Source: a virus. Taken from it: 64,000 nucleotides of DNA. Shown here piece by piece: positions 1 through 64,000 of this stretch (position 1 is the first letter of the stretch; each line of letters starts with the position of its first letter). The notes below the pieces were generated by a model that had not been told where the DNA came from, did not search any database, and saw nothing but the letters and a program-made list of their open reading frames with translations. Location of the stretch: the IMG/VR virus record IMGVR_UViG_3300045988_172839, positions 174,526 through 238,525 of that record. One strand, written 5' to 3'. A program made the translations under genes and the position numbers.

Positions 1-44
1 CAAGGTTGGAGCGGATACCGAGAATGCTAGTAAACCAACCACAG

Positions 45-485
45 CTATTTTTGTAAATTTTCGTAACACTGTTCAAATCTCCTTATGTAATTGTCCTCAA
101 GCTCTGAGTAATTCGAAACCAAAAGCATGTACTTATCAGAGGTAACTTTCTTATTGTAGAGGTAAAGCTCTGGTACTGCTATCTTAAATGCTTGGTGCAA
201 CAACTCTAAAGGAAAAGTCTCACGAAGTGATGAGATACCTTGCCTAGACAGTTCCGTAAGCTCAAATAAATCTTTATGTACCAAGCGATTAGAGTAGTTC
301 GTTAAGTTATTTTTTTTGTAATCAAAAGGGTAATCAAGAATTTCAAATAAACAAGTGTAACTCCCCTTTTTATTTGTTTGAACCACCCCTCTATAAAGCT
401 TATGTTTAAAAAGATTTACACACGAAACAGTGCGCTCAACCCCATCATCTTCAATTTCAACCTTGTACTTATATTTATCTTTCAT
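45..485 (-). CDS. hypothetical protein
   Basis: 146-aa minus-strand ORF in co-oriented gene array; no motif recognised. Confidence 0.5.
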   Translation of the reverse strand: MKDKYKYKVEIEDDGVERTVSCVNLFKHKLYRGVVQTNKKGSYTCLFEILDYPFDYKKNNLTNYSNRLVHKDLFELTELSRQGISSLRETFPLELLHQAFKIAVPELYLYNKKVTSDKYMLLVSNYSELEDNYIRRFEQCYENLQK

Positions 486-511
486 CTAAGTACCTTCTTT
501 TTCTAGTAAAG

Positions 512-1744
512 CTATTTAACTTTACAAAAGTCTTGAATTTCATAACCTAACTTTTCTTCCAGTTGCGAGGTGTAAAAGGATACCCTCTCACGGATTTGCG
601 AAACCTCTACGGAATACTGCTTTTGGTAAAGTTCTTCATCAAATAAAACTCCATAAGACAGTAACAAGAATAGAGTTGCAACTTCAATCGGAAGAACGGT
701 CGTTTCAAAGTGTAAGTTCTCATTTAAAACTGTAATCGGTACAGAATAAACAGACTCTACTTTAGTAATAAAATAATGCTCTGCGTAGACTGAGTTATTG
801 GTTTGAGCGTAGTTGACCCCCAAAGTGTCCCAACCTACCTCAACTCTGCTGACTGTTAGTGAAGGTTCCAAAAACTCAATGTAGCTACCATATAATTCTT
901 GAATAGACTCTGGGAGACCTTCAAAATCTTCTAATAAACCCTCTCTGGTCTTATAGACGTTGTAAGTATGGAACTGAACCTCTGTATCTGTGACCTTTGT
1001 AATCTTAGCCAAATGAACCTTGTTAATGAATTTGTTTGTACCTTTGCTACTGCGAACCTCTTCGTTTGCTACATAGCCTTTTTCATAGAGGAAAACGAGC
1101 GAACCAACCTGATACCCTTGCTCTTTAAAGAGCTTTTGTTTCTCAGAAATTGGTAACACCTCTTTGTTCATGTACCCATGAAAGCGAGCCATCTCAACAT
1201 AAAGTTGACTGTTAATCGTGTCTATATCTTTCGCACTCAAATCATAGTCAATCGGTAAATACTCAAAGAGTTTGAAATAGTAAAGAATACTGGACTCAGC
1301 TAACTCTGAGGAAAGACCTTTCACACTTAAATGAAAATCTCCTACAATCACATCAAGATAAATCGCAAACCACAAGACCACCAAACTATACGAGAGTTGG
1401 TAAGGGTAGTTACTAGGTTTCAAATAAGTATAGTTCTCTTCAGTTACCACAAAGGAAGTGCTTGAAACTCTGAAATTCTCTACGATTGTTTCAAAGTGAG
1501 CCAACAACCTCCGATAATCATAGCTAGGAGGAACTGCTGCTATAGTTTCTTTTAAAGTTAAAAGCTTACGAGCGGAAGCCATGCTGACATAGGGATACCC
1601 ATCTAGTTTACTGAGAGCGCTCGGTTCAAATGGAACTGTTGGAATGAACTCTGGAGTAGTTTTGTAAATCTCACTATAAGCAATATTATAGAAAGACCAA
1701 TAAAGAGCCTTATAGGGAGAGTCTATCGTGTATTTATCAACCAT
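512..1744 (-). CDS. hypothetical protein
   Basis: 410-aa minus-strand ORF abutting neighbours; no motif recognised. Confidence 0.55.
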   Translation of the reverse strand: MVDKYTIDSPYKALYWSFYNIAYSEIYKTTPEFIPTVPFEPSALSKLDGYPYVSMASARKLLTLKETIAAVPPSYDYRRLLAHFETIVENFRVSSTSFVVTEENYTYLKPSNYPYQLSYSLVVLWFAIYLDVIVGDFHLSVKGLSSELAESSILYYFKLFEYLPIDYDLSAKDIDTINSQLYVEMARFHGYMNKEVLPISEKQKLFKEQGYQVGSLVFLYEKGYVANEEVRSSKGTNKFINKVHLAKITKVTDTEVQFHTYNVYKTREGLLEDFEGLPESIQELYGSYIEFLEPSLTVSRVEVGWDTLGVNYAQTNNSVYAEHYFITKVESVYSVPITVLNENLHFETTVLPIEVATLFLLLSYGVLFDEELYQKQYSVEVSQIRERVSFYTSQLEEKLGYEIQDFCKVK

Positions 1745-1746
1745 CG

Positions 1747-2508
1747 TTAAACACCCTCAACCCTTTCAAACTCAACTTTGTTGTGGTTTGGGAAATTCTT
1801 CTTTTGAAGTTCTAAAACCAAATCTGCAGGGAGAGTTTTGTTCAAGGTCAGATACCGGGAGAGTGAACCCCAAGTCTTAATATCTTCAAGGCTTTCTGAG
1901 AGAACCTGCTTTAGCGTTTTCTCTACTTCTAAGACTCTTGTAAGAGCTTCTACAATCTCTTCTTTGGACTTCTCTTTAATCAAATCTATCTGGTAAAGCT
2001 CACTTGTACGCTGATTTAAAAGGTTTGGAGCGACTTGTACTAAAGGGAAATCTGAAATTTCTTCTATAATAGTAGAAAGTCCATCAGAATTGACTTGTAA
2101 ATACTCCTCAATCACTTGAAACTGACGGTTTTTCCAAAGACTTAATAAACCTGTCGGAAATCTTGACTCAAGACTTTCTTCAACTTTTAGACTTGCGTAG
2201 TAAACTTGACGAGAAGTCAATCCTGAAAGGTCTACGAGTTGCTTGCAGTTGAGTCCTGATCGATACAATTTCAAAAGACTAAGTGTGCTTTCTTCATTTG
2301 ACTTACTCAGATTTAAGTAAGACCCGCTCTTCAAAAAATCAACAAGCGTTTTTGCAAACTGCAAGTCCTCTACTGTTTGTAAGACCGAACTAGAAGGAAT
2401 GTGCTTGTTATTCTCTAATCTAGTTTGGAATAAAGTAATATCAGAATAAATCTGATTTAAAGTATTAAATATCGGTTTCTTTTTACTCATAAAAGTTAAA
2501 AACCACAC
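1747..2508 (-). CDS. hypothetical protein, possible helix-turn-helix
   Basis: 253-aa ORF; segment LNCKQLVDLSGLTSRQVYYASL resembles an HTH; start uncertain (ATG at 2490 also possible); sigma-A-like promoter at 2651-2679. Confidence 0.45.
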   Translation of the reverse strand: MWFLTFMSKKKPIFNTLNQIYSDITLFQTRLENNKHIPSSSVLQTVEDLQFAKTLVDFLKSGSYLNLSKSNEESTLSLLKLYRSGLNCKQLVDLSGLTSRQVYYASLKVEESLESRFPTGLLSLWKNRQFQVIEEYLQVNSDGLSTIIEEISDFPLVQVAPNLLNQRTSELYQIDLIKEKSKEEIVEALTRVLEVEKTLKQVLSESLEDIKTWGSLSRYLTLNKTLPADLVLELQKKNFPNHNKVEFERVEGV

Positions 2509-2650
2509 AAAAAACTACTATTTTATGATTTACTTTTAAAGCACAAAATAAATCATTCTACTTTTCTGTACTTTATCCTCTCTGTAAAATTTTCAGTCTG
2601 AAATCTAGCTATATGACTAGAAATTTTCTTTGCTGAATTTCTTAAGGTCT

Positions 2651-2679
2651 ATTATACATTATTTTAAAATAAAAATCAA
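2651..2679 (-). promoter_or_regulatory. sigma-A-type promoter (TTGATT-N17-TATAAT)
   Basis: minus-strand TATAAT at 2651-2656 and TTGATT at 2674-2679, 17-bp spacer. Confidence 0.45.
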
Positions 2680-2861
2680 GTAACAAGATGTACAAAATCT
2701 AAATCAAAATGAGATAAGTTTGGTATTTTTTGGACTAAAGTAAATAATTTGGATTGAAATAGAGTTTACTATAAAGAAAAACAAGTTTGAGGATACCGAA
2801 TAGAGGATTTGGGGAGTTCTTTCAATAGTAAAAAAAAACTGAAATTTAAAATTGACAGTTT

Positions 2862-2903
2862 GTTCTCTGTTCTCTGTTCTCTGTTCTCTGTTCTCTGTTC
2901 TCT
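2862..2903. repeat. tandem heptamer repeat (GTTCTCT)x6
   Basis: six perfect head-to-tail copies read directly. Confidence 0.95.
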
Positions 2904-3336
2904 ACTTTCCAAATTCGACCCAACTCAAAAATCTCAGAACTGAAAACTGAATTAGAAATGCACGTGGACTGAGGATACCGCAAGGGTGACTAGAGTTTGC
3001 TCTGATTTTCTTGGAATTAGAATGCTCCATGAACCTCTACTAATCTTACTGAAGTTTAAGTTACTTACTTAAATTAAGGCTTACAAAGAAGGAAGACCGC
3101 AAAACAAATCTGAAGCCCAACGGAGGTTGAGCGTTCCTATTAACAAAGTTAAAGCCAAAAGTAAAGACCAAAACTCAAAGCGAGGATACCACTGAGAGGT
3201 AGGTTGAGGAGTTGAAGTTTTAAGTTCAGACCTCAGACATTAAACCTGCACAACCAAGCAAAAAGCCACCAAATCCTTACGGAATTGGGGCGTTCCCTAA
3301 CCTTAAAACGAAAAATCAGCCTTAAACTTGAAAAAC

Positions 3337-3715
3337 CTATGACACAATTTAAGGAAACCTAAGACAATATATTCTCAATCTAGGACAGAAATTGAGAGAA
3401 TTAGGACAAATAAATCTCATTTTATGACAAACTTTAACCGTTTTAGGACAAACAAACCTTAATTTAGGACAAAAAGGCAAAGATTTATGACAAATTTAAA
3501 CAAAGTTATGACAAATAAACCTATTTCTACGACAAATAAAACCGTTTTTATGACAAAAAGACAAAGACTTAGGACAATTTTAAGTAAAGTTAAGACAAAA
3601 ATAACTAATCTTAAGACAGATTTTAGTACAATTAGGACAAGTGTATGACAGAATTACCTAATCTTAGGACAAAAAGTCTAAAATCTATGACAAAAATAAA
3701 AAGAGTTACGACAAG
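3337..3715. repeat. phased iteron array, about 19 copies of TTA(G/T/A/C)GACAA at roughly 21-bp spacing
   Basis: repeated ttaggacaa / ttatgacaa / ttaagacaa / ttacgacaa cores read directly; the spacers are A-rich and not conserved. Confidence 0.9.
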
Positions 3716-3940
3716 TCACAACTACTGCTTTTCAGAAGCCTAAATACAAGAAATAAGGGAGAAAAAGACACAAACTTCGCAAAAGTCTTGAAAATCTAGA
3801 TACCGCTGAGAGGGTTTAAGAACTAAATTTAGTTCTCAAAATCAAACCGCAGACATTTTTCCCTAAAATCAAGTTTAAAGGCTCTCATTTGCCCCGTGTC
3901 GCATTTTAAATTGAAGTTGGACATATTATACCATAAGAGG

Positions 3941-3969
3941 TTAAAATCAAATCTGGTGCAATCTGGGGC
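3941..3969 (-). promoter_or_regulatory. conserved intergenic element, copy 1 (CCAGATTG direct-repeat box)
   Basis: ttaaaatcaaatctggtgcaatctggggc matches 36880-36910 and 50697-50728; followed on the minus strand by TGGTATAAT (3927-3935). Confidence 0.4.
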
Positions 3970-4140
3970 TTTTTAGAGAAATAGAAAAAGTGAAGACTAA
4001 AATCTTCACTTATCTTCTACGTTTATTAAGGTTATGTTTAGGTTCATCTTCAAAACAGTCTGTGAAATCAACCTCTTTCGAACGATATAGGAAACCCAAA
4101 CTAACCAACATAAGGACTGCAAGTAATAACCACAAAGTCT

Positions 4141-4419
4141 TTACTCCCAACCATCATCTGAGTTTGCTGCACTCTCATAGTCTACTTCAGCTCCGTCTCG
4201 GAAGCTCTTCTTAGTGAGGAGAGAGTAAACCCACAAACCAAAGTACCAAATAGTCACAACACCAACTACAAGTCCGAGTGGAATCGTAGCTACAATCACA
4301 TCAAGATTGGAAAGACCTGTGAGACGGAGAACGAAAAGTACAACAACTGCAAGCATTGTAAGAATCATTGTCGTCATTAAAATCGCTAATGGTAAGTTCC
4401 ATTTGTTGATAAATTTCAT
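4141..4419 (-). CDS. small membrane protein
   Basis: 92 aa with long hydrophobic stretches (LAILMTTMILTMLAVVVLFVL, LGLVVGVVTIWYFGLWVY). Confidence 0.55.
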   Translation of the reverse strand: MKFINKWNLPLAILMTTMILTMLAVVVLFVLRLTGLSNLDVIVATIPLGLVVGVVTIWYFGLWVYSLLTKKSFRDGAEVDYESAANSDDGWE

Positions 4420-4434
4420 TGTTTTTAACCTTTC

Positions 4435-4731
4435 TTAAAGCCTACATTTATATTCGCGCCCTGCGAGGTGATACCGCAATAAGTCTGAACCTTGGGTAAC
4501 CAGAACCTCTCTAGTTACTAAATCAATAGTCTGACCTAAACCATGTTCTAATAAGAGTTCGTAGGCTTCTTGCAGAACCTTGAACTCCTCATGAGACCCA
4601 CCTTCAACATCCGGGTGAACTTCTTTGGAGCGCTTTTTATACGCTTGTTTCAAACTAGTTTGTTCTACGGTTATAACACCTTCAAAGCCGAGAATCTTTA
4701 AGGCTTTTTTAATACTGCTTAATTCTATCAT
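4435..4731 (-). CDS. J-domain (DnaJ-like) protein
   Basis: KQAYKKRSKEVHPDVEGGSHEEFKVLQEAYELL carries the HPD tripeptide and helix II/III pattern of J domains. Confidence 0.75.
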   Translation of the reverse strand: MIELSSIKKALKILGFEGVITVEQTSLKQAYKKRSKEVHPDVEGGSHEEFKVLQEAYELLLEHGLGQTIDLVTREVLVTQGSDLLRYHLAGREYKCRL

Positions 4732-4758
4732 AATCTATCTAAACGTGCAAGAGTTTCT

Positions 4759-5289
4759 TTATCTGTAGTAATTAGCGCTTGCCACGTAAACGTGGGTTGG
4801 GTAACGTCCTACGGTGTAAGGGTGGCGGACAACCTTGTAGTTTGCTTGATTATCTTGGTATTTGAGGATACGGTAAGGGTTATCGTCTACAAAAACCACC
4901 TTATCTGAACTATCCTTTGCAGACTGTAAAAGACGAGCTAGAACTTTCTCTTCTTGCTTTACGCTATAGAAAGACATGAAAGCTGAGTTTCCATAACCTA
5001 ACTTATCAAGCAGTTCTCTCTTCTTCTCTGCAATTTCCTTATTAGGGCTCAAACTAATAAAGCAAATATCCTCAGTATGAGAGCCTACGAGACCTTCGAG
5101 ATACCACTCTACTTCTTCATTTACCTTAATCCCACCGTATTGGTAAAATTGAGGGTTTGAGAAGTGTTTAAGTAACTCCTTCTCCAACTCATAAAACAAC
5201 TGTTTCTCTGGTTCATAAGTTGGTTTGAAATCAACCAAACGACTTGCTGAATCAAGGAGTGTATTGTCTAAATCAACGTAAACGCGCAA
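4759..5289 (-). CDS. HAD-superfamily hydrolase (possible 5'-nucleotidase)
   Basis: N-terminal DLDNTL (DxDxT motif I) and VVFVDDNP (motif IV). Confidence 0.6.
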   Translation of the reverse strand: MRVYVDLDNTLLDSASRLVDFKPTYEPEKQLFYELEKELLKHFSNPQFYQYGGIKVNEEVEWYLEGLVGSHTEDICFISLSPNKEIAEKKRELLDKLGYGNSAFMSFYSVKQEEKVLARLLQSAKDSSDKVVFVDDNPYRILKYQDNQANYKVVRHPYTVGRYPTHVYVASANYYR

Positions 5290-5332
5290 TCTTTTAACCT
5301 CACTAAAATTTAATTTAAACTAGGAAAAGTCC

Positions 5333-5767
5333 TTATTCCAAAGCGATAAAGACTATTTCATCCCATGTGAACTTAGAAAAGAACTTCAAAACTCTTTCTA
5401 AACTGAATTTATTTATAGTATTCTCTGAGTTCTTTATATAAGTCTCCAAATCAAACTGAGGGTAAATGGTCTGATACACCTCTGTATCTAAGCGAGAACC
5501 TAAGTGGGATATACCGCTATAAAATAAGGCGTCTTCAAGACCCATATTGCGAACCCACTTACAAAACTGAAGGCTTTCGCTTGGGGTTAGCTTATAAACC
5601 TTGTTGGTCTGAACAAGCGAATTAGGTGCTAAGGCAATTAGCACCTTATCAAGAATACCCTCACCCTCAATCCACAAGAAACCTAGTTCTTTCAAGGACT
5701 GTAGGAGTTTATCTCTTTCATAAATTGTAACAATTAAGTGTCTATCTTCTTTCATGTAGTGCGACAC
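5333..5767 (-). CDS. hypothetical protein
   Basis: 144-aa ORF; likely true start is ATG at 5755. Confidence 0.5.
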   Translation of the reverse strand: MSHYMKEDRHLIVTIYERDKLLQSLKELGFLWIEGEGILDKVLIALAPNSLVQTNKVYKLTPSESLQFCKWVRNMGLEDALFYSGISHLGSRLDTEVYQTIYPQFDLETYIKNSENTINKFSLERVLKFFSKFTWDEIVFIALE

Positions 5768-5932
5768 CTACTAGCACTAAACCTTACGAGGTTTAGGTTC
5801 TTCCTTATTCTTGTGCAAATCCTTACAAGAGTCATCCTTACAAGAGTGCTTATACTTAGTTACAACTGAAGTGTAAGCACTAGACAAACCTTGCTTCGGA
5901 GGTACTTCTTTTGTCTTCAAAGCTACGCTCCT

Positions 5933-6706
5933 TTACTTTCTTGTTTCTTTCGTCTTCAAGGTGCGAGCAGAAACTTTAGGAGTAGAAGTCTTCGCTACTT
6001 TTGGCGTGGCTTCTGCACTCTTTTTCTTACTGCTCGAACCTGTGCGAATGACCTTTGGCTTTTCAACATCGCCAAATTTCTTATATAAGTCAACCAATTC
6101 ATCATTGATATATTTCTCTCTCAAAATACCTGATTGAGAGTAGACAAGGCGCACGGTTGCGCCATTTTCGAGATACCCGTGGACGGTTTGGTTCATGGAA
6201 GTACGAGTAACACGAACCTCTCCAACTAAGTTATTCTCCTTGCGAATCTTAACTACACTTTGGTGGATTCGGTGGAGCTGAATTTTGAAGACTTTTTCAG
6301 TCTTACTTGTGTACCCCAAAGGAATGTGGTAATTACGCTCTGGGAGAACAAACTCAGCGCCTAAGTTACATGAAGGTAAGTTCTTCAACATGTAAGGTTT
6401 CAACTGAATATCAACATCTTTTGTCAACCACAAGTGGAGCTGAATAGGAATGTCTAAACCTTCAACCTTTAAGGTAATGGTGCGGTTAATGGTAATATCT
6501 AAGTCCAAACCATCTTGAACATATTCCAAATCACTCCACAAGCGAGTGTTGAACTTGTACTTCTTGTCATGGTACAACTGTTTTAAAACGTTGTTTACTA
6601 CTGTCTTTTCCCAGTAGTTCTTAATTTCCTGTGTAACCTTTACAAATGGTGTTGAGGGAAATTTGGTCAAGTCTAAATCTGCTTTCTTTTCTTTCAAATA
6701 CACCAA
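5933..6706 (-). CDS. hypothetical protein with Lys-rich basic C-terminal tail
   Basis: 257 aa; tail SSKKKSAEATPKVAKTSTPKVSARTLKTKETRK suggests nucleic-acid binding. Confidence 0.5.
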   Translation of the reverse strand: MVYLKEKKADLDLTKFPSTPFVKVTQEIKNYWEKTVVNNVLKQLYHDKKYKFNTRLWSDLEYVQDGLDLDITINRTITLKVEGLDIPIQLHLWLTKDVDIQLKPYMLKNLPSCNLGAEFVLPERNYHIPLGYTSKTEKVFKIQLHRIHQSVVKIRKENNLVGEVRVTRTSMNQTVHGYLENGATVRLVYSQSGILREKYINDELVDLYKKFGDVEKPKVIRTGSSSKKKSAEATPKVAKTSTPKVSARTLKTKETRK

Positions 6707-6716
6707 CTCCCTCTAA

Positions 6717-7535
6717 TTATTTACCAAACATAAACTGTTCTTGGTCTTTAGCAAATTGCTCTGTATAACGGTCTAAGCGCATGTACATTGCAGCCTTTGA
6801 AATCCCTTGTTTTTCCGCCCACTGGACGACTGGGATACCTTTGAAATAAATCGCCTTAATGTCATCTCTTACCTGTTTAGTTGTCTTATCTTTCAAGTAA
6901 GCCTTTAGCTTAGTTGGTGAGACTCTAAACAAGTCTTCTTCAAACTCTTTAAAGGCACTTGCTACAACATTGTAAGGGTACAATTTTGATAAGATCTCTG
7001 GTGTTGCTTCTTGGTAGGCTACAACTCCACTTACTCTGTTCTTACGAGATTTTACTTTTACTTCGTTTTGAGCTTCCAACCATTTCTTAAAAGGAACTTC
7101 AAGACCCCTACTTAACCCAATTAAGTAAACAGTTTGCTCTTTGAATGGGAAACAAGTAAAGTGCAAGACTTCAATTCCTTCTGCGTTTGCAAAAGCGTGT
7201 ACTAAAGACGACAGCTTAGACAAGCGACTTAACCCTACAACTTCAGACAACTCGTGTAGTGAAATAATTTCACTATTGTCAATCTTAGAGCCATCTTTCA
7301 AGTATTTATCGCTCTCGATAATTTCTTGATTCGTAAGGGGCGCTTTATCTACATAAGTCACACCTCGAACGCGAGACTTGACTTCCCCTATTTGAAACGG
7401 TTTACTTGCAAGACCAATTCTACCATTTTGCAAGTTGTAATTGAATGATGACTCTTGGATTTGGTACTTATTTCTGTACTCATTACGAGTCAACCCTACT
7501 TCTACTACCATAATTCTATCTAAAATACCTTTCAT
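6717..7535 (-). CDS. hypothetical protein, C-terminal HTH-like segment
   Basis: track ORF runs to 7580 but that extension overlaps a consensus promoter (7552-7580), so ATG at 7535 is preferred; QWAEKQGISKAAMYMRLDRY looks HTH-like. Confidence 0.5.
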   Translation of the reverse strand: MKGILDRIMVVEVGLTRNEYRNKYQIQESSFNYNLQNGRIGLASKPFQIGEVKSRVRGVTYVDKAPLTNQEIIESDKYLKDGSKIDNSEIISLHELSEVVGLSRLSKLSSLVHAFANAEGIEVLHFTCFPFKEQTVYLIGLSRGLEVPFKKWLEAQNEVKVKSRKNRVSGVVAYQEATPEILSKLYPYNVVASAFKEFEEDLFRVSPTKLKAYLKDKTTKQVRDDIKAIYFKGIPVVQWAEKQGISKAAMYMRLDRYTEQFAKDQEQFMFGK

Positions 7536-7551
7536 CTCGATTTTCTCTTTT

Positions 7552-7580
7552 ATTATATCACAAATTTTAGTAAAAGTCAA
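7552..7580 (-). promoter_or_regulatory. sigma-A-type promoter (TTGACT-N17-TATAAT)
   Basis: TATAAT at 7552-7557 and TTGACT at 7575-7580 on the minus strand. Confidence 0.6.
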
Positions 7581-7660
7581 GAAAATAAGATAAAGTTGTG
7601 AAAACGACTTGGAAATCTTGAAAAAAGGAAGAACCCAAGTTCTTCCTAATCTTAGATAAT

Positions 7661-7993
7661 TTAAAGAAGTGGATAATCCACAACAGTAGCGCCTTCTTCG
7701 GACGGATACCCTTTGACACCTCGGTATAAAGCCCTCTCAAGTCCATCTAAACCATGTGAAGAAGAACTAACCAACTGAGCTTGAGAACCCTCTAATAAAG
7801 TCTTCAAGTGGTAAATTGTTCCGTGACCTACGAAACGTTTCACAACAATCACAATGTCAAAGTCTTTCAACTTATCTGGGGCAAGTTCTGTATCGTTGTG
7901 TGAGCTAGAATCAATCACTTCAAGCGCTTCTGCTTTCTTCTCCGTTAATACAAGAGACCTAAAACGCTCTACTTGAGATTTGGGTAATCCCAA
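7661..7993 (-). CDS. hypothetical protein
   Basis: 110-aa ORF in array; no firm motif. Confidence 0.45.
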   Translation of the reverse strand: MGLPKSQVERFRSLVLTEKKAEALEVIDSSSHNDTELAPDKLKDFDIVIVVKRFVGHGTIYHLKTLLEGSQAQLVSSSSHGLDGLERALYRGVKGYPSEEGATVVDYPLL

Positions 7994-8041
7994 TATAGCG
8001 ACTTTCTTACCTTTTAAGTCAAAGTCATATTTGGCAAAGGT

Positions 8042-8893
8042 TCATGAAGGTTTTGAGGATACCACCGATGACGTGATTGGTTTAACTTTATTATCTTGGT
8101 GAACCCAAGCTAAGCGTGGTAGTTCACCCTCTTTAATGACTAAATCCACCGAGTGTGCAGTCGCTAGGCGATAAGTCTTCACTAGGTAATCATTGAGGCT
8201 GAAGACCCCACAACGAGAACCATAATCTCTTAAAGAGTTACCTTCAGAATCAGAAGGAACATAGTAACCTTCCGCATCTTTGTTTAGTGGACAATTTTCA
8301 ACGTAAGTAAGGCCTGTTTTAGGCTCTAAGGTCGTTTCATAAGAAATATCATAAATACGCGGACCTGAAAGATTAAAGGAAATTACAAGACCGTGACTCA
8401 AATCAAACCGTTTGTACACCTCAAAGTTATTATCGTATAGAACTTCTCCAGTTTCAACATCTTCAATTTCAAAACCACGCTCTGTCAATAATACAACACC
8501 ACACAAGTCACCGTTTGCATTTGGTGAGAAAATACGAGGGCACCATTTGTAACTAGGTGTCTCCTCTTCTTGGTACTCTGTTTCATCTGAGTAACCTACT
8601 ACTTCTTCAGTCGTAAGAGTTTGTGGAGCTTGACCTTTAGGCAGAAGCGCATGATCTTCTGAAGATACCGCAACAAGGTTTGAAGGACTATCTGAACGAG
8701 CTAAGTAATGATGCAAGACCAAATCTTGTTCTTCTTTAAACAAAGGAACTAAAAACTCTCCAAAAGCTTGATTGTCTAAGCCTAAAAACTCTTTGGCGAG
8801 TTTTAGGCGTTCCAAATCACCCTCTACCAAAATATCTTTAATTGTCTTGCGAAATTCATTTAAAAATTCTTCTCTAAATTCCATTGAAATCAA
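8042..8893 (-). CDS. hypothetical protein
   Basis: 283-aa ORF in array. Confidence 0.5.
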   Translation of the reverse strand: MISMEFREEFLNEFRKTIKDILVEGDLERLKLAKEFLGLDNQAFGEFLVPLFKEEQDLVLHHYLARSDSPSNLVAVSSEDHALLPKGQAPQTLTTEEVVGYSDETEYQEEETPSYKWCPRIFSPNANGDLCGVVLLTERGFEIEDVETGEVLYDNNFEVYKRFDLSHGLVISFNLSGPRIYDISYETTLEPKTGLTYVENCPLNKDAEGYYVPSDSEGNSLRDYGSRCGVFSLNDYLVKTYRLATAHSVDLVIKEGELPRLAWVHQDNKVKPITSSVVSSKPS

Positions 8894-9354
8894 CCTCTCT
8901 TATTCTTTCTATTTTTCTTCCTAACTTTGTGTATGCGAGGTGCAAACTGCTCCGCAGTTGTGCAAATGTCGTCCCAATTTACTCTAGGTTGTGGGTTAAT
9001 TAGTAGTTTTCTTGTGTCTATAAAGCTCTTTGTGACCTTACTGCAGTTTCTATATCTTTCCTTGTAACAATAGCAGCAGACAAAGAAAGTCAGACCCTTT
9101 TGATTTAAAGCAAACAACTGCTTAACCTTACGGTGGCAAATGTCACAAGGCGTAGTCAAAGGCGCTTTTGAGGATACCGTAACTGTAGGTGTGAGCGAAT
9201 TATCAAAGGTTGTCTCAATATCGAAAGCTACTGCTTTTGGAGAAACTGTAACTGTAGGCTCAGAACCGTTGTAAAAAATTGATTCAGGATCGAAATCCCA
9301 ATTCTTCTTGTCTGGGTTTAAGAACGATTCAAAATTGATAAAATCACCTAACAT
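8890..9354 (-). CDS. Cys-rich (zinc-ribbon-like) protein
   Basis: CDICHRKV...FFVCCYCYKERYRNC; the track extension to 9537 translates the 19-bp tandem repeat and overlaps the upstream gene, so ATG at 9354 with an upstream AGGAA is preferred. Confidence 0.5.
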   Translation of the reverse strand: MLGDFINFESFLNPDKKNWDFDPESIFYNGSEPTVTVSPKAVAFDIETTFDNSLTPTVTVSSKAPLTTPCDICHRKVKQLFALNQKGLTFFVCCYCYKERYRNCSKVTKSFIDTRKLLINPQPRVNWDDICTTAEQFAPRIHKVRKKNRKNKRG

Positions 9355-9392
9355 AAATTTATTCCTATTTTCCTTTCTAAAATATAAGAAAC

Positions 9393-9476
9393 CCCAAAGA
9401 AATTTGGGATACCCAAAGAAATTTGGGATACCCAAAGAAATTTGGGATACCCAAAGAAATTTGGGATACCCAAAGG
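9393..9476. repeat. 19-bp tandem repeat x4.4, each unit holding the near-palindrome TTTGGGTATCCCAAA
   Basis: cccaaagaaatttgggata repeated head-to-tail, in the intergenic space between 9482..10219 and 8890..9354. Confidence 0.95.
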
Positions 9477-9481
9477 TAGTT

Positions 9482-10219
9482 TTATACTGGGATTCTTGCA
9501 CTATGTAAAAAGCTTTCAATCTTTTCCATAGCTTCATTTATTTTTGTCATTACTCCTGAATTAGAGTAAAAATTACAAGGGACAGTAATCTTCGCAGTAA
9601 TAAGCTCATTAACAGAATTTGAAAAATCCAATACTAAACCTTCAGAGCCTAGATTAAACTTCATAGCACGTGAACCTGCAACTTCCTTAGAAACTTCAAC
9701 ACGACCAAGACTAACACTAGAAAAATTTGTCACAACAACTTGAAATTGATTAAAATTGAATGTAATCAATGAATTTGTAAAGTCGTATTTTAAATCAAAT
9801 TTATAAAAGTTACCACCTGTTAATTCAAGTAGAACTGACAAAGCGTTTATTAACCCTGAAACGTCATTAAACCAATATTGAATAGGATTCATAGCAGTTG
9901 CAGTTCCCAATATTTTCTCCATTTTAGCTCGCACTTCAGTTTCAGAATAAACTGCAATAGTGTACGAAATATCAGAGTAATGCTGAACCAACTGCAATGT
10001 ACCTAAAATATGGTTTACTACAACTTCCATCTGCAGTTTAGAACGTAAAGTGGAGTTCAAGCTATCAAGTTTTTCCTGTAATTTCTTACTTAATTTTAAA
10101 AACGGAAGCTCAACTTGGGAAGCTTGTTTTCTTTGTTCTATCTCTTTCATTAGTTGTAATTTAGACATTTCACTCTGTAAATCTAGTAAGCGAGTGTCTA
10201 TAGCGTCAATTAAATCCAT
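9482..10219 (-). CDS. hypothetical protein
   Basis: 245-aa ORF in array. Confidence 0.5.
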   Translation of the reverse strand: MDLIDAIDTRLLDLQSEMSKLQLMKEIEQRKQASQVELPFLKLSKKLQEKLDSLNSTLRSKLQMEVVVNHILGTLQLVQHYSDISYTIAVYSETEVRAKMEKILGTATAMNPIQYWFNDVSGLINALSVLLELTGGNFYKFDLKYDFTNSLITFNFNQFQVVVTNFSSVSLGRVEVSKEVAGSRAMKFNLGSEGLVLDFSNSVNELITAKITVPCNFYSNSGVMTKINEAMEKIESFLHSARIPV

Positions 10220-10220
10220 G

Positions 10221-10610
10221 TTAGTTTACCACCTCTCTATGCTTAAACAAGAGTTCAAAGGACTCTAAAATATCAAATCTTCGACTAGGGTGTGGTGTGA
10301 ACATATAAAGACCACAACTCAAACTAAACTTCAAACCTACCTTGTTCAACTTTAAAATCAAAGCCGTGTCAATTTGAGTCTCAAAACCTATTACTCCAAC
10401 CAAGTTTAACTTGTTATCAGAACCCAATCGAATCTTAGAGTGTTCACTTAGAGGAATTTCAAAATCATCTACCTCGTTTTGAACAAACTGAAGACTAGTT
10501 TTAGTTAGAACAGACAACAAGGTTTCTACCAACTCAGCTCTTTTCTTACTCGTAAAACAAAGTCGGGGTACAGTCGGATTAAGTGTACTTACATAAAAGT
10601 AAGGTTTCAT
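10221..10610 (-). CDS. hypothetical protein
   Basis: track ORF extends over promoter 10642-10670; ATG at 10610 preferred. Confidence 0.5.
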   Translation of the reverse strand: MKPYFYVSTLNPTVPRLCFTSKKRAELVETLLSVLTKTSLQFVQNEVDDFEIPLSEHSKIRLGSDNKLNLVGVIGFETQIDTALILKLNKVGLKFSLSCGLYMFTPHPSRRFDILESFELLFKHREVVN

Positions 10611-10641
10611 ACAGTTTCTCACTTTCTTCTTTATTTTCTTT

Positions 10642-10670
10642 ATTATATCAAAAAAGAGGAAATTTGTCAA
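10642..10670 (-). promoter_or_regulatory. sigma-A-type promoter (TTGACA-N17-TATAAT, TGn extended -10)
   Basis: TATAAT at 10642-10647 and TTGACA at 10665-10670. Confidence 0.7.
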
Positions 10671-10672
10671 AG

Positions 10673-10708
10673 AAAAAGAGAGGATACCGCTTGGTAAACT
10701 CTCTTTTT
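10673..10708 (-). terminator. intrinsic terminator hairpin with GGTATC in the loop
   Basis: 10-bp stem aaaaagagag/ctctcttttt, U-run on the minus-strand RNA, directly after the stop of 10716..11099. Confidence 0.7.
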
Positions 10709-10715
10709 ACATTCT

Positions 10716-11099
10716 TTAAATCTCTTTCGCAAGCGCAAGATACCGCTCAAAAGCTGTTTCTAAGTCAAGAATTTCTGCAAGTGTCAAACTAACAACTCCT
10801 CGGTCTAGTTCGTAAAGCAAACCTTTGTCGTAAAGATTTAAGACCTTTTTAGTTGAAACATAAGGCTCTGGATCATACTCTTCTACAAGTCTAAGACCTA
10901 GTTCTGGAGAAAACTCTAAGTCATAACGATTAGTTAACTTAAATCTAAAATAATCATCACTGGTTTGTTTTAGCTCCAAATCATAATCAATCATAGCTTT
11001 ATAGGCAATTTTCTCTAAAAGAAGAGCTGTCTTTTCACTCAGAAAAGAATAGTTTCCGTAAACTGTTTCAGCAGTGTAAAGAAGTGTGCGTTTAGGCAT
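10716..11099 (-). CDS. hypothetical protein
   Basis: 127 aa; GAGGA 7 nt upstream of ATG. Confidence 0.55.
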   Translation of the reverse strand: MPKRTLLYTAETVYGNYSFLSEKTALLLEKIAYKAMIDYDLELKQTSDDYFRFKLTNRYDLEFSPELGLRLVEEYDPEPYVSTKKVLNLYDKGLLYELDRGVVSLTLAEILDLETAFERYLALAKEI

Positions 11100-11129
11100 G
11101 TTTTGTCCTCATTTCATTTTATTGATTTA

Positions 11130-11158
11130 ATTATATCAAAAATGTCTTATTTTGTCAA
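11130..11158 (-). promoter_or_regulatory. sigma-A-type promoter (TTGACA-N17-TATAAT)
   Basis: TATAAT at 11130-11135 and TTGACA at 11153-11158. Confidence 0.7.
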
Positions 11159-11160
11159 GC

Positions 11161-11197
11161 AAAAAGAGAGGATACCGCTAGGTAAAGCTCTCTTTTT
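11161..11197 (-). terminator. intrinsic terminator hairpin with GGTATC in the loop
   Basis: stem aaaaagagag/ctctcttttt followed by a U-run on the minus RNA. Confidence 0.7.
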
Positions 11198-11199
11198 GC

Positions 11200-11589
11200 T
11201 TATAAAGGTAAATCTAAAGGACTGTGAACTATCATAGTGGCTTTAAACCCATCTTTTTTCTTGTTTTTAACAACACCTTGAGCAACTTCCTGAGAAGAGT
11301 AAAGACCTATAGACTTAGAACCCGTTGAAGTCCAATCATTAGTCTCAGAGTCGTAATTTCGGTCGTCAATGCGAACTTCGTATTTAGGTCTTACATAGCG
11401 AATGAGATAAGTATTTATAATAAAAGTGACACCTACATGGTTAGAAACCAAGGCAACATCTACCACATAATAACCGCGAGCTTTTAGAACATCTAATTTA
11501 GACTGAAGTTGCTTTTCGTCAAAGTCTGAACCTGCTTTTTCAAGAGTAACATACATAAACTCTATATCTGCTTTTGTGAAAACTTCCAT
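11200..11589 (-). CDS. hypothetical protein
   Basis: 129-aa ORF in array. Confidence 0.5.
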   Translation of the reverse strand: MEVFTKADIEFMYVTLEKAGSDFDEKQLQSKLDVLKARGYYVVDVALVSNHVGVTFIINTYLIRYVRPKYEVRIDDRNYDSETNDWTSTGSKSIGLYSSQEVAQGVVKNKKKDGFKATMIVHSPLDLPL

Positions 11590-11591
11590 AA

Positions 11592-11900
11592 CTAAACCTT
11601 ACCTCTAAAAACTTTCCGAGCTAAATCATTACGTTCCTTAACCCAATCCAACCCCTTGTCGTGTAAATCTCGAACCATATCATTGTACTCAATCAGAGAA
11701 TCCAACCCACTCTTTCTAGTAGTTAAATCAATGACCTCAGAAGAAGGTTGAGGAGAAAGACGTCCCATCAAGAAATCCAATTTACGAGTATCTTTAAAGT
11801 AATCATCAGAAGTTCTACCTAAAATAACTACTTTATCTTTTAATCGTTTACCTAATTCAGCACCCATTTTATTCACTATCCTTCCAAACAAACAACGCAC
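11592..11900 (-). CDS. hypothetical protein
   Basis: 102-aa ORF in array. Confidence 0.45.
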   Translation of the reverse strand: MRCLFGRIVNKMGAELGKRLKDKVVILGRTSDDYFKDTRKLDFLMGRLSPQPSSEVIDLTTRKSGLDSLIEYNDMVRDLHDKGLDWVKERNDLARKVFRGKV

Positions 11901-12570
11901 CTAGACTGTTTAAGATATAGAAAAGGTACTTACCAACGTTAGCAAAGTTCCCTTGAATAAGAGCTTTAGCTAACTGCACAAAGTTATAGAACAACCAAAA
12001 GCTCCATTGAGTTGTAAGTTTAAGTGCATTTAAACCGTTAGCCACCAAAGATAAAGCAAAGGCTATGGTTGTTACATAAGCGAGAGGGTTCATTTGACCC
12101 TGATACCCTATATAATTGGTGAGGTACGAGAAGGCAAATGAAATAACTATCAAAGTTGGTACAATCCAATTTAGACGAGCTTTTGAAATAGTATTGGCTT
12201 TACCGTCTTGCGACTTGTTCCATAAGTAAATAGCTCCAAGGTAGATGAGGAACGTAATGGGATAAGTTATAATTGCAGCTTTATTGCCTAAAATATAGTC
12301 AATTAAGCCAGACAAGACTGCATTGATAATACCTAGATAATTCCCTAACTTACTCAATTTTCCAGTAAATCGAGTGGACATCATGGAAATCGCTACATTT
12401 CCTACTGAAATCCAACCAAAAGGAACAAATACTGTCCAAGTTCCCCAATCAACTAACTGGTTGAGCCATTTGGTGTGATACCCTGCGGAAATTGCAATCA
12501 TGAGAACTAGGATAACCCCTAGCAAGTCAAACCACTGAGAAGTGGCGAATTGTTTCAATTTTTGTTTCAT
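11869..12570 (-). CDS. PnuC-like nicotinamide riboside/NMN transporter
   Basis: 233 aa, about 7 hydrophobic helices, size and Trp/Asn-rich helix pattern recalled from the PnuC family; motif-level only. Confidence 0.45.
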   Translation of the reverse strand: MKQKLKQFATSQWFDLLGVILVLMIAISAGYHTKWLNQLVDWGTWTVFVPFGWISVGNVAISMMSTRFTGKLSKLGNYLGIINAVLSGLIDYILGNKAAIITYPITFLIYLGAIYLWNKSQDGKANTISKARLNWIVPTLIVISFAFSYLTNYIGYQGQMNPLAYVTTIAFALSLVANGLNALKLTTQWSFWLFYNFVQLAKALIQGNFANVGKYLFYILNSLGALFVWKDSE

Positions 12571-12584
12571 AAAAATGTTCCTTT

Positions 12585-13391
12585 CTACTCAGTAACCAAT
12601 GTGACTTGTACAGTTACTTTATCATTATCTTCGTTATCTAATTCTACCAAACGAGAAACTAGAGAGTCAAAAGTTGACTGCAAATCAGTTGACGAAACAC
12701 CTTCTTGCAATGCTTGTACTGTTGCACTTTGTACTTTATTGAATTGAAGAGTGACTTTAGAATCTGAGTCTTTAGTGTAAGGTAATAAAGTGATCGAATC
12801 ATCACAAAAACACTCAATTTGACCTTCCAATTTAACCGTATAGCGATCTATTTGAGACTCATAAGAAATATAGAGTTGGTAATCAAAAATACGAGGTAGT
12901 TTAGAACTGTAAACATAAAGTGAAAGTTCTCTTCCAAGTTGACCTTCAAAATAAGGTGAAACACCAATATCCAAATCACACAAGAACTTTATTAAATCAA
13001 GTTGTTGCTCCACGATAGACAGCTGCTCTAACAACTCATCACCTTTAATAACTTCCTCAAAAGTGTAGACCAAAATTGGTACAAAAACATCACCTTTACC
13101 GTAATAAAGAGCAAGTTGCTTGTAGCTTTCTAATGGAAGTTCTTCTTCACTAAGAGTTACTACCTCAGACTTGCGAGCAAGCAATAAAGGGATACTACTA
13201 TTGCTAAGTAAGTCGTTTACATAAGCGAGTTTGCTTTGTAGTTGGACGTCTCCAAATAGTAAGTCGCCCTTTTCTGCTGCATTTAACTGCTCCTCCAAAG
13301 GTTTAATTTTGTGTGAGAAATTTAAGCAAGCGTCATATTCTTCTCTTTTCAACTGTTCTAGTTCTTTTCTTAATTCTTCTGTTGTTTTCAT
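12585..13391 (-). CDS. hypothetical protein (N-terminal coiled coil)
   Basis: 268 aa; ELRKELEQLKREE heptad-like N-terminus. Confidence 0.5.
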   Translation of the reverse strand: MKTTEELRKELEQLKREEYDACLNFSHKIKPLEEQLNAAEKGDLLFGDVQLQSKLAYVNDLLSNSSIPLLLARKSEVVTLSEEELPLESYKQLALYYGKGDVFVPILVYTFEEVIKGDELLEQLSIVEQQLDLIKFLCDLDIGVSPYFEGQLGRELSLYVYSSKLPRIFDYQLYISYESQIDRYTVKLEGQIECFCDDSITLLPYTKDSDSKVTLQFNKVQSATVQALQEGVSSTDLQSTFDSLVSRLVELDNEDNDKVTVQVTLVTE

Positions 13392-13417
13392 TGTCTTTTC
13401 TTTCTAAATCGCTTATT

Positions 13418-14212
13418 TTAATGACTCACTACATTAAACTTGTTACGAAACTCAGTAAGTTCTTCTTCTAGCTCAACCATAACCTTACCTAAATCCTTGT
13501 AGGTAGTAAATGACTTGTGAACTGACAAGATCTGTTCAAATGAACCTGTATAGTCCTCATCATGAACGTACAAATTTTCTGCACGTGTTTGAATACAAAT
13601 ATTACTGTTTTTAAATCTAAGTGAACAAAACTCAGACTCAAAAGTTAAAGTGTCATTTACAATCAAAACATAAGGGCGCTTTACAACCAAAATACAATCA
13701 TAAGAGTCCATGTATTGATTTGTGTAAGTAAAATATAATTTATCCAAAAAATTATCATAAGACTTGAAAGTAAGACTTGCACCATTCAAGTAAAGCAAAC
13801 TTTTAACTTTAAACACACTACTTACTAATTTCAAAGAACCTTGAAGCCATAATTGGATATCCTCAAAAGTAATGATTTGGTTAAAAGACTCCACCAAACC
13901 ATAGAAAACACGCTTATCTTTAGGGTCAAGAACTTTAAAACTAGAGAGGCCTTCTTTCGAATCTCTATCATTAACGATAAATACCCAATTACGTTTGTAA
14001 TCAATACTTAAAGCCAATCCTAATTCACATTTCACCAATTCATTTTGAAGTTTTTGAATCAGATGGCTTAGAGTCTCATCTTCTAACAAACTGGAAGCTT
14101 TATCCTTCGCCAAACTTTCTTGTGCTTTTACGAGTTGTTGTCTTGCTCTCAAAGAACCAAGTTTGTCCTCTAACTCTTTAATTTCTTTATCTAATTCTAC
14201 GGAATTTGTCAT
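13418..14212 (-). CDS. hypothetical protein (N-terminal coiled coil)
   Basis: 264 aa; AAGAAGG RBS; architecture similar to 12585..13391. Confidence 0.5.
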   Translation of the reverse strand: MTNSVELDKEIKELEDKLGSLRARQQLVKAQESLAKDKASSLLEDETLSHLIQKLQNELVKCELGLALSIDYKRNWVFIVNDRDSKEGLSSFKVLDPKDKRVFYGLVESFNQIITFEDIQLWLQGSLKLVSSVFKVKSLLYLNGASLTFKSYDNFLDKLYFTYTNQYMDSYDCILVVKRPYVLIVNDTLTFESEFCSLRFKNSNICIQTRAENLYVHDEDYTGSFEQILSVHKSFTTYKDLGKVMVELEEELTEFRNKFNVVSH

Positions 14213-14243
14213 GTTTATTACCTTCTTTTACTCAATTTTCTTT

Positions 14244-14272
14244 ATTATATCAAAAACAAAAGAAAAAGTCAA
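14244..14272 (-). promoter_or_regulatory. sigma-A-type promoter (TTGACT-N17-TATAAT)
   Basis: TATAAT at 14244-14249 and TTGACT at 14267-14272. Confidence 0.65.
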
Positions 14273-14321
14273 GTAATACCCTCGACTTTTGTTGAACTTG
14301 TAAGATACCGCGAGCGAATTT

Positions 14322-14567
14322 TTAGCGATAAGACTTAAAGCTGTGGTTAATGTATCTTCGGTCTTTGTGTGCTGTCCACAAAAGACGGAGACCTTGTTCC
14401 GTTTGAAGGTATAGAGTCTCTACTACGCTTGTGATCGGTCTGTGGTCTGGTGTGCAAGCAGTTACTTTGCTATGGAAAACTGCAGTTATTGTCACGTCTT
14501 CTCCCTCTTTAGTTGGGAGGTTAAAATCTCGGATACCGAGAACTGTTGGTACTTCTTGAAGTTTCAT
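14322..14567 (-). CDS. hypothetical protein
   Basis: 81-aa ORF in array. Confidence 0.45.
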   Translation of the reverse strand: MKLQEVPTVLGIRDFNLPTKEGEDVTITAVFHSKVTACTPDHRPITSVVETLYLQTEQGLRLLWTAHKDRRYINHSFKSYR

Positions 14568-14583
14568 GTGTCAAACCTACTTT

Positions 14584-15027
14584 CTAATAATTCTCTTGAG
14601 CTAAAGCAAAAACCGACCCTTGAGTGGTCAATAGCAACCAATTTAACGGTGAATCATGTTTTGTGCGCAGATGCAAAGCATCAAAACTTAGAGGAACTTT
14701 CGTACTAAACGTAATCAATTCTTGCCAACATAAATGTGCCAAGGGTTTAATCGGTTCGTAAACTTTAGTGTAGGAATCAGTAAAACAGAGAACCCCTACT
14801 GTGTAAACCTCTGTTGTACCATCAGATAGTTCTTTTCGATAAGGTGGCTTTGTAATCCCAATATTTGTAAGAAGACCAGCTTCAAATTGATCTAACTCCT
14901 TACTCAAAGGAGTTAAAGTGTCCCAAAATTTGTTGAGAAAACCCATGTCATACACGCTCATTGGGTCGTTTACTGGAAAATGGGATTTAGTAATACGAAG
15001 TTCAAATAATTGTACTGTTTTAGTCAT
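14584..15027 (-). CDS. hypothetical protein
   Basis: second ATG (15027) has AAAGGAAA 9 nt upstream; first ATG lies only 11 nt from the -10 box. Confidence 0.5.
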   Translation of the reverse strand: MTKTVQLFELRITKSHFPVNDPMSVYDMGFLNKFWDTLTPLSKELDQFEAGLLTNIGITKPPYRKELSDGTTEVYTVGVLCFTDSYTKVYEPIKPLAHLCWQELITFSTKVPLSFDALHLRTKHDSPLNWLLLTTQGSVFALAQENY

Positions 15028-15056
15028 TCTATTATTTCCTTTCATTTAATGATTTA

Positions 15057-15085
15057 ATTATATCAAAAACAGTAGAAAAAGTCAA
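15057..15085 (-). promoter_or_regulatory. sigma-A-type promoter (TTGACT-N17-TATAAT)
   Basis: TATAAT at 15057-15062 and TTGACT at 15080-15085. Confidence 0.65.
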
Positions 15086-15087
15086 TA

Positions 15088-15114
15088 TAAAAAGAGCAAA
15101 AACTTGCTCTTTTC
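15088..15114 (-). terminator. intrinsic terminator
   Basis: hairpin aaagagcaa/ttgctcttt plus U-run after the stop of 15115..15756. Confidence 0.6.
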
Positions 15115-15756
15115 TTATATTTTTGTTACATCAGACCAACGTAAAACGTCTTTGTTGTAAGGGCTATACTTACTGTATCGAATGAACAATAAAACAACAC
15201 CCATAGCAAGTAGTAAACTACCAAAGAAAGTAAAGGCTGGCACAAAACCATGTGTATTCACATAAGTTTGAAGTTGACTTCCCGAAATAGAAGCACCTTC
15301 GTTAGTAAATGGAGAAGGTACAGAGAGATCGTAAGAATCTCGGAACACCCACATCACAAACTTATTAACTAAAGGACTAATTGCCAAAGCAAGTAGAGCA
15401 GAAATTAAAAGCATCCAATTTTCTAAATGATTTAATCTCTTATAGGCTTTAGATTTCTCTTTAGCACAAGTCAAATAAAGGCGACCTTTCAACTTGAAAA
15501 ATTTGCAGTAAATATAAGGACTTTCGAGTTTTCCCATGACGATACCCAGGTAATCATATTCCATAGTGTCTACATCGGTCACATCAACTGTAAAGTCAAC
15601 CATGTCAAGCTCTTTTGCCTTTTCGACTTCTGGTTGAATAAGTTCAGTTAGACGATTGAGTTTAGCTCTTTCAGTATTTAGAGCACTGTCGTCAGTCAGC
15701 AAAGATTGATATTTTACTAATAACACTGAATAAGAATCGTTTTTAAATAGTTGCAT
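15115..15756 (-). CDS. membrane protein, paralog family member 1
   Basis: soluble N-terminal half plus C-terminal TM helices; same layout as the next two genes. Confidence 0.55.
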   Translation of the reverse strand: MQLFKNDSYSVLLVKYQSLLTDDSALNTERAKLNRLTELIQPEVEKAKELDMVDFTVDVTDVDTMEYDYLGIVMGKLESPYIYCKFFKLKGRLYLTCAKEKSKAYKRLNHLENWMLLISALLALAISPLVNKFVMWVFRDSYDLSVPSPFTNEGASISGSQLQTYVNTHGFVPAFTFFGSLLLAMGVVLLFIRYSKYSPYNKDVLRWSDVTKI

Positions 15757-15794
15757 TGAAATTTCCTTTCAAATAAATTACGCTTATGATTTTA

Positions 15795-16427
15795 TCATAA
15801 AATACTTGGTTTGTCAATAGAATCAAGCGTTCCGAAGTATAACAAATTCTCCAGTTTCTTACCCCATGCAGTTCCCTTAAACCAAACCACATATAAGTCA
15901 AGTGAACCTAAAGAAATGACTACAGATAAAAGGAATGTCAAGAAAACATAGAAAATATAACTAAGTGGAGGTATCATCGGATGATTGGGTCTTGGTAAGT
16001 TAGCTTTCAAAAAGTCAAAAAGCCCATAAAAAGCAAGACCACTTACGGTAAAAGCAAAAATAGGAAGTGACATATAACCTAAAACAAAAGCAAAAACCTG
16101 CAAAAGATACCGAATGTACTCTTCTTTGGGTTTGTTCTTGTACAAAGTTAGTTCAAAATCGTCACCTACTTTGACCCACTTATAGTAAGTGTAATCAAGG
16201 TTCAAATCCTCAATAACCTCTGAGAGTAAACCTAAACTAAAAAGCTCCTTTGACAAAATTCGAAGAGTTAACTTTTTTGATCCGCATAATGAAGGAGAAA
16301 AACTCAAAGTCTTAGTCATTACTTCAAAAACCTTATCTCTCACCGATTGAGACATAGGAGAGCTAACAATATCTTTAGGCAAGAAAACATAAGCATCATC
16401 GAAATAAGTTTGAATAAAATCAATCAT
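15795..16427 (-). CDS. membrane protein, paralog family member 2
   Basis: LTLYKNKPKEEYIRYLLQVFAF aligns with LTLYKTRPEAISRLYLAILL of 16420..17022. Confidence 0.55.
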   Translation of the reverse strand: MIDFIQTYFDDAYVFLPKDIVSSPMSQSVRDKVFEVMTKTLSFSPSLCGSKKLTLRILSKELFSLGLLSEVIEDLNLDYTYYKWVKVGDDFELTLYKNKPKEEYIRYLLQVFAFVLGYMSLPIFAFTVSGLAFYGLFDFLKANLPRPNHPMIPPLSYIFYVFLTFLLSVVISLGSLDLYVVWFKGTAWGKKLENLLYFGTLDSIDKPSIL

Positions 16428-17022
16428 TTTCTACCACCTTATCAAATCTTATTGTATGTTCAAATTCTTTTGCGACTTTCGAATAGCGAAACAGTACGCT
16501 TGCAACCGTATTAGAACTTATTAGCACAAAGAAGACTGTTAGGAAGTTCAAGAGAATTGTAACTAAAAAAGACGAAGCAAACTGCGATTTTACAAGTTCC
16601 AAGCCGGGAGACAATACCTCAAATATCAAGGAAGCCGTCATCAAAGCAAGTATCAACCAAAGCAACCCTCTCAATAATATAGCTAAATATAGCCGAGAAA
16701 TCGCTTCTGGGCGAGTTTTATATAGAGTGAGTAGAAAGTTACCTTCAAACTTCTCAAGGCGCGTGTAGGCGATTTTAGAGCCGATTTTTGATAGTGCTTT
16801 TGAAAGCAAACTATAGTTGAACTTTGAAGGGGTTAAAAGAGTGAATGTCAAGCTCTCTAAGTTATTCTTCTCCATAAAGTCTAACTGAGGAGTTAATTCC
16901 TCAATCATAAAACCCAGTGTTTCTCTATCATATTCTGCTTGACGGTCTTTCTTTCGTTGTTCTAATTCTTTCAATTTGCGATTTTCATCGCCAAATAAAA
17001 ATCCTAACCAGAACATTATCAA
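16420..17022 (-). CDS. membrane protein, paralog family member 3
   Basis: see 15795..16427. Confidence 0.55.
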   Translation of the reverse strand: MIMFWLGFLFGDENRKLKELEQRKKDRQAEYDRETLGFMIEELTPQLDFMEKNNLESLTFTLLTPSKFNYSLLSKALSKIGSKIAYTRLEKFEGNFLLTLYKTRPEAISRLYLAILLRGLLWLILALMTASLIFEVLSPGLELVKSQFASSFLVTILLNFLTVFFVLISSNTVASVLFRYSKVAKEFEHTIRFDKVVEND

Positions 17023-17525
17023 AGTCCTCCCCCAAGCTTAAATTCCAAGGATACGGTGTGACTTCCCCTAAGTCCTGTAATCGTAATTGTCTCAGAACTT
17101 GCAGAGAAACCAAATGGAAATTGTAAGGCTTGTCTTACTTCTCTTGTAGTTAAAGGTAGCAAGTCAGTAAACCACACATGAACCTCAGTGTCTTGCAACT
17201 CTGTGAAATCTAAGTGGTCTGAGCTGCGCATTACTCGTGCAATGTCAGTAGGTGGAATAACTGCAACCCTTACCCAATTAGGTGCAAGTGCTTGAACTAC
17301 TGCTACTACTTTACCTCTTAGATAAACATAAGTATGGTAAACAAAACCATCAGACATGGGGTTAATTGAACCCTCAATCTTAAAATCAAACTCATAGTCT
17401 TTAAGTTTACCATAGCTTCCAAATTCTTCACTCACTAATGCTTGTTTGATAAAAGCTGAAAGCTTTCTGAACGCTACTTTTTGTTTCTGAAAATAGGGGA
17501 ATGTTTCAAGTAAAATTGTGTCCAT
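17019..17525 (-). CDS. hypothetical protein
   Basis: 168-aa ORF in array. Confidence 0.5.
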   Translation of the reverse strand: MDTILLETFPYFQKQKVAFRKLSAFIKQALVSEEFGSYGKLKDYEFDFKIEGSINPMSDGFVYHTYVYLRGKVVAVVQALAPNWVRVAVIPPTDIARVMRSSDHLDFTELQDTEVHVWFTDLLPLTTREVRQALQFPFGFSASSETITITGLRGSHTVSLEFKLGGGL

Positions 17526-17539
17526 AACTTAACTCCATT

Positions 17540-17833
17540 CTAACCAAAATCATACTCAATGAACAAATTAAATTCATTCTTTCTGCTATGTGGAGTCAAC
17601 CACAAACCTTTAACCTTATAAGGTTTTTCAATGCGCTCAAGGGAACGCATAAGACCATGCAATTCTTTCATATTGTCAACGTAGTAGTGAGGGTAAGCGC
17701 CCCAATTATAATTTTCAACTTTACCATGTTGGCGAAGCTTTTTGTGTGATACCCCTGGTGTGTTACGTAGCAAGTTATAAAACTCTTCTCTCATGCTAAT
17801 GTTAGATGAAATCCAAATTTTTGTTGAGTTCAT
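17540..17833 (-). CDS. hypothetical protein
   Basis: 97-aa ORF in array. Confidence 0.45.
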   Translation of the reverse strand: MNSTKIWISSNISMREEFYNLLRNTPGVSHKKLRQHGKVENYNWGAYPHYYVDNMKELHGLMRSLERIEKPYKVKGLWLTPHSRKNEFNLFIEYDFG

Positions 17834-17850
17834 GTAATTTTCCTTTCAAT

Positions 17851-18267
17851 CTAATTCAAAACATCATTTAAATTTAAATCCAGTTGTGTGACTTTCTCAA
17901 TCTCGTCCCACTTGTTTTCAAAAGCACTTTTGTACTCATCAGAAGGTGGTTGAGTTTTCGAATACGACACTATAGCTAACAACTCCTCTAAGGTCAACTT
18001 AGCTAATTTCATGGGTTTAACAGAATGTTCAACAAAGTCTTCATGCACTACTGTCTTTACAATCTCACCTTTGTCCGTCATGTGAAACTTATGTTCCAAC
18101 AAAACTTTACCTAAAGGGTCTACGATAGCGTGAGTCCCAAAATGTTTCTCACTTAAAGCCAAGTAATTCAACAAAATTTGAACATCTGAGCCAACAGTTT
18201 GTACTGCTTGTAGTAGTTGTTTTATGCGCATTATACTTCTCCAATCAAAAACTTGATTTCTTCCCAA
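17851..18267 (-). CDS. hypothetical protein
   Basis: 138-aa ORF in array. Confidence 0.5.
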   Translation of the reverse strand: MGRNQVFDWRSIMRIKQLLQAVQTVGSDVQILLNYLALSEKHFGTHAIVDPLGKVLLEHKFHMTDKGEIVKTVVHEDFVEHSVKPMKLAKLTLEELLAIVSYSKTQPPSDEYKSAFENKWDEIEKVTQLDLNLNDVLN

Positions 18268-18590
18268 TTAGTTGCACAAATTCCTCTATATCTCAAAGGA
18301 GCTTGGTGTTTACTGCGCTCAATAGCATTTTCTAAATCAGCTAAAGTAACTTCCATAGGAAAACCTTTAGATTGCTCAAAAGTTTCAAAAGATACCGATT
18401 TTCGCAGTTGACCATCTACGGTTGCATAAATGTCAACCTCCAAAAGAGAACCATCCGGGGATGTATGTAAATACTGTAATGTATTTGATGGTGTTTGTTT
18501 CAAGTATCTACCAACTGTTAAAAATCCTTCAACTTCACTATGTTCCATTACTTGTCCCAAGTTATTTAAAATTATTTCTTCTTTTTTCAT
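18231..18590 (-). CDS. hypothetical protein
   Basis: 119-aa ORF in array. Confidence 0.45.
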   Translation of the reverse strand: MKKEEIILNNLGQVMEHSEVEGFLTVGRYLKQTPSNTLQYLHTSPDGSLLEVDIYATVDGQLRKSVSFETFEQSKGFPMEVTLADLENAIERSKHQAPLRYRGICATNWEEIKFLIGEV

Positions 18591-18595
18591 TTTTT

Positions 18596-19153
18596 TTACT
18601 CCTTACAATCCAAAGCCTTTTGAAACTCTTCACTTGTGTGTTGAGTTCCACCCTTGTTAATCAAAACATAAAAGTCAATTAAGTCATTCCAAGCTTCAAT
18701 GTAAGAGTGGACAATGCTGATTGGATACCGCTTGATATTTAGCCATTCTTGGAAAGACAAATCAGTTACATAATATTCTTTACCCTCAAAGGTAATCGGA
18801 AATTGACCTGTTAAAAACTCTAAAATTGCAGTAAACCGTTGTTGACCATCAAATAAAACGTGATCCATTTTAGCACGTTTTTCATCCTCGTCAAACCACC
18901 AATCGTTTAGGTAAAACGCACCAATAGGCAAACCATTAAGCATAGATACAATCAAATTCTCCTTCTGCTCTTGTGTCCAAACCAGTCCACGTTGAAACTC
19001 TGGGAACCAAGAACCGTTAGGATGTTCCTCACAGTATGTTGTGTAAGTATTGTACAAACTTTCAAAGCTAGAGGAATATGTGTCACACCGAACTGTCTTA
19101 ATATCAACACCTTGATTTTCTTTATTTGGTCGAAATTTAGATAGATTAGACAT
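18596..19153 (-). CDS. DUF262 (ParB/Srx-like, GmrSD N-terminal type) domain protein
   Basis: FQRGLVWTQEQKENLIVSMLNGLPIG ... FDGQQRFTAILEF matches the DUF262 QR/DGQQR signature. Confidence 0.6.
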   Translation of the reverse strand: MSNLSKFRPNKENQGVDIKTVRCDTYSSSFESLYNTYTTYCEEHPNGSWFPEFQRGLVWTQEQKENLIVSMLNGLPIGAFYLNDWWFDEDEKRAKMDHVLFDGQQRFTAILEFLTGQFPITFEGKEYYVTDLSFQEWLNIKRYPISIVHSYIEAWNDLIDFYVLINKGGTQHTSEEFQKALDCKE

Positions 19154-19154
19154 C

Positions 19155-19553
19155 TCAAAGCTCCTTCTTTAATTGCATAAGCGTCAATTCTTGTCCAAAC
19201 ATGAAATAAAAATACTTCCCTTGCGATACATAATCTCTTACTGCTCTTACAAAAGCTAATTGACGAGTCTTAGAACTCTCTAACTTCAACTGATTTGTTT
19301 CATTCAACTTCAAGTTCAAAATGCGAGTAATATACTCTTTTTGCGAAGGTGTAAGCTCAGACATAGCGTAGATACCCAATTCACGAGCGAAAACTTTTCT
19401 TAAATCATTGAACAATGCTTTACGGTTACGTTGTCCATTGTGTATAGGTTGCAAATAACCCTTACCTTTTGCCCCATGACCTTTAAAACCTTGATAATCT
19501 CCACGAATTACCATAGACTCCAATTTGTTAAAATCTAGTAGTGTTGGTTTCAT
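19155..19553 (-). CDS. hypothetical protein
   Basis: 132 aa; AAAGGAGAAAAGG RBS. Confidence 0.5.
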   Translation of the reverse strand: MKPTLLDFNKLESMVIRGDYQGFKGHGAKGKGYLQPIHNGQRNRKALFNDLRKVFARELGIYAMSELTPSQKEYITRILNLKLNETNQLKLESSKTRQLAFVRAVRDYVSQGKYFYFMFGQELTLMQLKKEL

Positions 19554-19582
19554 AACCTTTTCTCCTTTTCTTAATTATCTCT

Positions 19583-19611
19583 ATTATATCAAAATAATTA
19601 AATTAAGTCAA
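19583..19611 (-). promoter_or_regulatory. sigma-A-type promoter (TTGACT-N17-TATAAT)
   Basis: TATAAT at 19583-19588 and TTGACT at 19606-19611. Confidence 0.65.
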
Positions 19612-19613
19612 GC

Positions 19614-19640
19614 AAAAAGAGAGGATATACCTCTCTTTTC
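19614..19640 (-). terminator. intrinsic terminator
   Basis: hairpin aaaagagagg/cctctctttt after the stop of 19653..20249. Confidence 0.6.
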
Positions 19641-19652
19641 TTCAATTCAAGT

Positions 19653-20249
19653 TTACCTCGGAATTTCTTTAATTTGTACAGTTTGATTTACGAACATATC
19701 TTCAAAAGACTTAAATGTATTTTGAAGCCAATCAAGATTTTCAACCACTTCTGTTTCGTGAATCGCTCGTTTTAAAATAGCTCTAGTACGAACAGGGAAT
19801 TTTTCGCTAGGTATAAGAACTTTTTCAAGTGCTATCTCACCAACTTTGTTACCCAAACGAGTTAAGTCTTTTTCATAATACTTATAAGCTATAATAACTA
19901 ACGTTTCATTAACATATTTGAAAAGGTAAGTTATATCTTTTAAAGTTAAAGTTAAACTGTCATCTTCTAACATAGTTGCTCTGTAAAAAGACCCTTTGAA
20001 ATACTTAGCTAACTGTACATATAAGTATAAGTTACTCTCTTGGTAATCTAACCACTCTACCAAATCTAAGTAGTAATCACTAACAATATATGCAATTAGA
20101 TCAAAGCTAGGCTTCGAGTGATAGCTTAATCTCAACAAACCCCACGTAGGTTCAAAATCGAATTTGAGTTGGGAGATACCGCTATCCTTTAACCTTTGAT
20201 TTAGTTCCGTTACTTTCTTTTCAACTTGTGTTCTTTGTTCTAAATTCAT
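19653..20249 (-). CDS. hypothetical protein, tandem paralog A
   Basis: NLEQRTQVEKKVTELNQRLKDSGISQLKFDF aligns with the N-terminus of 20250..20900. Confidence 0.55.
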   Translation of the reverse strand: MNLEQRTQVEKKVTELNQRLKDSGISQLKFDFEPTWGLLRLSYHSKPSFDLIAYIVSDYYLDLVEWLDYQESNLYLYVQLAKYFKGSFYRATMLEDDSLTLTLKDITYLFKYVNETLVIIAYKYYEKDLTRLGNKVGEIALEKVLIPSEKFPVRTRAILKRAIHETEVVENLDWLQNTFKSFEDMFVNQTVQIKEIPR

Positions 20250-20900
20250 CTAATTAACCTCACTAAATTCTACGGTACGTTCAAATTCTTTAAATGTATC
20301 TTGCACGAAATCTAAAAAGTCGATTAACTCAGTCTCAGACAAATTTCGAGTTATTGAAACTTTTGTACCTAGATATTCACGATTATATAGGGGAGTTACA
20401 CATTCTAACTTCAACTCACCCACTTCCAAACCCAATTTAACTAAATCCTTACCAAAGTAATATTTAAAAGCAGTAACTACTAAATGCTCTTTATCATAAC
20501 TAAAAATATAAGCCAGTCGATTTAAAACCAAAGTAACTGTAGAATCATTTGGAATGATAGCGTGGGCAAAACCGTCTCCGAAATATGAAATAAGTTGTTT
20601 ATACAAGTAAAATTGAGTTTCTTGAGTTTTCAACCACTCAAGTATTTCTATTGGAGTAGAGTCTACAACAGAACCAACCCATTCATTATAGCCATTAGCA
20701 ATATAACTTAACTGAACTAAGTCACCCTCAGAATCAAAATCATAATGCAGTTGAGGGATACCACTATCCTTTACTTGCTGATTTAGTTGTGCTACTCTGT
20801 TTTCAATTTGTGTTCTTTCTTCTAAATTCACTGACAAACCCCCTTTGTATTTCGTTCCCCTATAAGCGTTCTTAGTCCTAAGTTTGAATAGGTTAAACAC
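20250..20900 (-). CDS. hypothetical protein, tandem paralog B
   Basis: NLEERTQIENRVAQLNQQVKDSGIPQLHYDF. Confidence 0.55.
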   Translation of the reverse strand: MFNLFKLRTKNAYRGTKYKGGLSVNLEERTQIENRVAQLNQQVKDSGIPQLHYDFDSEGDLVQLSYIANGYNEWVGSVVDSTPIEILEWLKTQETQFYLYKQLISYFGDGFAHAIIPNDSTVTLVLNRLAYIFSYDKEHLVVTAFKYYFGKDLVKLGLEVGELKLECVTPLYNREYLGTKVSITRNLSETELIDFLDFVQDTFKEFERTVEFSEVN

Positions 20901-20903
20901 GTT

Positions 20904-21290
20904 TTAGGAATTTTCTCCATCAGAAACCAGTTCTTCATATTTAATAATATAAGAAACCTTAGACCAAACTCTCTTATCATAAAATGTAATGGGGATAAAA
21001 GAATATAAATCCCCCACTAAATATTGATAAATCAGTCTTAAAGCATCTTCTTTTACAGAGGTGTTCAAACCACTTGGGTCGGAACAAATAAAACTACCTA
21101 CGTTTAAATCATCTGCAGTCAGGTCTGCAAACTCAAACTCTGAACGCATAAAATTAATACCGAAGTCAATAACTGCTGACAAGTCTTCACTTTCGATTGT
21201 TTGCAGCAAACTCAATTTAAACTCCGATTCGTTAGCTTTTATGGAAGAATAAGGCTCCCTGTAAATTTCAATTCTGTGCATCATAATCAA
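20904..21290 (-). CDS. hypothetical protein
   Basis: 128-aa ORF in array. Confidence 0.5.
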   Translation of the reverse strand: MIMMHRIEIYREPYSSIKANESEFKLSLLQTIESEDLSAVIDFGINFMRSEFEFADLTADDLNVGSFICSDPSGLNTSVKEDALRLIYQYLVGDLYSFIPITFYDKRVWSKVSYIIKYEELVSDGENS

Positions 21291-22717
21291 TCTCCTACTT
21301 CAAGCAAACCCTCACTGAGCATAAAAGGCAAAGGTGCTTGTTTTAATTTTTCTTTTGGAACACACTCAGACAAAGCAGACTCAGATGCTCTAGCCATGTC
21401 AATCAACCAAAAATCAGAGCCGTTTTGCATCACATCGATAGACCACTGACCTTTCAATTTACAGTCTTTGAGCAGGTTTGAAACCTCAGATACCACTAAG
21501 TCTTTGTTCTCTTCATAACGTTTCATGAGAGTTTCTTCATGGTTGATATAGTTGATGTAATCGTGCTGTTTTTGAACATCATTTAAACTACCTAAGTCCA
21601 AGAAGTGTTCTTTCATAACTGAGGGTTCCCAGTATGGGGAGATGCCGATAATCTCTTTTGTATCGAAGTCTACAAACACTCGATATTCTGTATGTAAAGG
21701 TAAACCATTATAAATTGTAGGATTATCTTCTTTGTCCTCAATGAACTCTCGAACCACCCACTCATTGTTAGAAGAAACTCCATAAACCACCTGATTATTT
21801 AAAGGCGAAGCGAACTGACTTGCTTGGTGTTGAATAAACCACAAGTAAGAGCCTAGCTCTGAAACTTCTTGACCTTTGGTAACTTTGGCGTTTCTAAAGT
21901 CAAACTTAGATGAAAACGTACCTGTTTTGATAAAGTAGTCTTTCTCTAAATCTAAATCGAAAACCTTTTGAGCATATTGGTTGATAATCCCAAGACTTAA
22001 AGGGTTTAAATCTTGAAACTCATAGACACGTGTACTTTGTAATAGCGTTAATGGCACTTTGATAATACGAGTTTTTGGGATTTTGAAAAACCTAGTTTTA
22101 TCTACAACTTGCTTAATTGGAAGCAACCAATTTGACATAGCATTTGGGTCTAAATGCAATAGGCGATAAAGCAACTCATCAATATCCAAAATATCTAACC
22201 CTTGGCGGAACGTATGATAAAAGTGCATGTTTCTTGTCTCAACGTAGCGTTTATAAAGACTAAGTAAGGTTTTACCACTAGGTTCAGGAACATCTTGCTT
22301 TGCGAGATACCCTGTGAACTGCACTCCAAGTTGTTTTTCCAACTTCGGAGCTACTTCTTTCTCATAGTGTTGAATAGGGTTTGGTAAAGCTAGTACATCT
22401 CCTACTTCGGAATCCCAAATTATAGTCTGAGAGACCAACTCCTCTACTATCTTCTTAACAACCTCTTCTGTTTCTGAGGTCAAATCTACTAATTTATCTG
22501 ATTTTGCAATTTGTTTTTGAGCGTTCTGTTGAGCTAAGTTAGGCGTTTCTAACTTACTCTCAACTTCTTCATAAGCACTCTCAAAGGCACTTTGTCTCAC
22601 TGAATTGTTTTTAATAAGCAAAGCTAAAGTGTCAAGTTCAGCTTTGCTATATGACCGTTTAGGACTTAAATCCGATAAAATAGACTTAGACTTCAAATTT
22701 TTAAATAAATCAAACAT
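21287..22717 (-). CDS. ATP-grasp-like protein (tentative)
   Basis: C-terminal WSIDVMQNGSDFWLIDMA resembles the last strand/metal-binding region of ATP-grasp enzymes; weak. Confidence 0.3.
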   Translation of the reverse strand: MFDLFKNLKSKSILSDLSPKRSYSKAELDTLALLIKNNSVRQSAFESAYEEVESKLETPNLAQQNAQKQIAKSDKLVDLTSETEEVVKKIVEELVSQTIIWDSEVGDVLALPNPIQHYEKEVAPKLEKQLGVQFTGYLAKQDVPEPSGKTLLSLYKRYVETRNMHFYHTFRQGLDILDIDELLYRLLHLDPNAMSNWLLPIKQVVDKTRFFKIPKTRIIKVPLTLLQSTRVYEFQDLNPLSLGIINQYAQKVFDLDLEKDYFIKTGTFSSKFDFRNAKVTKGQEVSELGSYLWFIQHQASQFASPLNNQVVYGVSSNNEWVVREFIEDKEDNPTIYNGLPLHTEYRVFVDFDTKEIIGISPYWEPSVMKEHFLDLGSLNDVQKQHDYINYINHEETLMKRYEENKDLVVSEVSNLLKDCKLKGQWSIDVMQNGSDFWLIDMARASESALSECVPKEKLKQAPLPFMLSEGLLEVGD

Positions 22718-22747
22718 TGGACTTCTTTCTTTTCTAGTTAGTTAGAT

Positions 22748-23035
22748 TTAAAATTTGGGAAGGAACTCAAAAGTATGATACCCTTTCCTTATATTTCTGA
22801 GGTGCAAATCCAACTCTTCCAAAGTTTTAAAGTAGTTGGTACATTTAACTTCCCCAATTTTATCACTTTTACGCAAGACTTCAATTACCTTATAATCCCA
22901 GTCTCTTGAAATAATGCGGATATGGTGCGTATTGAAACCTCGTCTTAAGGTGAAATCATAAAGCGAACCATTACTTTCGAAGTCTGGTTCATCAAAAATT
23001 TCTTGGATTATAGTTGTTAACTCAGACATACTCAA
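22748..23035 (-). CDS. hypothetical protein
   Basis: 95-aa ORF in array. Confidence 0.45.
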   Translation of the reverse strand: MSMSELTTIIQEIFDEPDFESNGSLYDFTLRRGFNTHHIRIISRDWDYKVIEVLRKSDKIGEVKCTNYFKTLEELDLHLRNIRKGYHTFEFLPKF

Positions 23036-23295
23036 CCTCTGGGACTCAAATCGAACAAACTTAAAAAGTTCTTCAAATAAGCAAGAGATTTGAACTTGTG
23101 CGTTTTGGAGATACTACTTACTAGTTCTTTAGAGGTGTAGGTTTCAACAACCTTAACGAAATTACCTACTTGTATCAAAGTAAGTACAAACTCATCAGCA
23201 CCTCGGTTGAAAACAAGCGTTAAAACATCTTCCGTTCGCTCAAGCTCTGTATATTTCAATTCCTTTTCGATAAATTGTTTAACTTCTTCTAACAT
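23032..23295 (-). CDS. hypothetical protein
   Basis: 87-aa ORF in array. Confidence 0.45.
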   Translation of the reverse strand: MLEEVKQFIEKELKYTELERTEDVLTLVFNRGADEFVLTLIQVGNFVKVVETYTSKELVSSISKTHKFKSLAYLKNFLSLFDLSPRG

Positions 23296-23300
23296 ACTCT

Positions 23301-23738
23301 CTACTTTCTAGGAGAAAAATACCCAATCGGAAAACCATCTATAACCCCATTTGAATTATAGTTCAAACAAATTACTGAACCATTTGACTGTTCAACTTGA
23401 ATAGTTACCTCAGTCGGAGCAATCTCTTGATATTCAATCTTTTCCCCTACCCAATTCAAAAAGCTAGAAGAGTAAGTCGAAACTTCAACTGTATAACCAT
23501 TCAAAACCAAACCAAGCAAAGAAGTATAAACGACACCTAAATGCTCTGGGTGGAAATAAGCTTCTGGTTTAGGGAAGTTGACTTCTCTACGGTTGGATAA
23601 AGCAATCAACTTGACTGCACTCCAATATCTATCTAAATTCTCACTAGAGGTTGCACTTACAGACAAACCTCCTAAATCAACTAAAGACTTCCCGTTTAAC
23701 TTAGTCTTCTGACCAATTTCTGAATAAATGTGTAACAT
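23301..23738 (-). CDS. hypothetical protein, tandem paralog A
   Basis: KLNGKSLVDLGGLSVSATSSENL and C-terminal PIGYFSP align with 23748..24215. Confidence 0.55.
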   Translation of the reverse strand: MLHIYSEIGQKTKLNGKSLVDLGGLSVSATSSENLDRYWSAVKLIALSNRREVNFPKPEAYFHPEHLGVVYTSLLGLVLNGYTVEVSTYSSSFLNWVGEKIEYQEIAPTEVTIQVEQSNGSVICLNYNSNGVIDGFPIGYFSPRK

Positions 23739-23747
23739 ACAAAAACC

Positions 23748-24215
23748 TCACAAACTTAAATCAAACGGAGCGCTAGGTTCAAAGTAACCTACTGGCCAAT
23801 TATGGATGCGACCTTGTTCATCAAAGCGCAACTCTTTTCTACCGCCATCTTCAAGTTCAAACTGGATACGAACTAATTCTGTTGGAACGGAACCTCGTAA
23901 AATGCTCTCTCCAACTAAGTTAAGGAGAGTGTCGTCATAAACTGAAAAGTCGATTGTAACTGCGCGCTCCATGATAAGATACCGCAAGTATTCATAGACT
24001 TCTCTTAGGTGAATTGGGTGGAAATAACTTGTCATATTAGGGAAATTGACTACTTTACCTCCAAACTCACCACTCTGAATAATAGGGTTAATTTGTGTTG
24101 TAAACAACTCTAAATTCTCCAAAGAAGACTTACGAGTTGAAAGTCCAAATAAGTCTACAAGAGACTTACCTCTCAATCTTGGGTTTTGATAAATTCCTGA
24201 TTTGATAATAAACAT
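23748..24215 (-). CDS. hypothetical protein, tandem paralog B
   Basis: RLRGKSLVDLFGLSTRKSSLENL ... PVGYFEP. Confidence 0.55.
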   Translation of the reverse strand: MFIIKSGIYQNPRLRGKSLVDLFGLSTRKSSLENLELFTTQINPIIQSGEFGGKVVNFPNMTSYFHPIHLREVYEYLRYLIMERAVTIDFSVYDDTLLNLVGESILRGSVPTELVRIQFELEDGGRKELRFDEQGRIHNWPVGYFEPSAPFDLSL

Positions 24216-24225
24216 GTTCTTTTAC

Positions 24226-24462
24226 CTACCTTTCTATTGACGGGGGAACATTGAGTTCGTAACCATAACTTTTAGAAACCACAGTAACGTGTGGATACCC
24301 TTTGGTAATCAAGAGCTTTTTCAGATCATCTAAGTCCAACAAATCTAAAATGACCGTTCCGTTAATGCGAACTAGTACATGGTTTTGCGACTTAAATAAC
24401 TTCTCTAGTAATTGTGGTAGAGTCTCTGAAGTGAGTTCTACCTTTTCTTTCTCTACTTTCAA
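24226..24462 (-). CDS. hypothetical protein
   Basis: 78 aa, TTG start with AGGAGAA 9 nt upstream. Confidence 0.5.
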   Translation of the reverse strand: MKVEKEKVELTSETLPQLLEKLFKSQNHVLVRINGTVILDLLDLDDLKKLLITKGYPHVTVVSKSYGYELNVPPSIER

Positions 24463-24494
24463 AATTTAGTTCTCCTATTGATTTAATTTCTCTT

Positions 24495-24523
24495 ATTATA
24501 TCAAAAAGTTGTAAGAATGTCAA
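24495..24523 (-). promoter_or_regulatory. sigma-A-type promoter (TTGACA-N17-TATAAT)
   Basis: TATAAT at 24495-24500 and TTGACA at 24518-24523. Confidence 0.7.
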
Positions 24524-24550
24524 GTAATCAACTAGCAAAAAGGTAAAAAG

Positions 24551-24572
24551 AAAAGAGAGCGTTAGCTCTCTT
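24551..24572 (-). terminator. intrinsic terminator
   Basis: agagagc-gtta-gctctct hairpin followed by a U-run on the minus RNA, after the stop of the 1414-aa gene. Confidence 0.6.
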
Positions 24573-24617
24573 AACTACATTTTGAAAACCTAAGAGAAAA
24601 AGCGGATACCCCTACCC

Positions 24618-27600
24618 TTAGTGTTTCGACTTGTCCATTTCTTTCCAATTCTCAGCAACAGAGGAACCTGCTTGACGGAAGACTCTTGCAGCCTTATTGA
24701 AGAATCCACCGACATGACTTGCTCCTTGGAAACCAACCCCAAGACCTGCACCTATAGCCGAAGCGACTGCTCTACCAGTATGACCTTCAGCCATGTGTTC
24801 TCTTGCTTTCTGCCAACGTTTTTGACGGAAAGATTTCCCTTTGCTATTTCCTCTACGGAAAACTTGTTGTCTACGGTCATAGCTTGATAAGAACGGTTGT
24901 CTTTCAAGTATCATTTCTTCAACCTCTGCTCTTGTAAAGGTGTATGTACCGACTTGTAAGTCTTGCAACATAGAATAACGCTTAAATGCAGTTTCTACAA
25001 CTGCTTTAGAACTACTAGACTCCATAAGGTCAAATTCTCTATAAGCATAATCCATAGAGTCAAAGACTAAAGAAGTTGGGTTCAAATACTGTCTAATCAG
25101 TTTCCAATCGAATAATTCTCCGAAACCTCCACTGTCCCATAAAGAAATAGAGTATGGGGAAACTTCAGGACTAAATTGGATACCCTCTTTCTCTGGTTCA
25201 TAAAGTAAACCATTGAAGTACAACTGACGACCAATAATTTCAATCTTACGAACTCTACTCCAATCACCAAAGTAAGTGTAAATATCCTCTAACAAATACT
25301 CTCTCAAGTCTTGGTCATCTTTAATGACTACACCTGCTTGATGTGAAGCAACTCGACTCATAGTTGTTCTATCATTCAATTCCTCAGTAGAAACAATCGT
25401 CTCTACTTTAGGAATACTAGCACCTTGCAAACCAAAGGCAGACTGCAAAACAGACATAAGTGCTTGTTCGGATACCCCTAATTGACTTGCTAAAGTGGAA
25501 GCAACATTTACAGAGTCAGCTACACTAGGTGTTTTCGCTTGTGCGCTCTCATAAGGCTCAGATTGCTCTCTGGTCCATTTTTGAGGTTCAACCTCTAAGT
25601 TATCGACTGATGAGTTTAAATCGCTCTCAGACGAAACTGGAGATTCTGAGGTAGGCTCTGAGATAATTTCTTCGTGAAGGTCTGAGAAGCTTGAAGTGTC
25701 TTCTTCCTCAGAAAGAGAGGTTGGTTCTTCTACTTCATCTGCTTTGACTTCTTTAGTCGCAAACTCTGGACGGAGGTCTACAATATTAGAACCCTCAGAA
25801 ACCTGATCAGTTGCTCCACCACTTTGTTTAAAATCAACTAACTCAGTTAATAACTCATTAACTTTGTAGTAAACAGTTTCTTTTTTCTTAGCTAAATAAG
25901 CGTCTTGGTTGGTGAAAGCCATAACGACATCTTCACAAGAGAAGTTCCACTCAGGTCTTAAATCTAAAAGGAACTCTAAGTAAGAACCCTTATAACCCAT
26001 TTGTGCTACAACCAGGTCAGCAATCTCTCTTGCACGTACAAAAGAACGACTAATATCACTGGAACCTAAAGCCTTCAAATACCCTAGAACACCAATACGT
26101 TCATCCCACTCACTTGGATTGTCTGGATTTGAATTGCGAGACTTAATAGACTCTGCTTTGCTTCCTAAGTTCTTCTCCAACTGAGTAACACAGGAACCTT
26201 GGGAGTCACCTAAAATCAAATAAGGTTTAAAGTAGACTGCCCCACCCTCCATTTGAGAGTTAACCGAGCGAGCTAAACCTTTATTTTGTGGATTTTCGTC
26301 TCGAATAGTTGGGAAATCTACACTACCAAAATAGGCAAATCTACGAGAACTTGAAGTGAGATACCGCTTAGAGTCTGACCCATTTTGACTAGACCAATAC
26401 TGAGACTTCTCAGTACCTTTGTAGCCAACCATGAAGCCTGTGTCTAAGTTCAACAATGTATACAACCAAGGGTCTACTACACCATTCTTATAGTCACAAG
26501 CTGCTTTAAAGGAGGATGCATCATTTCCTTTATTTCTAGGAAGTCGTTCAAAACCACCTATGTTAAAGCTCTGACCCACTAAATAAATACTTGAACGTAA
26601 ACTCTCCTCATTTTGAAAGCCTGCTTTTTTCAACTTGTTCAATAGTTGCATACTTTCATCTAATTTATCGTACAAGTCTCTTAAATAAGCTCTATCTCTA
26701 TAATCATCGGACTTTTCTTCCAAAGCTCGTTCAAATTTGCGAGTTGCTTGTTCTTTTAGTAAACCACCTAAGTAATTTTGACCTAAATCTACAAGCTCAT
26801 CTAATTCTGGATCTGACATAATACTTTGGAACCAGCCACCATTAGAACTCAAAGCCTTAGAACCAAATAGGTTAGACCAGTTTGTAACCTCGTCGAAAAT
26901 TCCGAGGATACCTTCATCACCTCCAAGTTTTTCATAGAGAGCAACATCACTAGCTTTTACAGTAGCACGGAGAGAAACAATACCCATGACAAGTAACATG
27001 TGGCGATAAAAAGCCATATCTCCCCAAGCACCTGTGTAACGCTTTTGAGAACTGCTCACACCACTAAACCACTTAGGTATAGACTTGTCGAACCAACCCA
27101 TAATCGTTGGGTTGTTATCCCAATCCAACTGCTCAGAAATGTTGTTGACAACGGGCATAGCAGACTTATTGAAAACACCAGCTTGGATAAAGTAACCTTT
27201 CGGAATTCCATTAGAATCAGCTCCACCAAAGGCAATGTAGTAAGGAACCATTGTGTCTGGTTTACCATCACCTCCAAATACTGGACGACCGTTAGCAATC
27301 GATACCGCTAAACCATTAGAAATGGAAACTCCTTTCCCTGAGCGAGAACCAGCCCAATAAGTGAGCACCAACTTTGCTCCAGCGTTTATAGCTGCTGTTA
27401 GTTCATTAGACGAAGTTAAAATACGACCATCAAGACCTTTACCTAACAACTGATAACCATAAGTTAGTTTCTCACCTTTTCTTTGTAAAGACTCCAAAGC
27501 TTTATAGGCAAATAAAGGCTCACTCTCTGCAATTTCTGGTTTTGCAATATGAGAATAGTGACTCACTCGAACATCTTTAAAGTCTTTGACTAAAGGAGCT

Positions 27601-28862
27601 TCAAAGTCGCCACCATAATCAAAAACATCAGTGTATAAAGCACTAGTATGATTGAACTCACTGTTTTGCAACTCCGAAATTGGGGCTGATACCACCCACT
27701 CAGCGGACGCCCATTTCTCGTCTTCCATCATTCCTACATGGTTTTTCAAGATAGAAAATGTTGAGAAAGTAGCTTTGAACTTAGCTAGATAATCTTTGAA
27801 CACTTGGTTGTCTGTTGGAGTAATTGGTCTTGTCGCACCTTTACCGAAGTAAGCAACTTTGTCTGACCAAAAATACCCATCTTGGTAAGTATCACACACC
27901 AACACCAAATACTCCCAAGCTCTCTTTGTTAAGTAATCTTTAATTGATTCACGCTGACCATCTGAACCTTTCCACTTCATAGGAACTGAAGGGAAGTTCA
28001 AATCATCTTTTTGAACCGTTACTTTACGACTTAAAGCAAACTCCAACATCTTGTAAGGGTAATAAATAGGTTTACTTGACTCTACAATTTCTTTTAAGTC
28101 TACTTGTCTTGAAGTGTTTACCGAAATAGAGCGAAGAGGAGAAAACATAGCTTCTCCTGCATAGTAAGATGCAGTATAATTTGGTTGGACTGCTTGTTCT
28201 CCTTGGATAATCACCATAGGCAGATCAGGTAGACCAACTACGACCCCTTCGTATTTATCTAATTCATAGCCTGCTTCAAAAGCAAAATCATAAATATCAA
28301 GCAAAGAGTCAACCAAAGAAACCACATCAGCGTTCAATTTACTTGACGACTTTAAAGCCTTTATTTTTCTAGCGAAAGTCTCATCTTCAACAGAAACCAA
28401 ACTGTCTTTGATTTCTGAGGATACCGAAGTGGGGTCAAACTCTAAATCTAAAGCCTTTGAAACAGTCGCAATATCATCAATTAAGAAGTGTTCTAATTGT
28501 TCGGCTTTTAAGTCTTTCAAAGAATTAGAGCGCAAGTCGGAGACCGCTAACTGATTTTTCAGTTGGTTTTCAACAGAATGAACTGCTAACTCTGACTCTA
28601 ACTGAGTATAAATCGGTTTTAAGTCACTAAAACCAAAGGTAAACCCGCTTGCTTTTCTATCTAAAGAAAGTTGACCGAAGGCACAAGCTAACATACAAGT
28701 AGCATAGAAATAAACGACCTCATCTGAACCTTCAAGTCCGTTTTCTACTAATTCCTCTACAGAACTGTAGACTACATCTACAATCTGTTGATTGTCTAAA
28801 CCTAAACCAAGTTGGTTTGAGATTTTCTCCATCTGGTCTTGTACTTTACTCACTAATCTCAC
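24618..28862 (-). CDS. very large protein with a central P-loop NTPase-like region
   Basis: 1414 aa; YWAGSRSGKGVS (Walker A-like) and GILGIFDEVTNW (Walker B-like), acidic Ser/Glu-rich linker near residue 1000; family not identified. Confidence 0.55.
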   Translation of the reverse strand: MRLVSKVQDQMEKISNQLGLGLDNQQIVDVVYSSVEELVENGLEGSDEVVYFYATCMLACAFGQLSLDRKASGFTFGFSDLKPIYTQLESELAVHSVENQLKNQLAVSDLRSNSLKDLKAEQLEHFLIDDIATVSKALDLEFDPTSVSSEIKDSLVSVEDETFARKIKALKSSSKLNADVVSLVDSLLDIYDFAFEAGYELDKYEGVVVGLPDLPMVIIQGEQAVQPNYTASYYAGEAMFSPLRSISVNTSRQVDLKEIVESSKPIYYPYKMLEFALSRKVTVQKDDLNFPSVPMKWKGSDGQRESIKDYLTKRAWEYLVLVCDTYQDGYFWSDKVAYFGKGATRPITPTDNQVFKDYLAKFKATFSTFSILKNHVGMMEDEKWASAEWVVSAPISELQNSEFNHTSALYTDVFDYGGDFEAPLVKDFKDVRVSHYSHIAKPEIAESEPLFAYKALESLQRKGEKLTYGYQLLGKGLDGRILTSSNELTAAINAGAKLVLTYWAGSRSGKGVSISNGLAVSIANGRPVFGGDGKPDTMVPYYIAFGGADSNGIPKGYFIQAGVFNKSAMPVVNNISEQLDWDNNPTIMGWFDKSIPKWFSGVSSSQKRYTGAWGDMAFYRHMLLVMGIVSLRATVKASDVALYEKLGGDEGILGIFDEVTNWSNLFGSKALSSNGGWFQSIMSDPELDELVDLGQNYLGGLLKEQATRKFERALEEKSDDYRDRAYLRDLYDKLDESMQLLNKLKKAGFQNEESLRSSIYLVGQSFNIGGFERLPRNKGNDASSFKAACDYKNGVVDPWLYTLLNLDTGFMVGYKGTEKSQYWSSQNGSDSKRYLTSSSRRFAYFGSVDFPTIRDENPQNKGLARSVNSQMEGGAVYFKPYLILGDSQGSCVTQLEKNLGSKAESIKSRNSNPDNPSEWDERIGVLGYLKALGSSDISRSFVRAREIADLVVAQMGYKGSYLEFLLDLRPEWNFSCEDVVMAFTNQDAYLAKKKETVYYKVNELLTELVDFKQSGGATDQVSEGSNIVDLRPEFATKEVKADEVEEPTSLSEEEDTSSFSDLHEEIISEPTSESPVSSESDLNSSVDNLEVEPQKWTREQSEPYESAQAKTPSVADSVNVASTLASQLGVSEQALMSVLQSAFGLQGASIPKVETIVSTEELNDRTTMSRVASHQAGVVIKDDQDLREYLLEDIYTYFGDWSRVRKIEIIGRQLYFNGLLYEPEKEGIQFSPEVSPYSISLWDSGGFGELFDWKLIRQYLNPTSLVFDSMDYAYREFDLMESSSSKAVVETAFKRYSMLQDLQVGTYTFTRAEVEEMILERQPFLSSYDRRQQVFRRGNSKGKSFRQKRWQKAREHMAEGHTGRAVASAIGAGLGVGFQGASHVGGFFNKAARVFRQAGSSVAENWKEMDKSKH

Positions 28863-31098
28863 CTTCTTTCTTCTCTACTAATTCTAAGGCTTTTTGGAAC
28901 ACCCCACTAATATCTCTTACTTCGCTAGGCGGATAGTAACTGAAAATGCTACTTACTACTTTTACGAAAGTATGAGGGTCTATAGCATGACTTAGGAAAT
29001 CTCCTTCTTTGGTTAAGTGTTTACTGCTCAAACGACTAATAACATCTGCTCCAAATTCTTTTTCAAACTTCTCAAAGTCTCGACGGAAACGGTAGGATAC
29101 CCTTGTGGTATTTACCAAATCTGTTAGAAGTTTGCTTAATTTAGGTAGTTGAGATACTTTAGGCAATGGAACACCCAAAGCATTAAAACCATAAGCAGAA
29201 CGCAAGACATCTACTGCTAAATAATTAGGCGCAGTCAACAACTCCACAGAAACTTCATTAGCGAAACGCTCTGCAAAATCTTTAAAAGAAGGTCTAATCT
29301 GTTTAAACTCTGAATCTTTACCTTCATTTGCGAAGTAACTATCCAATTCTGCAAATTGTTCTTTTAGTTTAGAGTGTTTATCAATAAACTCATTGTAACC
29401 ATCAAAAATAGAAGTTGACTCTAAACCAAAGATACCGAAACTTGCTAGTTTAATTGCTTCTTCATCTGATAAATCCAACTCTTTCAAAGAGCAAGCTAAT
29501 TGGAAGAACTCTTTTTCGTTAAAGAACGTATCAAAAGAGTAAACCGAGTTCATTGATAACCAACTGATTACTGCAAACAAAGGCGAAACCTCACCTACTG
29601 TTTCTAAAACACTATCTGGTAAAAAATCTACACCCTCTAAAGTAATTTCTCTTGCTAAAGGTTTAAACTCTACACCCTCTAAATCAAGTCCGAAACTCTC
29701 TAGTTTATCGTAAAGACTTTGGTACTTCTCACTATTTTTATCTTCTTCGTTTGGTTCTTCTGAAACCTCGTCTTCTGTCTCCAAAGGTTCTTCTGTTTCT
29801 TCCGTTTCATCAGACAAGTTACTTAAGTACAATTCTAACCCACTCTTATAACTTGAAACAAACTCAGAACTCATAAAATCAAAAGTGATGTTTTCTAAAG
29901 CCAACTCCAAGCAAGTGGTGAGCGCAGTGAGATACCCCACAAATACGGAATCAACACCTTTACTCAAGCCTACCTTATCTTTATTCTTCAAAAGGTAATT
30001 AGCTACGGAAACTGCTCTCAAATAAGTTGTGTCAGAAGTGATAGTCACCTTAGGAGTCGGATAAGAAGTAATATCTCTATGCTCTTTCACAAAAGCAACC
30101 ATCGAGTTTACATACTCTTTTGCTAGAGCTTCGTTATGTTCTCCAACCTCTAAAGTCTCTTTCAAAGTTGGAAATTGAGCTGAAATCTCAGACTGATACC
30201 CCTCAAGTACACGAACCAAACCTAAGAAGTTAGTAACTAAAGTTAAGTCGGAGTCTTTTAAGAACCCTTCTCCAATATCTTTAGTCTCAACAAGTTTAGT
30301 TGATTTAGGCGTTCCTTTCTTCACTTCTTGGAAATAATTCCACAGAGCGCCACCTTCTTCATCCATCTCATAATATTGTGGACGAAGAGCAGTATGAGTA
30401 TAGTACAAATCATCATTAAATAAGGCACCTACAAAGTTTAACTCAGTATCTCTCAAAATTAAACCATACGGATCATTGATTTGTTCTCTATGGATTTCTA
30501 CAAACTCTTTACAGGTAATGCTATCTTCAACTAAACCAACTGCTCTTAGTCGTTTGAATGAAGACTCTACTGTTTGCTTTCTACTTGGGTCTAAGAACCA
30601 ATCGAGACCGTGGTTGTCTAAAAGATACCCTTGAACTTCTGAGCTACTATTCAGTACAATAATTTCTTCTACACTAGAGAAGACACGTGAACCAAAGAGC
30701 GAGCGACTATCACCTCTTAAAACCTTAGTAATTGGAGTTGACTTGCTTTCTGCTGATAATTCTGTACCTAACTGCTCTGTAAAAGTAATTGGTACAAACT
30801 GTTCCTTTGCCTTGAAATTGACTGGGGAAACATAAAATTGAACATAAATACCATCCAACCCAAGTACTACTCTACGAACATTATTAGGTGAGAACTTGGA
30901 AATGATACCCTCAGTTATTCCTTTGTCTTTTCGCTCTTTTAACTGTTTATATGCTCCTGCACATAAGAGCCTTTCAAAATTTTCAACGTATTTATTGGTT
31001 ACTTTACCTTGTACAACTCCTTGACCTTGTTGGTTTTGAGTTGAGTTAGGTTGTGAACCTTTTAGTAGTTCATACATTTGTTTTATCTCAACTTTCAA
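28846..31098 (-). CDS. large hypothetical protein
   Basis: 750-aa ORF with an internal acidic stretch; no motif recognised. Confidence 0.55.
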   Translation of the reverse strand: MKVEIKQMYELLKGSQPNSTQNQQGQGVVQGKVTNKYVENFERLLCAGAYKQLKERKDKGITEGIISKFSPNNVRRVVLGLDGIYVQFYVSPVNFKAKEQFVPITFTEQLGTELSAESKSTPITKVLRGDSRSLFGSRVFSSVEEIIVLNSSSEVQGYLLDNHGLDWFLDPSRKQTVESSFKRLRAVGLVEDSITCKEFVEIHREQINDPYGLILRDTELNFVGALFNDDLYYTHTALRPQYYEMDEEGGALWNYFQEVKKGTPKSTKLVETKDIGEGFLKDSDLTLVTNFLGLVRVLEGYQSEISAQFPTLKETLEVGEHNEALAKEYVNSMVAFVKEHRDITSYPTPKVTITSDTTYLRAVSVANYLLKNKDKVGLSKGVDSVFVGYLTALTTCLELALENITFDFMSSEFVSSYKSGLELYLSNLSDETEETEEPLETEDEVSEEPNEEDKNSEKYQSLYDKLESFGLDLEGVEFKPLAREITLEGVDFLPDSVLETVGEVSPLFAVISWLSMNSVYSFDTFFNEKEFFQLACSLKELDLSDEEAIKLASFGIFGLESTSIFDGYNEFIDKHSKLKEQFAELDSYFANEGKDSEFKQIRPSFKDFAERFANEVSVELLTAPNYLAVDVLRSAYGFNALGVPLPKVSQLPKLSKLLTDLVNTTRVSYRFRRDFEKFEKEFGADVISRLSSKHLTKEGDFLSHAIDPHTFVKVVSSIFSYYPPSEVRDISGVFQKALELVEKKEGEISE

Positions 31099-31177
31099 GA
31101 TTTTCTACTTACTATCCAAACGAGAACACGAAAAAATCCCGCATACCTACTATGCGAGACCAAAATTCCTATTTTTC

Positions 31178-32497
31178 TTAATTTTGATAGATATAAGTTA
31201 CAAAACCTTCAGAGGTTGTTGTTGGGTTAAACCAACCACGGTGGTTGCCAATGTAACGTTTTCCACCAACATTTGATTCAGAAACCTGAATGCGTGTAGC
31301 TGATTCTACCGCAGTTACCACCGCAACGTGACCATAAGCACCGTCATTCCAACATGCAATCGCACCTACTTGTGGAGTTGAACCTGTTCTAAACCCCGCT
31401 GCAGCAGCACTTGTCGCCCACTGCGCTCCATTACCCCAATAATCTCCAGCCCAAGGTGCCAATGTTTTAGCTCCCCAAGTACACTCTCCCATTGGATAAC
31501 TTGAAGCGTCTGTATTGTATCTAGGACGACTTGTTGTGGTCACCGTAGGAGTTACTGTTGGTGTTGGGGTTGGAGTTGTTGCTTCCTCTTGAGGTTCTGA
31601 ACTTGGAGCTACTTCTTCTGAGGTAGTTGGGGCAGACGGAGTGGATACCGAAGAAACTTCTTGCGCTAATGAAGTATTTGCAGAGTTAGTTACTACTGCT
31701 TTTTCACTCTCTTTTTGAGCTAGGTAAGCCTTCTCTTCTTCCAAAGCTTTAGCTGCTTGACGTTCTGCTTCAGCTTTTTGCTCTACCAACTCAGCTTTCT
31801 TATCTTCTGCTTCAGTTTTTTCAACCTCTAAGTTCAACTTCGCTACTTCTAACTCAGCCTTGCGAGAATTAAGAGCTTGCGCGTCATCTTCTAACTTCTC
31901 TTTATTGGTAATAACCGTGTTAATCGCTTGGTTGTTCTCTTCTTGTTTCGCTAAAATGTCTTCTTTGTCACTCTTTTGTTGTGCTAACATCTTGTTACTT
32001 GCTTCAACAATTTGGTTCATAGAAGTAACCTTAGAAATAGCTTCAGAAATAGAATTTGAGTTAACAACTGCATTCACATAGTCTAAAACAGAACCACTAG
32101 TTTGCGCACTACGAGCTTGTTTTTCCAAAGACTCTTGACGAGACACAATGTTCTTAGATAAGTTGTTGATGTCTTTTTCTAAGTCTTTAGACACTGACTC
32201 CAAACGGTTAGTTTCAGCTTGTAAATTAGCTTGTTCAGTTTCTAAAGCAGTAACTTTACTTTGGACACTCTCTAACTGGGAACTTGCTTCTTTTTGTTTC
32301 TCTGTTAATTGCTCCACTTTCTGGTCTTGTTCTGCAATGGCAGAATTAGATACCCCAACTGGATTTGAGGTTGTTTGTGGCACATCAACTACCTCATGAG
32401 GACTTAACGCTCCTGCGCTGACTGTTTGAATGGTTGTTAAACCTTGACTTAATAATACTGTACTTAATAATAAAGTCGATAAAACTCTCTGTTTCAT
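31178..32497 (-). CDS. secreted PcsB-like coiled-coil / CHAP-domain peptidoglycan hydrolase
   Basis: signal-peptide-like [28 protein letters not shown], long coiled coil, Thr/Pro linker, C-terminal CHAP pattern (CTWGA ... GHVAVV ... ESN); ATG at 32497 preferred over the TTG at 32521. Confidence 0.75.
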
Positions 32498-32532
32498 ACT
32501 GGGAAAATCCTTTACTTTCAAAATATGAAATC

Positions 32533-32541
32533 ATTATACCA
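32533..32541 (-). promoter_or_regulatory. extended -10 promoter (TGGTATAAT)
   Basis: TGnTATAAT on the minus strand upstream of the PcsB-like gene; no good -35. Confidence 0.4.
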
Positions 32542-32616
32542 AAGAAAGTCGCAATTTCATATTACGACTTTGTTACAATTTCGATTTGGTTGGCAGAAAT
32601 AGATACCGCAAGGGTT

Positions 32617-32877
32617 TTACTGCTTGAAAGGTTTATATAACGCTTGAAAGTTACTCAAAGACAAAGTTTCACGTTTAGGTGGTACAAGCCAGTGGATGTC
32701 ACTATTCATCGGAGGTGCGTGGAGAAAAGTGACCTCATTACCTTTTATTTCTTTGACAACTACGACTTTGTTAGAGTCTAATTGATTTTTGTACAGTCTA
32801 TTCTCTGTCAAATCCAAAAGCAAATCCACCTTTCGTTTATTTTTCTTTATTCTAACAAAACCACAAAGGAAACGCAA
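32617..32877 (-). CDS. hypothetical protein
   Basis: 86-aa ORF in array. Confidence 0.4.
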   Translation of the reverse strand: MRFLCGFVRIKKNKRKVDLLLDLTENRLYKNQLDSNKVVVVKEIKGNEVTFLHAPPMNSDIHWLVPPKRETLSLSNFQALYKPFKQ

Positions 32878-32913
32878 GAAAAGAGAGGATACCGCACGAA
32901 GGTGAACCTCTCT
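32876..32913 (-). terminator. intrinsic terminator hairpin with GGTATC in the loop
   Basis: stem agagagg/cctctct, inner CACC..GGU pairing, U-run; after the stop of 32923..33591. Confidence 0.6.
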
Positions 32914-32922
32914 TCACAATAT

Positions 32923-33591
32923 CTAAGCTACACTCTCAGTTGCAACTGCTTTTTCTTCTGGCAATAATGGATATTCTCTCGAATCCACAATGTTGGTGCG
33001 TTCTTTCTTATTGTCAAAAGCCAACATCAACTCTTTACCAAAGTCCTCAAAGGTGTACTCAATCATAGTGAATTGCCCTCCATGACCTTCAAACTCAGCA
33101 ATACAACGTTGCACTAGTTCTACTGCTTTTTCATGAAGCCCACCCATCAACTCGTCTACGACAAACAACATACGGTGATTGGTAATCTCAGTCAATACTA
33201 CAGAGAACAGAAAGGCAATGATTTGACCCATACCGTCTCCTGTTTGCTTACCAATCACTAATTCGTTCCATTGACCGTTCTTGAACTCCAATAAATTCAA
33301 GTGAACTTTCTGAGCTTTCAAGTCGGAAATCAAAGAGAACTTATACACGTTTTCTCCAAAGACCAAAGCCAAAGCACGGTTAATGATACCCTCCATATAG
33401 TCACGCAAACCTTTTGTACCATCATTGCTCAACATAACAACGTATTGTAAGGCTTTCGCTCTATTCAAGTAGAGAGTGCGCAAATCTTCTAGTTGTGCAA
33501 TGTCATCTTGGCGCTTTCTAAGTCTATCCTCTTTCAAGGAGTAGTCTTGTTTAATCGCACCGAGGCGACTTGCGAATGTTTCTGAAACCAA
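32923..33591 (-). CDS. ABC/SMC-type ATPase C-terminal half (signature-like plus Walker B)
   Basis: N-terminal coiled coil, QTGDGMGQ (signature-like), MLFVVDELMGGLH (Walker B/D-loop); no Walker A. Confidence 0.4.
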   Translation of the reverse strand: MVSETFASRLGAIKQDYSLKEDRLRKRQDDIAQLEDLRTLYLNRAKALQYVVMLSNDGTKGLRDYMEGIINRALALVFGENVYKFSLISDLKAQKVHLNLLEFKNGQWNELVIGKQTGDGMGQIIAFLFSVVLTEITNHRMLFVVDELMGGLHEKAVELVQRCIAEFEGHGGQFTMIEYTFEDFGKELMLAFDNKKERTNIVDSREYPLLPEEKAVATESVA

Positions 33592-33624
33592 GGAAACCCT
33601 CCTTTTCTATTCACTTACTTAGAT

Positions 33625-34851
33625 TTAGTTACTACTCATAGCAACAGACCAAATGTTAGATGAGTCAAAACTCTTAATAAAGACAAACTTCCCTGCACCC
33701 GCAAATCCAAAGCGAATATCGTCAGCAAACTCACCTTTACCATACAACAAGTAGTCAAAGTAAACTGGGGAAAGTCCAAATTGGAAACCTCCTAACTCCA
33801 ACTCCGCTTGGTTACCTTCTGTTACCTTATGCACGTGTTCAATAGGAGCAGTTAAATCCAAGTCTCCATACTTGAAAGTAATGTTCTTCAAATCCTCAGA
33901 AATAATCACTTGAATGCGATCTGCGGACATCAAACCACTTAGAGCGTTAATACGTTTCAAGTACATTTCAACAAGGGGGCGAGAAAGGGATACCCAAGGT
34001 AAATCTCCCAGTTGATCCAAAGAGTTTGGTGGGTAAGCTACATCTGCATCATAAAGGACACCTAGTACAGTAGCGCCTTGTTTCAAAACAAAGAAGTGTT
34101 TTTCTTCATCTTTGTAGAACGAGAACAACCCTTTAGCCAACAAATCTTTCAAAGCAATCAAACTCATTGGACGAAGACCACCTTCTTCCAAGAAGAAGTC
34201 CATGTTGTTCTGAACACTAGGCATATAAGTGTCTTTGTAGAACTCCAAAGCCTTTGTACTTGGGTTGAACATTAAATCGTTGTGGATTTCATTCGTTGTT
34301 GGAGTGTAAGGAGCTAAGTCATTTAAGGTTTGAATCATATCCTCACGTTGTTGTTCTGTCAACTCAACAAAAGGAACCTCTTCATTATCTGCAATGCTAA
34401 TATACTCCAAACGGTACAAGTCCGAAACATAAAACGGTGGAGTAGTTGCAATGAGAGAAGAGTTGCGAATCTCTTCATCTTTGTCTGGTAACTTCAAGCT
34501 CTCTTGAACCGTGATGGCAACCTCAATATCCGTTAGAGGATGGAAAGTTACGCTCAAAGGAGTTGTCAATTCACTAGCAGAGTAAGTTGAAATCAATTTT
34601 TCCAAAGTCAAAGCTGGTACTTGGAAGTAAATTGGTTCTTCCCCTTCAAATTCTGTAACCTCTACTGCAGAAGTGGTTACACTTGTTTTTGCAACTACAA
34701 TATCTGTAAGGGCAAGGAAGGATACCGCACCGCTAGGTTCGACCTTCATAACTACATTCTTGCTCTTAGGGTCAATCATAGATCGCTTTACTGTATCAAT
34801 GAGCAAACGACTTTCTTCTGCTAATGTGTCAAATGCAATTTTTAAAAACAT
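33625..34851 (-). CDS. sliding-clamp (DnaN-like) protein, tentative
   Basis: 408 aa; the N-terminal pattern (MFLKIAFDTL..LIDTVKRSM..KNVVMKVEPSGAVSFLALTDIVVAKTSV) resembles beta-clamp domain I; sits within the replication/recombination cluster. Confidence 0.35.
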   Translation of the reverse strand: MFLKIAFDTLAEESRLLIDTVKRSMIDPKSKNVVMKVEPSGAVSFLALTDIVVAKTSVTTSAVEVTEFEGEEPIYFQVPALTLEKLISTYSASELTTPLSVTFHPLTDIEVAITVQESLKLPDKDEEIRNSSLIATTPPFYVSDLYRLEYISIADNEEVPFVELTEQQREDMIQTLNDLAPYTPTTNEIHNDLMFNPSTKALEFYKDTYMPSVQNNMDFFLEEGGLRPMSLIALKDLLAKGLFSFYKDEEKHFFVLKQGATVLGVLYDADVAYPPNSLDQLGDLPWVSLSRPLVEMYLKRINALSGLMSADRIQVIISEDLKNITFKYGDLDLTAPIEHVHKVTEGNQAELELGGFQFGLSPVYFDYLLYGKGEFADDIRFGFAGAGKFVFIKSFDSSNIWSVAMSSN

Positions 34852-34867
34852 AACTTAAATGCACCCC

Positions 34868-35620
34868 TTAATCTAATTTGAAGCCTTGTTCCCAAGAAGC
34901 AGTGTCAAATCCTGCAAAGGGATTGGTGTCTGCGCTTGGTGTCGATTTAGGCGTTTCCTCAACTTTAGGAACGTCTACCTCTACAGTTTCAGTTGGAGTT
35001 GCACTACCAAATACACCACTCAACAAATCAACTGCGCTTGTATCTGTATTTGAAGGGGTTTCTACACTAGTTGGAATTTCTACGGTGTTTGGGGATACCA
35101 CTTGCTCTTCCTTAGTTGGAACCGTTTCTTCAAATTTAAGTTCCTTTGCAGGTTCTGGAATAAGTGGAGAGTCCCCTTTTGCAATATCAACAACTGCATC
35201 GTTTTCCAACATTTGAGCAGTCATCTCTTTTGCTTCTGCTTTGACTTCTTTGCTATCTGCTACTTCAACATCATAAGAAACCGCAGACACATCTTCTCCT
35301 GTAATTTCTTTAATGGTATCATAGTCTTTCTTTTCAACCGCTTCAAAGAACTTCTCTAAGCGCTCTGCTTCAGCAACTTTCTCAGCCAAGATTTTACTTG
35401 CAAGTGCTTTGTAAGCTTCAATCGACTCTTTTGTGAACTCTGTTTCACTAGCGAGTTCCATTTTAATCGGATACCCAAGGGAGTTGAGGATTTCAACTTC
35501 TTTCAAAATCGCTTGAACACGAGCCTTTTTAGACCCTCGAATTTCTTGCTCTTTGCGGTTATGCTCCAATGCTTGTTTATTTAGAGACTCTAATCGAGCC
35601 AATGTTTGTTCTACTGACAT
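34868..35620 (-). CDS. acidic coiled-coil protein
   Basis: 250 aa, heptad-rich N-terminus, Glu/Thr/Pro-rich C-terminal half. Confidence 0.5.
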   Translation of the reverse strand: MSVEQTLARLESLNKQALEHNRKEQEIRGSKKARVQAILKEVEILNSLGYPIKMELASETEFTKESIEAYKALASKILAEKVAEAERLEKFFEAVEKKDYDTIKEITGEDVSAVSYDVEVADSKEVKAEAKEMTAQMLENDAVVDIAKGDSPLIPEPAKELKFEETVPTKEEQVVSPNTVEIPTSVETPSNTDTSAVDLLSGVFGSATPTETVEVDVPKVEETPKSTPSADTNPFAGFDTASWEQGFKLD

Positions 35621-35761
35621 TTTATGTCCTTCCTATTTTCTTCTTGTTTTCTTCGTTTTTCACTTCTTATCGAAAACTTTACAACTTCAATCATTAAGTA
35701 GAAGAGTTGAAAAGTAATCAACAAACCTACTGCAATTAACATATTCACAACGAAATAATAG

Positions 35762-36799
35762 TTAATTAAGCGCTAAATAATACTTAATCAAGTCCTTAAT
35801 CTCTGGTTCCAAGACCATAAGATTTAAGCGTTCTGAAAGGGATACCCCTGCCCAGTTAAAATCTCTCAAACCTTCTAAGGCTTCTGAAAGTTGAGCTTGT
35901 TTCCCTTCTGCTTTGACTTGTTCTGCTACTGACCCTTCTGTATCTTCCAAGAAAATCTCAGAAGGTGGTTTTAATTCAAAAACTTGTGGGTCAAAGTGAA
36001 CCTCTGGTAAGCCTGTGTGTGGGTTTTTACGCATCTTCACTACTGCACACCATACAAAGCTATAATCTTCTGAGCGTTTCGGTCTTGCCATGCAGCCTAA
36101 GTTCATAAAGGCACACTTCGTACCACCCTCAGTCTTAAAGGCTTTCAATTCACTAGGTTGATGAATATGACCATTTAAAATTAAGTCCACACCATAAAAA
36201 GGTTCATGTGTTGTTAAGTCAATCGCTTCCGGATTGTTTGTAAAGTTTGTTAAACCAACTCGAAAATCGTAGTGAGTTATCGCAATATTAGTGACACCTT
36301 CTACAATATCCAATTTCTCAAACTCTTTCCCATAAGGAACATAGTGGAAAACCACTCTCATAGGCTCATTTGTATCTGGATCAATTAAGTCTGGTGACTC
36401 TAACATCACTCGACCTACTTGTTTATCTTCATCTGCTAGATGTGCAGGGGAGTCAAAGTAACCCAAGGACGACAAGAACAAATAGTCATTACGCTCTTCC
36501 GACCCATGTAAATCATGGTTTCCTCGGTTAATAACCTTGTGACCTTTAATTGAGTCCAAGAATTTCATAGTGCGACTTAGCATAATGCGGTCGCCAGAGA
36601 GCCACGATACCCCTGTGCGGACTCCAATAAAGTCGCCTGTTTCATTATATAACTCTGGCTCAAGGAGTTGAACTCTCTCCAAAGTTTTATCCATACAATA
36701 ATAACAGTTCTCTTGGTAATTTATATGTTGACCTCTGTACACATTTTCAATGTGGCGGTCACCAAAAGTAACTGAGGTGTTGCCTATTACTGTTTTCAA
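35762..36799 (-). CDS. Mre11/SbcD-like metallophosphoesterase nuclease
   Basis: GDRH, GNHDLHG and LNGHIHQ calcineurin-type phosphoesterase motifs; TTG start with GAGAGGT RBS. Confidence 0.55.
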   Translation of the reverse strand: MKTVIGNTSVTFGDRHIENVYRGQHINYQENCYYCMDKTLERVQLLEPELYNETGDFIGVRTGVSWLSGDRIMLSRTMKFLDSIKGHKVINRGNHDLHGSEERNDYLFLSSLGYFDSPAHLADEDKQVGRVMLESPDLIDPDTNEPMRVVFHYVPYGKEFEKLDIVEGVTNIAITHYDFRVGLTNFTNNPEAIDLTTHEPFYGVDLILNGHIHQPSELKAFKTEGGTKCAFMNLGCMARPKRSEDYSFVWCAVVKMRKNPHTGLPEVHFDPQVFELKPPSEIFLEDTEGSVAEQVKAEGKQAQLSEALEGLRDFNWAGVSLSERLNLMVLEPEIKDLIKYYLALN

Positions 36800-36845
36800 A
36801 TATACTTACCTCTCAAAATGCTCTCATTTGCTCTCTATTCGAGTT

Positions 36846-36910
36846 TAAATCTCAGAGGTAGAAATAGACCTAAAAGGATTTAAAATCAAATCTGAGCCAA
36901 TCTGAGACTT
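36846..36910 (-). promoter_or_regulatory. conserved intergenic element, copy 2
   Basis: aatctcagaggtagaaat ... ttaaaatcaaatctgagccaatctgagacttcc, shared with 50664-50730. Confidence 0.45.
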
Positions 36911-36911
36911 C

Positions 36912-38360
36912 CTAGCTATGCTCATGTGGACTTACTACAGTCGAACCAATTTCAAAAGGTTCTGTAATCGAAAGATGACCACAGTGTGAGCAGACACCAA
37001 CGGGATACCCTTGAGTTTTTAGTTCTTGTAAGAGTTCTTCGCTTTCTTTAAAGCAAGACTCTTTCTCTGAACCTTCAAGTTCTAATTGTTTGTTCAAAGT
37101 TTCCAATTCTGAGAACTGAGACTCTAAAGCTAAGAGAGATAGAACTTCCTCACTTCTGCTTTCTTCAATCAAACCAAAGCTAGGTGCAGTGTTCAAATCC
37201 TCAATAGCTGAGTTCAAAGTTGAAATAACTTCCAAAACTTGAGTAGAAGAGCTACTAGGAGCTTGACCGAAACTTTCAATCTCGTTTAAAGCAGTTAAAC
37301 CTTTTGAAATCTTATCGAGAGTTGCTAAACCACTTAAATTAACAATTTCAACAAGAGGTAAGGAAATCTCTGAACCAAACTCTTTTAACTTAGTCTGAAT
37401 AGAATGAACTTGATTAAGTGCTTTTAAATTAACCCCATCAATCGTAGTTGTACCTTCCAACTCAGACATAGCTTTCAAATTGCTTGCGATTGTAAGGATA
37501 CCCTCAGAGCCTTTTTCCAACTGTTCAAAAGCATTTGTTTGACTCTCTAACTGTCGAATAACTTCTTTCGTTAAGTGTCTACGCTCTACAATATCTTGAG
37601 AATAGACTCGGATACGACCCTCTACAACCTCTAACTGTTGGAAAGTCTCCTTGTTATCATCCGTCATTTGTTTAATCGCTTGCTCCGCAGTCTCTAAGTC
37701 CGCAGCTTGCGATAACATCTTATTGAGTGAAGCTGGTGATTGTTCCAAAACTGGAAGACCTTCTGCCCCCCTCATTAAATTCAAATAACGACCTCCAACC
37801 TCTGCTAAGTTGAAGTAGCGCTTCAAGAAACTTGGGGTTTCCCCAACTTTTACAAAGCGACCATCTACAAGGGTGTTATACACCTCTTTGCGAGTGCCAT
37901 CTTCGTTCAAGTACACTCTATAACCGTTCTTAAACGTAGAGCGAGGACTCAAACTCGTTCGAGTTAAATAATATTCAACCTCTAACCCATCAGACCAAAA
38001 GGTTGTAATCTTTGCTTCTAATGCTCCATGCTTAATAAAGCCTTTCGCCAGTTGCAAGCCAATACCCTTAGTGGTTAGGTTGTATTCCAAAGCCTTTAAA
38101 GCATTGGACTTCCCAGTTGAGTTGAAAGCCTTAAGCAACAACACCCAATGAGAACCAAACTCAAAGCGTTCTTTCTCATACTGAGCAAAGTTTTCAATCT
38201 CCCAAGCCAACAACTTAGCTTTCTGACCTCTAGCAATAATACCCTCTAGGTAATTACGGTGTTCTTCCGAGTCAAATAGTGAAGTTTGTTTCAACTCACT
38301 TTTGCTCTCACCCTTACTCACCTGTAGGTCAGCAAATAGTTCATCTACTACTGTTGCCAA
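36912..38360 (-). CDS. Rad50/SbcC-like ATPase N-terminal half (Walker A, coiled coil, CxxC)
   Basis: FNSTGKSNALKALEYNL (Walker A), long coiled coil, C-terminal CSHCGH; TTG at 38360 with AAAGGAAG RBS is preferred, because the track extension to 38456 runs into hairpin 38451-38474. Confidence 0.5.
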   Translation of the reverse strand: MATVVDELFADLQVSKGESKSELKQTSLFDSEEHRNYLEGIIARGQKAKLLAWEIENFAQYEKERFEFGSHWVLLLKAFNSTGKSNALKALEYNLTTKGIGLQLAKGFIKHGALEAKITTFWSDGLEVEYYLTRTSLSPRSTFKNGYRVYLNEDGTRKEVYNTLVDGRFVKVGETPSFLKRYFNLAEVGGRYLNLMRGAEGLPVLEQSPASLNKMLSQAADLETAEQAIKQMTDDNKETFQQLEVVEGRIRVYSQDIVERRHLTKEVIRQLESQTNAFEQLEKGSEGILTIASNLKAMSELEGTTTIDGVNLKALNQVHSIQTKLKEFGSEISLPLVEIVNLSGLATLDKISKGLTALNEIESFGQAPSSSSTQVLEVISTLNSAIEDLNTAPSFGLIEESRSEEVLSLLALESQFSELETLNKQLELEGSEKESCFKESEELLQELKTQGYPVGVCSHCGHLSITEPFEIGSTVVSPHEHS

Positions 38361-38450
38361 ATTTGTTCTTCCTTTCTTCTTTATCTTCGCAAAATTCCTA
38401 GAAAAGGCTAGGAACTTAGAGAAAACAAAGAAATTTCTTTCTTTGTTAAA

Positions 38451-38474
38451 GGTCAAACCATAGTTAGTTTGACC
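38451..38474 (-). terminator. hairpin (weak terminator) after the 458-aa gene
   Basis: 8-bp stem ggtcaaac/gtttgacc; only a weak U-tract. Confidence 0.35.
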
Positions 38475-38553
38475 TTCTCGGTTTTATGAGACATACCCCT
38501 CTACCAATTAAGGAGAGTTTAAAGGCTAATAACTCTTAATGATAGAGTTTTCC

Positions 38554-39930
38554 TTATTCTTCAGCTCCAAAGTCCAAAGCACTAGCTGGGTCAACGTCTA
38601 CACCCGGAGGAAGTTGACTCGCGTTTGCACCTAGACGGTTCGCTGCAGAATTTGTGATAGGGTTGGCAGAACCCCCTGCTGCTACACCTTTTTTAAGGTT
38701 TTCAGCAGTTGTTTGAATGTTCTCAACCTCAGCTTTCACTTTGTCAAGACCACCATACATTTTATCCAACTTCTCGTTTACCTCTTCGTCAGAAAGCAAT
38801 TCGCAGTTACGAACTGTTTGTACAAGGTAAAGAGCGTTATAGTGAGCTTGAGCTTCCTTGTCCCACTGCTCTTGAAGACCAAGGTATTCAGTCAAATCGT
38901 ACAAGTCAGTGAACGGAGCCACTTTTTGCATGATTTGAATGTTCAATGAAGCACCTGATTTAGAGTCTTCACTTTCGTAAGAAGCTCCACCGTTCTTCTT
39001 AGCTTTTGCAAGAGCTTGTTCATCAATCTCATAATTGAAGAGAACGAAGAACCCACCAAGTTCAGTGATACCCGGTTGTTGCGCTTGCAATTCAAAAGCT
39101 TTCATTAATTTCTCAGTGAAAGCTTTTGTAGTAAGCTTATGCCACTTCAACTCACCTTCAATCGTGTGAGCAAACTCACGTTCTGCAAACATTTGATTTC
39201 CTTCGTTATCAAGCAAAGGCGCACCTGTACTTTCGTAACGTGGAATTTGTTTTTTCACAGACGTTGGGTTTCCAGCTTCATCAAGCAAAGGATGTGTTTC
39301 TGGCGTAGTTGTAAACTTGCCATGTGCGTCCTTTGTAGTTGGAATTACCACAATAGGGAACCACATATCTGAGTTATTTTGAACTTGCAAGAACACATAC
39401 TCCATGAAGTTTTTAGTGAAGTCTTTTTCTTCTTTATACTGAGGGTCACTTGCAACCAACTCAGCTACAGAAGAATACCCTTGACGAGCTACTTCAAGCT
39501 CAATTTTCGCACGGCGCATGTCAAATGCTGCTGAAATGTAGTCACGAAGGTACTCATTGTTACCTGATTGACCGTAAGGTGCGAAGACACGGTTTTCCTC
39601 TTTTGCTTCCTCAAAGTAAGGCATTGAACCTGCCCAGTTGTTATCTTTGTCACCATTGTTAAATTTCTTCATAGTAACACTACGCATAGGTACACGGAAA
39701 GGAATCAAATCACCTTTCTCGTCAACAGTTGGGAAGCCCATGCGAGGGATGTAAACCAAAAGTTTTTGGTTTGTGTAACCGTCCTTCGCACGGTTAAAGA
39801 TTTGGATACCGAGTTCTTCTCCAAGTTCAGTGAGTGGAGAACGTTTAGCACCCGCAGTATCTTTTGCAAGGACAGCTTGCATTTGAGCCATTTGCTCTTG
39901 CGAAATTTTTGTCAAGTCTAGTTTTACCAT
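38554..39930 (-). CDS. hypothetical protein with acidic C-terminal tail (possible ssDNA-binding protein)
   Basis: 458 aa; ends DVDPASALDFGAEE, like SSB/gp32 acidic tails; GAGGT RBS; sits next to recombination genes; function is speculative. Confidence 0.55.
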   Translation of the reverse strand: MVKLDLTKISQEQMAQMQAVLAKDTAGAKRSPLTELGEELGIQIFNRAKDGYTNQKLLVYIPRMGFPTVDEKGDLIPFRVPMRSVTMKKFNNGDKDNNWAGSMPYFEEAKEENRVFAPYGQSGNNEYLRDYISAAFDMRRAKIELEVARQGYSSVAELVASDPQYKEEKDFTKNFMEYVFLQVQNNSDMWFPIVVIPTTKDAHGKFTTTPETHPLLDEAGNPTSVKKQIPRYESTGAPLLDNEGNQMFAEREFAHTIEGELKWHKLTTKAFTEKLMKAFELQAQQPGITELGGFFVLFNYEIDEQALAKAKKNGGASYESEDSKSGASLNIQIMQKVAPFTDLYDLTEYLGLQEQWDKEAQAHYNALYLVQTVRNCELLSDEEVNEKLDKMYGGLDKVKAEVENIQTTAENLKKGVAAGGSANPITNSAANRLGANASQLPPGVDVDPASALDFGAEE

Positions 39931-41416
39931 GTTTGTTTTACCTCAAGTTTTTCTAAGCAATAATTAGCATTATTTAGTAATTTAAAGCAATTTCTAAGCA
40001 ATTTAAAGCATTTTAAGCAATGTGTAACTACCGTTAGTCTTTTGTTTCTTTTGTAAAGCTTTCTATTCAGTATCTTTAGTAAAGTAAAATCTGCTAGTTT
40101 AACTAACAGTATGTAACCAAATTTTTGAAAGAGGAATTACTAAGCAACCAAATCAATTAACCAACAAATTAACAAAATCTTAGTCTATCATCCAGACCTA
40201 ACGATAGTTGTGCCTTTTGAGGTAATCTCATAAAACCAACAGTGCGACTTCTCAGCCGGACTTAAAAAGCCAACGAAAAAGGACACCCTTAACAGTGGTT
40301 ACGGTAGTCTCTACATTGGCTTTGCCTGTCATCACGACGGTCAAATAAATTAAGTGTCCTGTACGGACTTCAGTAAGCTAAACTTACTTATAAGTCATAA
40401 GCCTTTTACAACTTATGACCTGAAAAAATTTGGAAAGGAAATAGTTCAACGAGAACCACTCGGAGCTAGGAAAATAAACCTAAAAACTAGCTCCTATAAC
40501 CTAAAGACCTTTTACAATCTCTAAGTTTGAAAAGAAAGGGACAACTATGCGTTATCTAAATTGGTGAACCAAAATTCAACCATAAATCACAAATCTTTTA
40601 TAATTGGTGACCTAATAGGTTCAAAGGGTTGTTACAAATGTTAAAAACAGATATAAATGTACCATTCAATTCTTAACGCTCCACAATAACTTGCTTTGCA
40701 AGTTATTGTTTCCGCTAAAGGCATCCTACGATACCCCTAAACCCGCTCTTAAATAAAGATAAGATATAGGTTTACATTTAAAAGTTAAATTTAAGTTTTT
40801 AAACCTCGTCAGATAAATAAGTCTCAAAGACCAAGGACGGTGGGTTTTATTTGTATTCAAATGAATACAAAGATTACTTAATTTATTTAACCTTTAAAAT
40901 ACAATTAAAGAAAAGGTATTAAGATAAACTTAACTACCCTTGTGAAAGAAAAGAATAAACTTTTCCTCACAATGAGCTTTGAACCTTTTACAATTCAAAG
41001 CCCTGAACCAAAATAAATACTAGGAGAACATCAATGAGCAAACAAAGTCACGCATTAAACATTCTAAGAGGAGGGAACCAATCTCCTCTAAAAGTTGCAG
41101 ACCTCTTACAATCTACAACTCAAAAAGAAAAGAAGAAATTCTAAGATTTCTTTTGGTAAGGATGAGAAAACCTTACCTATCACATAACAACTGATTAAAG
41201 TTGCTATATGCACTACTTAATAGGAGAATCAAGTATGGAAAAATTAAGAAGTTTTGTTCAAATATTGAACACCCTACAAAATTGTAGGTATTAGTTGCAA
41301 ACCTTTTACAATCTGCAACCACAACTAAATAATATAAGGAGTGCTTACCTAACGGTAAAGTGAGCTACTTTATTAAAAATAGATCACAGTAAAGTATTTA
41401 TCAACTTTACTTATTT
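39931..41416 (-). ncRNA. 1.5-kb gene-free, hairpin-rich transcribed leader or large ncRNA candidate
   Basis: no ORF of 60 aa or more on either strand; own consensus promoter at 41417-41445; five decaloop hairpins plus many other 7-12 bp stems. Confidence 0.4.
39951..40023. repeat. about 7 phased 10-bp repeats (TTGCTTWAAA on the minus strand) just upstream of the RBS
   Basis: aagcaat / aagcatt cores recur at about 10-bp spacing. Confidence 0.8.
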
Positions 41417-41445
41417 AGTATATCACAAAAAGTAAGGTGTGTCAA
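41417..41445 (-). promoter_or_regulatory. sigma-A-type promoter (TTGACA-N17-TATACT) firing into the gene-free segment
   Basis: TATACT at 41417-41422 and TTGACA at 41440-41445. Confidence 0.6.
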
Positions 41446-41488
41446 GAGTTTTCTTTACTTTTTACTACTTTTTCTATTCTATAGTTTT

Positions 41489-41827
41489 TTAACGAATGCG
41501 TTCCAAACGCAAATGTACGACTACATTATCTTTGTAATCTGTGCGGTCAATGTCACGTTGCAAACGGTAAGAAATGTAATGCTCCGCAATTTGGAGATAT
41601 CCATTTGAGAGGAGTTTGTTTTCTACCAAAGCTTGAACCATAGAAATGGTAATATTCCCAGAGTGAGACTCTTCTAACTCTACTTCAACACTCTTAGCAA
41701 TTTTAGCTAAATTCTGTCTCAAATCATCACTCACTACAAATACAGACTGCGCTGCTTTAATCAAAGCACCGTAAATCTTATTAGCGTCAAAACCCTCTAA
41801 TTGACCGTTACGTTTTACAATTTTCAT
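41489..41827 (-). CDS. stand-alone ATP-cone domain protein
   Basis: MKIVKRNGQLEGFDANKIYGALIKAAQ matches the ATP-cone N-terminus of NrdR/NrdA/NrdD. Confidence 0.6.
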   Translation of the reverse strand: MKIVKRNGQLEGFDANKIYGALIKAAQSVFVVSDDLRQNLAKIAKSVEVELEESHSGNITISMVQALVENKLLSNGYLQIAEHYISYRLQRDIDRTDYKDNVVVHLRLERIR

Positions 41828-41846
41828 GTGTTACCTGCTTTCATTT

Positions 41847-42083
41847 TTAATTTTTATAATCGCGAATAAAACGACCATCTACAAATTGGTCTACTGAACT
41901 AAAGTTGATTAAGTGAGGAGCATCCTCAGAAATGTACTCTATCTTAATCGAATCTGTATCGCTACAATAAACAATGTCTGTAACCATTATTGCTACAGGC
42001 TCAAACTCAACAGTCAACCACTCAGAACCAATACCAATCCAGTTTTTCCAATAGTTTATCTTATCTTCTATAGTTACTTCCAT
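41847..42083 (-). CDS. DUF1653-like small protein
   Basis: C-terminal VDQFVDGRFIRDY, paralogous to 42061..42339. Confidence 0.4.
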   Translation of the reverse strand: MEVTIEDKINYWKNWIGIGSEWLTVEFEPVAIMVTDIVYCSDTDSIKIEYISEDAPHLINFSSVDQFVDGRFIRDYKN

Positions 42084-42339
42084 CTGTTACCTCATCTTTA
42101 AACAAAACCTCTCGCTTAAATCGACCATCTAAAAATTCATCTAATGGACGGAGCCAGTGTAGACGATTAGCATCTCCAAGGCGCTTATAGGATACCGCAA
42201 GAGTTAAATCAGACTCCACTATTACAATGTCTTTAACAGTGTAAAGGTTGTCTGTCTTTAAATGTCGCCAAAGAGAACCTATGGGAACTTCTTTACGTTT
42301 AAGAGATAAATCTTCTTGCACTTCTTCTAGTGATTTCAT
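42061..42339 (-). CDS. DUF1653-like small protein
   Basis: WRHLKTDNLYTV ... HWLRPLDEFLDGRFKRE pattern. Confidence 0.45.
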   Translation of the reverse strand: MKSLEEVQEDLSLKRKEVPIGSLWRHLKTDNLYTVKDIVIVESDLTLAVSYKRLGDANRLHWLRPLDEFLDGRFKREVLFKDEVTDGSNYRR

Positions 42340-43106
42340 AAACTCAACCTCTCCACTACCGCTGCCTTGTTTTCTACCAAAGGAACTAATACCTCATGTA
42401 TCTGAGAACCAAATAAACTTAAAAAGTTGTCTATATCTTTTACTTGAAATGAAAGTCCTTCGCCAAATTGATACCGCTTCTCTTCCACATATAAGAAAGT
42501 TGAATTAGTAGGTACTTGCCACTTCTTCTTTAGCAACGCTTTTTGCCCTGCTTCATCATTATCCGGAACACAAATTACCTTGTCGAACAAGTTAAGAACT
42601 GCTCCCTTATAAGCATTTACGTCCGCTCCCATAGTCGCAATAGCTGGTACACCATAAGCGTCCAAATGAAGAGCATCGAAAATACCTTCAACCACCACTA
42701 CAGAACCTCGATACCGCTTGTCACCGTTAAAGGACTTATCTAAGGCTCGATCTAAATTGAACCAATGACTTTCTTTAGAGAAGTCTTTGTCAGCAATAGT
42801 GTAGTATTTTGGAAACCCTTTTCGCCAACCTACTAAAGTTGCAATCGAACCATCTGCGTTACGAATAGGTACAACCACTCGACCTTCTAAAGTAAAAGTT
42901 CCTTTATCTAACCAACCTACCTCATCTAAGGCATTCATCAACTCAATATTAACTGAAGGACTTGTTGCGAAACCTAAATAATTCTCAATCAAATAAGACT
43001 TAATCTCATCATGAATGTACTTTCGCTGAGTGGCGACTTCGGATACCGAGTCTAAATCGATAAGGTGTGACTTAACCAATTCAAAAACTTCTTCTTTGGT
43101 TCTCAA
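42336..43106 (-). CDS. TOPRIM-domain primase-like protein
   Basis: VVVVEGIFDALHL and VICVPDNDEAGQKA (TOPRIM E and DxD motifs); no zinc-binding domain seen. Confidence 0.6.
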   Translation of the reverse strand: MRTKEEVFELVKSHLIDLDSVSEVATQRKYIHDEIKSYLIENYLGFATSPSVNIELMNALDEVGWLDKGTFTLEGRVVVPIRNADGSIATLVGWRKGFPKYYTIADKDFSKESHWFNLDRALDKSFNGDKRYRGSVVVVEGIFDALHLDAYGVPAIATMGADVNAYKGAVLNLFDKVICVPDNDEAGQKALLKKKWQVPTNSTFLYVEEKRYQFGEGLSFQVKDIDNFLSLFGSQIHEVLVPLVENKAAVVERLSL

Positions 43107-43140
43107 CGTATAAATTCTTCCTTTCCTTTAAATTTCTTTT

Positions 43141-43169
43141 ATTATAGCACAAAAACGCAAAGAAAACAA
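43141..43169 (-). promoter_or_regulatory. sigma-A-type promoter (TTGTTT-N17-TATAAT, TGn)
   Basis: TATAAT at 43141-43146, with TG at -15/-14. Confidence 0.5.
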
Positions 43170-43185
43170 GTACATGACTTGTTTT
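43164..43185 (-). terminator. intrinsic terminator
   Basis: aaaacaagt/acttgtttt hairpin after the stop of 43196..43942. Confidence 0.55.
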
Positions 43186-43195
43186 CCAGACTATA

Positions 43196-43942
43196 TCAAA
43201 GAACTTGACTATTAGGTACGTCTGAGCTTGCTAAACTTAAAAGTAAATTCTGAATGTAGAGCAAGCAAACTCTATGAGATACCCCATTAACTGCATCTTT
43301 TGGTTTAAAGTTCTTAAAGGACTGTAAACCTATCTCTAAAGCATCAGATTGCGACCATCGGGGATTTAAGTTAAAAGAACAACTGTATTGAGCTAATAAA
43401 TCTAAAATCTCACCCTTCGAAATTCCGTTTGGGAACTTATATGCAATAATGTTATAAACATCAACCTTATCTTTTGCTCGACGATCCACATATCTATTGC
43501 ACATTTGGATTTTTCTTGCTAAAGAGTGTTCAATCGGAAGAACTTCGTACTGCCAAGTTCCTAAATTTGAGCTGAAGTCAATCTTCAAACAAGGAGTTAC
43601 GCAAGTACCGTTTGTTACTTGGAACTTATAAATAACTGAAGTCTCACGGACTTTTATCGGTTTGAAGGATACCGTTAGACCTAGTTCATTTAGTCTCAAT
43701 GCGAAACGGTCTTGAAACGTAAAGTAATCAAGCTCAGATAAATCGCCAAAGTAGTCTAAATCTAAATCCGTAGTTTCCCTTGTCTCTTCTGCTAAGTCAA
43801 TCAAACCCGCAAAGTAGTTCGAGTAAATCGCATGAGCGCCCACTACTGTAATCTTGTTTGCTAAACCTAAATCTTCTTGCAAAGTACGAAAAGCCAAGTT
43901 TAATAAGTCATTGTAAGTGCGTTTTGTTTTAAGATTAAACAA
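43196..43942 (-). CDS. nucleotidyltransferase-fold (AbiEii-like) protein, tentative
   Basis: VVGAHAIYS ... RETTDLDLDY resembles the GG/GS..R.S/T.D.D NTase motif. Confidence 0.3.
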   Translation of the reverse strand: MFNLKTKRTYNDLLNLAFRTLQEDLGLANKITVVGAHAIYSNYFAGLIDLAEETRETTDLDLDYFGDLSELDYFTFQDRFALRLNELGLTVSFKPIKVRETSVIYKFQVTNGTCVTPCLKIDFSSNLGTWQYEVLPIEHSLARKIQMCNRYVDRRAKDKVDVYNIIAYKFPNGISKGEILDLLAQYSCSFNLNPRWSQSDALEIGLQSFKNFKPKDAVNGVSHRVCLLYIQNLLLSLASSDVPNSQVL

Positions 43943-43978
43943 TGTATAGCTCCTTTCCTAGTAGTTTTATTGCTAATT

Positions 43979-44007
43979 ATTTTAACACAAAACAGTAGAA
44001 AAATCAA
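43979..44007 (-). promoter_or_regulatory. sigma-A-type promoter (TTGATT-N17-TAAAAT, TGn)
   Basis: hexamers at 44002-44007 and 43979-43984. Confidence 0.5.
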
Positions 44008-44039
44008 CCCTCTACGAGAGTTGACCGTTCCAATCCTAT

Positions 44040-44414
44040 TTAGTTCTTCAACTGTTTCAAAACTTCAAATAGCATTGTAATATCCGGTGCTAAGTACGTT
44101 TGAACTGATAACAAAGCGTAATCAACCAAGCACAATACTAGGAAGGATACCGCTAGGTATTTGAGCCACTTCTTTCGAATAGCAGTTACTTCTTCCTCAA
44201 GTTCATCTTCTAAATCTGAGTGGTACTTAAATCCTACATAAATTAAGACACCTAGTACAATCAAGGCAGTGAAACTTAGAAAGTCGTTCCAAAGGTCAAA
44301 AACCTTATAAATTTGCCACTGAGAGCGTAGTTGTGGGTAGTTTCCTACAAATTGTTGTACCAAATCGGTGCTTACATTTGGCGATTTTGCTAGTTCATCA
44401 AATAATTTATCCAC
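44040..44414 (-). CDS. membrane protein
   Basis: 124 aa with two hydrophobic helices. Confidence 0.5.
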   Translation of the reverse strand: MDKLFDELAKSPNVSTDLVQQFVGNYPQLRSQWQIYKVFDLWNDFLSFTALIVLGVLIYVGFKYHSDLEDELEEEVTAIRKKWLKYLAVSFLVLCLVDYALLSVQTYLAPDITMLFEVLKQLKN

Positions 44415-44756
44415 TTAGTTTACCCCCCTCAAAAATAAAGACTTTCCTAATTCATCATAATTAAGAATAAGCAGTTTGTAATTGGTATTCACAACTTCTA
44501 GTGAAATGCGATCTTGAGCTTCACTTACCTCAAATGTTACATAACTATTTAATAAAATCGAACTTATAGTCTCAATTACGTTATCTACGCTCAAATAAGA
44601 CTGTTGATAAGAAATAGAATCGTGTCCGAGTCTATCTTCTTCAAATTTTGAGACTACATAGCGTGCGTTTTTCTTTAAATGTCTTCTCAGTTTCCTAATA
44701 ACTTCTTCTGTTGAGTAAACTGTTAAACGTTTTGGTTTTGAGTGTTCAGGAAACAT
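44415..44756 (-). CDS. hypothetical protein
   Basis: 113-aa ORF in array. Confidence 0.45.
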   Translation of the reverse strand: MFPEHSKPKRLTVYSTEEVIRKLRRHLKKNARYVVSKFEEDRLGHDSISYQQSYLSVDNVIETISSILLNSYVTFEVSEAQDRISLEVVNTNYKLLILNYDELGKSLFLRGVN

Positions 44757-44775
44757 TTAGATACCCTTTCTAAAT

Positions 44776-45024
44776 TTATTTTGTAAGGAGCAAGTCTAAA
44801 CCGTTTGTATACTGTTTCGATAAGTATAAAAGTTCTTCCTCAGAAATATAAGTAATACCCTTACGCTTTATATAAGACCAAGTTCTGTTGTACATCTCAT
44901 CAGGTACAGACAACCAACCGTAGTCATCTCTAAAGAAAATCTTCAATATTTGGTCTTGAACCATGAAAATAGTTTGGTCTCCGTTTTTAAAGTTAATACG
45001 AAAAGGTTTTAATTCTTCAATCAT
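44776..45024 (-). CDS. hypothetical protein
   Basis: 82-aa ORF in array. Confidence 0.45.
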   Translation of the reverse strand: MIEELKPFRINFKNGDQTIFMVQDQILKIFFRDDYGWLSVPDEMYNRTWSYIKRKGITYISEEELLYLSKQYTNGLDLLLTK

Positions 45025-45027
45025 ATT

Positions 45028-45171
45028 TTAGTCCTCAAATTCACTACGCATTTCTTCAACAAAATCGTCTGAGATTAAACCTTGTTTTAAAGCTTCTTCC
45101 ACTACAAATTCCTTAACTAAAAGCTCATTTAACTCCGTCAAAGGTAAAGAAACCATCTGTGTTTGTGTCAT
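45028..45171 (-). CDS. small hypothetical protein (47 aa, not in ORF track)
   Basis: ATG..TAA ORF MTQTQMVSLPLTELNELLVKEF...EFED exactly fills the gap between two genes. Confidence 0.35.
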   Translation of the reverse strand: MTQTQMVSLPLTELNELLVKEFVVEEALKQGLISDDFVEEMRSEFED

Positions 45172-45172
45172 A

Positions 45173-45535
45173 CTATTTTCCTTTCAATTCTTCTTCATAA
45201 TGAGTTACAAGCTCTTCCATATAACGTCTAGTCCAACGTTTAATTTTGGCGAGTTGACCTACTGATAGTAAACTAATTTCATATAGAGGAGCTAACGTAC
45301 TTTTACGTACCCAATCAAAACTCGTATCTGGCCAAATATATCCCTCACAAACAGTTGTGCCACCTAGGGAATAATCCTCTATTTCAACATTTAGTGGACT
45401 AATTGAATCAGAATAGATAAAAACTTCTAATTTCAATTCTTTATCTTTCAACTTCTCATTCAGTAAGGAGTTCAACTCCATAGAGCACCCTTTTAAGTCT
45501 TTAGGGTCGCTTTTTACTAATTGTGCTTTTGCCAT
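45173..45535 (-). CDS. hypothetical protein
   Basis: 120-aa ORF in array. Confidence 0.5.
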   Translation of the reverse strand: MAKAQLVKSDPKDLKGCSMELNSLLNEKLKDKELKLEVFIYSDSISPLNVEIEDYSLGGTTVCEGYIWPDTSFDWVRKSTLAPLYEISLLSVGQLAKIKRWTRRYMEELVTHYEEELKGK

Positions 45536-45547
45536 ATTATACCTCTT

Positions 45548-46219
45548 TTAACTAAAATACTCAGAATCACAAGATACTCCAAGTAAACCTTCTACTAATG
45601 TTTTATTAATCAAAGAAAAAGGAAAACCAGACTCAAAATGGGATACCCAAATATCACTAATAACTAAATCCTTAGTAGTGAATTCCTGCAAGAGATTACG
45701 TTTTACAAGAGCATGAGGTAACACTTTAAAGTCTACTTGACATCGAATACGTTTCAGTTTCATCCCCTGATGTGAGAACTCAAACACTAATTTATTAGCT
45801 TTCACATCCGTCTCAAAATAACCAAATGTAATTTCACCCCTATAACACTCACCAAACCACTTAGATAGTGGACTAGTTTCGTAAATAAGCGTTTCAATAG
45901 AAGTAACGGAACAAGACTTTTCAAACTCTTTTAACTTATTAACCTTAGTAGAACAATATAATCGTAAAACCTCTTGATATTGCTCTAATTGTAATAAACG
46001 TTGAAGAAGGTCTATAAATTGCTCCTCAGTTTCAATCAGAAAATCATCTCGATCATCTGTTTTGGGTTTATACCCCTTAGGATGAACAGAAGTTTGCAAA
46101 AATTCTTTTAAACTAGGCATTAAATCAACCTCCAACCTTATCTGAAACTTCGTATAGCAAACAAATAGACTCGTGGAAGTCATTAGCAGATACCCCACTA
46201 TCAGCAAATCCTGAAACAT
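45548..46219 (-). CDS. hypothetical protein
   Basis: 223-aa ORF; start uncertain because of overlap with 46125..46349. Confidence 0.45.
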   Translation of the reverse strand: MFQDLLIVGYLLMTSTSLFVCYTKFQIRLEVDLMPSLKEFLQTSVHPKGYKPKTDDRDDFLIETEEQFIDLLQRLLQLEQYQEVLRLYCSTKVNKLKEFEKSCSVTSIETLIYETSPLSKWFGECYRGEITFGYFETDVKANKLVFEFSHQGMKLKRIRCQVDFKVLPHALVKRNLLQEFTTKDLVISDIWVSHFESGFPFSLINKTLVEGLLGVSCDSEYFS

Positions 46220-46349
46220 TTGCTTGATAGCGCATATCTAAAACTCTAACATTTGGATTTTCTGCTAACCACTTATTTGCTTTCTCGTCTGCACTAACCC
46301 AATTCTCCCTAAAACCAGAGTCCGTTGTAAAAATCTTAATTTGTTGCAT
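46125..46349 (-). CDS. hypothetical protein
   Basis: 74-aa ORF in array. Confidence 0.4.
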   Translation of the reverse strand: MQQIKIFTTDSGFRENWVSADEKANKWLAENPNVRVLDMRYQANVSGFADSGVSANDFHESICLLYEVSDKVGG

Positions 46350-46854
46350 CTTTTAAGTCCTTTTCCTTAACCCACTTACCATCTACAACTTGACCTTTTC
46401 GGTCTTTAATTTCTTCCCAAGCGTGTTCAACACAGTCAGTTAGGTTCCAACCGTAGTGTTTTGCAATGTGTTTTAAATCTGCAACAACATCTCGCAAAAC
46501 CCAGATACCGCTTGCACCTGAGAAAATCAAATTTGTAGAGATAGCGATTTGGTCTAGGTGGAAACCCAAATAATTAGACTCACCTTTATCTATCCACCAA
46601 AATTCTTCAAAAAAGTTATGCTCACCCTTTGAAAATTGCTGCACGTAGATAATCAAAGTGACTATAATATCACCCAAAGAGTCTTTCAATTCAAGTGTGT
46701 TACCTCGGTAATAAGCACCGAAGAGTTCTCCAAACTCTTCCATAATCTTGTAGCGTTGCTCTTGATAAGATAACTTGTTGATACCCCTAGCCCTAGACCA
46801 CTCTTCGATTTTGGTAATCAAGAGGGGCATTTCTTTTAATTCATTTGTAATCAT
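46336..46854 (-). CDS. MazG-like nucleotide pyrophosphohydrolase
   Basis: IMEEFGELFGAYYRG ... LKDSLGDIIVTLIIY (EExxE ... D motif of all-alpha NTP-PPases). Confidence 0.6.
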   Translation of the reverse strand: MITNELKEMPLLITKIEEWSRARGINKLSYQEQRYKIMEEFGELFGAYYRGNTLELKDSLGDIIVTLIIYVQQFSKGEHNFFEEFWWIDKGESNYLGFHLDQIAISTNLIFSGASGIWVLRDVVADLKHIAKHYGWNLTDCVEHAWEEIKDRKGQVVDGKWVKEKDLKDATN

Positions 46855-46857
46855 AAA

Positions 46858-47139
46858 CTAAGCTCCGTAAATATAGTCTACAATTTCATTAACCGTTGAA
46901 AATTGCAACTCATCTGTTGGATATAACAGCAAAACATCTGCTAGAGGAGTTGAGTGATCCACACAATAATACTTAATTGTGTTTGTTTTGAAATCTACTC
47001 TGAAAATTTCCTTAACATGATTCGCTTTTAACCGCTCAAAATACAATTTCCACTTTGTTTTACGTGCAATATGCTCATAACCCGTGTCCATGTATTCTGA
47101 CAACTCTTTAATTAAATCTTGCATCATGATTTTTACCAC
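46858..47139 (-). CDS. hypothetical protein
   Basis: 93-aa ORF in array. Confidence 0.45.
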   Translation of the reverse strand: MVKIMMQDLIKELSEYMDTGYEHIARKTKWKLYFERLKANHVKEIFRVDFKTNTIKYYCVDHSTPLADVLLLYPTDELQFSTVNEIVDYIYGA

Positions 47140-47146
47140 CTTTTAA

Positions 47147-47641
47147 TTATTTCTGTTCCTTATTTTTAATCAAATCAGCGTTTTCATAAAGGTTCCCCAC
47201 AATCGTAAAATCATCTGACAACTGTAGAAAATCACTCAATACTCTCATATTATCTTCATAGATAGAAGACCACAAAGCTGATTCCTCCAATAAACCATAT
47301 TTGCTCTTTGTTAGTAAGAACTCGAAACCGTTAAACTCCAAAGCAAAGTAGTTCTCAATCTGAGTTTCACCATAAGCTTCGTCTTGGTTTTCACAAAAAC
47401 CACCATCACTAAAGTACACTGTATCAGCAACTTTAATAATAGCCCCTGCAAATAGAGGTTGACCTTTAGAGTCTACAAAGGGAGTTTGAGGTAAGAGGAT
47501 ACTCTCAGACAGTGGGATGAACTGTTTAAAGTCATCTTCATGTACTGGATAAATCTCCCCTTGCACATAATCGATTCCTGCTACTTGGAACATCTGTTTA
47601 GTTTTGGTGTCCCATACTTTGTAAGTCATTGTGTTGTTCAT
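47147..47641 (-). CDS. YopX-like protein
   Basis: YKVWDTKTKQM N-terminus and C-terminal IVGNLYENADLI, typical of the YopX family. Confidence 0.5.
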   Translation of the reverse strand: MNNTMTYKVWDTKTKQMFQVAGIDYVQGEIYPVHEDDFKQFIPLSESILLPQTPFVDSKGQPLFAGAIIKVADTVYFSDGGFCENQDEAYGETQIENYFALEFNGFEFLLTKSKYGLLEESALWSSIYEDNMRVLSDFLQLSDDFTIVGNLYENADLIKNKEQK

Positions 47642-47649
47642 GAAATCCT

Positions 47650-48111
47650 TTATTTACCTTTCAGCGCTTTATAAAGCAAACCAACCAAAACTTCTTTTTC
47701 TTGAGTCTCTAAAAACCAACACAAGTCCAAATCAGAGTCAATCGGAAATTCATCCAAAGAGCGCGTACCGTTTACAACCTCTACAAGTTCGGAAACCGAA
47801 ACCTTATAATGGTTTGAATCTCGGAAACCTACATAATCATTGCAAAGAAAGACAGTTTCAGTTTCAAAGTCATAGTAATACTTATTAACCCCTTTAACTA
47901 AAGAAACACCACGAAACTGTTTACATAGTTCAGACTCAAATTCTACCAACTCAGTCAAACCTACTAAAGTGTAAGAATCTGGGTAAGTAGGTAAATCTTT
48001 TAAAGCAAAGTCCGTTAACTGACCTTCTGTATGTAATTTTTGTAGCTGTTTCAAATTAAGCTTCATCTTAAATTCCTTCCAATAAATCCTTGTTTTGATA
48101 AATGTTGCCAA
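47650..48111 (-). CDS. hypothetical protein
   Basis: 153-aa ORF in array. Confidence 0.45.
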   Translation of the reverse strand: MATFIKTRIYWKEFKMKLNLKQLQKLHTEGQLTDFALKDLPTYPDSYTLVGLTELVEFESELCKQFRGVSLVKGVNKYYYDFETETVFLCNDYVGFRDSNHYKVSVSELVEVVNGTRSLDEFPIDSDLDLCWFLETQEKEVLVGLLYKALKGK

Positions 48112-48487
48112 CTACTTTCACATCAAGTCGATGGTCTCCCAATAGCAAATCCTCAAGCTCTACTGTAAAACGGTTTGTAATATTTAAACCTAAATCCAAG
48201 CGCTCAACGATACCGAGAGAATAAAAAGTGTCTTCTAATTGAGGATCATAATCTTCAAACTGGACAATATCACCTTCAAAAATCTCAACCTTATCCTCAG
48301 AATTGTCGAACACGTGGAAAGACTGCATGGCATTGTTAGGGAATAAAGCTTTTGCAATAGGTAATCTATATCCTGTTAAGGGAGAAAAAATCTCATAAAT
48401 TGCTCCATTAAAGTGCTTTGTTAAACAATGGTCTGGAACCATAAGGCAAAGCTCTGGATCCCAAGCTCTTATCTTTGGTATAGTCAT
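48068..48487 (-). CDS. YopX-like protein
   Basis: IRAWDPELCLM ... VVGNIYQNKDLL. Confidence 0.5.
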   Translation of the reverse strand: MTIPKIRAWDPELCLMVPDHCLTKHFNGAIYEIFSPLTGYRLPIAKALFPNNAMQSFHVFDNSEDKVEIFEGDIVQFEDYDPQLEDTFYSLGIVERLDLGLNITNRFTVELEDLLLGDHRLDVKVVGNIYQNKDLLEGI

Positions 48488-48522
48488 CTTAACATCCTCC
48501 TAGGAATTCAATCTAACTGCGC

Positions 48523-48879
48523 TTACGGACACGCAACCCAAGTTGGGTATTCTAAGTCATACCCTACATCATTTGGTGAGAATAATACATCCTCAATGTA
48601 AGACTTAGAGTCCTTGTCATAGTGCATCAAAGTCAATGTCATTGAATGTTTAAATGCAATTCGAATGACTGCAGTTAAAGCTGGTGTTAAACCTGTTACA
48701 TAGATAATTAAATCATCATGGTCTGTAATCCCTAACTCATTGAACCTATCTACTACTTGATTTCTCAAAGTTTTAGGGTCGATGGGGAAAGTAATAGAAC
48801 CCTCAGCGAAGATGTAAGTTGTTACATCTTTAATTTCATGTCGGTTGTCGCAAAGACCTAATTTGTAAGTTTTAGCCAT
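48523..48879 (-). CDS. hypothetical protein
   Basis: 118 aa; AGGAGAA RBS. Confidence 0.5.
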   Translation of the reverse strand: MAKTYKLGLCDNRHEIKDVTTYIFAEGSITFPIDPKTLRNQVVDRFNELGITDHDDLIIYVTGLTPALTAVIRIAFKHSMTLTLMHYDKDSKSYIEDVLFSPNDVGYDLEYPTWVACP

Positions 48880-48920
48880 AGTTTTATTCTCCTATTTATC
48901 TTTTATTTTAAGTATGTTTT

Positions 48921-48949
48921 ATTATAACACAAATAAAAGAATAAGTCAA
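48921..48949 (-). promoter_or_regulatory. sigma-A-type promoter (TTGACT-N17-TATAAT, TGn)
   Basis: TATAAT at 48921-48926 and TTGACT at 48944-48949. Confidence 0.65.
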
Positions 48950-48952
48950 GTA

Positions 48953-49219
48953 TTAAAAGACTTGACCTACTCCCAACACAAGTAAAAGCAAAATAAAGGA
49001 TATCGAAAGTAAGAAAATCATACCGTTAAGACACCATTGAACAATTTTCTTCTTTTCTGCCTTAGTTGGTGCGTGTTTGAATAACTTCCAACAAATACGA
49101 AACCAACTCAAAAAGAGAAATATCAACAGTCCAATAAAGACATAAAGGTGTTGATCCATGAAACTTAAAAAAGCGTGTGCATAATGTTTTAAAGTGTTCC
49201 AAAGTTGTGTATAGTTCAT
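48953..49219 (-). CDS. small membrane protein
   Basis: 88 aa with two hydrophobic helices. Confidence 0.5.
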   Translation of the reverse strand: MNYTQLWNTLKHYAHAFLSFMDQHLYVFIGLLIFLFLSWFRICWKLFKHAPTKAEKKKIVQWCLNGMIFLLSISFILLLLVLGVGQVF

Positions 49220-49683
49220 GAGTGTAGTTTTTCTAAGTCGGAATTAGAGAGTAAGCTTAACTGAAAACTATCTAAAGTTTCCAATAAACCAGTGTTTATT
49301 TCAAGGTCGAACCATTCACCTTGAATGTTCACTTTATAAGTATAAGAACTGTGAGACCTATATCGTTTATTCAACAAATAAATTAAGCGAAGAAACAACA
49401 AACCATAATGTTGATCTAACCAGATCCAAAAGGAGCGCTCAATTAAACGGTGTTTAGAATCTCTTATATTTCCCCAAAACCTAATTTCCTTATTCGTAAT
49501 AGAAACTTCAATCGCCAACATATAGGTATCTTCAAATTCATAAACGAACTTAAGCTCATTACCTAACTTGTGGTTACTATCGAAATATTGGATACCAAGG
49601 AAAGTTAAAACCTCTTCTAGTGTAGCTTCTCTCATCAAATAAGTAAGGTCTTTGTCTAGCTTTTGTAATGTCTTTAGTGTCAT
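49216..49683 (-). CDS. hypothetical protein
   Basis: 155-aa ORF, 4-nt overlap with the downstream gene. Confidence 0.5.
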   Translation of the reverse strand: MTLKTLQKLDKDLTYLMREATLEEVLTFLGIQYFDSNHKLGNELKFVYEFEDTYMLAIEVSITNKEIRFWGNIRDSKHRLIERSFWIWLDQHYGLLFLRLIYLLNKRYRSHSSYTYKVNIQGEWFDLEINTGLLETLDSFQLSLLSNSDLEKLHS

Positions 49684-49693
49684 GAACTTCCTC

Positions 49694-50401
49694 TTAAATT
49701 AAAATTTTTAAACCTTTGTGCGAGTAAAGATACCCCAGTAGACTAGTTTGAGTCGCAGCCTCAATTAAAGGTTTCTCTAACCAGTGAGACAGAGAGTCTT
49801 TTCCATAGGTCTTCTGAGTATAAGTCAATAATCGAAGTGATTTTAGAAAATCTACTAACCGAATAGAAGAATCCTCTACTAGAATAAATTTCTGCTCTTT
49901 TCTAAGTCGGTCTTTAATGAAATCTAACTGATTTAAGTTCAACTCAGGTAACTCAGAATTAAAGACATAGTATTCTTTATAAGTTTCAATCTTCTGTTTC
50001 AACTCAGAATAACTACTTATTTTAGAGAAAATATACTGAATCAAGTCTTCTAAATCTTTAGTGCGAGTTGAGAAGAGTTTCATAATTGCTAAATCTTCAT
50101 AAGACAAAATCTTAACTATTAAATTCTTAAACTCGTTTAGCTCTAAAGCACTATACTCATCAGTACCATACAAAGCAAAGAAGGTCTTTACATTGTTTGA
50201 GAACCCCAAACTCGCTAAATAATCTTTCGGTAAATAATCGAGAGAGCCAAGGTAATCAATATCAGAGGTTAATCTTGACTCTCCTAACAAAGCAAGTGCA
50301 GAACCTCCTACAATAAGCACATCAACTTTTGAGGATACCCCTTCTGACTTTAAATCTAATTCTCTCAATCGAGCTAAAATATCAGATTTGTTTAAAAACA
50401 A
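49694..50401 (-). CDS. nucleotidyltransferase-fold (AbiEii/MNT-like) protein
   Basis: VDVLIVGGSALALLGESRLTSDIDYLG matches the GG.AL ... R.T.DID NTase motif. Confidence 0.45.
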   Translation of the reverse strand: MFLNKSDILARLRELDLKSEGVSSKVDVLIVGGSALALLGESRLTSDIDYLGSLDYLPKDYLASLGFSNNVKTFFALYGTDEYSALELNEFKNLIVKILSYEDLAIMKLFSTRTKDLEDLIQYIFSKISSYSELKQKIETYKEYYVFNSELPELNLNQLDFIKDRLRKEQKFILVEDSSIRLVDFLKSLRLLTYTQKTYGKDSLSHWLEKPLIEAATQTSLLGYLYSHKGLKILI

Positions 50402-50413
50402 TATTAGACCCTC

Positions 50414-50629
50414 CTACTCATCTTTTTGCTCAAACCACCCACCGAGAGCCATCTGTATGTTCAGCCAAACTTTATGTGGTAGTTCTTCTTCGCTCATATC
50501 GGCAGAATATGTTCCAGTTTCAAAAGCAGAAATCAACTCAGTTAATTCTCGATACCGCACCTTGTCTGCCATAAAGAGCCTCTGAGCCTTTAGAAACTCA
50601 ATTACTCTCTTGTCTTTCTCACTTAGCAT
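50414..50629 (-). CDS. hypothetical protein
   Basis: 71-aa ORF; AAGAGG RBS. Confidence 0.45.
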   Translation of the reverse strand: MLSEKDKRVIEFLKAQRLFMADKVRYRELTELISAFETGTYSADMSEEELPHKVWLNIQMALGGWFEQKDE

Positions 50630-50663
50630 TTAAAACCTCTTATTTTGCTTTCTATCAAATTTT

Positions 50664-50730
50664 CTATCTGAGAGGTAGAAATTATCGACCTCAACTTTAA
50701 AATCGAAACTGGGGCAATCTGGGACTTCTG
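50664..50730 (-). promoter_or_regulatory. conserved intergenic element, copy 3
   Basis: tatctgagaggtagaaat ... ttaaaatcgaaactggggcaatctgggacttctg. Confidence 0.45.
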
Positions 50731-50762
50731 AGAGTGCTTTGAGAGTTTTATCTCAATTTACG

Positions 50763-50786
50763 AAAAAGAGCAGACAACTATCTGCT
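50763..50786 (-). terminator. intrinsic terminator closing the tnpB-ncRNA unit
   Basis: agcaga-caacta-tctgct hairpin followed by UUUUU on the minus RNA. Confidence 0.6.
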
Positions 50787-50818
50787 TTCTTTCTCTGTCC
50801 AAACTGCGTTTTTGGAAA

Positions 50819-50888
50819 TGAGAACTTGAGGAGTCGAACCTCAAACCTAGACCAACTGCAATTGGAGCAACAGTTCTTCTAGTTCTCA
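50819..50888 (-). other. tRNA-like element (perfect acceptor stem and T-arm, no convincing D-arm)
   Basis: 8-bp terminal stem TGAGAACT/AGTTCTCA; T-arm TGAGG-TTCGACT-CCTCA; possible anticodon-like arm GTTGC-TCCAATT-GCAGT that includes two G.U pairs. Confidence 0.35.
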
Positions 50889-51149
50889 CCTACTTTTCAG
50901 TTCTGCTGAAAAGTAGAAAATATGAAACATCACAAATCTACATCTGGAAAAGGTAGTCTTTAAAGACTAGTAAAAGTCATGTAAGAACCTTTCTAAGTAT
51001 AAATTTGTTCACACGAAATAATCAGTTTCGTGCTATATATTTAACACCTTTTAGAGTGGTAAATATTAAGTTCAATCTAAAGAGTCTCTTTGAACACTCA
51101 TAAAAACCATAAAATTTAAACCAAGCCTAAATTTTTATCATCGGTTAAG

Positions 51150-51328
51150 TGTCGGCACCTTTGGAACCCTATTAAATAACCAACTACCAAAATGAATTCC
51201 CACTAAGGGTTCACCAAGTAGTTTCATTTAGAACAGCATCAAATAAATATGTACCAAAACTATACTCCTTGAAGTCTCGTTGCCGATACACCTTTGGAAC
51301 CATATCAAATAAATATGAACCAAAACTC
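51150..51328. repeat. three dispersed copies of a roughly 45-nt hairpin-forming repeat
   Basis: cacctttggaacc(c/a)tat(t/c)aaataa..accaaaa at 51150-51194 and 51281-51328, with a degenerate copy at 51231-51262. Confidence 0.75.
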
Positions 51329-51571
51329 ATGTATTTAGTTTGAAAATAACCTATCTATTTAACAAAGTTGCAACATGAATGTTATTGTCTACTCAGAAGT
51401 TACTACTGGATACCCTCAATGAAAGCACCTCTTATGTACATTGCTTTTTGAGCCGAGAATAAGCATCTGGTTGCTTAGAAGCAATTCAAACCTCTGTTTG
51501 AATTAACAACCTCCTAACGAAGTCTCCAAACGAACTCCGAAACAGTTTAAGGTCTTATTTAGGACAAGGTT

Positions 51572-53020
51572 TTAATTAAAATATTCTTTACCTACAGATT
51601 TTAGGTCTGTAGTTAGTTGCGACATTGTAAGCTCTTGATTGCGCAAAAACGTATCAAAGTCAGACTTACAACCATCAATGTCTACTGTTACTCCATCTAA
51701 ACCTACATGCTGTAACAGAAAGGCTGAATATAAGTCACGTTGAACTAAGTCATCACCAATCAGTTTTGAACGTGTACCTAATGAAACTTTGTTGTACTCT
51801 TCAGTTAAGTGGTTTAACTGGGAAGCCTTTACTTCTCTTGTATTTGCAAGAATAAATGTTTTACCTTGGTACATGGTTTTATAACGAATCTGTTCAATCA
51901 ACATAGACGGTGCTTTGTGTAAAAGAGTTTTACCAAAGCGTTTCTTAGACTGGTATTTACCTGTCTTTTCACTTACTTTCGTTTCCTTTGTACGAGCTTG
52001 TAAACCTTTAAAGGACATTTGCTCTACTACGAAAGTTGAACCCATACGCACAACTCTGTTAGCTAAAGTTTTATGAGCCAACTTACGTTGCTCCGCTGCT
52101 TTACGATGTAACTCACTAAGTTCTGCTTTTGTCTTCAGATACTCATTAGAATCTACCCAAGTTTGGCGCACACCCTTTTTAATAGTACCATCTGCATTGT
52201 ACTTGTGAGGATTGTTAGCCCTACGTTGACGATCAAGTTTGCGACTTAAACGTATAAGTTCTTGTTGATCTAAGTCAACTCCCCTTGCTAGTTCCTCTAA
52301 CTCAGTCTGATAATAAGAGGATACCGCAATCGTAGATGTACCAATATCAATTCCCACAGAACCTTCAAGTTCGGAAGTGTATTTAGTTGGGAGTGTTCCC
52401 TCAAAAATAGACTGTACATAGTAGTTCCACTCCCCAAACTCAAATCTGCGAACTAAACGGTTGTACTTCAAAGTATTACGTAAAACTTCTTCTTCAAAAA
52501 CATCGTTTTCGTTACGAATGGTACATGAAACTTTCTTTTTGCGAGTTGAGATAGTGAAAACATTACCTTTTATACTAACTCCTGTAGTTCCGCTACTCTC
52601 AAAGGAAGTCAAATTACCTCTAAGATTCACTTTCTCAGCACCTTTAGCAAACATCACTTTACTAAATGCACCCCATGCTCTAAAACCTAACATATAAGCA
52701 ACCTTAGAAGGAATATAATCACTGTAATTACGAGCATTACGGTAGTCATTTGCAAACTTACCTGCTGTGAACTTACCTACTAAGTCATACTTAGTACCAA
52801 GATCTTTCAAAATTGCATTACGCTCTTTTCCTTTAGGGAACTTATAGGCTTTCTTATAAAGGGGATCTTTCTTCATCTTAGAGTAACGTTTTAACAACGC
52901 AATTAAAGTCTTCTTGTAAATATCGTCTGCCATACGGAAACGCTTTGCAAACTGCTCTTTGTGAGACTTGTTTGCATTTAATTTACGAGTATAGACAAAT
53001 AGTTGTTTACCTTTCTCCAT
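51572..53020 (-). CDS. tnpB: TnpB-like RuvC-fold protein (IS200/IS605 OrfB family) lacking the zinc-ribbon cysteines
   Basis: GIDIGTSTIAVS (RuvC-I D), FVVEQMSFKGLQ (RuvC-II E), LVQRDLYSAFLL (RuvC-III D); the usual TSQxCxxCG position reads ASQLNHLTEEYN; strong AAAGGAGG RBS. Confidence 0.75.
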   Translation of the reverse strand: MEKGKQLFVYTRKLNANKSHKEQFAKRFRMADDIYKKTLIALLKRYSKMKKDPLYKKAYKFPKGKERNAILKDLGTKYDLVGKFTAGKFANDYRNARNYSDYIPSKVAYMLGFRAWGAFSKVMFAKGAEKVNLRGNLTSFESSGTTGVSIKGNVFTISTRKKKVSCTIRNENDVFEEEVLRNTLKYNRLVRRFEFGEWNYYVQSIFEGTLPTKYTSELEGSVGIDIGTSTIAVSSYYQTELEELARGVDLDQQELIRLSRKLDRQRRANNPHKYNADGTIKKGVRQTWVDSNEYLKTKAELSELHRKAAEQRKLAHKTLANRVVRMGSTFVVEQMSFKGLQARTKETKVSEKTGKYQSKKRFGKTLLHKAPSMLIEQIRYKTMYQGKTFILANTREVKASQLNHLTEEYNKVSLGTRSKLIGDDLVQRDLYSAFLLQHVGLDGVTVDIDGCKSDFDTFLRNQELTMSQLTTDLKSVGKEYFN

Positions 53021-53055
53021 GTGAAGAGACCTCCTTTCAAATTTTAACTGTATTT

Positions 53056-53084
53056 ATTTTACCTCACCAATTAAATTTTGTCAA
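53056..53084 (-). promoter_or_regulatory. sigma-A-type promoter (TTGACA-N17-TAAAAT) for tnpB
   Basis: hexamers at 53079-53084 and 53056-53061. Confidence 0.6.
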
Positions 53085-53184
53085 CAGGAAATTAGCTAAA
53101 TTTGAAAAACTTATTAAAAAGTATTGAAAATGCAAAGAAAATATCCTAAAAGTATGATACCGAGATTAACTTTGGGTGCAAGTA

Positions 53185-53216
53185 AAGAAAACCAAGCACC
53201 TAAAAATAGTGCTCGG
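53185..53216 (-). terminator. intrinsic terminator
   Basis: 8-bp stem ccaagcac/gtgctcgg (one G.U on the minus RNA) followed by UUUUCUUU. Confidence 0.65.
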
Positions 53217-53229
53217 TTTATTTAACTAA

Positions 53230-54078
53230 CTAATCTAAATAACGTTGAATTCTACTTGTAAATCTTTTAGAATAACTCATAAGTGGAGGCAACTCTCTCC
53301 AGTAACTCAGTAAATCACTAGCTTTTTCATAAACTTCTTTGCACTTCTCCTTGTTATGCTCTTTATTAAGGTGATCCATTTGAATAAAGAGCGTACTTAC
53401 CGTTATATCATTATTCCCTAACTGCTCTTCCCACATCTCAACTTGCGAAAGACTGAACACCCCATAATTGATGTAATAATCAAGACAACCCAACCTAGAA
53501 AAATTATCAGACAGTAAAAGGAACTCTGTGCCATTAAGTGAACTGTTTAACCCAAGTTTTCTGTAATAAATAGCTTTTAAAAACTCTCTAGCTTCACTCT
53601 CTTCTGTAGTCAAAGAAGGTAAAGGAGGTTTGTCTTTCTTTACTTTAACTATGTAGTACAAAGTAAATACAGTAATCAAGACTATAGACATGAAAGACAA
53701 TAAGTAAGGACTTGGCGTTGGTGCACCAATTAAAGGTAAAGCGAAGTAGAAACCAAAAGATACCACTGTTATAAATATAGCGATAAATATAGAGTTCATG
53801 TAATAAGTATAATGCCCTACTCTATGTCGATTGTAAATCATGTTCCAATTTTCATAAACTTCAACATAGGTGGAACCCACAACTCCTGAAAGGACAACTA
53901 CCATCAATAACGGTAAACCTACATAAATTACTGCATCAAGGTGACGATAAAATAAATAACCTAAAACAAAGAGGAAAACTACAAAAGCCAAAGCTAGAAG
54001 AATAAACAAAGATACAGCTTGAAGGTTTTTCCAATAAGCTGCTTTCTCTTCTTTAGTGGGTGATTTGATATAAGACAT
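53230..54078 (-). CDS. polytopic membrane protein
   Basis: 282 aa, about five hydrophobic helices in the N-terminal two thirds. Confidence 0.55.
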   Translation of the reverse strand: MSYIKSPTKEEKAAYWKNLQAVSLFILLALAFVVFLFVLGYLFYRHLDAVIYVGLPLLMVVVLSGVVGSTYVEVYENWNMIYNRHRVGHYTYYMNSIFIAIFITVVSFGFYFALPLIGAPTPSPYLLSFMSIVLITVFTLYYIVKVKKDKPPLPSLTTEESEAREFLKAIYYRKLGLNSSLNGTEFLLLSDNFSRLGCLDYYINYGVFSLSQVEMWEEQLGNNDITVSTLFIQMDHLNKEHNKEKCKEVYEKASDLLSYWRELPPLMSYSKRFTSRIQRYLD

Positions 54079-54198
54079 ATTCTGTCAATCCTTTCTCTAA
54101 TTTTAATTTTCAAGCATTTCATTTCGAATAAATGAGTTTATCTAATTTACAAAAACGAGTATATAAATAAAATAGGAAAATTTAAGATACCCTTGAGT

Positions 54199-54633
54199 TT
54201 AAAAATCACTGTCATATTGCAAACCTAACAAATAATCTTCCTCTATATCCTCTTTAACATGTCTATAATAGTCCCACTCTTCTTGTGTTACCTGCTCCTC
54301 GGTTTTATGCTGACCCATGCGACCGACCCTATTAGAAAACATCAAAGCTCTATCATTTATAGTCACTTTACCAACTATACGCTCCACCGAAGTGTTAGGC
54401 TCTGGGAGACAAGAAAAGCACACCCAATATCTTGGTTTTAGTCTGGGATTGAAAGTATAACACCTAGTTCCTTTTTCTAAAGTACAACCACAATCCTTAC
54501 AAGTTCGGTCTGCTTTTATCTTTACAACTTTACAGTTCGAGTTTGGGTCTTCTAATGTGATTTCATTTATCTCGACAATAGACTCCGAGAAATATCTTAC
54601 TCCGATTATTTGAGTATTCACTAATCTAGGCAA
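54199..54633 (-). CDS. zinc-ribbon protein
   Basis: CKDCGC ... CYTF ... VCFSCL; TTG start with AAAGGAGA RBS. Confidence 0.5.
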   Translation of the reverse strand: MPRLVNTQIIGVRYFSESIVEINEITLEDPNSNCKVVKIKADRTCKDCGCTLEKGTRCYTFNPRLKPRYWVCFSCLPEPNTSVERIVGKVTINDRALMFSNRVGRMGQHKTEEQVTQEEWDYYRHVKEDIEEDYLLGLQYDSDF

Positions 54634-54666
54634 CTTAAACCACGTCTCCTTTATAGATTTTTCTTT

Positions 54667-54695
54667 ATTATATCATAAAAACCTTGAAAAATCAA
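54667..54695 (-). promoter_or_regulatory. sigma-A-type promoter (TTGATT-N17-TATAAT, TGn)
   Basis: hexamers at 54690-54695 and 54667-54672. Confidence 0.6.
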
Positions 54696-54705
54696 GAAAT
54701 AGAAA

Positions 54706-54735
54706 AGAGAACCTAAGTTAGTTAAAGGTTCTCTT
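54706..54735 (-). terminator. intrinsic terminator
   Basis: agagaacct/aggttctct stem plus a U-run. Confidence 0.55.
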
Positions 54736-54952
54736 CAAATTGTATTGAGTTCAAAATAAACTGTGTTTATTGGCACACAGTGAACCACAACAGTTTTCTA
54801 TCTTGTTGGGGATACCGCTAAGTATTTTCAACCACACTAAGTTGAGTGCCCATAAGACTTAACGTAAAAATAAAACCTACCTATCTTCTGAAAGTAAGCC
54901 AACCTTAATTAGAAATTAAGTATAACATACTTAGTGAGGTTTGTAAAGCTAT

Positions 54953-55414
54953 TTAATATCTTGAACGTTCTTTATCCACCATCTCCAATTCATTTAAAAC
55001 TAATTTTACAAGATGATTTAAAAATTCAACTGTGGGAACCGCTTCATTTATGTATTTATTGAACCTTAAAGCATCATACGGAAAACGTTGTAAATAAGCA
55101 AACTCCCCATTGCTCACATACTTTTGGTGTTGTTCTTTAATAGCATAACCTAACTGAAACTTAGACTTATACTCTATTTTAGACGAAATATCAAAAATCA
55201 AAGACCCTACATTATGTGAAGTTGTTGAAACATCTAAACCTAAGTGTATAGCAATTTTCTTCAATGCTACCTCAATTACTAAATGAGTTATAGTTGCATA
55301 AACTCTGTAATCAAAATGACCTGTATTAGCAACCGAGTTGTACATCGAGATAAGTTCCTCACATGACATATATTCTTCGTAAGTAGGTTTTCGCTTATGT
55401 CGAGCAGCAATCAT
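54953..55414 (-). CDS. hypothetical protein
   Basis: 153 aa; 4-nt ATGA-type overlap with the upstream 91-aa gene (two-gene module). Confidence 0.5.
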   Translation of the reverse strand: MIAARHKRKPTYEEYMSCEELISMYNSVANTGHFDYRVYATITHLVIEVALKKIAIHLGLDVSTTSHNVGSLIFDISSKIEYKSKFQLGYAIKEQHQKYVSNGEFAYLQRFPYDALRFNKYINEAVPTVEFLNHLVKLVLNELEMVDKERSRY

Positions 55415-55686
55415 AAAATAACCTCTCTATAACCTAAAGCTAACTTTTCATCGCTATCATCAACTGCATTTTCTGGTACACCTACTGAGTTCCAAGTAGG
55501 CATTACTCCAGTTTCACGGTACAAGTCATCTAAAGAGTCAGCAAATAACTTACCACCTCGAAATGGGTTACTATCGACTTTTCTAGGATAAAATACAATG
55601 TGTACATCCCAAAAACCATTTTCTTGTTCTTTAAAGAAAGTTCTTACACCTTTCTTGGTATATCTTTTATCAAATAATTGTTCCAC
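55411..55686 (-). CDS. hypothetical protein
   Basis: 91 aa; GTG start with AAGAAGG upstream. Confidence 0.45.
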   Translation of the reverse strand: MEQLFDKRYTKKGVRTFFKEQENGFWDVHIVFYPRKVDSNPFRGGKLFADSLDDLYRETGVMPTWNSVGVPENAVDDSDEKLALGYREVIL

Positions 55687-55718
55687 ACTTAATAACCTTC
55701 TTTCATTTAATTTATTTA

Positions 55719-55747
55719 ATTATAACATAAAAACCTTGAAAAATCAA
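55719..55747 (-). promoter_or_regulatory. sigma-A-type promoter (TTGATT-N17-TATAAT, TGn)
   Basis: hexamers at 55742-55747 and 55719-55724; spacer nearly identical to the promoter at 54667-54695. Confidence 0.6.
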
Positions 55748-55942
55748 GGTTTAAATGAGGATACCCTCTCAATATCTTATTCGGTTTTCCCCAACGAGGT
55801 CTCCACTGAAAACCCTAGACAAAGCTTGTCAATAAACCCGTGGGTAGTCTAAAAACTTTATAACGCTTAAGTATACTCTAAGTAACACTTTTATATTAAC
55901 TCATGTTATACATGTGTGGTTTTATAGTCTTTTCCTTGACAA

Positions 55943-56013
55943 CTAAGGTAGCTGGATTCGAACCAACGATGAAGGAGTCAAAGTCCTTTGCCTTACCTCT
56001 TGGCTATACCTTA
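55943..56013 (-). tRNA. tRNA-Gln (anticodon TTG)
   Basis: hand-folded cloverleaf: acceptor TAAGGTA/TACCTTA, D GCC/GGC, anticodon arm AAGGA-CTTTGAC-TCCTT, T-arm GTTGG-TTCGAAT-CCAGC; no encoded CCA. Confidence 0.85.
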
Positions 56014-56208
56014 ACAATAAAAGATGTAGCTGATTGGTACAGCGCTCTTCCCAATCACTTGCGCCAAACACGTTCGTATCCAGACTACATCGTAACAACA
56101 TATCTTCCTAACAACGAGGATGGTATGTTGTCACCAAGTATACTTGGGGAAGCAAGAACCCAATACCACTGTTTCTCACCAGTGAACTAGTTTCTCTCCA
56201 TAATCCCA

Positions 56209-56281
56209 TGCAGATTAACGGACTCGAACCTCTGACCCTCTGATTACAAATCAGATGTTCTACCAACTGAACTAAATCTGC
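56209..56281 (-). tRNA. tRNA-Thr (anticodon TGT)
   Basis: acceptor GCAGATT/AATCTGC, D GTTC/GAAC, anticodon arm TCTGA-TTTGTAA-TCAGA, T-loop TTCGAGT; one mismatch in the T-stem. Confidence 0.8.
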
Positions 56282-57168
56282 TCACTAAGTTTGTGGTCAA
56301 GCACTTAGAAAACTTGTCAAAGGACTCCAACCCTTCGAAGAAAGCACCCACGGTTAACCAATCTCATTAGGTTCCGAGTATCTTGGAATTATGTGCTTTT
56401 TATTTTAGGATTCCCACCTATAGACCTTCTACCAAAGCCTATCCCCGTCGAGTATTGAGCATACCCAGTCAACTTTGTTACTGCTTGGTTTTCACTAGTA
56501 GTTGACCTAGAGTTTCTTTTTTGGGTTCTAAAGAAACTTAAACCTCAAGTTTGTGTAGCTGAGAGGTTCGTGCGCACGTCCTCTCACTTACCCCAATCAC
56601 TAAGCGCGACTGAACTACATCATTTAAAAGAGAAAATAACTTTTCTCAAATGCTCGATACCGAAGTGTTAGAGCAAACACCTCAGCAATTTATTTTCTTG
56701 GATTTTTACTTAAGGGGTCAAGGGGTGGAAAAGACAAACCGTTGCCAAAACTGCGCCTTGCGTCCACCTAGTTTTAATGTACACTCAACTAGGATTTACC
56801 GCCTGAGTTTATCGACTTCATCGGATTATTGGTCACGTATAAAAGGTATTTACTTATAGCTTCAATTTTGTAAATGTGTTCTCCCCTAAAAGTTATTTTG
56901 ACAAAGCAGGGAACAAGCAGTTAGAAGTTCTTAACACGTTTTCCATAAATGACTATGTTAGACAGGGAGCCATGTTATATCAGATTTACAAACAAAATAC
57001 AAGTAAATTCGGGTTTAAACCCTCACCCGCGGTGTACACCGAAAACCCTAATCAGAAGCTCGTCTAAGATACCGTGAGGTAGCACCTTAAAATCAACGCT
57101 CGTTTAACGTCCAAAAGACGAAACAGTTTAGGTGTCTTATTTAGGACAATAATTACTAAGTAACAAAT
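56282..57168 (-). ncRNA. about 0.9-kb gene-free, comparatively GC-rich structured segment between the methyltransferase gene and tRNA-Thr (large ncRNA candidate)
   Basis: only plus-strand shadow ORFs; stems such as CCTAGTT/AACTAGG, GGTGGA/TCCACC and CGC-AAG-GCG; starts with the 30-nt box shared with the tnpB 3' flank. Confidence 0.4.
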
Positions 57169-57972
57169 TTAGTTCTTCTGAAAAACACAAACCATTTTCG
57201 TATCAAAAGGAACTAAGTCTAGCTCAAAGTAATTCTGTAAATAAGCTAAATAACTCTGATCCTTATATCTATGAATACCTTGCAACTGCAAACAATCTTT
57301 CCAAGGATACGCAATCCACTTTATGAAGGCATTTGTAACATTATATTGCTCTTTTGACTCTCGACTCAAAGACTTCAAACCCCAAACTGTATGAAAAATA
57401 ATCTCATAAGCATTTTTAACAGTAGTTACAATAGAACCGTCTTCTTTTGTCTCAACAGTATCAATAATCGAGTTTTTCTGAAGTTCTTTAATCCAAGTAT
57501 GTATTTCTATCTCACTTTGTTTTGAAACAGGTCGGAGCGTAAATGTCTCAGATACCAAATCTGGGTTAGCCCAATCTCGAATAACTAGAGAACCACCTGT
57601 TTTTAAACTATTTACAATCATGGATATGGTTTCTGTACGTTCTTGACGAGTTAAATAACTCATAATTTCGTGGAAAACACTAGAGAGATAAATTATATCA
57701 AATTGAAGTTCCCCTTTAAGTAACTCTTGTTTAGTTACCACATTTACACCCATACGAGATAAAGTAGTTTGCACAGTCGGAGAAATATCATAAGAATAGT
57801 AATTAGTACCTGTAGAAACTACATTAGCTATAAACTCATAAGAAATACCAGAACCAAAATCCAAAAGTGTAACCCCCTCTCCAAGAAATGGCTCAACTAC
57901 CTTAAATTTAGACTCAGCAGTTTGGTTCATTCTTTGAATATAGCTATTATTATCACTTAAATAGTTATCCAT
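57169..57972 (-). CDS. class I SAM-dependent methyltransferase
   Basis: VTLLDFGSGISYEF (motif I), FDIIYLSSVFHEI, LKTGGSLVIRDW. Confidence 0.65.
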   Translation of the reverse strand: MDNYLSDNNSYIQRMNQTAESKFKVVEPFLGEGVTLLDFGSGISYEFIANVVSTGTNYYSYDISPTVQTTLSRMGVNVVTKQELLKGELQFDIIYLSSVFHEIMSYLTRQERTETISMIVNSLKTGGSLVIRDWANPDLVSETFTLRPVSKQSEIEIHTWIKELQKNSIIDTVETKEDGSIVTTVKNAYEIIFHTVWGLKSLSRESKEQYNVTNAFIKWIAYPWKDCLQLQGIHRYKDQSYLAYLQNYFELDLVPFDTKMVCVFQKN

Positions 57973-58216
57973 TAAATACTCTCTCAGTTTTTCTACATGT
58001 TTAGAAAAATATCAATTATTAGACTTCCATTTTTGAAGAAATCTGATAACTTGTTCTACTTCTGACTTAGATAAATCGTAAGTACCACAGTCATACGAGC
58101 CTTTAGTTTGACAAGTAATAGATACCCCATCATTATATCCTTGTATGGTTTAATCTCCATCAGCATTCTCAAAATCTAATTGACTCATAATTACACATTT
58201 CCTTTTCTCATAGTTA

Positions 58217-58287
58217 TGTACCTTGTAGGAATCGAATCTACGATCCTCAGCTTATGAGACTGAAGATCTACCAACTGCTACCATTCC
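58217..58287 (-). pseudogene. tRNA-like element with CAT anticodon loop but no matching acceptor strands
   Basis: good anticodon arm TCAGT-CTCATAA-GCTGA and T-loop TTCGATT, but 5' GGAATGG cannot pair with 3' AAGGTAC and the D-stem is defective. Confidence 0.35.
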
Positions 58288-58303
58288 ACTTTAATTTAAC
58301 AAA

Positions 58304-58374
58304 CACAGGCAGTAGGAATTGAACCCACACTGACGATTTTGGAGACCGTAGTTCTACCTTTAAACTATGCCTGT
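58304..58374 (-). tRNA. tRNA-Trp (anticodon CCA)
   Basis: acceptor ACAGGCA/TGCCTGT, anticodon arm ACGGT-CTCCAAA-ATCGT, T-arm GTGGG-TTCAATT-CCTAC. Confidence 0.9.
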
Positions 58375-58378
58375 ATAA

Positions 58379-58459
58379 TGGAAAGAGAGGGATTCGAACC
58401 CCCGAACCCGAAGGAGCGGATTTACAGTCCGCCGCGTTTAGCCTCTTCGCTATCTTTCC
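58379..58459 (-). tRNA. tRNA-Tyr (anticodon GTA), long variable arm
   Basis: acceptor GGAAAGA/TCTTTCC, anticodon arm GCGGA-CTGTAAA-TCCGC, T-arm GGGGG-TTCGAAT-CCCTC. Confidence 0.9.
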
Positions 58460-58470
58460 GAATATTAAAA

Positions 58471-58833
58471 CTAAGTTTGACCATACAATAGACTATTACT
58501 AAACTCAAGCACAACCTTGAAAACTGTATCTATGTTTAGAGTGAAAAGTAAGATAAGTAGTCCAAATAAGATCTTTGAGACTAGTGAAGGTAGAATATCT
58601 TCAATCGAAAGACCTAATAATTCTAGTTTAATCTCAATTAGATATTTGAAAATTATCATCCCACCAAATGCAATGGCAACCGCACCATCAGTATTAGGTT
58701 GAGGAAAACCAAAGTAAATATGTAATTTATACAAAATCACCCAAGCTAGTAAACCTAAAGCAGAAGAAAGGATACCACCTGCAAGGTAAAGTAACGCTTC
58801 GTTTCGTAAATCTTTAAACCAACTACCTTCCAT
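58471..58833 (-). CDS. small membrane protein
   Basis: 120 aa with 3 hydrophobic helices; its RBS (AAGAGG) lies inside the anticodon-loop remnant of the upstream tRNA 5' half. Confidence 0.5.
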   Translation of the reverse strand: MEGSWFKDLRNEALLYLAGGILSSALGLLAWVILYKLHIYFGFPQPNTDGAVAIAFGGMIIFKYLIEIKLELLGLSIEDILPSLVSKILFGLLILLFTLNIDTVFKVVLEFSNSLLYGQT

Positions 58834-58880
58834 ATTCCAACCTCTTCAAACCAATGCTCTACCAACTGAGCTACCTTTCC
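58834..58880 (-). pseudogene. tRNA 5' half (Phe-GAA-like) with no 3' half
   Basis: GGAAAGG-TA-GCTC-AGTTGGTA-GAGC-A-TTGGT-TTGAAGA, then runs straight into the ATG of 58471..58833. Confidence 0.5.
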
Positions 58881-58930
58881 TAAAATGTGGAGACTCCTTA
58901 GAGGAGAGTTCGCACATATAAACCAACAAA

Positions 58931-59003
58931 CGGTCTCGAAGGGAATTGAACCCTCGATCTCTGCCGTGACAAGGCAGCGCGATAACCACTACGCTACGAG
59001 ACC
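58931..59003 (-). tRNA. tRNA-Asp (anticodon GTC)
   Basis: acceptor GGTCTCG/CGAGACC, anticodon arm CTGCC-TTGTCAC-GGCAG, T-loop TTCAATT. Confidence 0.9.
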
Positions 59004-59007
59004 TAAT

Positions 59008-59089
59008 GTGATAGGAAGGTCTTGAACTGACTTCCCTAGAAGTAACGGCACCTCTCCTTACTGCATCAACCTACAAATGCTTCTATCAC
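59008..59089 (-). other. atypical 82-nt tRNA-like cloverleaf with extended, bulged arms
   Basis: terminal stem GTGATAG/CTATCAC, D-like GCAT/ATGC, two roughly 7-bp bulged arms with 7-nt loops AGAGGTG and AGTTCAA. Confidence 0.3.
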
Positions 59090-59100
59090 TTAACAAAAAA

Positions 59101-59385
59101 TTAAAAGCCACCAAGAACTAAACATTCTTCCAAAGGTCTAAGAACGAGGTTTTGAAATTTAAGAAAATCCGGATACCCTAAACTATCTCTATAATGTAGC
59201 AACTGTCTTGAGAAGTAAAACTCTGTACCGTTGTAGTAAACATTACCAAGATATTCTCCAGTATGTCGATTACGCACCATAACTGCTTTAGTACCTACTA
59301 CAAAATATAGGTCTTTAACTCTAGTTCTATGTTGGATAATCAAGCGTCTAAGACTTACTGGTAATAGTTTTCTGACTCGTTTCAT
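59101..59385 (-). CDS. hypothetical protein
   Basis: 94-aa basic ORF; AAAGGAGAAG RBS. Confidence 0.5.
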   Translation of the reverse strand: MKRVRKLLPVSLRRLIIQHRTRVKDLYFVVGTKAVMVRNRHTGEYLGNVYYNGTEFYFSRQLLHYRDSLGYPDFLKFQNLVLRPLEECLVLGGF

Positions 59386-59900
59386 TCTACTTCTCCTTTC
59401 TTTTTGATAAATAATATGACTTCGGAGGGAGTCCCACCCACGACACCTGCGCTTGGTGTATTGTAAACATCAAAGCCACGTGTGTTTTTAATTCTGATAA
59501 CTAACTAGACCTTTGTCCAAGGCTTGCAACACACAAAACACCGTAAATCCACTAATGCATCTATACCCCTACACAAGAGGTAAGACCATTAGCGCAACTT
59601 CCAACTCGTGCACAAGTTGGAGGGCTGGCTGTCGCCCTTGTCGTTGCCGACAATACACCATACAGGATTCGAACCCGTGTTACTGCCGTGAAAAGGCAGT
59701 GTCTTAACCCCTTGACCAATGGTGCTTAAGGAGGGCAGGTCTCTGTTTTCCAACAGACGGATTTGGATGCACTGATCGACTGTGTACTTTTATTTGGGCA
59801 GCCCACGTTTCCCTTGTAGACAAATATGTGCAGATGTTTGGTAGTCGTTACCAAACGCTCAGTCAAATCTATCTACTGCAAAAATTAACTTCACGAATTT
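59386..59900 (-). ncRNA. promoter-driven roughly 0.5-kb non-coding unit with tRNA-Glu embedded between structured flanks
   Basis: promoter at 59901-59929; flanks contain GNRA-capped helices (TCTGTT-GGAA-AACAGA, GTCG-GCAA-CGAC) and CCAACT/AGTTGG. Confidence 0.4.
59654..59725 (-). tRNA. tRNA-Glu (anticodon TTC)
   Basis: acceptor GCACCAT/ATGGTGT (one G.U), anticodon arm CTGCC-TTTTCAC-GGCAG, T-arm ACGGG-TTCGAAT-CCTGT. Confidence 0.85.
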
Positions 59901-59929
59901 ATTATAACACAAAGAGTCAAGTTTGTCAA
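59901..59929 (-). promoter_or_regulatory. sigma-A-type promoter (TTGACA-N17-TATAAT, TGn)
   Basis: hexamers at 59924-59929 and 59901-59906. Confidence 0.65.
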
Positions 59930-59985
59930 TAAGTTTTAATTAAAAGTTCACTATTTACTAAATTAGTTAGAAACTTACCGAAAGC

Positions 59986-60348
59986 TTAGAGTGCTGTGTG
60001 ATACTCTTTTAATAGCCTAAGTTCCCTTTCATATTCACGTTGAAGTTTTAAACGCTCCGATTTAGTTTCTTCGGTCATAGGGATTTCAAAAAGCATAGAA
60101 GCATAATTGTGAGTAAACAACTCATAGGTATCATTGAAGTCTACAACAACAAACCAAAGAAACTTAACCTCAGTAAGAGTTGTTTTAGTGTTTAAAGTTA
60201 GTTGAATCCCACAGTTTAGAATCTCATTTAAAGGGTTTGAAGCAAGTTGCTCAAAAGTGAATCCCATATGTTCATTTTCATTGCTCTGAATAGTCTTATA
60301 ATCCCCAAACAAAGGACTGAGAGAAGAAGTATCTAACAAAGAAATCAC
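59986..60348 (-). CDS. hypothetical protein
   Basis: 120-aa ORF; start uncertain. Confidence 0.45.
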   Translation of the reverse strand: MISLLDTSSLSPLFGDYKTIQSNENEHMGFTFEQLASNPLNEILNCGIQLTLNTKTTLTEVKFLWFVVVDFNDTYELFTHNYASMLFEIPMTEETKSERLKLQREYERELRLLKEYHTAL

Positions 60349-60577
60349 ATCCTACTTAGACAAATACCCATATTTCTCAAAAATCTTTAATAACCTAGTG
60401 TAGCTCTTAGGGAGTGAAAAGTAGCGAACTGTATCACTATATAAAAAAGTAGAACCCTCACTCAACCTAAGTAACTTCATAACAAAACTCCTTAAAAATC
60501 TTTATTTAATATAGTATACCATATAAGTCTAAGAATTACAAACATAAAAAAAAGTAAGTAAATCAACTAAGGCTTAC

Positions 60578-60823
60578 TTACAATACTTCACTTGAAGGTT
60601 CATATTCTTTTAAAAGTTCATCTAAATCATAGTTTGGAATATCTAACTGATCAGACTTATTTCTTAAAATAATCTTCCCATCTTCAAAAATAAACTCTAC
60701 CTCATTACCTTCAGACAAATTTAAGTTTTCTAAAACTGTAGTTGGTAGAAGGATACCCTTACTGTTTCCCCATTTAGTAACCTTTTTAGTTCCTAAACTG
60801 CATCGATAATGTTCTTTAACCAT
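60578..60823 (-). CDS. AbrB/MazE/SpoVT-family DNA-binding (antitoxin-like) protein
   Basis: VTKWGNSKGILLPTTVLENLNLSEGNEVEF is the swapped-hairpin barrel signature. Confidence 0.65.
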   Translation of the reverse strand: MVKEHYRCSLGTKKVTKWGNSKGILLPTTVLENLNLSEGNEVEFIFEDGKIILRNKSDQLDIPNYDLDELLKEYEPSSEVL

Positions 60824-60837
60824 CTAAGAATCACCCC

Positions 60838-61188
60838 CTAATCATCAATTAAATCTAAGTATAAAGAGCTGAGAAGATTTTCCAAACTATCAACTGCTGC
60901 TTTATTGCAATCAACACGTAAATACTCATCATCTGGGAAAATATCTAACCAATCTAAACTTGTAGGGTAAAAACCTGTCTCTTCATAAATCTGTGCAGAA
61001 ACTTCATCTAAAGTTTCCGCTAGTTTGTCTACATCAGTAGGTTTAAAATCACCTAAACCACAAATTGCACCGTCATCTTCCCAATAATAAGGATTGATAC
61101 AAATATGGACACTACAAGGATATTCATTTAAAGCTTCTTTTGCTAAAGTTTTAGTTATAAAAGACATTTCAATTTCCTTATCTTTCAT
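60838..61188 (-). CDS. acidic hypothetical protein
   Basis: 116 aa, strongly Asp/Glu-rich. Confidence 0.5.
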   Translation of the reverse strand: MKDKEIEMSFITKTLAKEALNEYPCSVHICINPYYWEDDGAICGLGDFKPTDVDKLAETLDEVSAQIYEETGFYPTSLDWLDIFPDDEYLRVDCNKAAVDSLENLLSSLYLDLIDD

Positions 61189-61195
61189 TAGTTTA

Positions 61196-61562
61196 TGGAG
61201 CCGGTGGGAGTCGAACCCACGTCCAAACGACCTTTCCAGCTAACCTTACTGCGCACTGCTACGTTTTAACATTCTACTTTTAGGAAACGCACAAAGCTAA
61301 AAGTTATATCTCTCTTTAACAAACTAAGTTGAGAAATCTTAGTTGCGAGTACCGATGTTTATAGCAACTAAAAGATACCGGTACTTATCTTAGTCGCTCG
61401 TCTATTCGACTTTTTACTTGTGTTGAGTGACAACTAAGCCGAAGCTTAGGCAACCATTTCAACTGGTGCATTGTTATTTGCAGTTATGTTTAGGTTGGTG
61501 ATTACGTCACCACTCGGTACGAGGTTAAAAGGTACAATCGCCTGTCGAATCCAAGCGACCCC
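61196..61562 (-). ncRNA. ssrA: tmRNA (ssrA)
   Basis: 5' GGGGTCGCTTGGATTCGACAGG and 3' GTGGGTTCGACTCCCACCGGCTCCA form a tRNA-Ala-like acceptor with a G3.U pair and a T-arm; internal ORF ..GCA AAT AAC AAT GCA CCA GTT GAA ATG GTT GCC TAA followed by a UUCG-capped helix; about 367 nt. Confidence 0.85.
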
Positions 61563-61578
61563 TCATTAAGATAAATCT

Positions 61579-61607
61579 ATTATATCAGAAAGATGGTTAA
61601 ATGTCAA
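61579..61607 (-). promoter_or_regulatory. sigma-A-type promoter (TTGACA-N17-TATAAT, TGn) for the tmRNA
   Basis: hexamers at 61602-61607 and 61579-61584, about 17 nt upstream of the mature 5' end. Confidence 0.7.
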
Positions 61608-61874
61608 GGGTTATTTGTGCTATTCTCAGCTTTTGTAGGTGTTTTTGCGAATAAAAGTAAACCAAACAAACCTGCGAACCACAGGAACATCAAGGATACT
61701 CCTCTCAATTATAACTTACTATTGAGTTCATATTGGTTAAATAGAGTTGAAACATGAGAAACTACATCAATCGGAAAACTATACTCAATAGTAATAAACA
61801 AGGTAAATGCGAAGAGGAAACATAAAACTATGTAAACATTCAAAAACTTAATTTTCATTCAAGACCTCTATTTA

Positions 61875-62162
61875 TTAAGCTATCGTCCGTTGAGACAAGA
61901 ACGAAAGAAGTTCTTCTGGGGTTTGGCATCTCATCAACCGTTTAAATTCTAAACTATCTGCAATTATAGACTCAAACTCCATGTTTTGAGTTGGATCATA
62001 ATAACCTATAGTCAAACAATTACCCTCATCTACTCTTATCTGAGCAGACACTCCCCACTCACTATCGAAATCTTCTAAAACTACTTCTAAGTGTCTTTGT
62101 AACTCACTTAAACTAGACTCTAATTCGTTATGTAGTTTCATCATTTTGTTGTAGGTTAGCAT
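61875..62162 (-). CDS. hypothetical protein
   Basis: ATG at 62162 preceded by GAGGGAAGGG; the track ORF extends to 62207. Confidence 0.45.
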   Translation of the reverse strand: MLTYNKMMKLHNELESSLSELQRHLEVVLEDFDSEWGVSAQIRVDEGNCLTIGYYDPTQNMEFESIIADSLEFKRLMRCQTPEELLSFLSQRTIA

Positions 62163-62341
62163 TTTGTGGATACCCTTCCCTCTTAGATATAAAAAGTTTA
62201 CCAGCAAGAAGTTATACCAGTAAACGGGAACATTATGTGATTTATATAGCGGTTCATAACCTTGAGGAGCTTAACTCTAGAAAATAAACACCTCAACAGC
62301 ATTCTTGACTTCTGTTCAATCGCACCGCTACGAAAATCTTA

Positions 62342-62429
62342 CGGAGAATAAGGGATTCGAACCCTTGCGCCAGTTACCCGACCTAACGATTTAGCAAACC
62401 GTCCTCTTCAACCTCTTGAGTAATTCTCC
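62342..62429 (-). tRNA. tRNA-Ser (anticodon GCT)
   Basis: acceptor GGAGAAT/ATTCTCC, anticodon arm ACGGT-TTGCTAA-ATCGT, long variable arm, T-arm AAGGG-TTCGAAT-CCCTT. Confidence 0.9.
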
Positions 62430-62925
62430 AAACTAAAGGGAACCTCTTTGAAAAGAGGATACCCTTACGGTTTGTTTTCCGAAGTAAACCTTACTTCTAC
62501 ACTTCACGTCGCGAACTAGAGTGTAACGAGAGTTCTTTAGAACCCTAACGGTTGTACGTTAGGGGATTTTGTCAGTCTCTAAATGACGATGTTTAGGAAC
62601 CAATATAGGTTCTATAAGTTGCTAACCTTTTACAGTTAACAACCTTCCCGAAAGGAGGATTTAATGAAAGCTAACCTCTCTCCCATTCTCATGAGGAGAG
62701 GAATGATGTAAAAACCTTTAACAGTTCTTACACCAAATAAATTAGAAAAAGAAGGTCTAACTAAACGCTAGAACCAGCCTAGCGAGGAACCAATCAAAAC
62801 CAACTAGACTAGGAGGTAGCGACCTTTGAAAGCCGATACCCCAGTAAACAAAATGCTCTATAACTCTGCTGCACATTTTAAAACATTAGGAGTTATTTTC
62901 TTGAATTGAAATTACTTCAATTCAA
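62430..62925 (-). ncRNA. structured 0.5-kb spacer between the two tRNA-Ser genes (two decaloop hairpins)
   Basis: no ORF; hairpins at 62618-62643 and 62708-62731, plus a 10-bp stem at 62900-62924. Confidence 0.35.
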
Positions 62926-63016
62926 CGGAAGATGTGGGATTCGAACCCACGCGCCGTTTTACCGACCTGACGGTTTTCAAGACCGTTCCCTTATAGCCAG
63001 ACTTGGGTAATCTTCC
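62926..63016 (-). tRNA. tRNA-Ser (anticodon TGA)
   Basis: acceptor GGAAGAT/ATCTTCC, anticodon arm ACGGT-CTTGAAA-ACCGT, long variable arm, T-arm GTGGG-TTCGAAT-CCCAC. Confidence 0.9.
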
Positions 63017-63467
63017 ATGAGGGAAGGTTTCAACCCGTGAAGATTGAAACCCCACCCTAAATTCTAAGAGGATTCATGGAAAATGTGAAAACCATGAATT
63101 TTCCCACACAACAAAGTGTGGTATAACGCAAAGACCTTTGAAAATCATTGCGCTTGAATAAAATTAAGAGGTATTTTGAAAGCAAGTCCTGATCACGAAA
63201 CTCACTTATCAACCAAATTCACTTTAGTAGTAGTTTAGGACATGACTTCACAAAATCCTTGAAAGACATTGTTACTGACTCTAAAATTTGCAACTACTAA
63301 AGCTACGACTCAGCAACCTTCTTCAGATTGCCAAGCCTAAAGGATACAAATCTCACCTACCGAGAAAATACTTACAAATAAACTCAGTAGGCTACGACTC
63401 AACAACCTTATTCAAATTGTTGAGCCTAAAAGGTAACACATACAAAAAATATACATTACATTTGGCA
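63017..63467 (-). ncRNA. structured 0.45-kb spacer with a duplicated roughly 50-nt hairpin module
   Basis: gctacgactca(g/a)caacctt..ttca(g/a)attg.. repeated at 63302-63350 and 63391-63440, with compensatory stem changes. Confidence 0.35.
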
Positions 63468-63542
63468 TCGGAATTGCAGGATTCGAACCTACGACCCCGT
63501 GTTCCCAAAACACGTGCGCTAACCAAACTGCGCTAAATTCCG
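63468..63542 (-). tRNA. tRNA-Pro (anticodon TGG)
   Basis: acceptor CGGAATT/AATTCCG, D GCGC/GCGC, anticodon arm CGTGT-TTTGGGA-ACACG, T-arm GTAGG-TTCGAAT-CCTGC. Confidence 0.9.
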
Positions 63543-63558
63543 ATAATATAAAAGGTAA

Positions 63559-63697
63559 TGAGGATAGAGGGAATTGAACCCTCGGTCATAAGCAGTCGCT
63601 GCCTTACCCCTTGGCTATACAACGACCTAGTCGTCGTAAAAGGATTCGAACCCGTGGTCTACGGTCTCTTATTGCCTTACCACTTGGCTATATCCTC
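63559..63697 (-). other. composite nested tRNA-like element (a permuted tRNA-like module inside the anticodon stem of another)
   Basis: outer 7-bp stem GAGGATA/TATCCTC; two D-arms (GCC-AAGTGGTAA-GGC, GCC-AAGGGGTAA-GGC); two T-arms (TTCGAAT, TTCAATT); inner hairpin TACGACG-ACTAGGT-CGTTGTA; ATAAG/CTTAT helix at the anticodon-stem position. Confidence 0.6.
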
Positions 63698-63789
63698 GAT
63701 AATTAAAATACGAAGAGCAAGAGATTTGCTCTAAGAACTTCTGCAACCCTCTTTCAAGCATTGCACGCCGTTGTGGCACAAAGACAAAT

Positions 63790-63891
63790 ACCACCGCAAG
63801 GATTCGAACAGTTTTCAAAGAAAACTCCGCTGATCTACCGGCTCATCTATGTAAGTCATGACTCAAACATAAGCACCATGCTATCGGTGGT
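63790..63891 (-). pseudogene. tRNA-derived element (decayed tRNA-Lys-like core closed by a new 7-bp terminal stem)
   Basis: ACCACCG/CGGTGGT terminal stem; the interior GAGCCGGTAGATCAGCGGAG..TTTTCTTTGAAAAC..TTCGAATCC resembles tRNA-Lys(TTT) but lacks a T-stem and its own acceptor. Confidence 0.3.
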
Positions 63892-63932
63892 AATCAGGAT
63901 TTAAACGTTTAAACTTCCACTTCGCAATGGAA

Positions 63933-64000
63933 CTCCACCAACTGGGTTCGAACCAGTGACATCATGATTAACAGTCATGCGCTCTACCAACTGAGCTATG
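63933..64000 (-). tRNA. tRNA-Asn (anticodon GTT), 5' end truncated by the window edge
   Basis: D GCTC/GAGC, anticodon arm CATGA-CTGTTAA-TCATG, T-arm ACTGG-TTCGAAC-CCAGT, 3' acceptor TGGTGGA. Confidence 0.8.

Follow-up and report, generated by a model that had tools for sequence, protein, structure and literature searches.

Mimicry of tRNA recurs, as in tmRNA, Y RNAs, viral tRNA-like structures and mascRNA, and to our knowledge the natural mimics known so far each present a single tRNA-like body. tmRNA carries a single tRNA-like domain that is processed by RNase P and lacks a true D-arm and anticodon stem; it also has an mRNA-like ORF, pseudoknots and an alanine identity set by G3.U70. Unusual tRNA gene layouts are known as well: genes are permuted in Cyanidioschyzon merolae and split in Nanoarchaeum equitans, and such genes mature into normal decoding tRNAs via bulge-helix-bulge processing with ligation, or via trans-annealing. 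Other tRNA genes are interrupted in the anticodon loop, by group I introns in bacteria and by bulge-helix-bulge introns in archaea.

A permuted tRNA-like unit, with a T-arm followed by a closed acceptor stem and then a D-arm, has been described in bacteria and 22 phages, where it forms the YrlA domain (PMC4201824), and this closed module serves as a protein-binding domain (PMC4201824; bioRxiv 10.1101/312249). In YrlA the module sits on a helix that binds Ro60/Rsr and carries the GNCGAA motif, and the gene lies no more than 4 kb from rsr (PMC4201824). Here we describe an RNA gene in which a module of this kind is nested in another tRNA body. It occupies positions 63559–63697 on the minus strand of a 64,000-nucleotide stretch of viral DNA (hereafter the window), and is 139 nt long, with its 5' end at 63697 and a discriminator A at 63559; the re-read minus-strand sequence from 63697 to 63559 is identical to that quoted in the original prediction. 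The inner module and YrlA are alike in their permuted order, their tRNA tertiary nucleotides and the lack of a free CCA on the module; a kinked or interrupted anticodon-like stem links the module to the rest in both, and both appear to be non-decoding tRNA mimics. However, the module described here is mounted on a second tRNA body, itself complete and open at its acceptor end, and the termini of the molecule form a tRNA acceptor stem. The original prediction knew of no phage or bacterial example of a permuted unit; for the inner module that statement gives way to the YrlA domain (PMC4201824), but for nesting within a second tRNA body it stands, as the literature on fused, twin, permuted or decoy tRNA-like phage RNAs yielded nothing comparable and no precedent for nesting.

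Other systems resemble the element in part. Species 1 RNA (rnaC) and species 2 RNA (rnaD) of T4 are likewise small stable RNAs encoded inside a phage tRNA cluster, and rnaC, annotated at 139 nt, shares the 3' T-arm and tRNA-like termini. Unlike the element, rnaC consists of a long irregular hairpin and a single T-arm, with no D-arms and no crosswise architecture; homology was considered and rejected, there being no sequence similarity and an unrelated fold, and the equal length is coincidental. The tmRNA proper of the same phage array (61193–61562, found by ARAGORN and Rfam) is also a non-canonical tRNA mimic, and permuted gene order exists among tmRNAs, but the element has no mRNA-like ORF and no pseudoknots, carries G3.U70 only in the L002 lineage, and is matched by the Rfam tmRNA model over an 18-nt T-arm alone (16 bits). 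In the Cyanidioschyzon and Nanoarchaeum genes, as in the inner module, the 3' half is encoded upstream of the 5' half and the two are joined through the acceptor termini; in contrast, the element has no anticodon loop, its linker is a covarying helix, and a second tRNA body encloses the permuted unit. The free processed acceptor termini of a permuted gene are not seen either, since the predicted discriminator and -1 base are paired in a closed hairpin. Intron-containing tRNAs share with the element a cloverleaf interrupted at the anticodon loop, but removal of the insert here leaves no conserved anticodon loop, and the insert is itself a folded tRNA-like body.

Nested architecture of the element

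All features lie on the minus strand. The outer body opens with the acceptor strand GAGGATA (63691–63697), which pairs at all seven positions with UAUCCUC (63560–63566), the latter followed by the discriminator A at 63559 and then a U; in an alignment of 28 variants, 99% of the cells of this helix are paired and six of its seven pairs show double-sided compensatory changes. D-arm 1, GCC AAGUGGUAA GGC (63674–63688), is tRNA-Gln-like; its A14, G19 and A21 are invariant, G18 is found in 27 of the 28 variants, and G15 forms a Levitt pair with C48 of variable loop 2. The outer anticodon stem is made of AUAAG-AG (63666–63672) and CU-G-CUUAU (63588–63595), that is, a stem extended beyond a 1-nt bulge by two pairs, A-U and G-C. 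This helix, which is 98.5% paired, has double-sided changes in three pairs and a conservation of 0.79, was predicted independently by RNAalifold with covariation. A small internal loop then leads into the inner anticodon stem, where CGU (3'-side strand, 63661–63663) pairs with GCG (5'-side strand, 63597–63599), again from RNAalifold and covariation. The inner stem has 3 bp in the window and 4–6 bp in relatives, and alignment columns 36–39 with 101–104 change among GC, AU, UA and UG, with double-sided changes in three of four pairs.

Beyond this stem lies the inner module. Its T-arm 1, ACGGG UUCGAAU CCUUU (63639–63655), is 97.9% paired and covaries (AAGGG/CCCUU, GGAGG/CCUCU, GGUGG/CCACC); the window copy has one C.U mismatch, whereas the family consensus is fully paired. 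The closed 'acceptor' hairpin that follows, UACGACGAC UAG GUCGUUGUA (63618–63638), has 9 bp and a 3-nt loop in the window and 8–9 bp with a 3–5-nt loop across the family. Its cells are 98.9% paired, six of seven pairs show double-sided changes, and the two extra pairs (columns 68–74 and 69–73) covary according to RNAalifold. D-arm 2, GCC AAGGGGUAA GGC (63601–63615), is also tRNA-Gln-like, and its G15 forms a Levitt pair with C48 of variable loop 1. Finally, T-arm 2, GAGGG UUCAAUU CCCUC (63567–63583; 97.1% paired, double-sided changes in three pairs), belongs to the outer module. The outer body comprises an open 7-bp acceptor stem, a D-arm, a T-arm and a 4-nt variable loop, while the inner body runs in the permuted order of T-arm, closed 'acceptor' hairpin and D-arm. 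Because the inner module's own anticodon stem is joined to the outer one, the molecule consists of two L-shaped bodies set anticodon-stem to anticodon-stem. As modelled, the RNA is a pair of tRNA-Gln-derived L-shaped bodies that share a central rod, with an elbow at each end and with one open and one closed acceptor end.

Much of this layout had been anticipated. The outer acceptor strands and the segments ATAAG and CTTAT (5 of 5 pairs) are complementary as proposed, and the proposal of a complete outer cloverleaf, with its anticodon loop replaced by a unit of T-arm, closed acceptor hairpin and D-arm, agrees with consensus folding and with the Levitt covariation described below. For the inner hairpin, the crosswise pairing held but the predicted 7 bp and 7-nt loop did not; for the linkage between the modules, the proposed pairing was found, and a helix that had been missed, the inner module's own anticodon stem, has to be added.

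The residues that would form an anticodon loop vary among lineages (AGACCGU, AGAUUAG, AGACUGU, AGAACUG and others) and pair as a helix, and would-be loop position 33 is G, not U. Judged from its sequence, the element cannot decode, as it has no anticodon loop. In addition, the acceptor-stem sequence is not conserved, which makes a specific aminoacylation identity unlikely. We considered two such identities. Alanine identity is not a feature of the family, G3.U70 being confined to the L002 lineage (5 of 28 variants), and the U1-A72 identity of GatCAB/tRNA-Gln is not conserved, pair 1-72 being G-C, U.G or A-U. The 5' halves are closest to the phage tRNA-Gln, with 21/25 identities for module 1 and 20/25 for module 2 as compared with at most 14/25 for other tRNAs, in keeping with the earlier view that both D-arms resemble tRNA-Gln. 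The element may have arisen from tandem tRNA-Gln genes; trimming of both anticodon loops would have locked the pair in a domain-swapped fold.

Covariation and the phage family

Homologues were gathered with degenerate architecture patterns that fixed D-arm 2 and both T-loops and left D-arm 1, all stems and the central helix free; the invariance of D-arm 2 and the T-loops is therefore partly due to ascertainment. We obtained 28 distinct variants from ~52 loci, all within tRNA/tmRNA arrays of related large phages, and these loci were recovered in independent assemblies, long-read ones included. The carriers are large uncultured phages of the human microbiome. An exact-sequence search of viral contigs with the inner hairpin gave no match. 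A background set was drawn with a very loose pattern (two T-loops, TAG, short spacing) and consisted mostly of ordinary tandem tRNAs. With a covariance model (R1), the window copy scored 149.8 bits over model positions 1–140 and members scored 129–159 bits, whereas any tRNA or tandem tRNA pair outside the family scored at most 54 bits (1.8 Mb of phage DNA, among the matches listed); by this gap in score, the element is a discrete family. Furthermore, among the matches listed, no convincing nesting was found outside the family in 605 T-loop pairs from 1.8 Mb of phage DNA. The window itself has no close relative at the DNA level in the annotated phage collection, and among its proteins compared with those of annotated phages, one had no match and another only distant matches in Firmicute phages. 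Apart from one false positive, a scan of genome contigs returned just a phage contig that had been binned into a Mogibacterium MAG, giving no firm host.

Several measures support the crosswise fold. RNAfold gives the window copy -50 kcal/mol (z = -3.86), and none of 200 shuffles is as stable, which answers the folding check that had been suggested. RNAalifold recovers the nested topology unaided, with compensatory changes in 25 of 44 pairs. Under an explicit nested model, 98.3% of 1,133 cells are paired and 24 of 41 pairs show double-sided changes, as compared with 40–51% and 3–7 pairs in slid-register controls; the members belong to a single phage clade, and some of the covariation therefore reflects shared ancestry, for which the slid-register control allows. 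In a shuffle control, four of the five measures were attained by none of 500 shuffles and the fifth by one. The mean fold energy is -32.8 kcal/mol for the nested arrangement and -7.7 for a tandem one. G.U pairs account for 110 of 1,114, which indicates that the RNA is read from the tRNA strand. The compensatory changes and the G.U pairs show selection on an RNA fold. The original prediction had named covariation in three long-range helices as a check, and homologues without crosswise complementarity as evidence against the fold: covariation is present in all three helices (28 variants), and the opposite of such a loss is seen, all 28 distinct homologues keeping the crosswise helices.

Tertiary contacts follow the same crosswise pattern. 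The Levitt 15:48 pair covaries between modules in three sequences: in L042, A15 in D-arm 1 is matched by U48 in variable loop 2, and in L025 and L028, A15 in D-arm 2 is matched by U48 in variable loop 1. The nucleotides that hold the L-shape together (U8, A14, R15:Y48, G18, G19, T54, Psi55, C56 and A58) are invariant in both modules, with the sole exception of one G18-to-A change in module 1. Sequence conservation is 0.84–0.91 in the elbows and 0.79 in the central helix, and falls to 0.68 in the acceptor, 0.57 in the inner hairpin and 0.47 in the inner anticodon stem.

Genomic setting and alternative explanations

The element is always found in tRNA/tmRNA arrays and on the tRNA strand, with neighbours that differ among divergent phages. 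Comparison of related phages shows it cleanly present or absent between conserved flanks, and since it is missing in close relatives (L017, L018, L021 and L022), it is dispensable there. Default ARAGORN and Rfam at the gathering threshold made no call at 63559–63697. When introns were allowed, ARAGORN reported the outer cloverleaf at c[63559,63697] as a tRNA-Gly(acc) with a 68-nt 'intron' after position 37, and the Rfam tRNA model reached 21.8 bits on 63637–63692, under its 29-bit threshold. The 139-nt window copy encodes no CCA, and neither does any of the nine complete tRNA genes that the window contains. The discriminator is A in 27 of 28 variants, and the T that directly follows it is found in all 28, and likewise in the nine tRNA genes. 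A weak terminator-like hairpin lies 17 nt upstream and is present too in relatives without the element; beyond it, no dedicated promoter or terminator was found. No candidate partner gene consistently adjoins the element across lineages (cluster ORFs, and upstream in L016 and L004), and no tRNA-enzyme gene or Rsr/TROVE gene was found beside it in the window cluster or upstream in L016 and L004. The cluster also holds a SAM methyltransferase (57169–57972) and a MazE-like antitoxin (60578–60823), neither of which tracks the element across lineages.

The explanation that we favour, and regard as probable when taken as a whole, is that the element is a conserved, non-decoding RNA of ~140 nt with two tRNA-Gln-derived bodies, processed from the array, of tandem origin and acting as a bivalent mimic. 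Another account would be that of slightly degenerate tandem tRNAs or pseudogenes, of an assembly or recombination artefact with coincidental pairing, or of a DNA-level site such as att. Each half does carry a weak tRNA-like signal (the 21.8-bit Rfam match on 63637–63692), and tandem tRNAs are common in this array. However, the local acceptor helices expected for two tandem tRNAs pair in only 42% and 57% of cells, no better than chance (2/7 and 4/7 in the window copy, bearing out the earlier remark that two ordinary tRNAs would lack matching acceptors). Given also the ~52 loci in independent assemblies (some long-read), the compensatory changes with 110 G.U pairs, and the lack of convincing nesting outside the family among the matches listed from 1.8 Mb, we find this account barely credible. 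An intron-containing or a permuted or split tRNA gene, from which the insert would be removed or the pieces rejoined to give one or two decoding tRNAs, has in its favour the ARAGORN report with its 68-nt intron and the existence of permuted and split genes in Cyanidioschyzon and Nanoarchaeum. The putative anticodon loop is not conserved, though, and has G33, and a covarying helix joins the 3' part of this loop to the far side of the insert; with ARAGORN and Rfam silent by default, this agrees with the earlier observation that neither half has a local anticodon arm. Moreover, the insert (68–75 nt) falls short of the length that a group I intron requires, at least some 200 nt, no bulge-helix-bulge motif was seen in the helices inspected, the inner module would be without an anticodon loop even when un-permuted, and the insert is itself a tRNA-like fold under strong structural selection. 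The covariation thus largely refutes this explanation, which we hold to be very improbable. Among the functional options of the original prediction, a processed pair of tRNAs is likewise unlikely: anticodon loops are lacking in both modules, and the base that would serve as the inner discriminator is itself paired.

Two further alternatives accept the nested fold. RNase P may also cut the inner hairpin loop, and with the 3' end trimmed and CCA added, the product would be a two-chain heterodimer of ~70-nt chains with two CCA ends, held together by the three crosswise helices. The inner T-stem and the first seven pairs of the hairpin do form a 12-bp stack of the kind measured by RNase P, the base after the seventh pair is a discriminator-like A in 22 of 28 variants, and in M. 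smegmatis, where the acceptor-like stem of YrlA has 7 bp, RNase P cleaves this RNA and CCA is added to it in vivo (PMC4201824). We nevertheless consider such a split unlikely: one or two more covarying pairs (AU/GC/UA, then CG/AU) leave the would-be discriminator and the -1 base paired, the YrlA study saw no cleavage unless the stem was exactly 7 bp (PMC4201824), and a CCA in the hairpin loop was found in no lineage. Alternatively, the element could be a YrlA-type Y RNA, its inner module being an effector-binding domain and the RNA tethering a phage or host Ro60/Rsr to another factor. The inner module is ordered as in the YrlA domain, with T-arm, closed acceptor-like stem-loop and D-arm (PMC4201824), in YrlA too the anticodon-like stem is kinked and the module lacks a free CCA (PMC4201824; bioRxiv 10.1101/312249), YrlA RNAs have been reported from 22 phages (PMC4201824), and a weak match to Rfam YrlA (RF02553) covers exactly the inner module (63593–63663). 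That match, however, scores 14.6 bits, far under the gathering threshold of 69 (E = 8.5); the Ro-binding motif GNCGAA(N0-1)G was not found in the element on reading by eye; and the module stands on a complete second tRNA body, not on a Ro-binding helix. YrlA genes have been reported at distances of up to 4 kb from rsr (PMC4201824), and no TROVE protein was found in window ORFs of at least 400 aa, in cluster ORFs or in the 8–12 kb upstream in L016 and L004. A Y RNA of this type is therefore quite improbable.

Proposed function and significance

On the favoured reading of a bivalent mimic, the element would be transcribed along with the phage tRNA/tmRNA array and its outer ends would form as those of the adjacent tRNAs do, RNase P cutting on the 5' side and RNase Z, together with CCA addition, acting on the 3' side; for processing, stability and CCA addition alike, we infer this solely from likeness to the neighbouring tRNA genes. 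The RNA would then most probably mimic the tRNA body twice over, its sequence-invariant elbows and conserved central helix binding a factor that recognises tRNA shape. It would either draw off, as a sponge or decoy, a host protein that binds or targets tRNAs, or act as an adaptor in the manner of a Y RNA. Among the roles that had been suggested for it, a two-elbow structural RNA fits best. More speculatively, the family might be a new class of phage effector RNA, a rigid 'double tRNA' whose elbows, held at a fixed helical distance, simultaneously fill two tRNA-binding sites and, during infection, neutralise or redirect the target; we put this forward tentatively and with rather low expectation. 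Candidate targets would include a dimeric tRNA-targeting defence nuclease or toxin of the host, a tRNA-processing or tRNA-modification enzyme, and the ribosome, and in a variant of the same idea, an RNase P split would yield a two-chain heterodimer with two CCA ends.

With this family, two complete tRNA bodies would for the first time be known from a single natural RNA chain, in the topology of a domain-swapped tandem dimer, and the family suggests a simple route by which tandem tRNA genes can give rise to a new structured RNA. It also bears on annotation, since phage tRNA arrays contain conserved non-tRNA genes that standard annotators miss, at least two of which adjoin in the window. For structural biology and RNA engineering, the element would offer a scaffold of natural origin that keeps two elbows in a fixed geometry. 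In many anti-phage defences tRNAs are the target, and the element provides a defined candidate for a phage RNA that manipulates the host machinery recognising tRNA.

Locus and relatives of the nested element

The nested element is a 139-nt RNA gene with two tRNA-like modules in one chain at window 63559-63697 (minus strand), and re-reading 63697..63559 gave exactly the sequence of the original prediction. It is flanked by good tRNA genes, a tRNA-Pro (63468-63542) and a truncated tRNA (63933-64000) that is tRNA-Asn by calls in syntenic relatives; between these, default ARAGORN and Rfam at gathering thresholds made no calls. At permissive thresholds, Rfam gave two sub-threshold matches, to tRNA in the first half of the element (21.8 bits; threshold 29) and to the bacterial Y RNA YrlA over exactly the inner module (14.6 bits; threshold 69). 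With introns allowed, ARAGORN called c[63559,63697] exactly, as the outer cloverleaf interrupted by a 68-nt "intron".

A search of annotated phages found no close relative of the window, and the sole match in a genome-collection search was a contig of phage origin that had been placed in the MAG of an uncultured Mogibacterium. All window ORFs of at least 150 aa lie on the minus strand (GC ~36%). The few recognisable proteins point to a Firmicute phage; one of 447 aa, a peptidoglycan hydrolase with a PcsB-type coiled coil and CHAP (31178-32521, minus strand), is a hint that the host is a streptococcus or another Firmicute.

Homologues were sought with degenerate DNA patterns (D-arm, short gap, T-loop, gap, D-arm, short gap, T-loop) that fixed D-arm 2 and the T-loops. 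They hit the element in 15 contigs of IMG/VR (12-278 kb) and in metagenome contigs, some from long-read assemblies, whose record names or sample ids mostly indicate a human-associated source. Searching from protein anchors brought up the syntenic tRNA/tmRNA cluster in eight related contigs. The total was 28 distinct sequence variants at about 52 loci, all from one phage clade, with length tightly kept at 139-142 nt. A covariance model (R1) built from these variants separates members (129-159 bits) from everything else in the fetched phage DNA: across its 1.8 Mb, no ordinary tRNA and no tandem pair of tRNAs exceeded 54 bits, the window's own tRNA-Gln (52.9 bits) being among the top non-members.

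Every copy of the element lies inside a tRNA/tmRNA array and has the orientation of the tRNAs. In the window's lineage its neighbours are tRNA-Pro, 13-15 nt downstream of it, and, on the other side, a conserved but odd tRNA-like RNA of 105 nt; in divergent lineages it is found 0.1-1.5 kb downstream of the tmRNA gene, with other neighbours. Loci L021 and L022 cleanly lack the element and its 16-nt spacer, the conserved flank joining tRNA-Pro directly, and L017 and L018 lack both the element and tRNA-Pro. Because its presence and absence are clean and its neighbours differ, always within the array, we regard the element as a discrete accessory gene. We saw no dedicated promoter for it, and the weak terminator-like hairpin found upstream is kept in relatives with and without the element.

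The arrays hold other unusual RNAs. About 90 nt upstream of the element is a second unannotated tRNA-like RNA of 105-108 nt (63788-63892, minus strand). A 7-bp stem, ACCACCG/CGGTGGT, joins its ends and is followed by A; the RNA also has a GTTCGAATCC T-loop motif without an adjacent T-stem, a hairpin TATGT[14-nt loop]ACATA that covaries to TATTG/CAATA, and a variable hairpin that stays paired despite sequence change. The fetched loci contain 17 variants of it, and it also occurs in relatives without the nested element. One such relative, L017, carries at 7583-7690 (+) a long tRNA-like sequence uncalled by ARAGORN (GAGGTA...TATACCTCA, T-arm GGTGG TTCGATT CCACT, ~50-nt insert). On a 19.7-kb human-gut phage contig, L024 1265-1421 (+) (= L057) has two adjoining tRNA-like units with locally pairing acceptor stems and truncated or odd anticodon arms, an arrangement that differs from the nested family (R1 33 bits, one half only). 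ARAGORN tRNAs with abnormal anticodon loops occur in arrays of divergent element-bearing phages, at L029 5049-5122 (+) (4-nt 'tata') and L042 8218-8290 (+) (2-nt 'aa' anticodon). The phage also has a tmRNA (61193-61562, minus strand), which scores 108 bits against RF00023 and encodes the tag peptide ANNNAPVEMVA. It is kept throughout the clade, where the tags vary but end in MAA or MVA.

Three minus-strand ORFs accompany these RNAs. An 81-aa MazE/AbrB-type antitoxin-like ORF in the array (60578-60823; PF04014, E = 1.4e-10) may be an anti-toxin or anti-defence gene. Within the tRNA cluster lies a 267-aa SAM-dependent methyltransferase (57169-57972; PF13489, E = 9e-8) with a weak PHROG match to 'tRNA methyltransferase', and just downstream of the tRNA region a 482-aa ORF (51572-53020) resembles an IS605 OrfB/TnpB-type transposase (phrog_506, E = 1.3e-33; PF01385 under its threshold).

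Covariation and the crosswise fold

The proposed crosswise acceptor, in which the first 5' strand pairs with the last 3' strand, is paired at 7/7 positions in the window copy, against just 2/7 and 4/7 for the local tandem-tRNA pairings. RNAfold (-50 kcal/mol, z = -3.86) retained the outer acceptor stem, the inner hairpin and T-arm 2. RNAalifold predicted the nested topology from the alignment alone, with compensatory double changes in 25/44 pairs, and an explicit nested model gave standard pairs in 98.3% of 1,133 cells and double-sided changes in 24 of 41 pairs. None of 500 shuffles matched the observed value on four of five measures (1/500 on the fifth), and with the 3' partners slid by 1-3 columns, only 40-51% of cells paired and 3-7 pairs had double-sided changes. 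Variants of the outer acceptor include GAGGATA/TATCCTC, GAGGGTA/TACCCTC, TGGGGTA/TACCTCG, TGTGGCT/AGCCACG and AAAGGTA/TACCTTT. Covariation was also seen in the inner hairpin, both T-stems and the anticodon-like stems; the search patterns had left all these helices free.

If the element were two tandem tRNAs, local acceptor stems should form; those stems pair at only 42% and 57%. The crosswise structure is further supported by the agreement of a tertiary test: Levitt pair 15:48 changed from G:C to A:U three times, and each time the partner is in the variable loop that the crosswise fold calls for (variable loop 2 for D-loop 1 in L042; variable loop 1 for D-loop 2 in L025 and L028); a tandem reading leaves A:C mismatches at these positions. 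Mean folding energy was -32.8 kcal/mol for the nested model versus -7.7 for the tandem one. Of 605 T-loop pairs taken as background, 480 were plainly tandem and none outside the family was convincingly nested. Tandem tRNAs, pseudogenes, an artefact or a DNA site are refuted by covariation, weak local stems, Levitt pairs, T-loop background and folding energies, and an intron-containing or permuted decoding tRNA by the absence of a conserved anticodon loop. G.U accounts for 110 of 1,114 nested-model pairs, and therefore the selected molecule is an RNA from the tRNA strand. We have very little doubt that the element is a conserved, structurally selected RNA with a nested double-tRNA fold.

Refined anatomy

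The original prediction identified the crosswise helices correctly and missed the inner module's own anticodon stem, a covarying 3-6-bp helix seen by RNAalifold and in the nested-model counts. The outer module comprises a 7-bp acceptor, U8-A9, a 3-bp D-stem with a 9-nt loop, A26, a 5-bp anticodon stem, a 4-nt variable loop, a T-arm and discriminator A. Its anticodon stem begins a central rod that continues through a 1-nt bulge, an invariant A-U pair and a G-C pair, then a small internal loop and the 3-6-bp helix, which covaries strongly (GC, AU, UA, UG). The inner module has a 4-5-nt variable loop, a T-arm, an 8-9-bp closed hairpin replacing the acceptor stem (loop 3-5 nt; two pairs past the canonical seven also covary), U8-A9, a D-arm and N26. 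The element is thus a pair of L-shaped tRNA bodies sharing a central rod; each body has an elbow, one end of the molecule is open and the other closed, and an anticodon loop is lacking. Over 11 divergent representatives, sequence conservation was 0.84-0.91 in the elbows (D-arms and T-loops, of which D-arm 2 and the T-loops are pattern-fixed), 0.79 in the outer anticodon stem plus extension, 0.68 in the outer acceptor stem, 0.57 in the inner hairpin and 0.47 in the inner anticodon stem.

Possible roles, origin and known counterparts

The element cannot decode. Its acceptor sequence varies freely, and therefore no acceptor-based aminoacylation identity is conserved; pair 1-72 is G-C, U.G or A-U across variants, and G3.U70 is restricted to the L002 lineage (5/28 variants). 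As in all nine complete tRNA genes of the window, CCA is not encoded and a T directly follows the discriminator, the T being present in all 28 variants. Because its ends are indistinguishable from those of neighbouring tRNA genes, the element would be co-transcribed with the array and, by virtue of its outer acceptor/T-arm helix, released by RNase P and RNase Z before CCA addition. M. smegmatis YrlA (PMC4201824) offers an analogy for a possible RNase P cut in the inner loop, which would leave an RNA of two chains and two CCA ends; such a cut is disfavoured by the helix, which runs on through the would-be discriminator. The element would act as a bivalent mimic of the tRNA body, via its two elbows and conserved central helix. 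It could draw off a host factor that recognises the shape of tRNA, as a decoy or sponge, or serve as a Y-RNA-like adaptor, a mechanism that we propose with low confidence.

The suggested likeness to tRNA-Gln held up: the element's 5' halves are identical to the phage tRNA-Gln at 21/25 and 20/25 positions, compared with at most 14/25 for other tRNAs. Each half is also 5-6 nt shorter than a tRNA between D-arm and T-loop. The element probably arose from tandem tRNA-Gln genes, an origin that accounts for both the shortening and the tRNA-Gln likeness of the two halves. Two identical copies could pair locally or crosswise, and trimming of both anticodon loops would have locked in the crosswise fold.

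The YrlA domain has the same architecture as the inner module, including the closed end and the interrupted anticodon-like stem (PMC4201824; bioRxiv 10.1101/312249); membership of YrlA or the Y RNAs fails on the Ro-binding motif, rsr linkage and Rfam score (14.6 vs 69). T4 rnaC shares only length and location with the element. We found no matching family in Rfam 15 and no comparable RNA in full-text literature searches. Permuted tRNA-like modules were already known from YrlA, and unusual stable RNAs encoded among phage tRNAs from T4 (species 1 and 2), so non-decoding tRNA mimics are a known kind; what is new is the architecture, in which one tRNA body carries a second, complete one within its anticodon arm.
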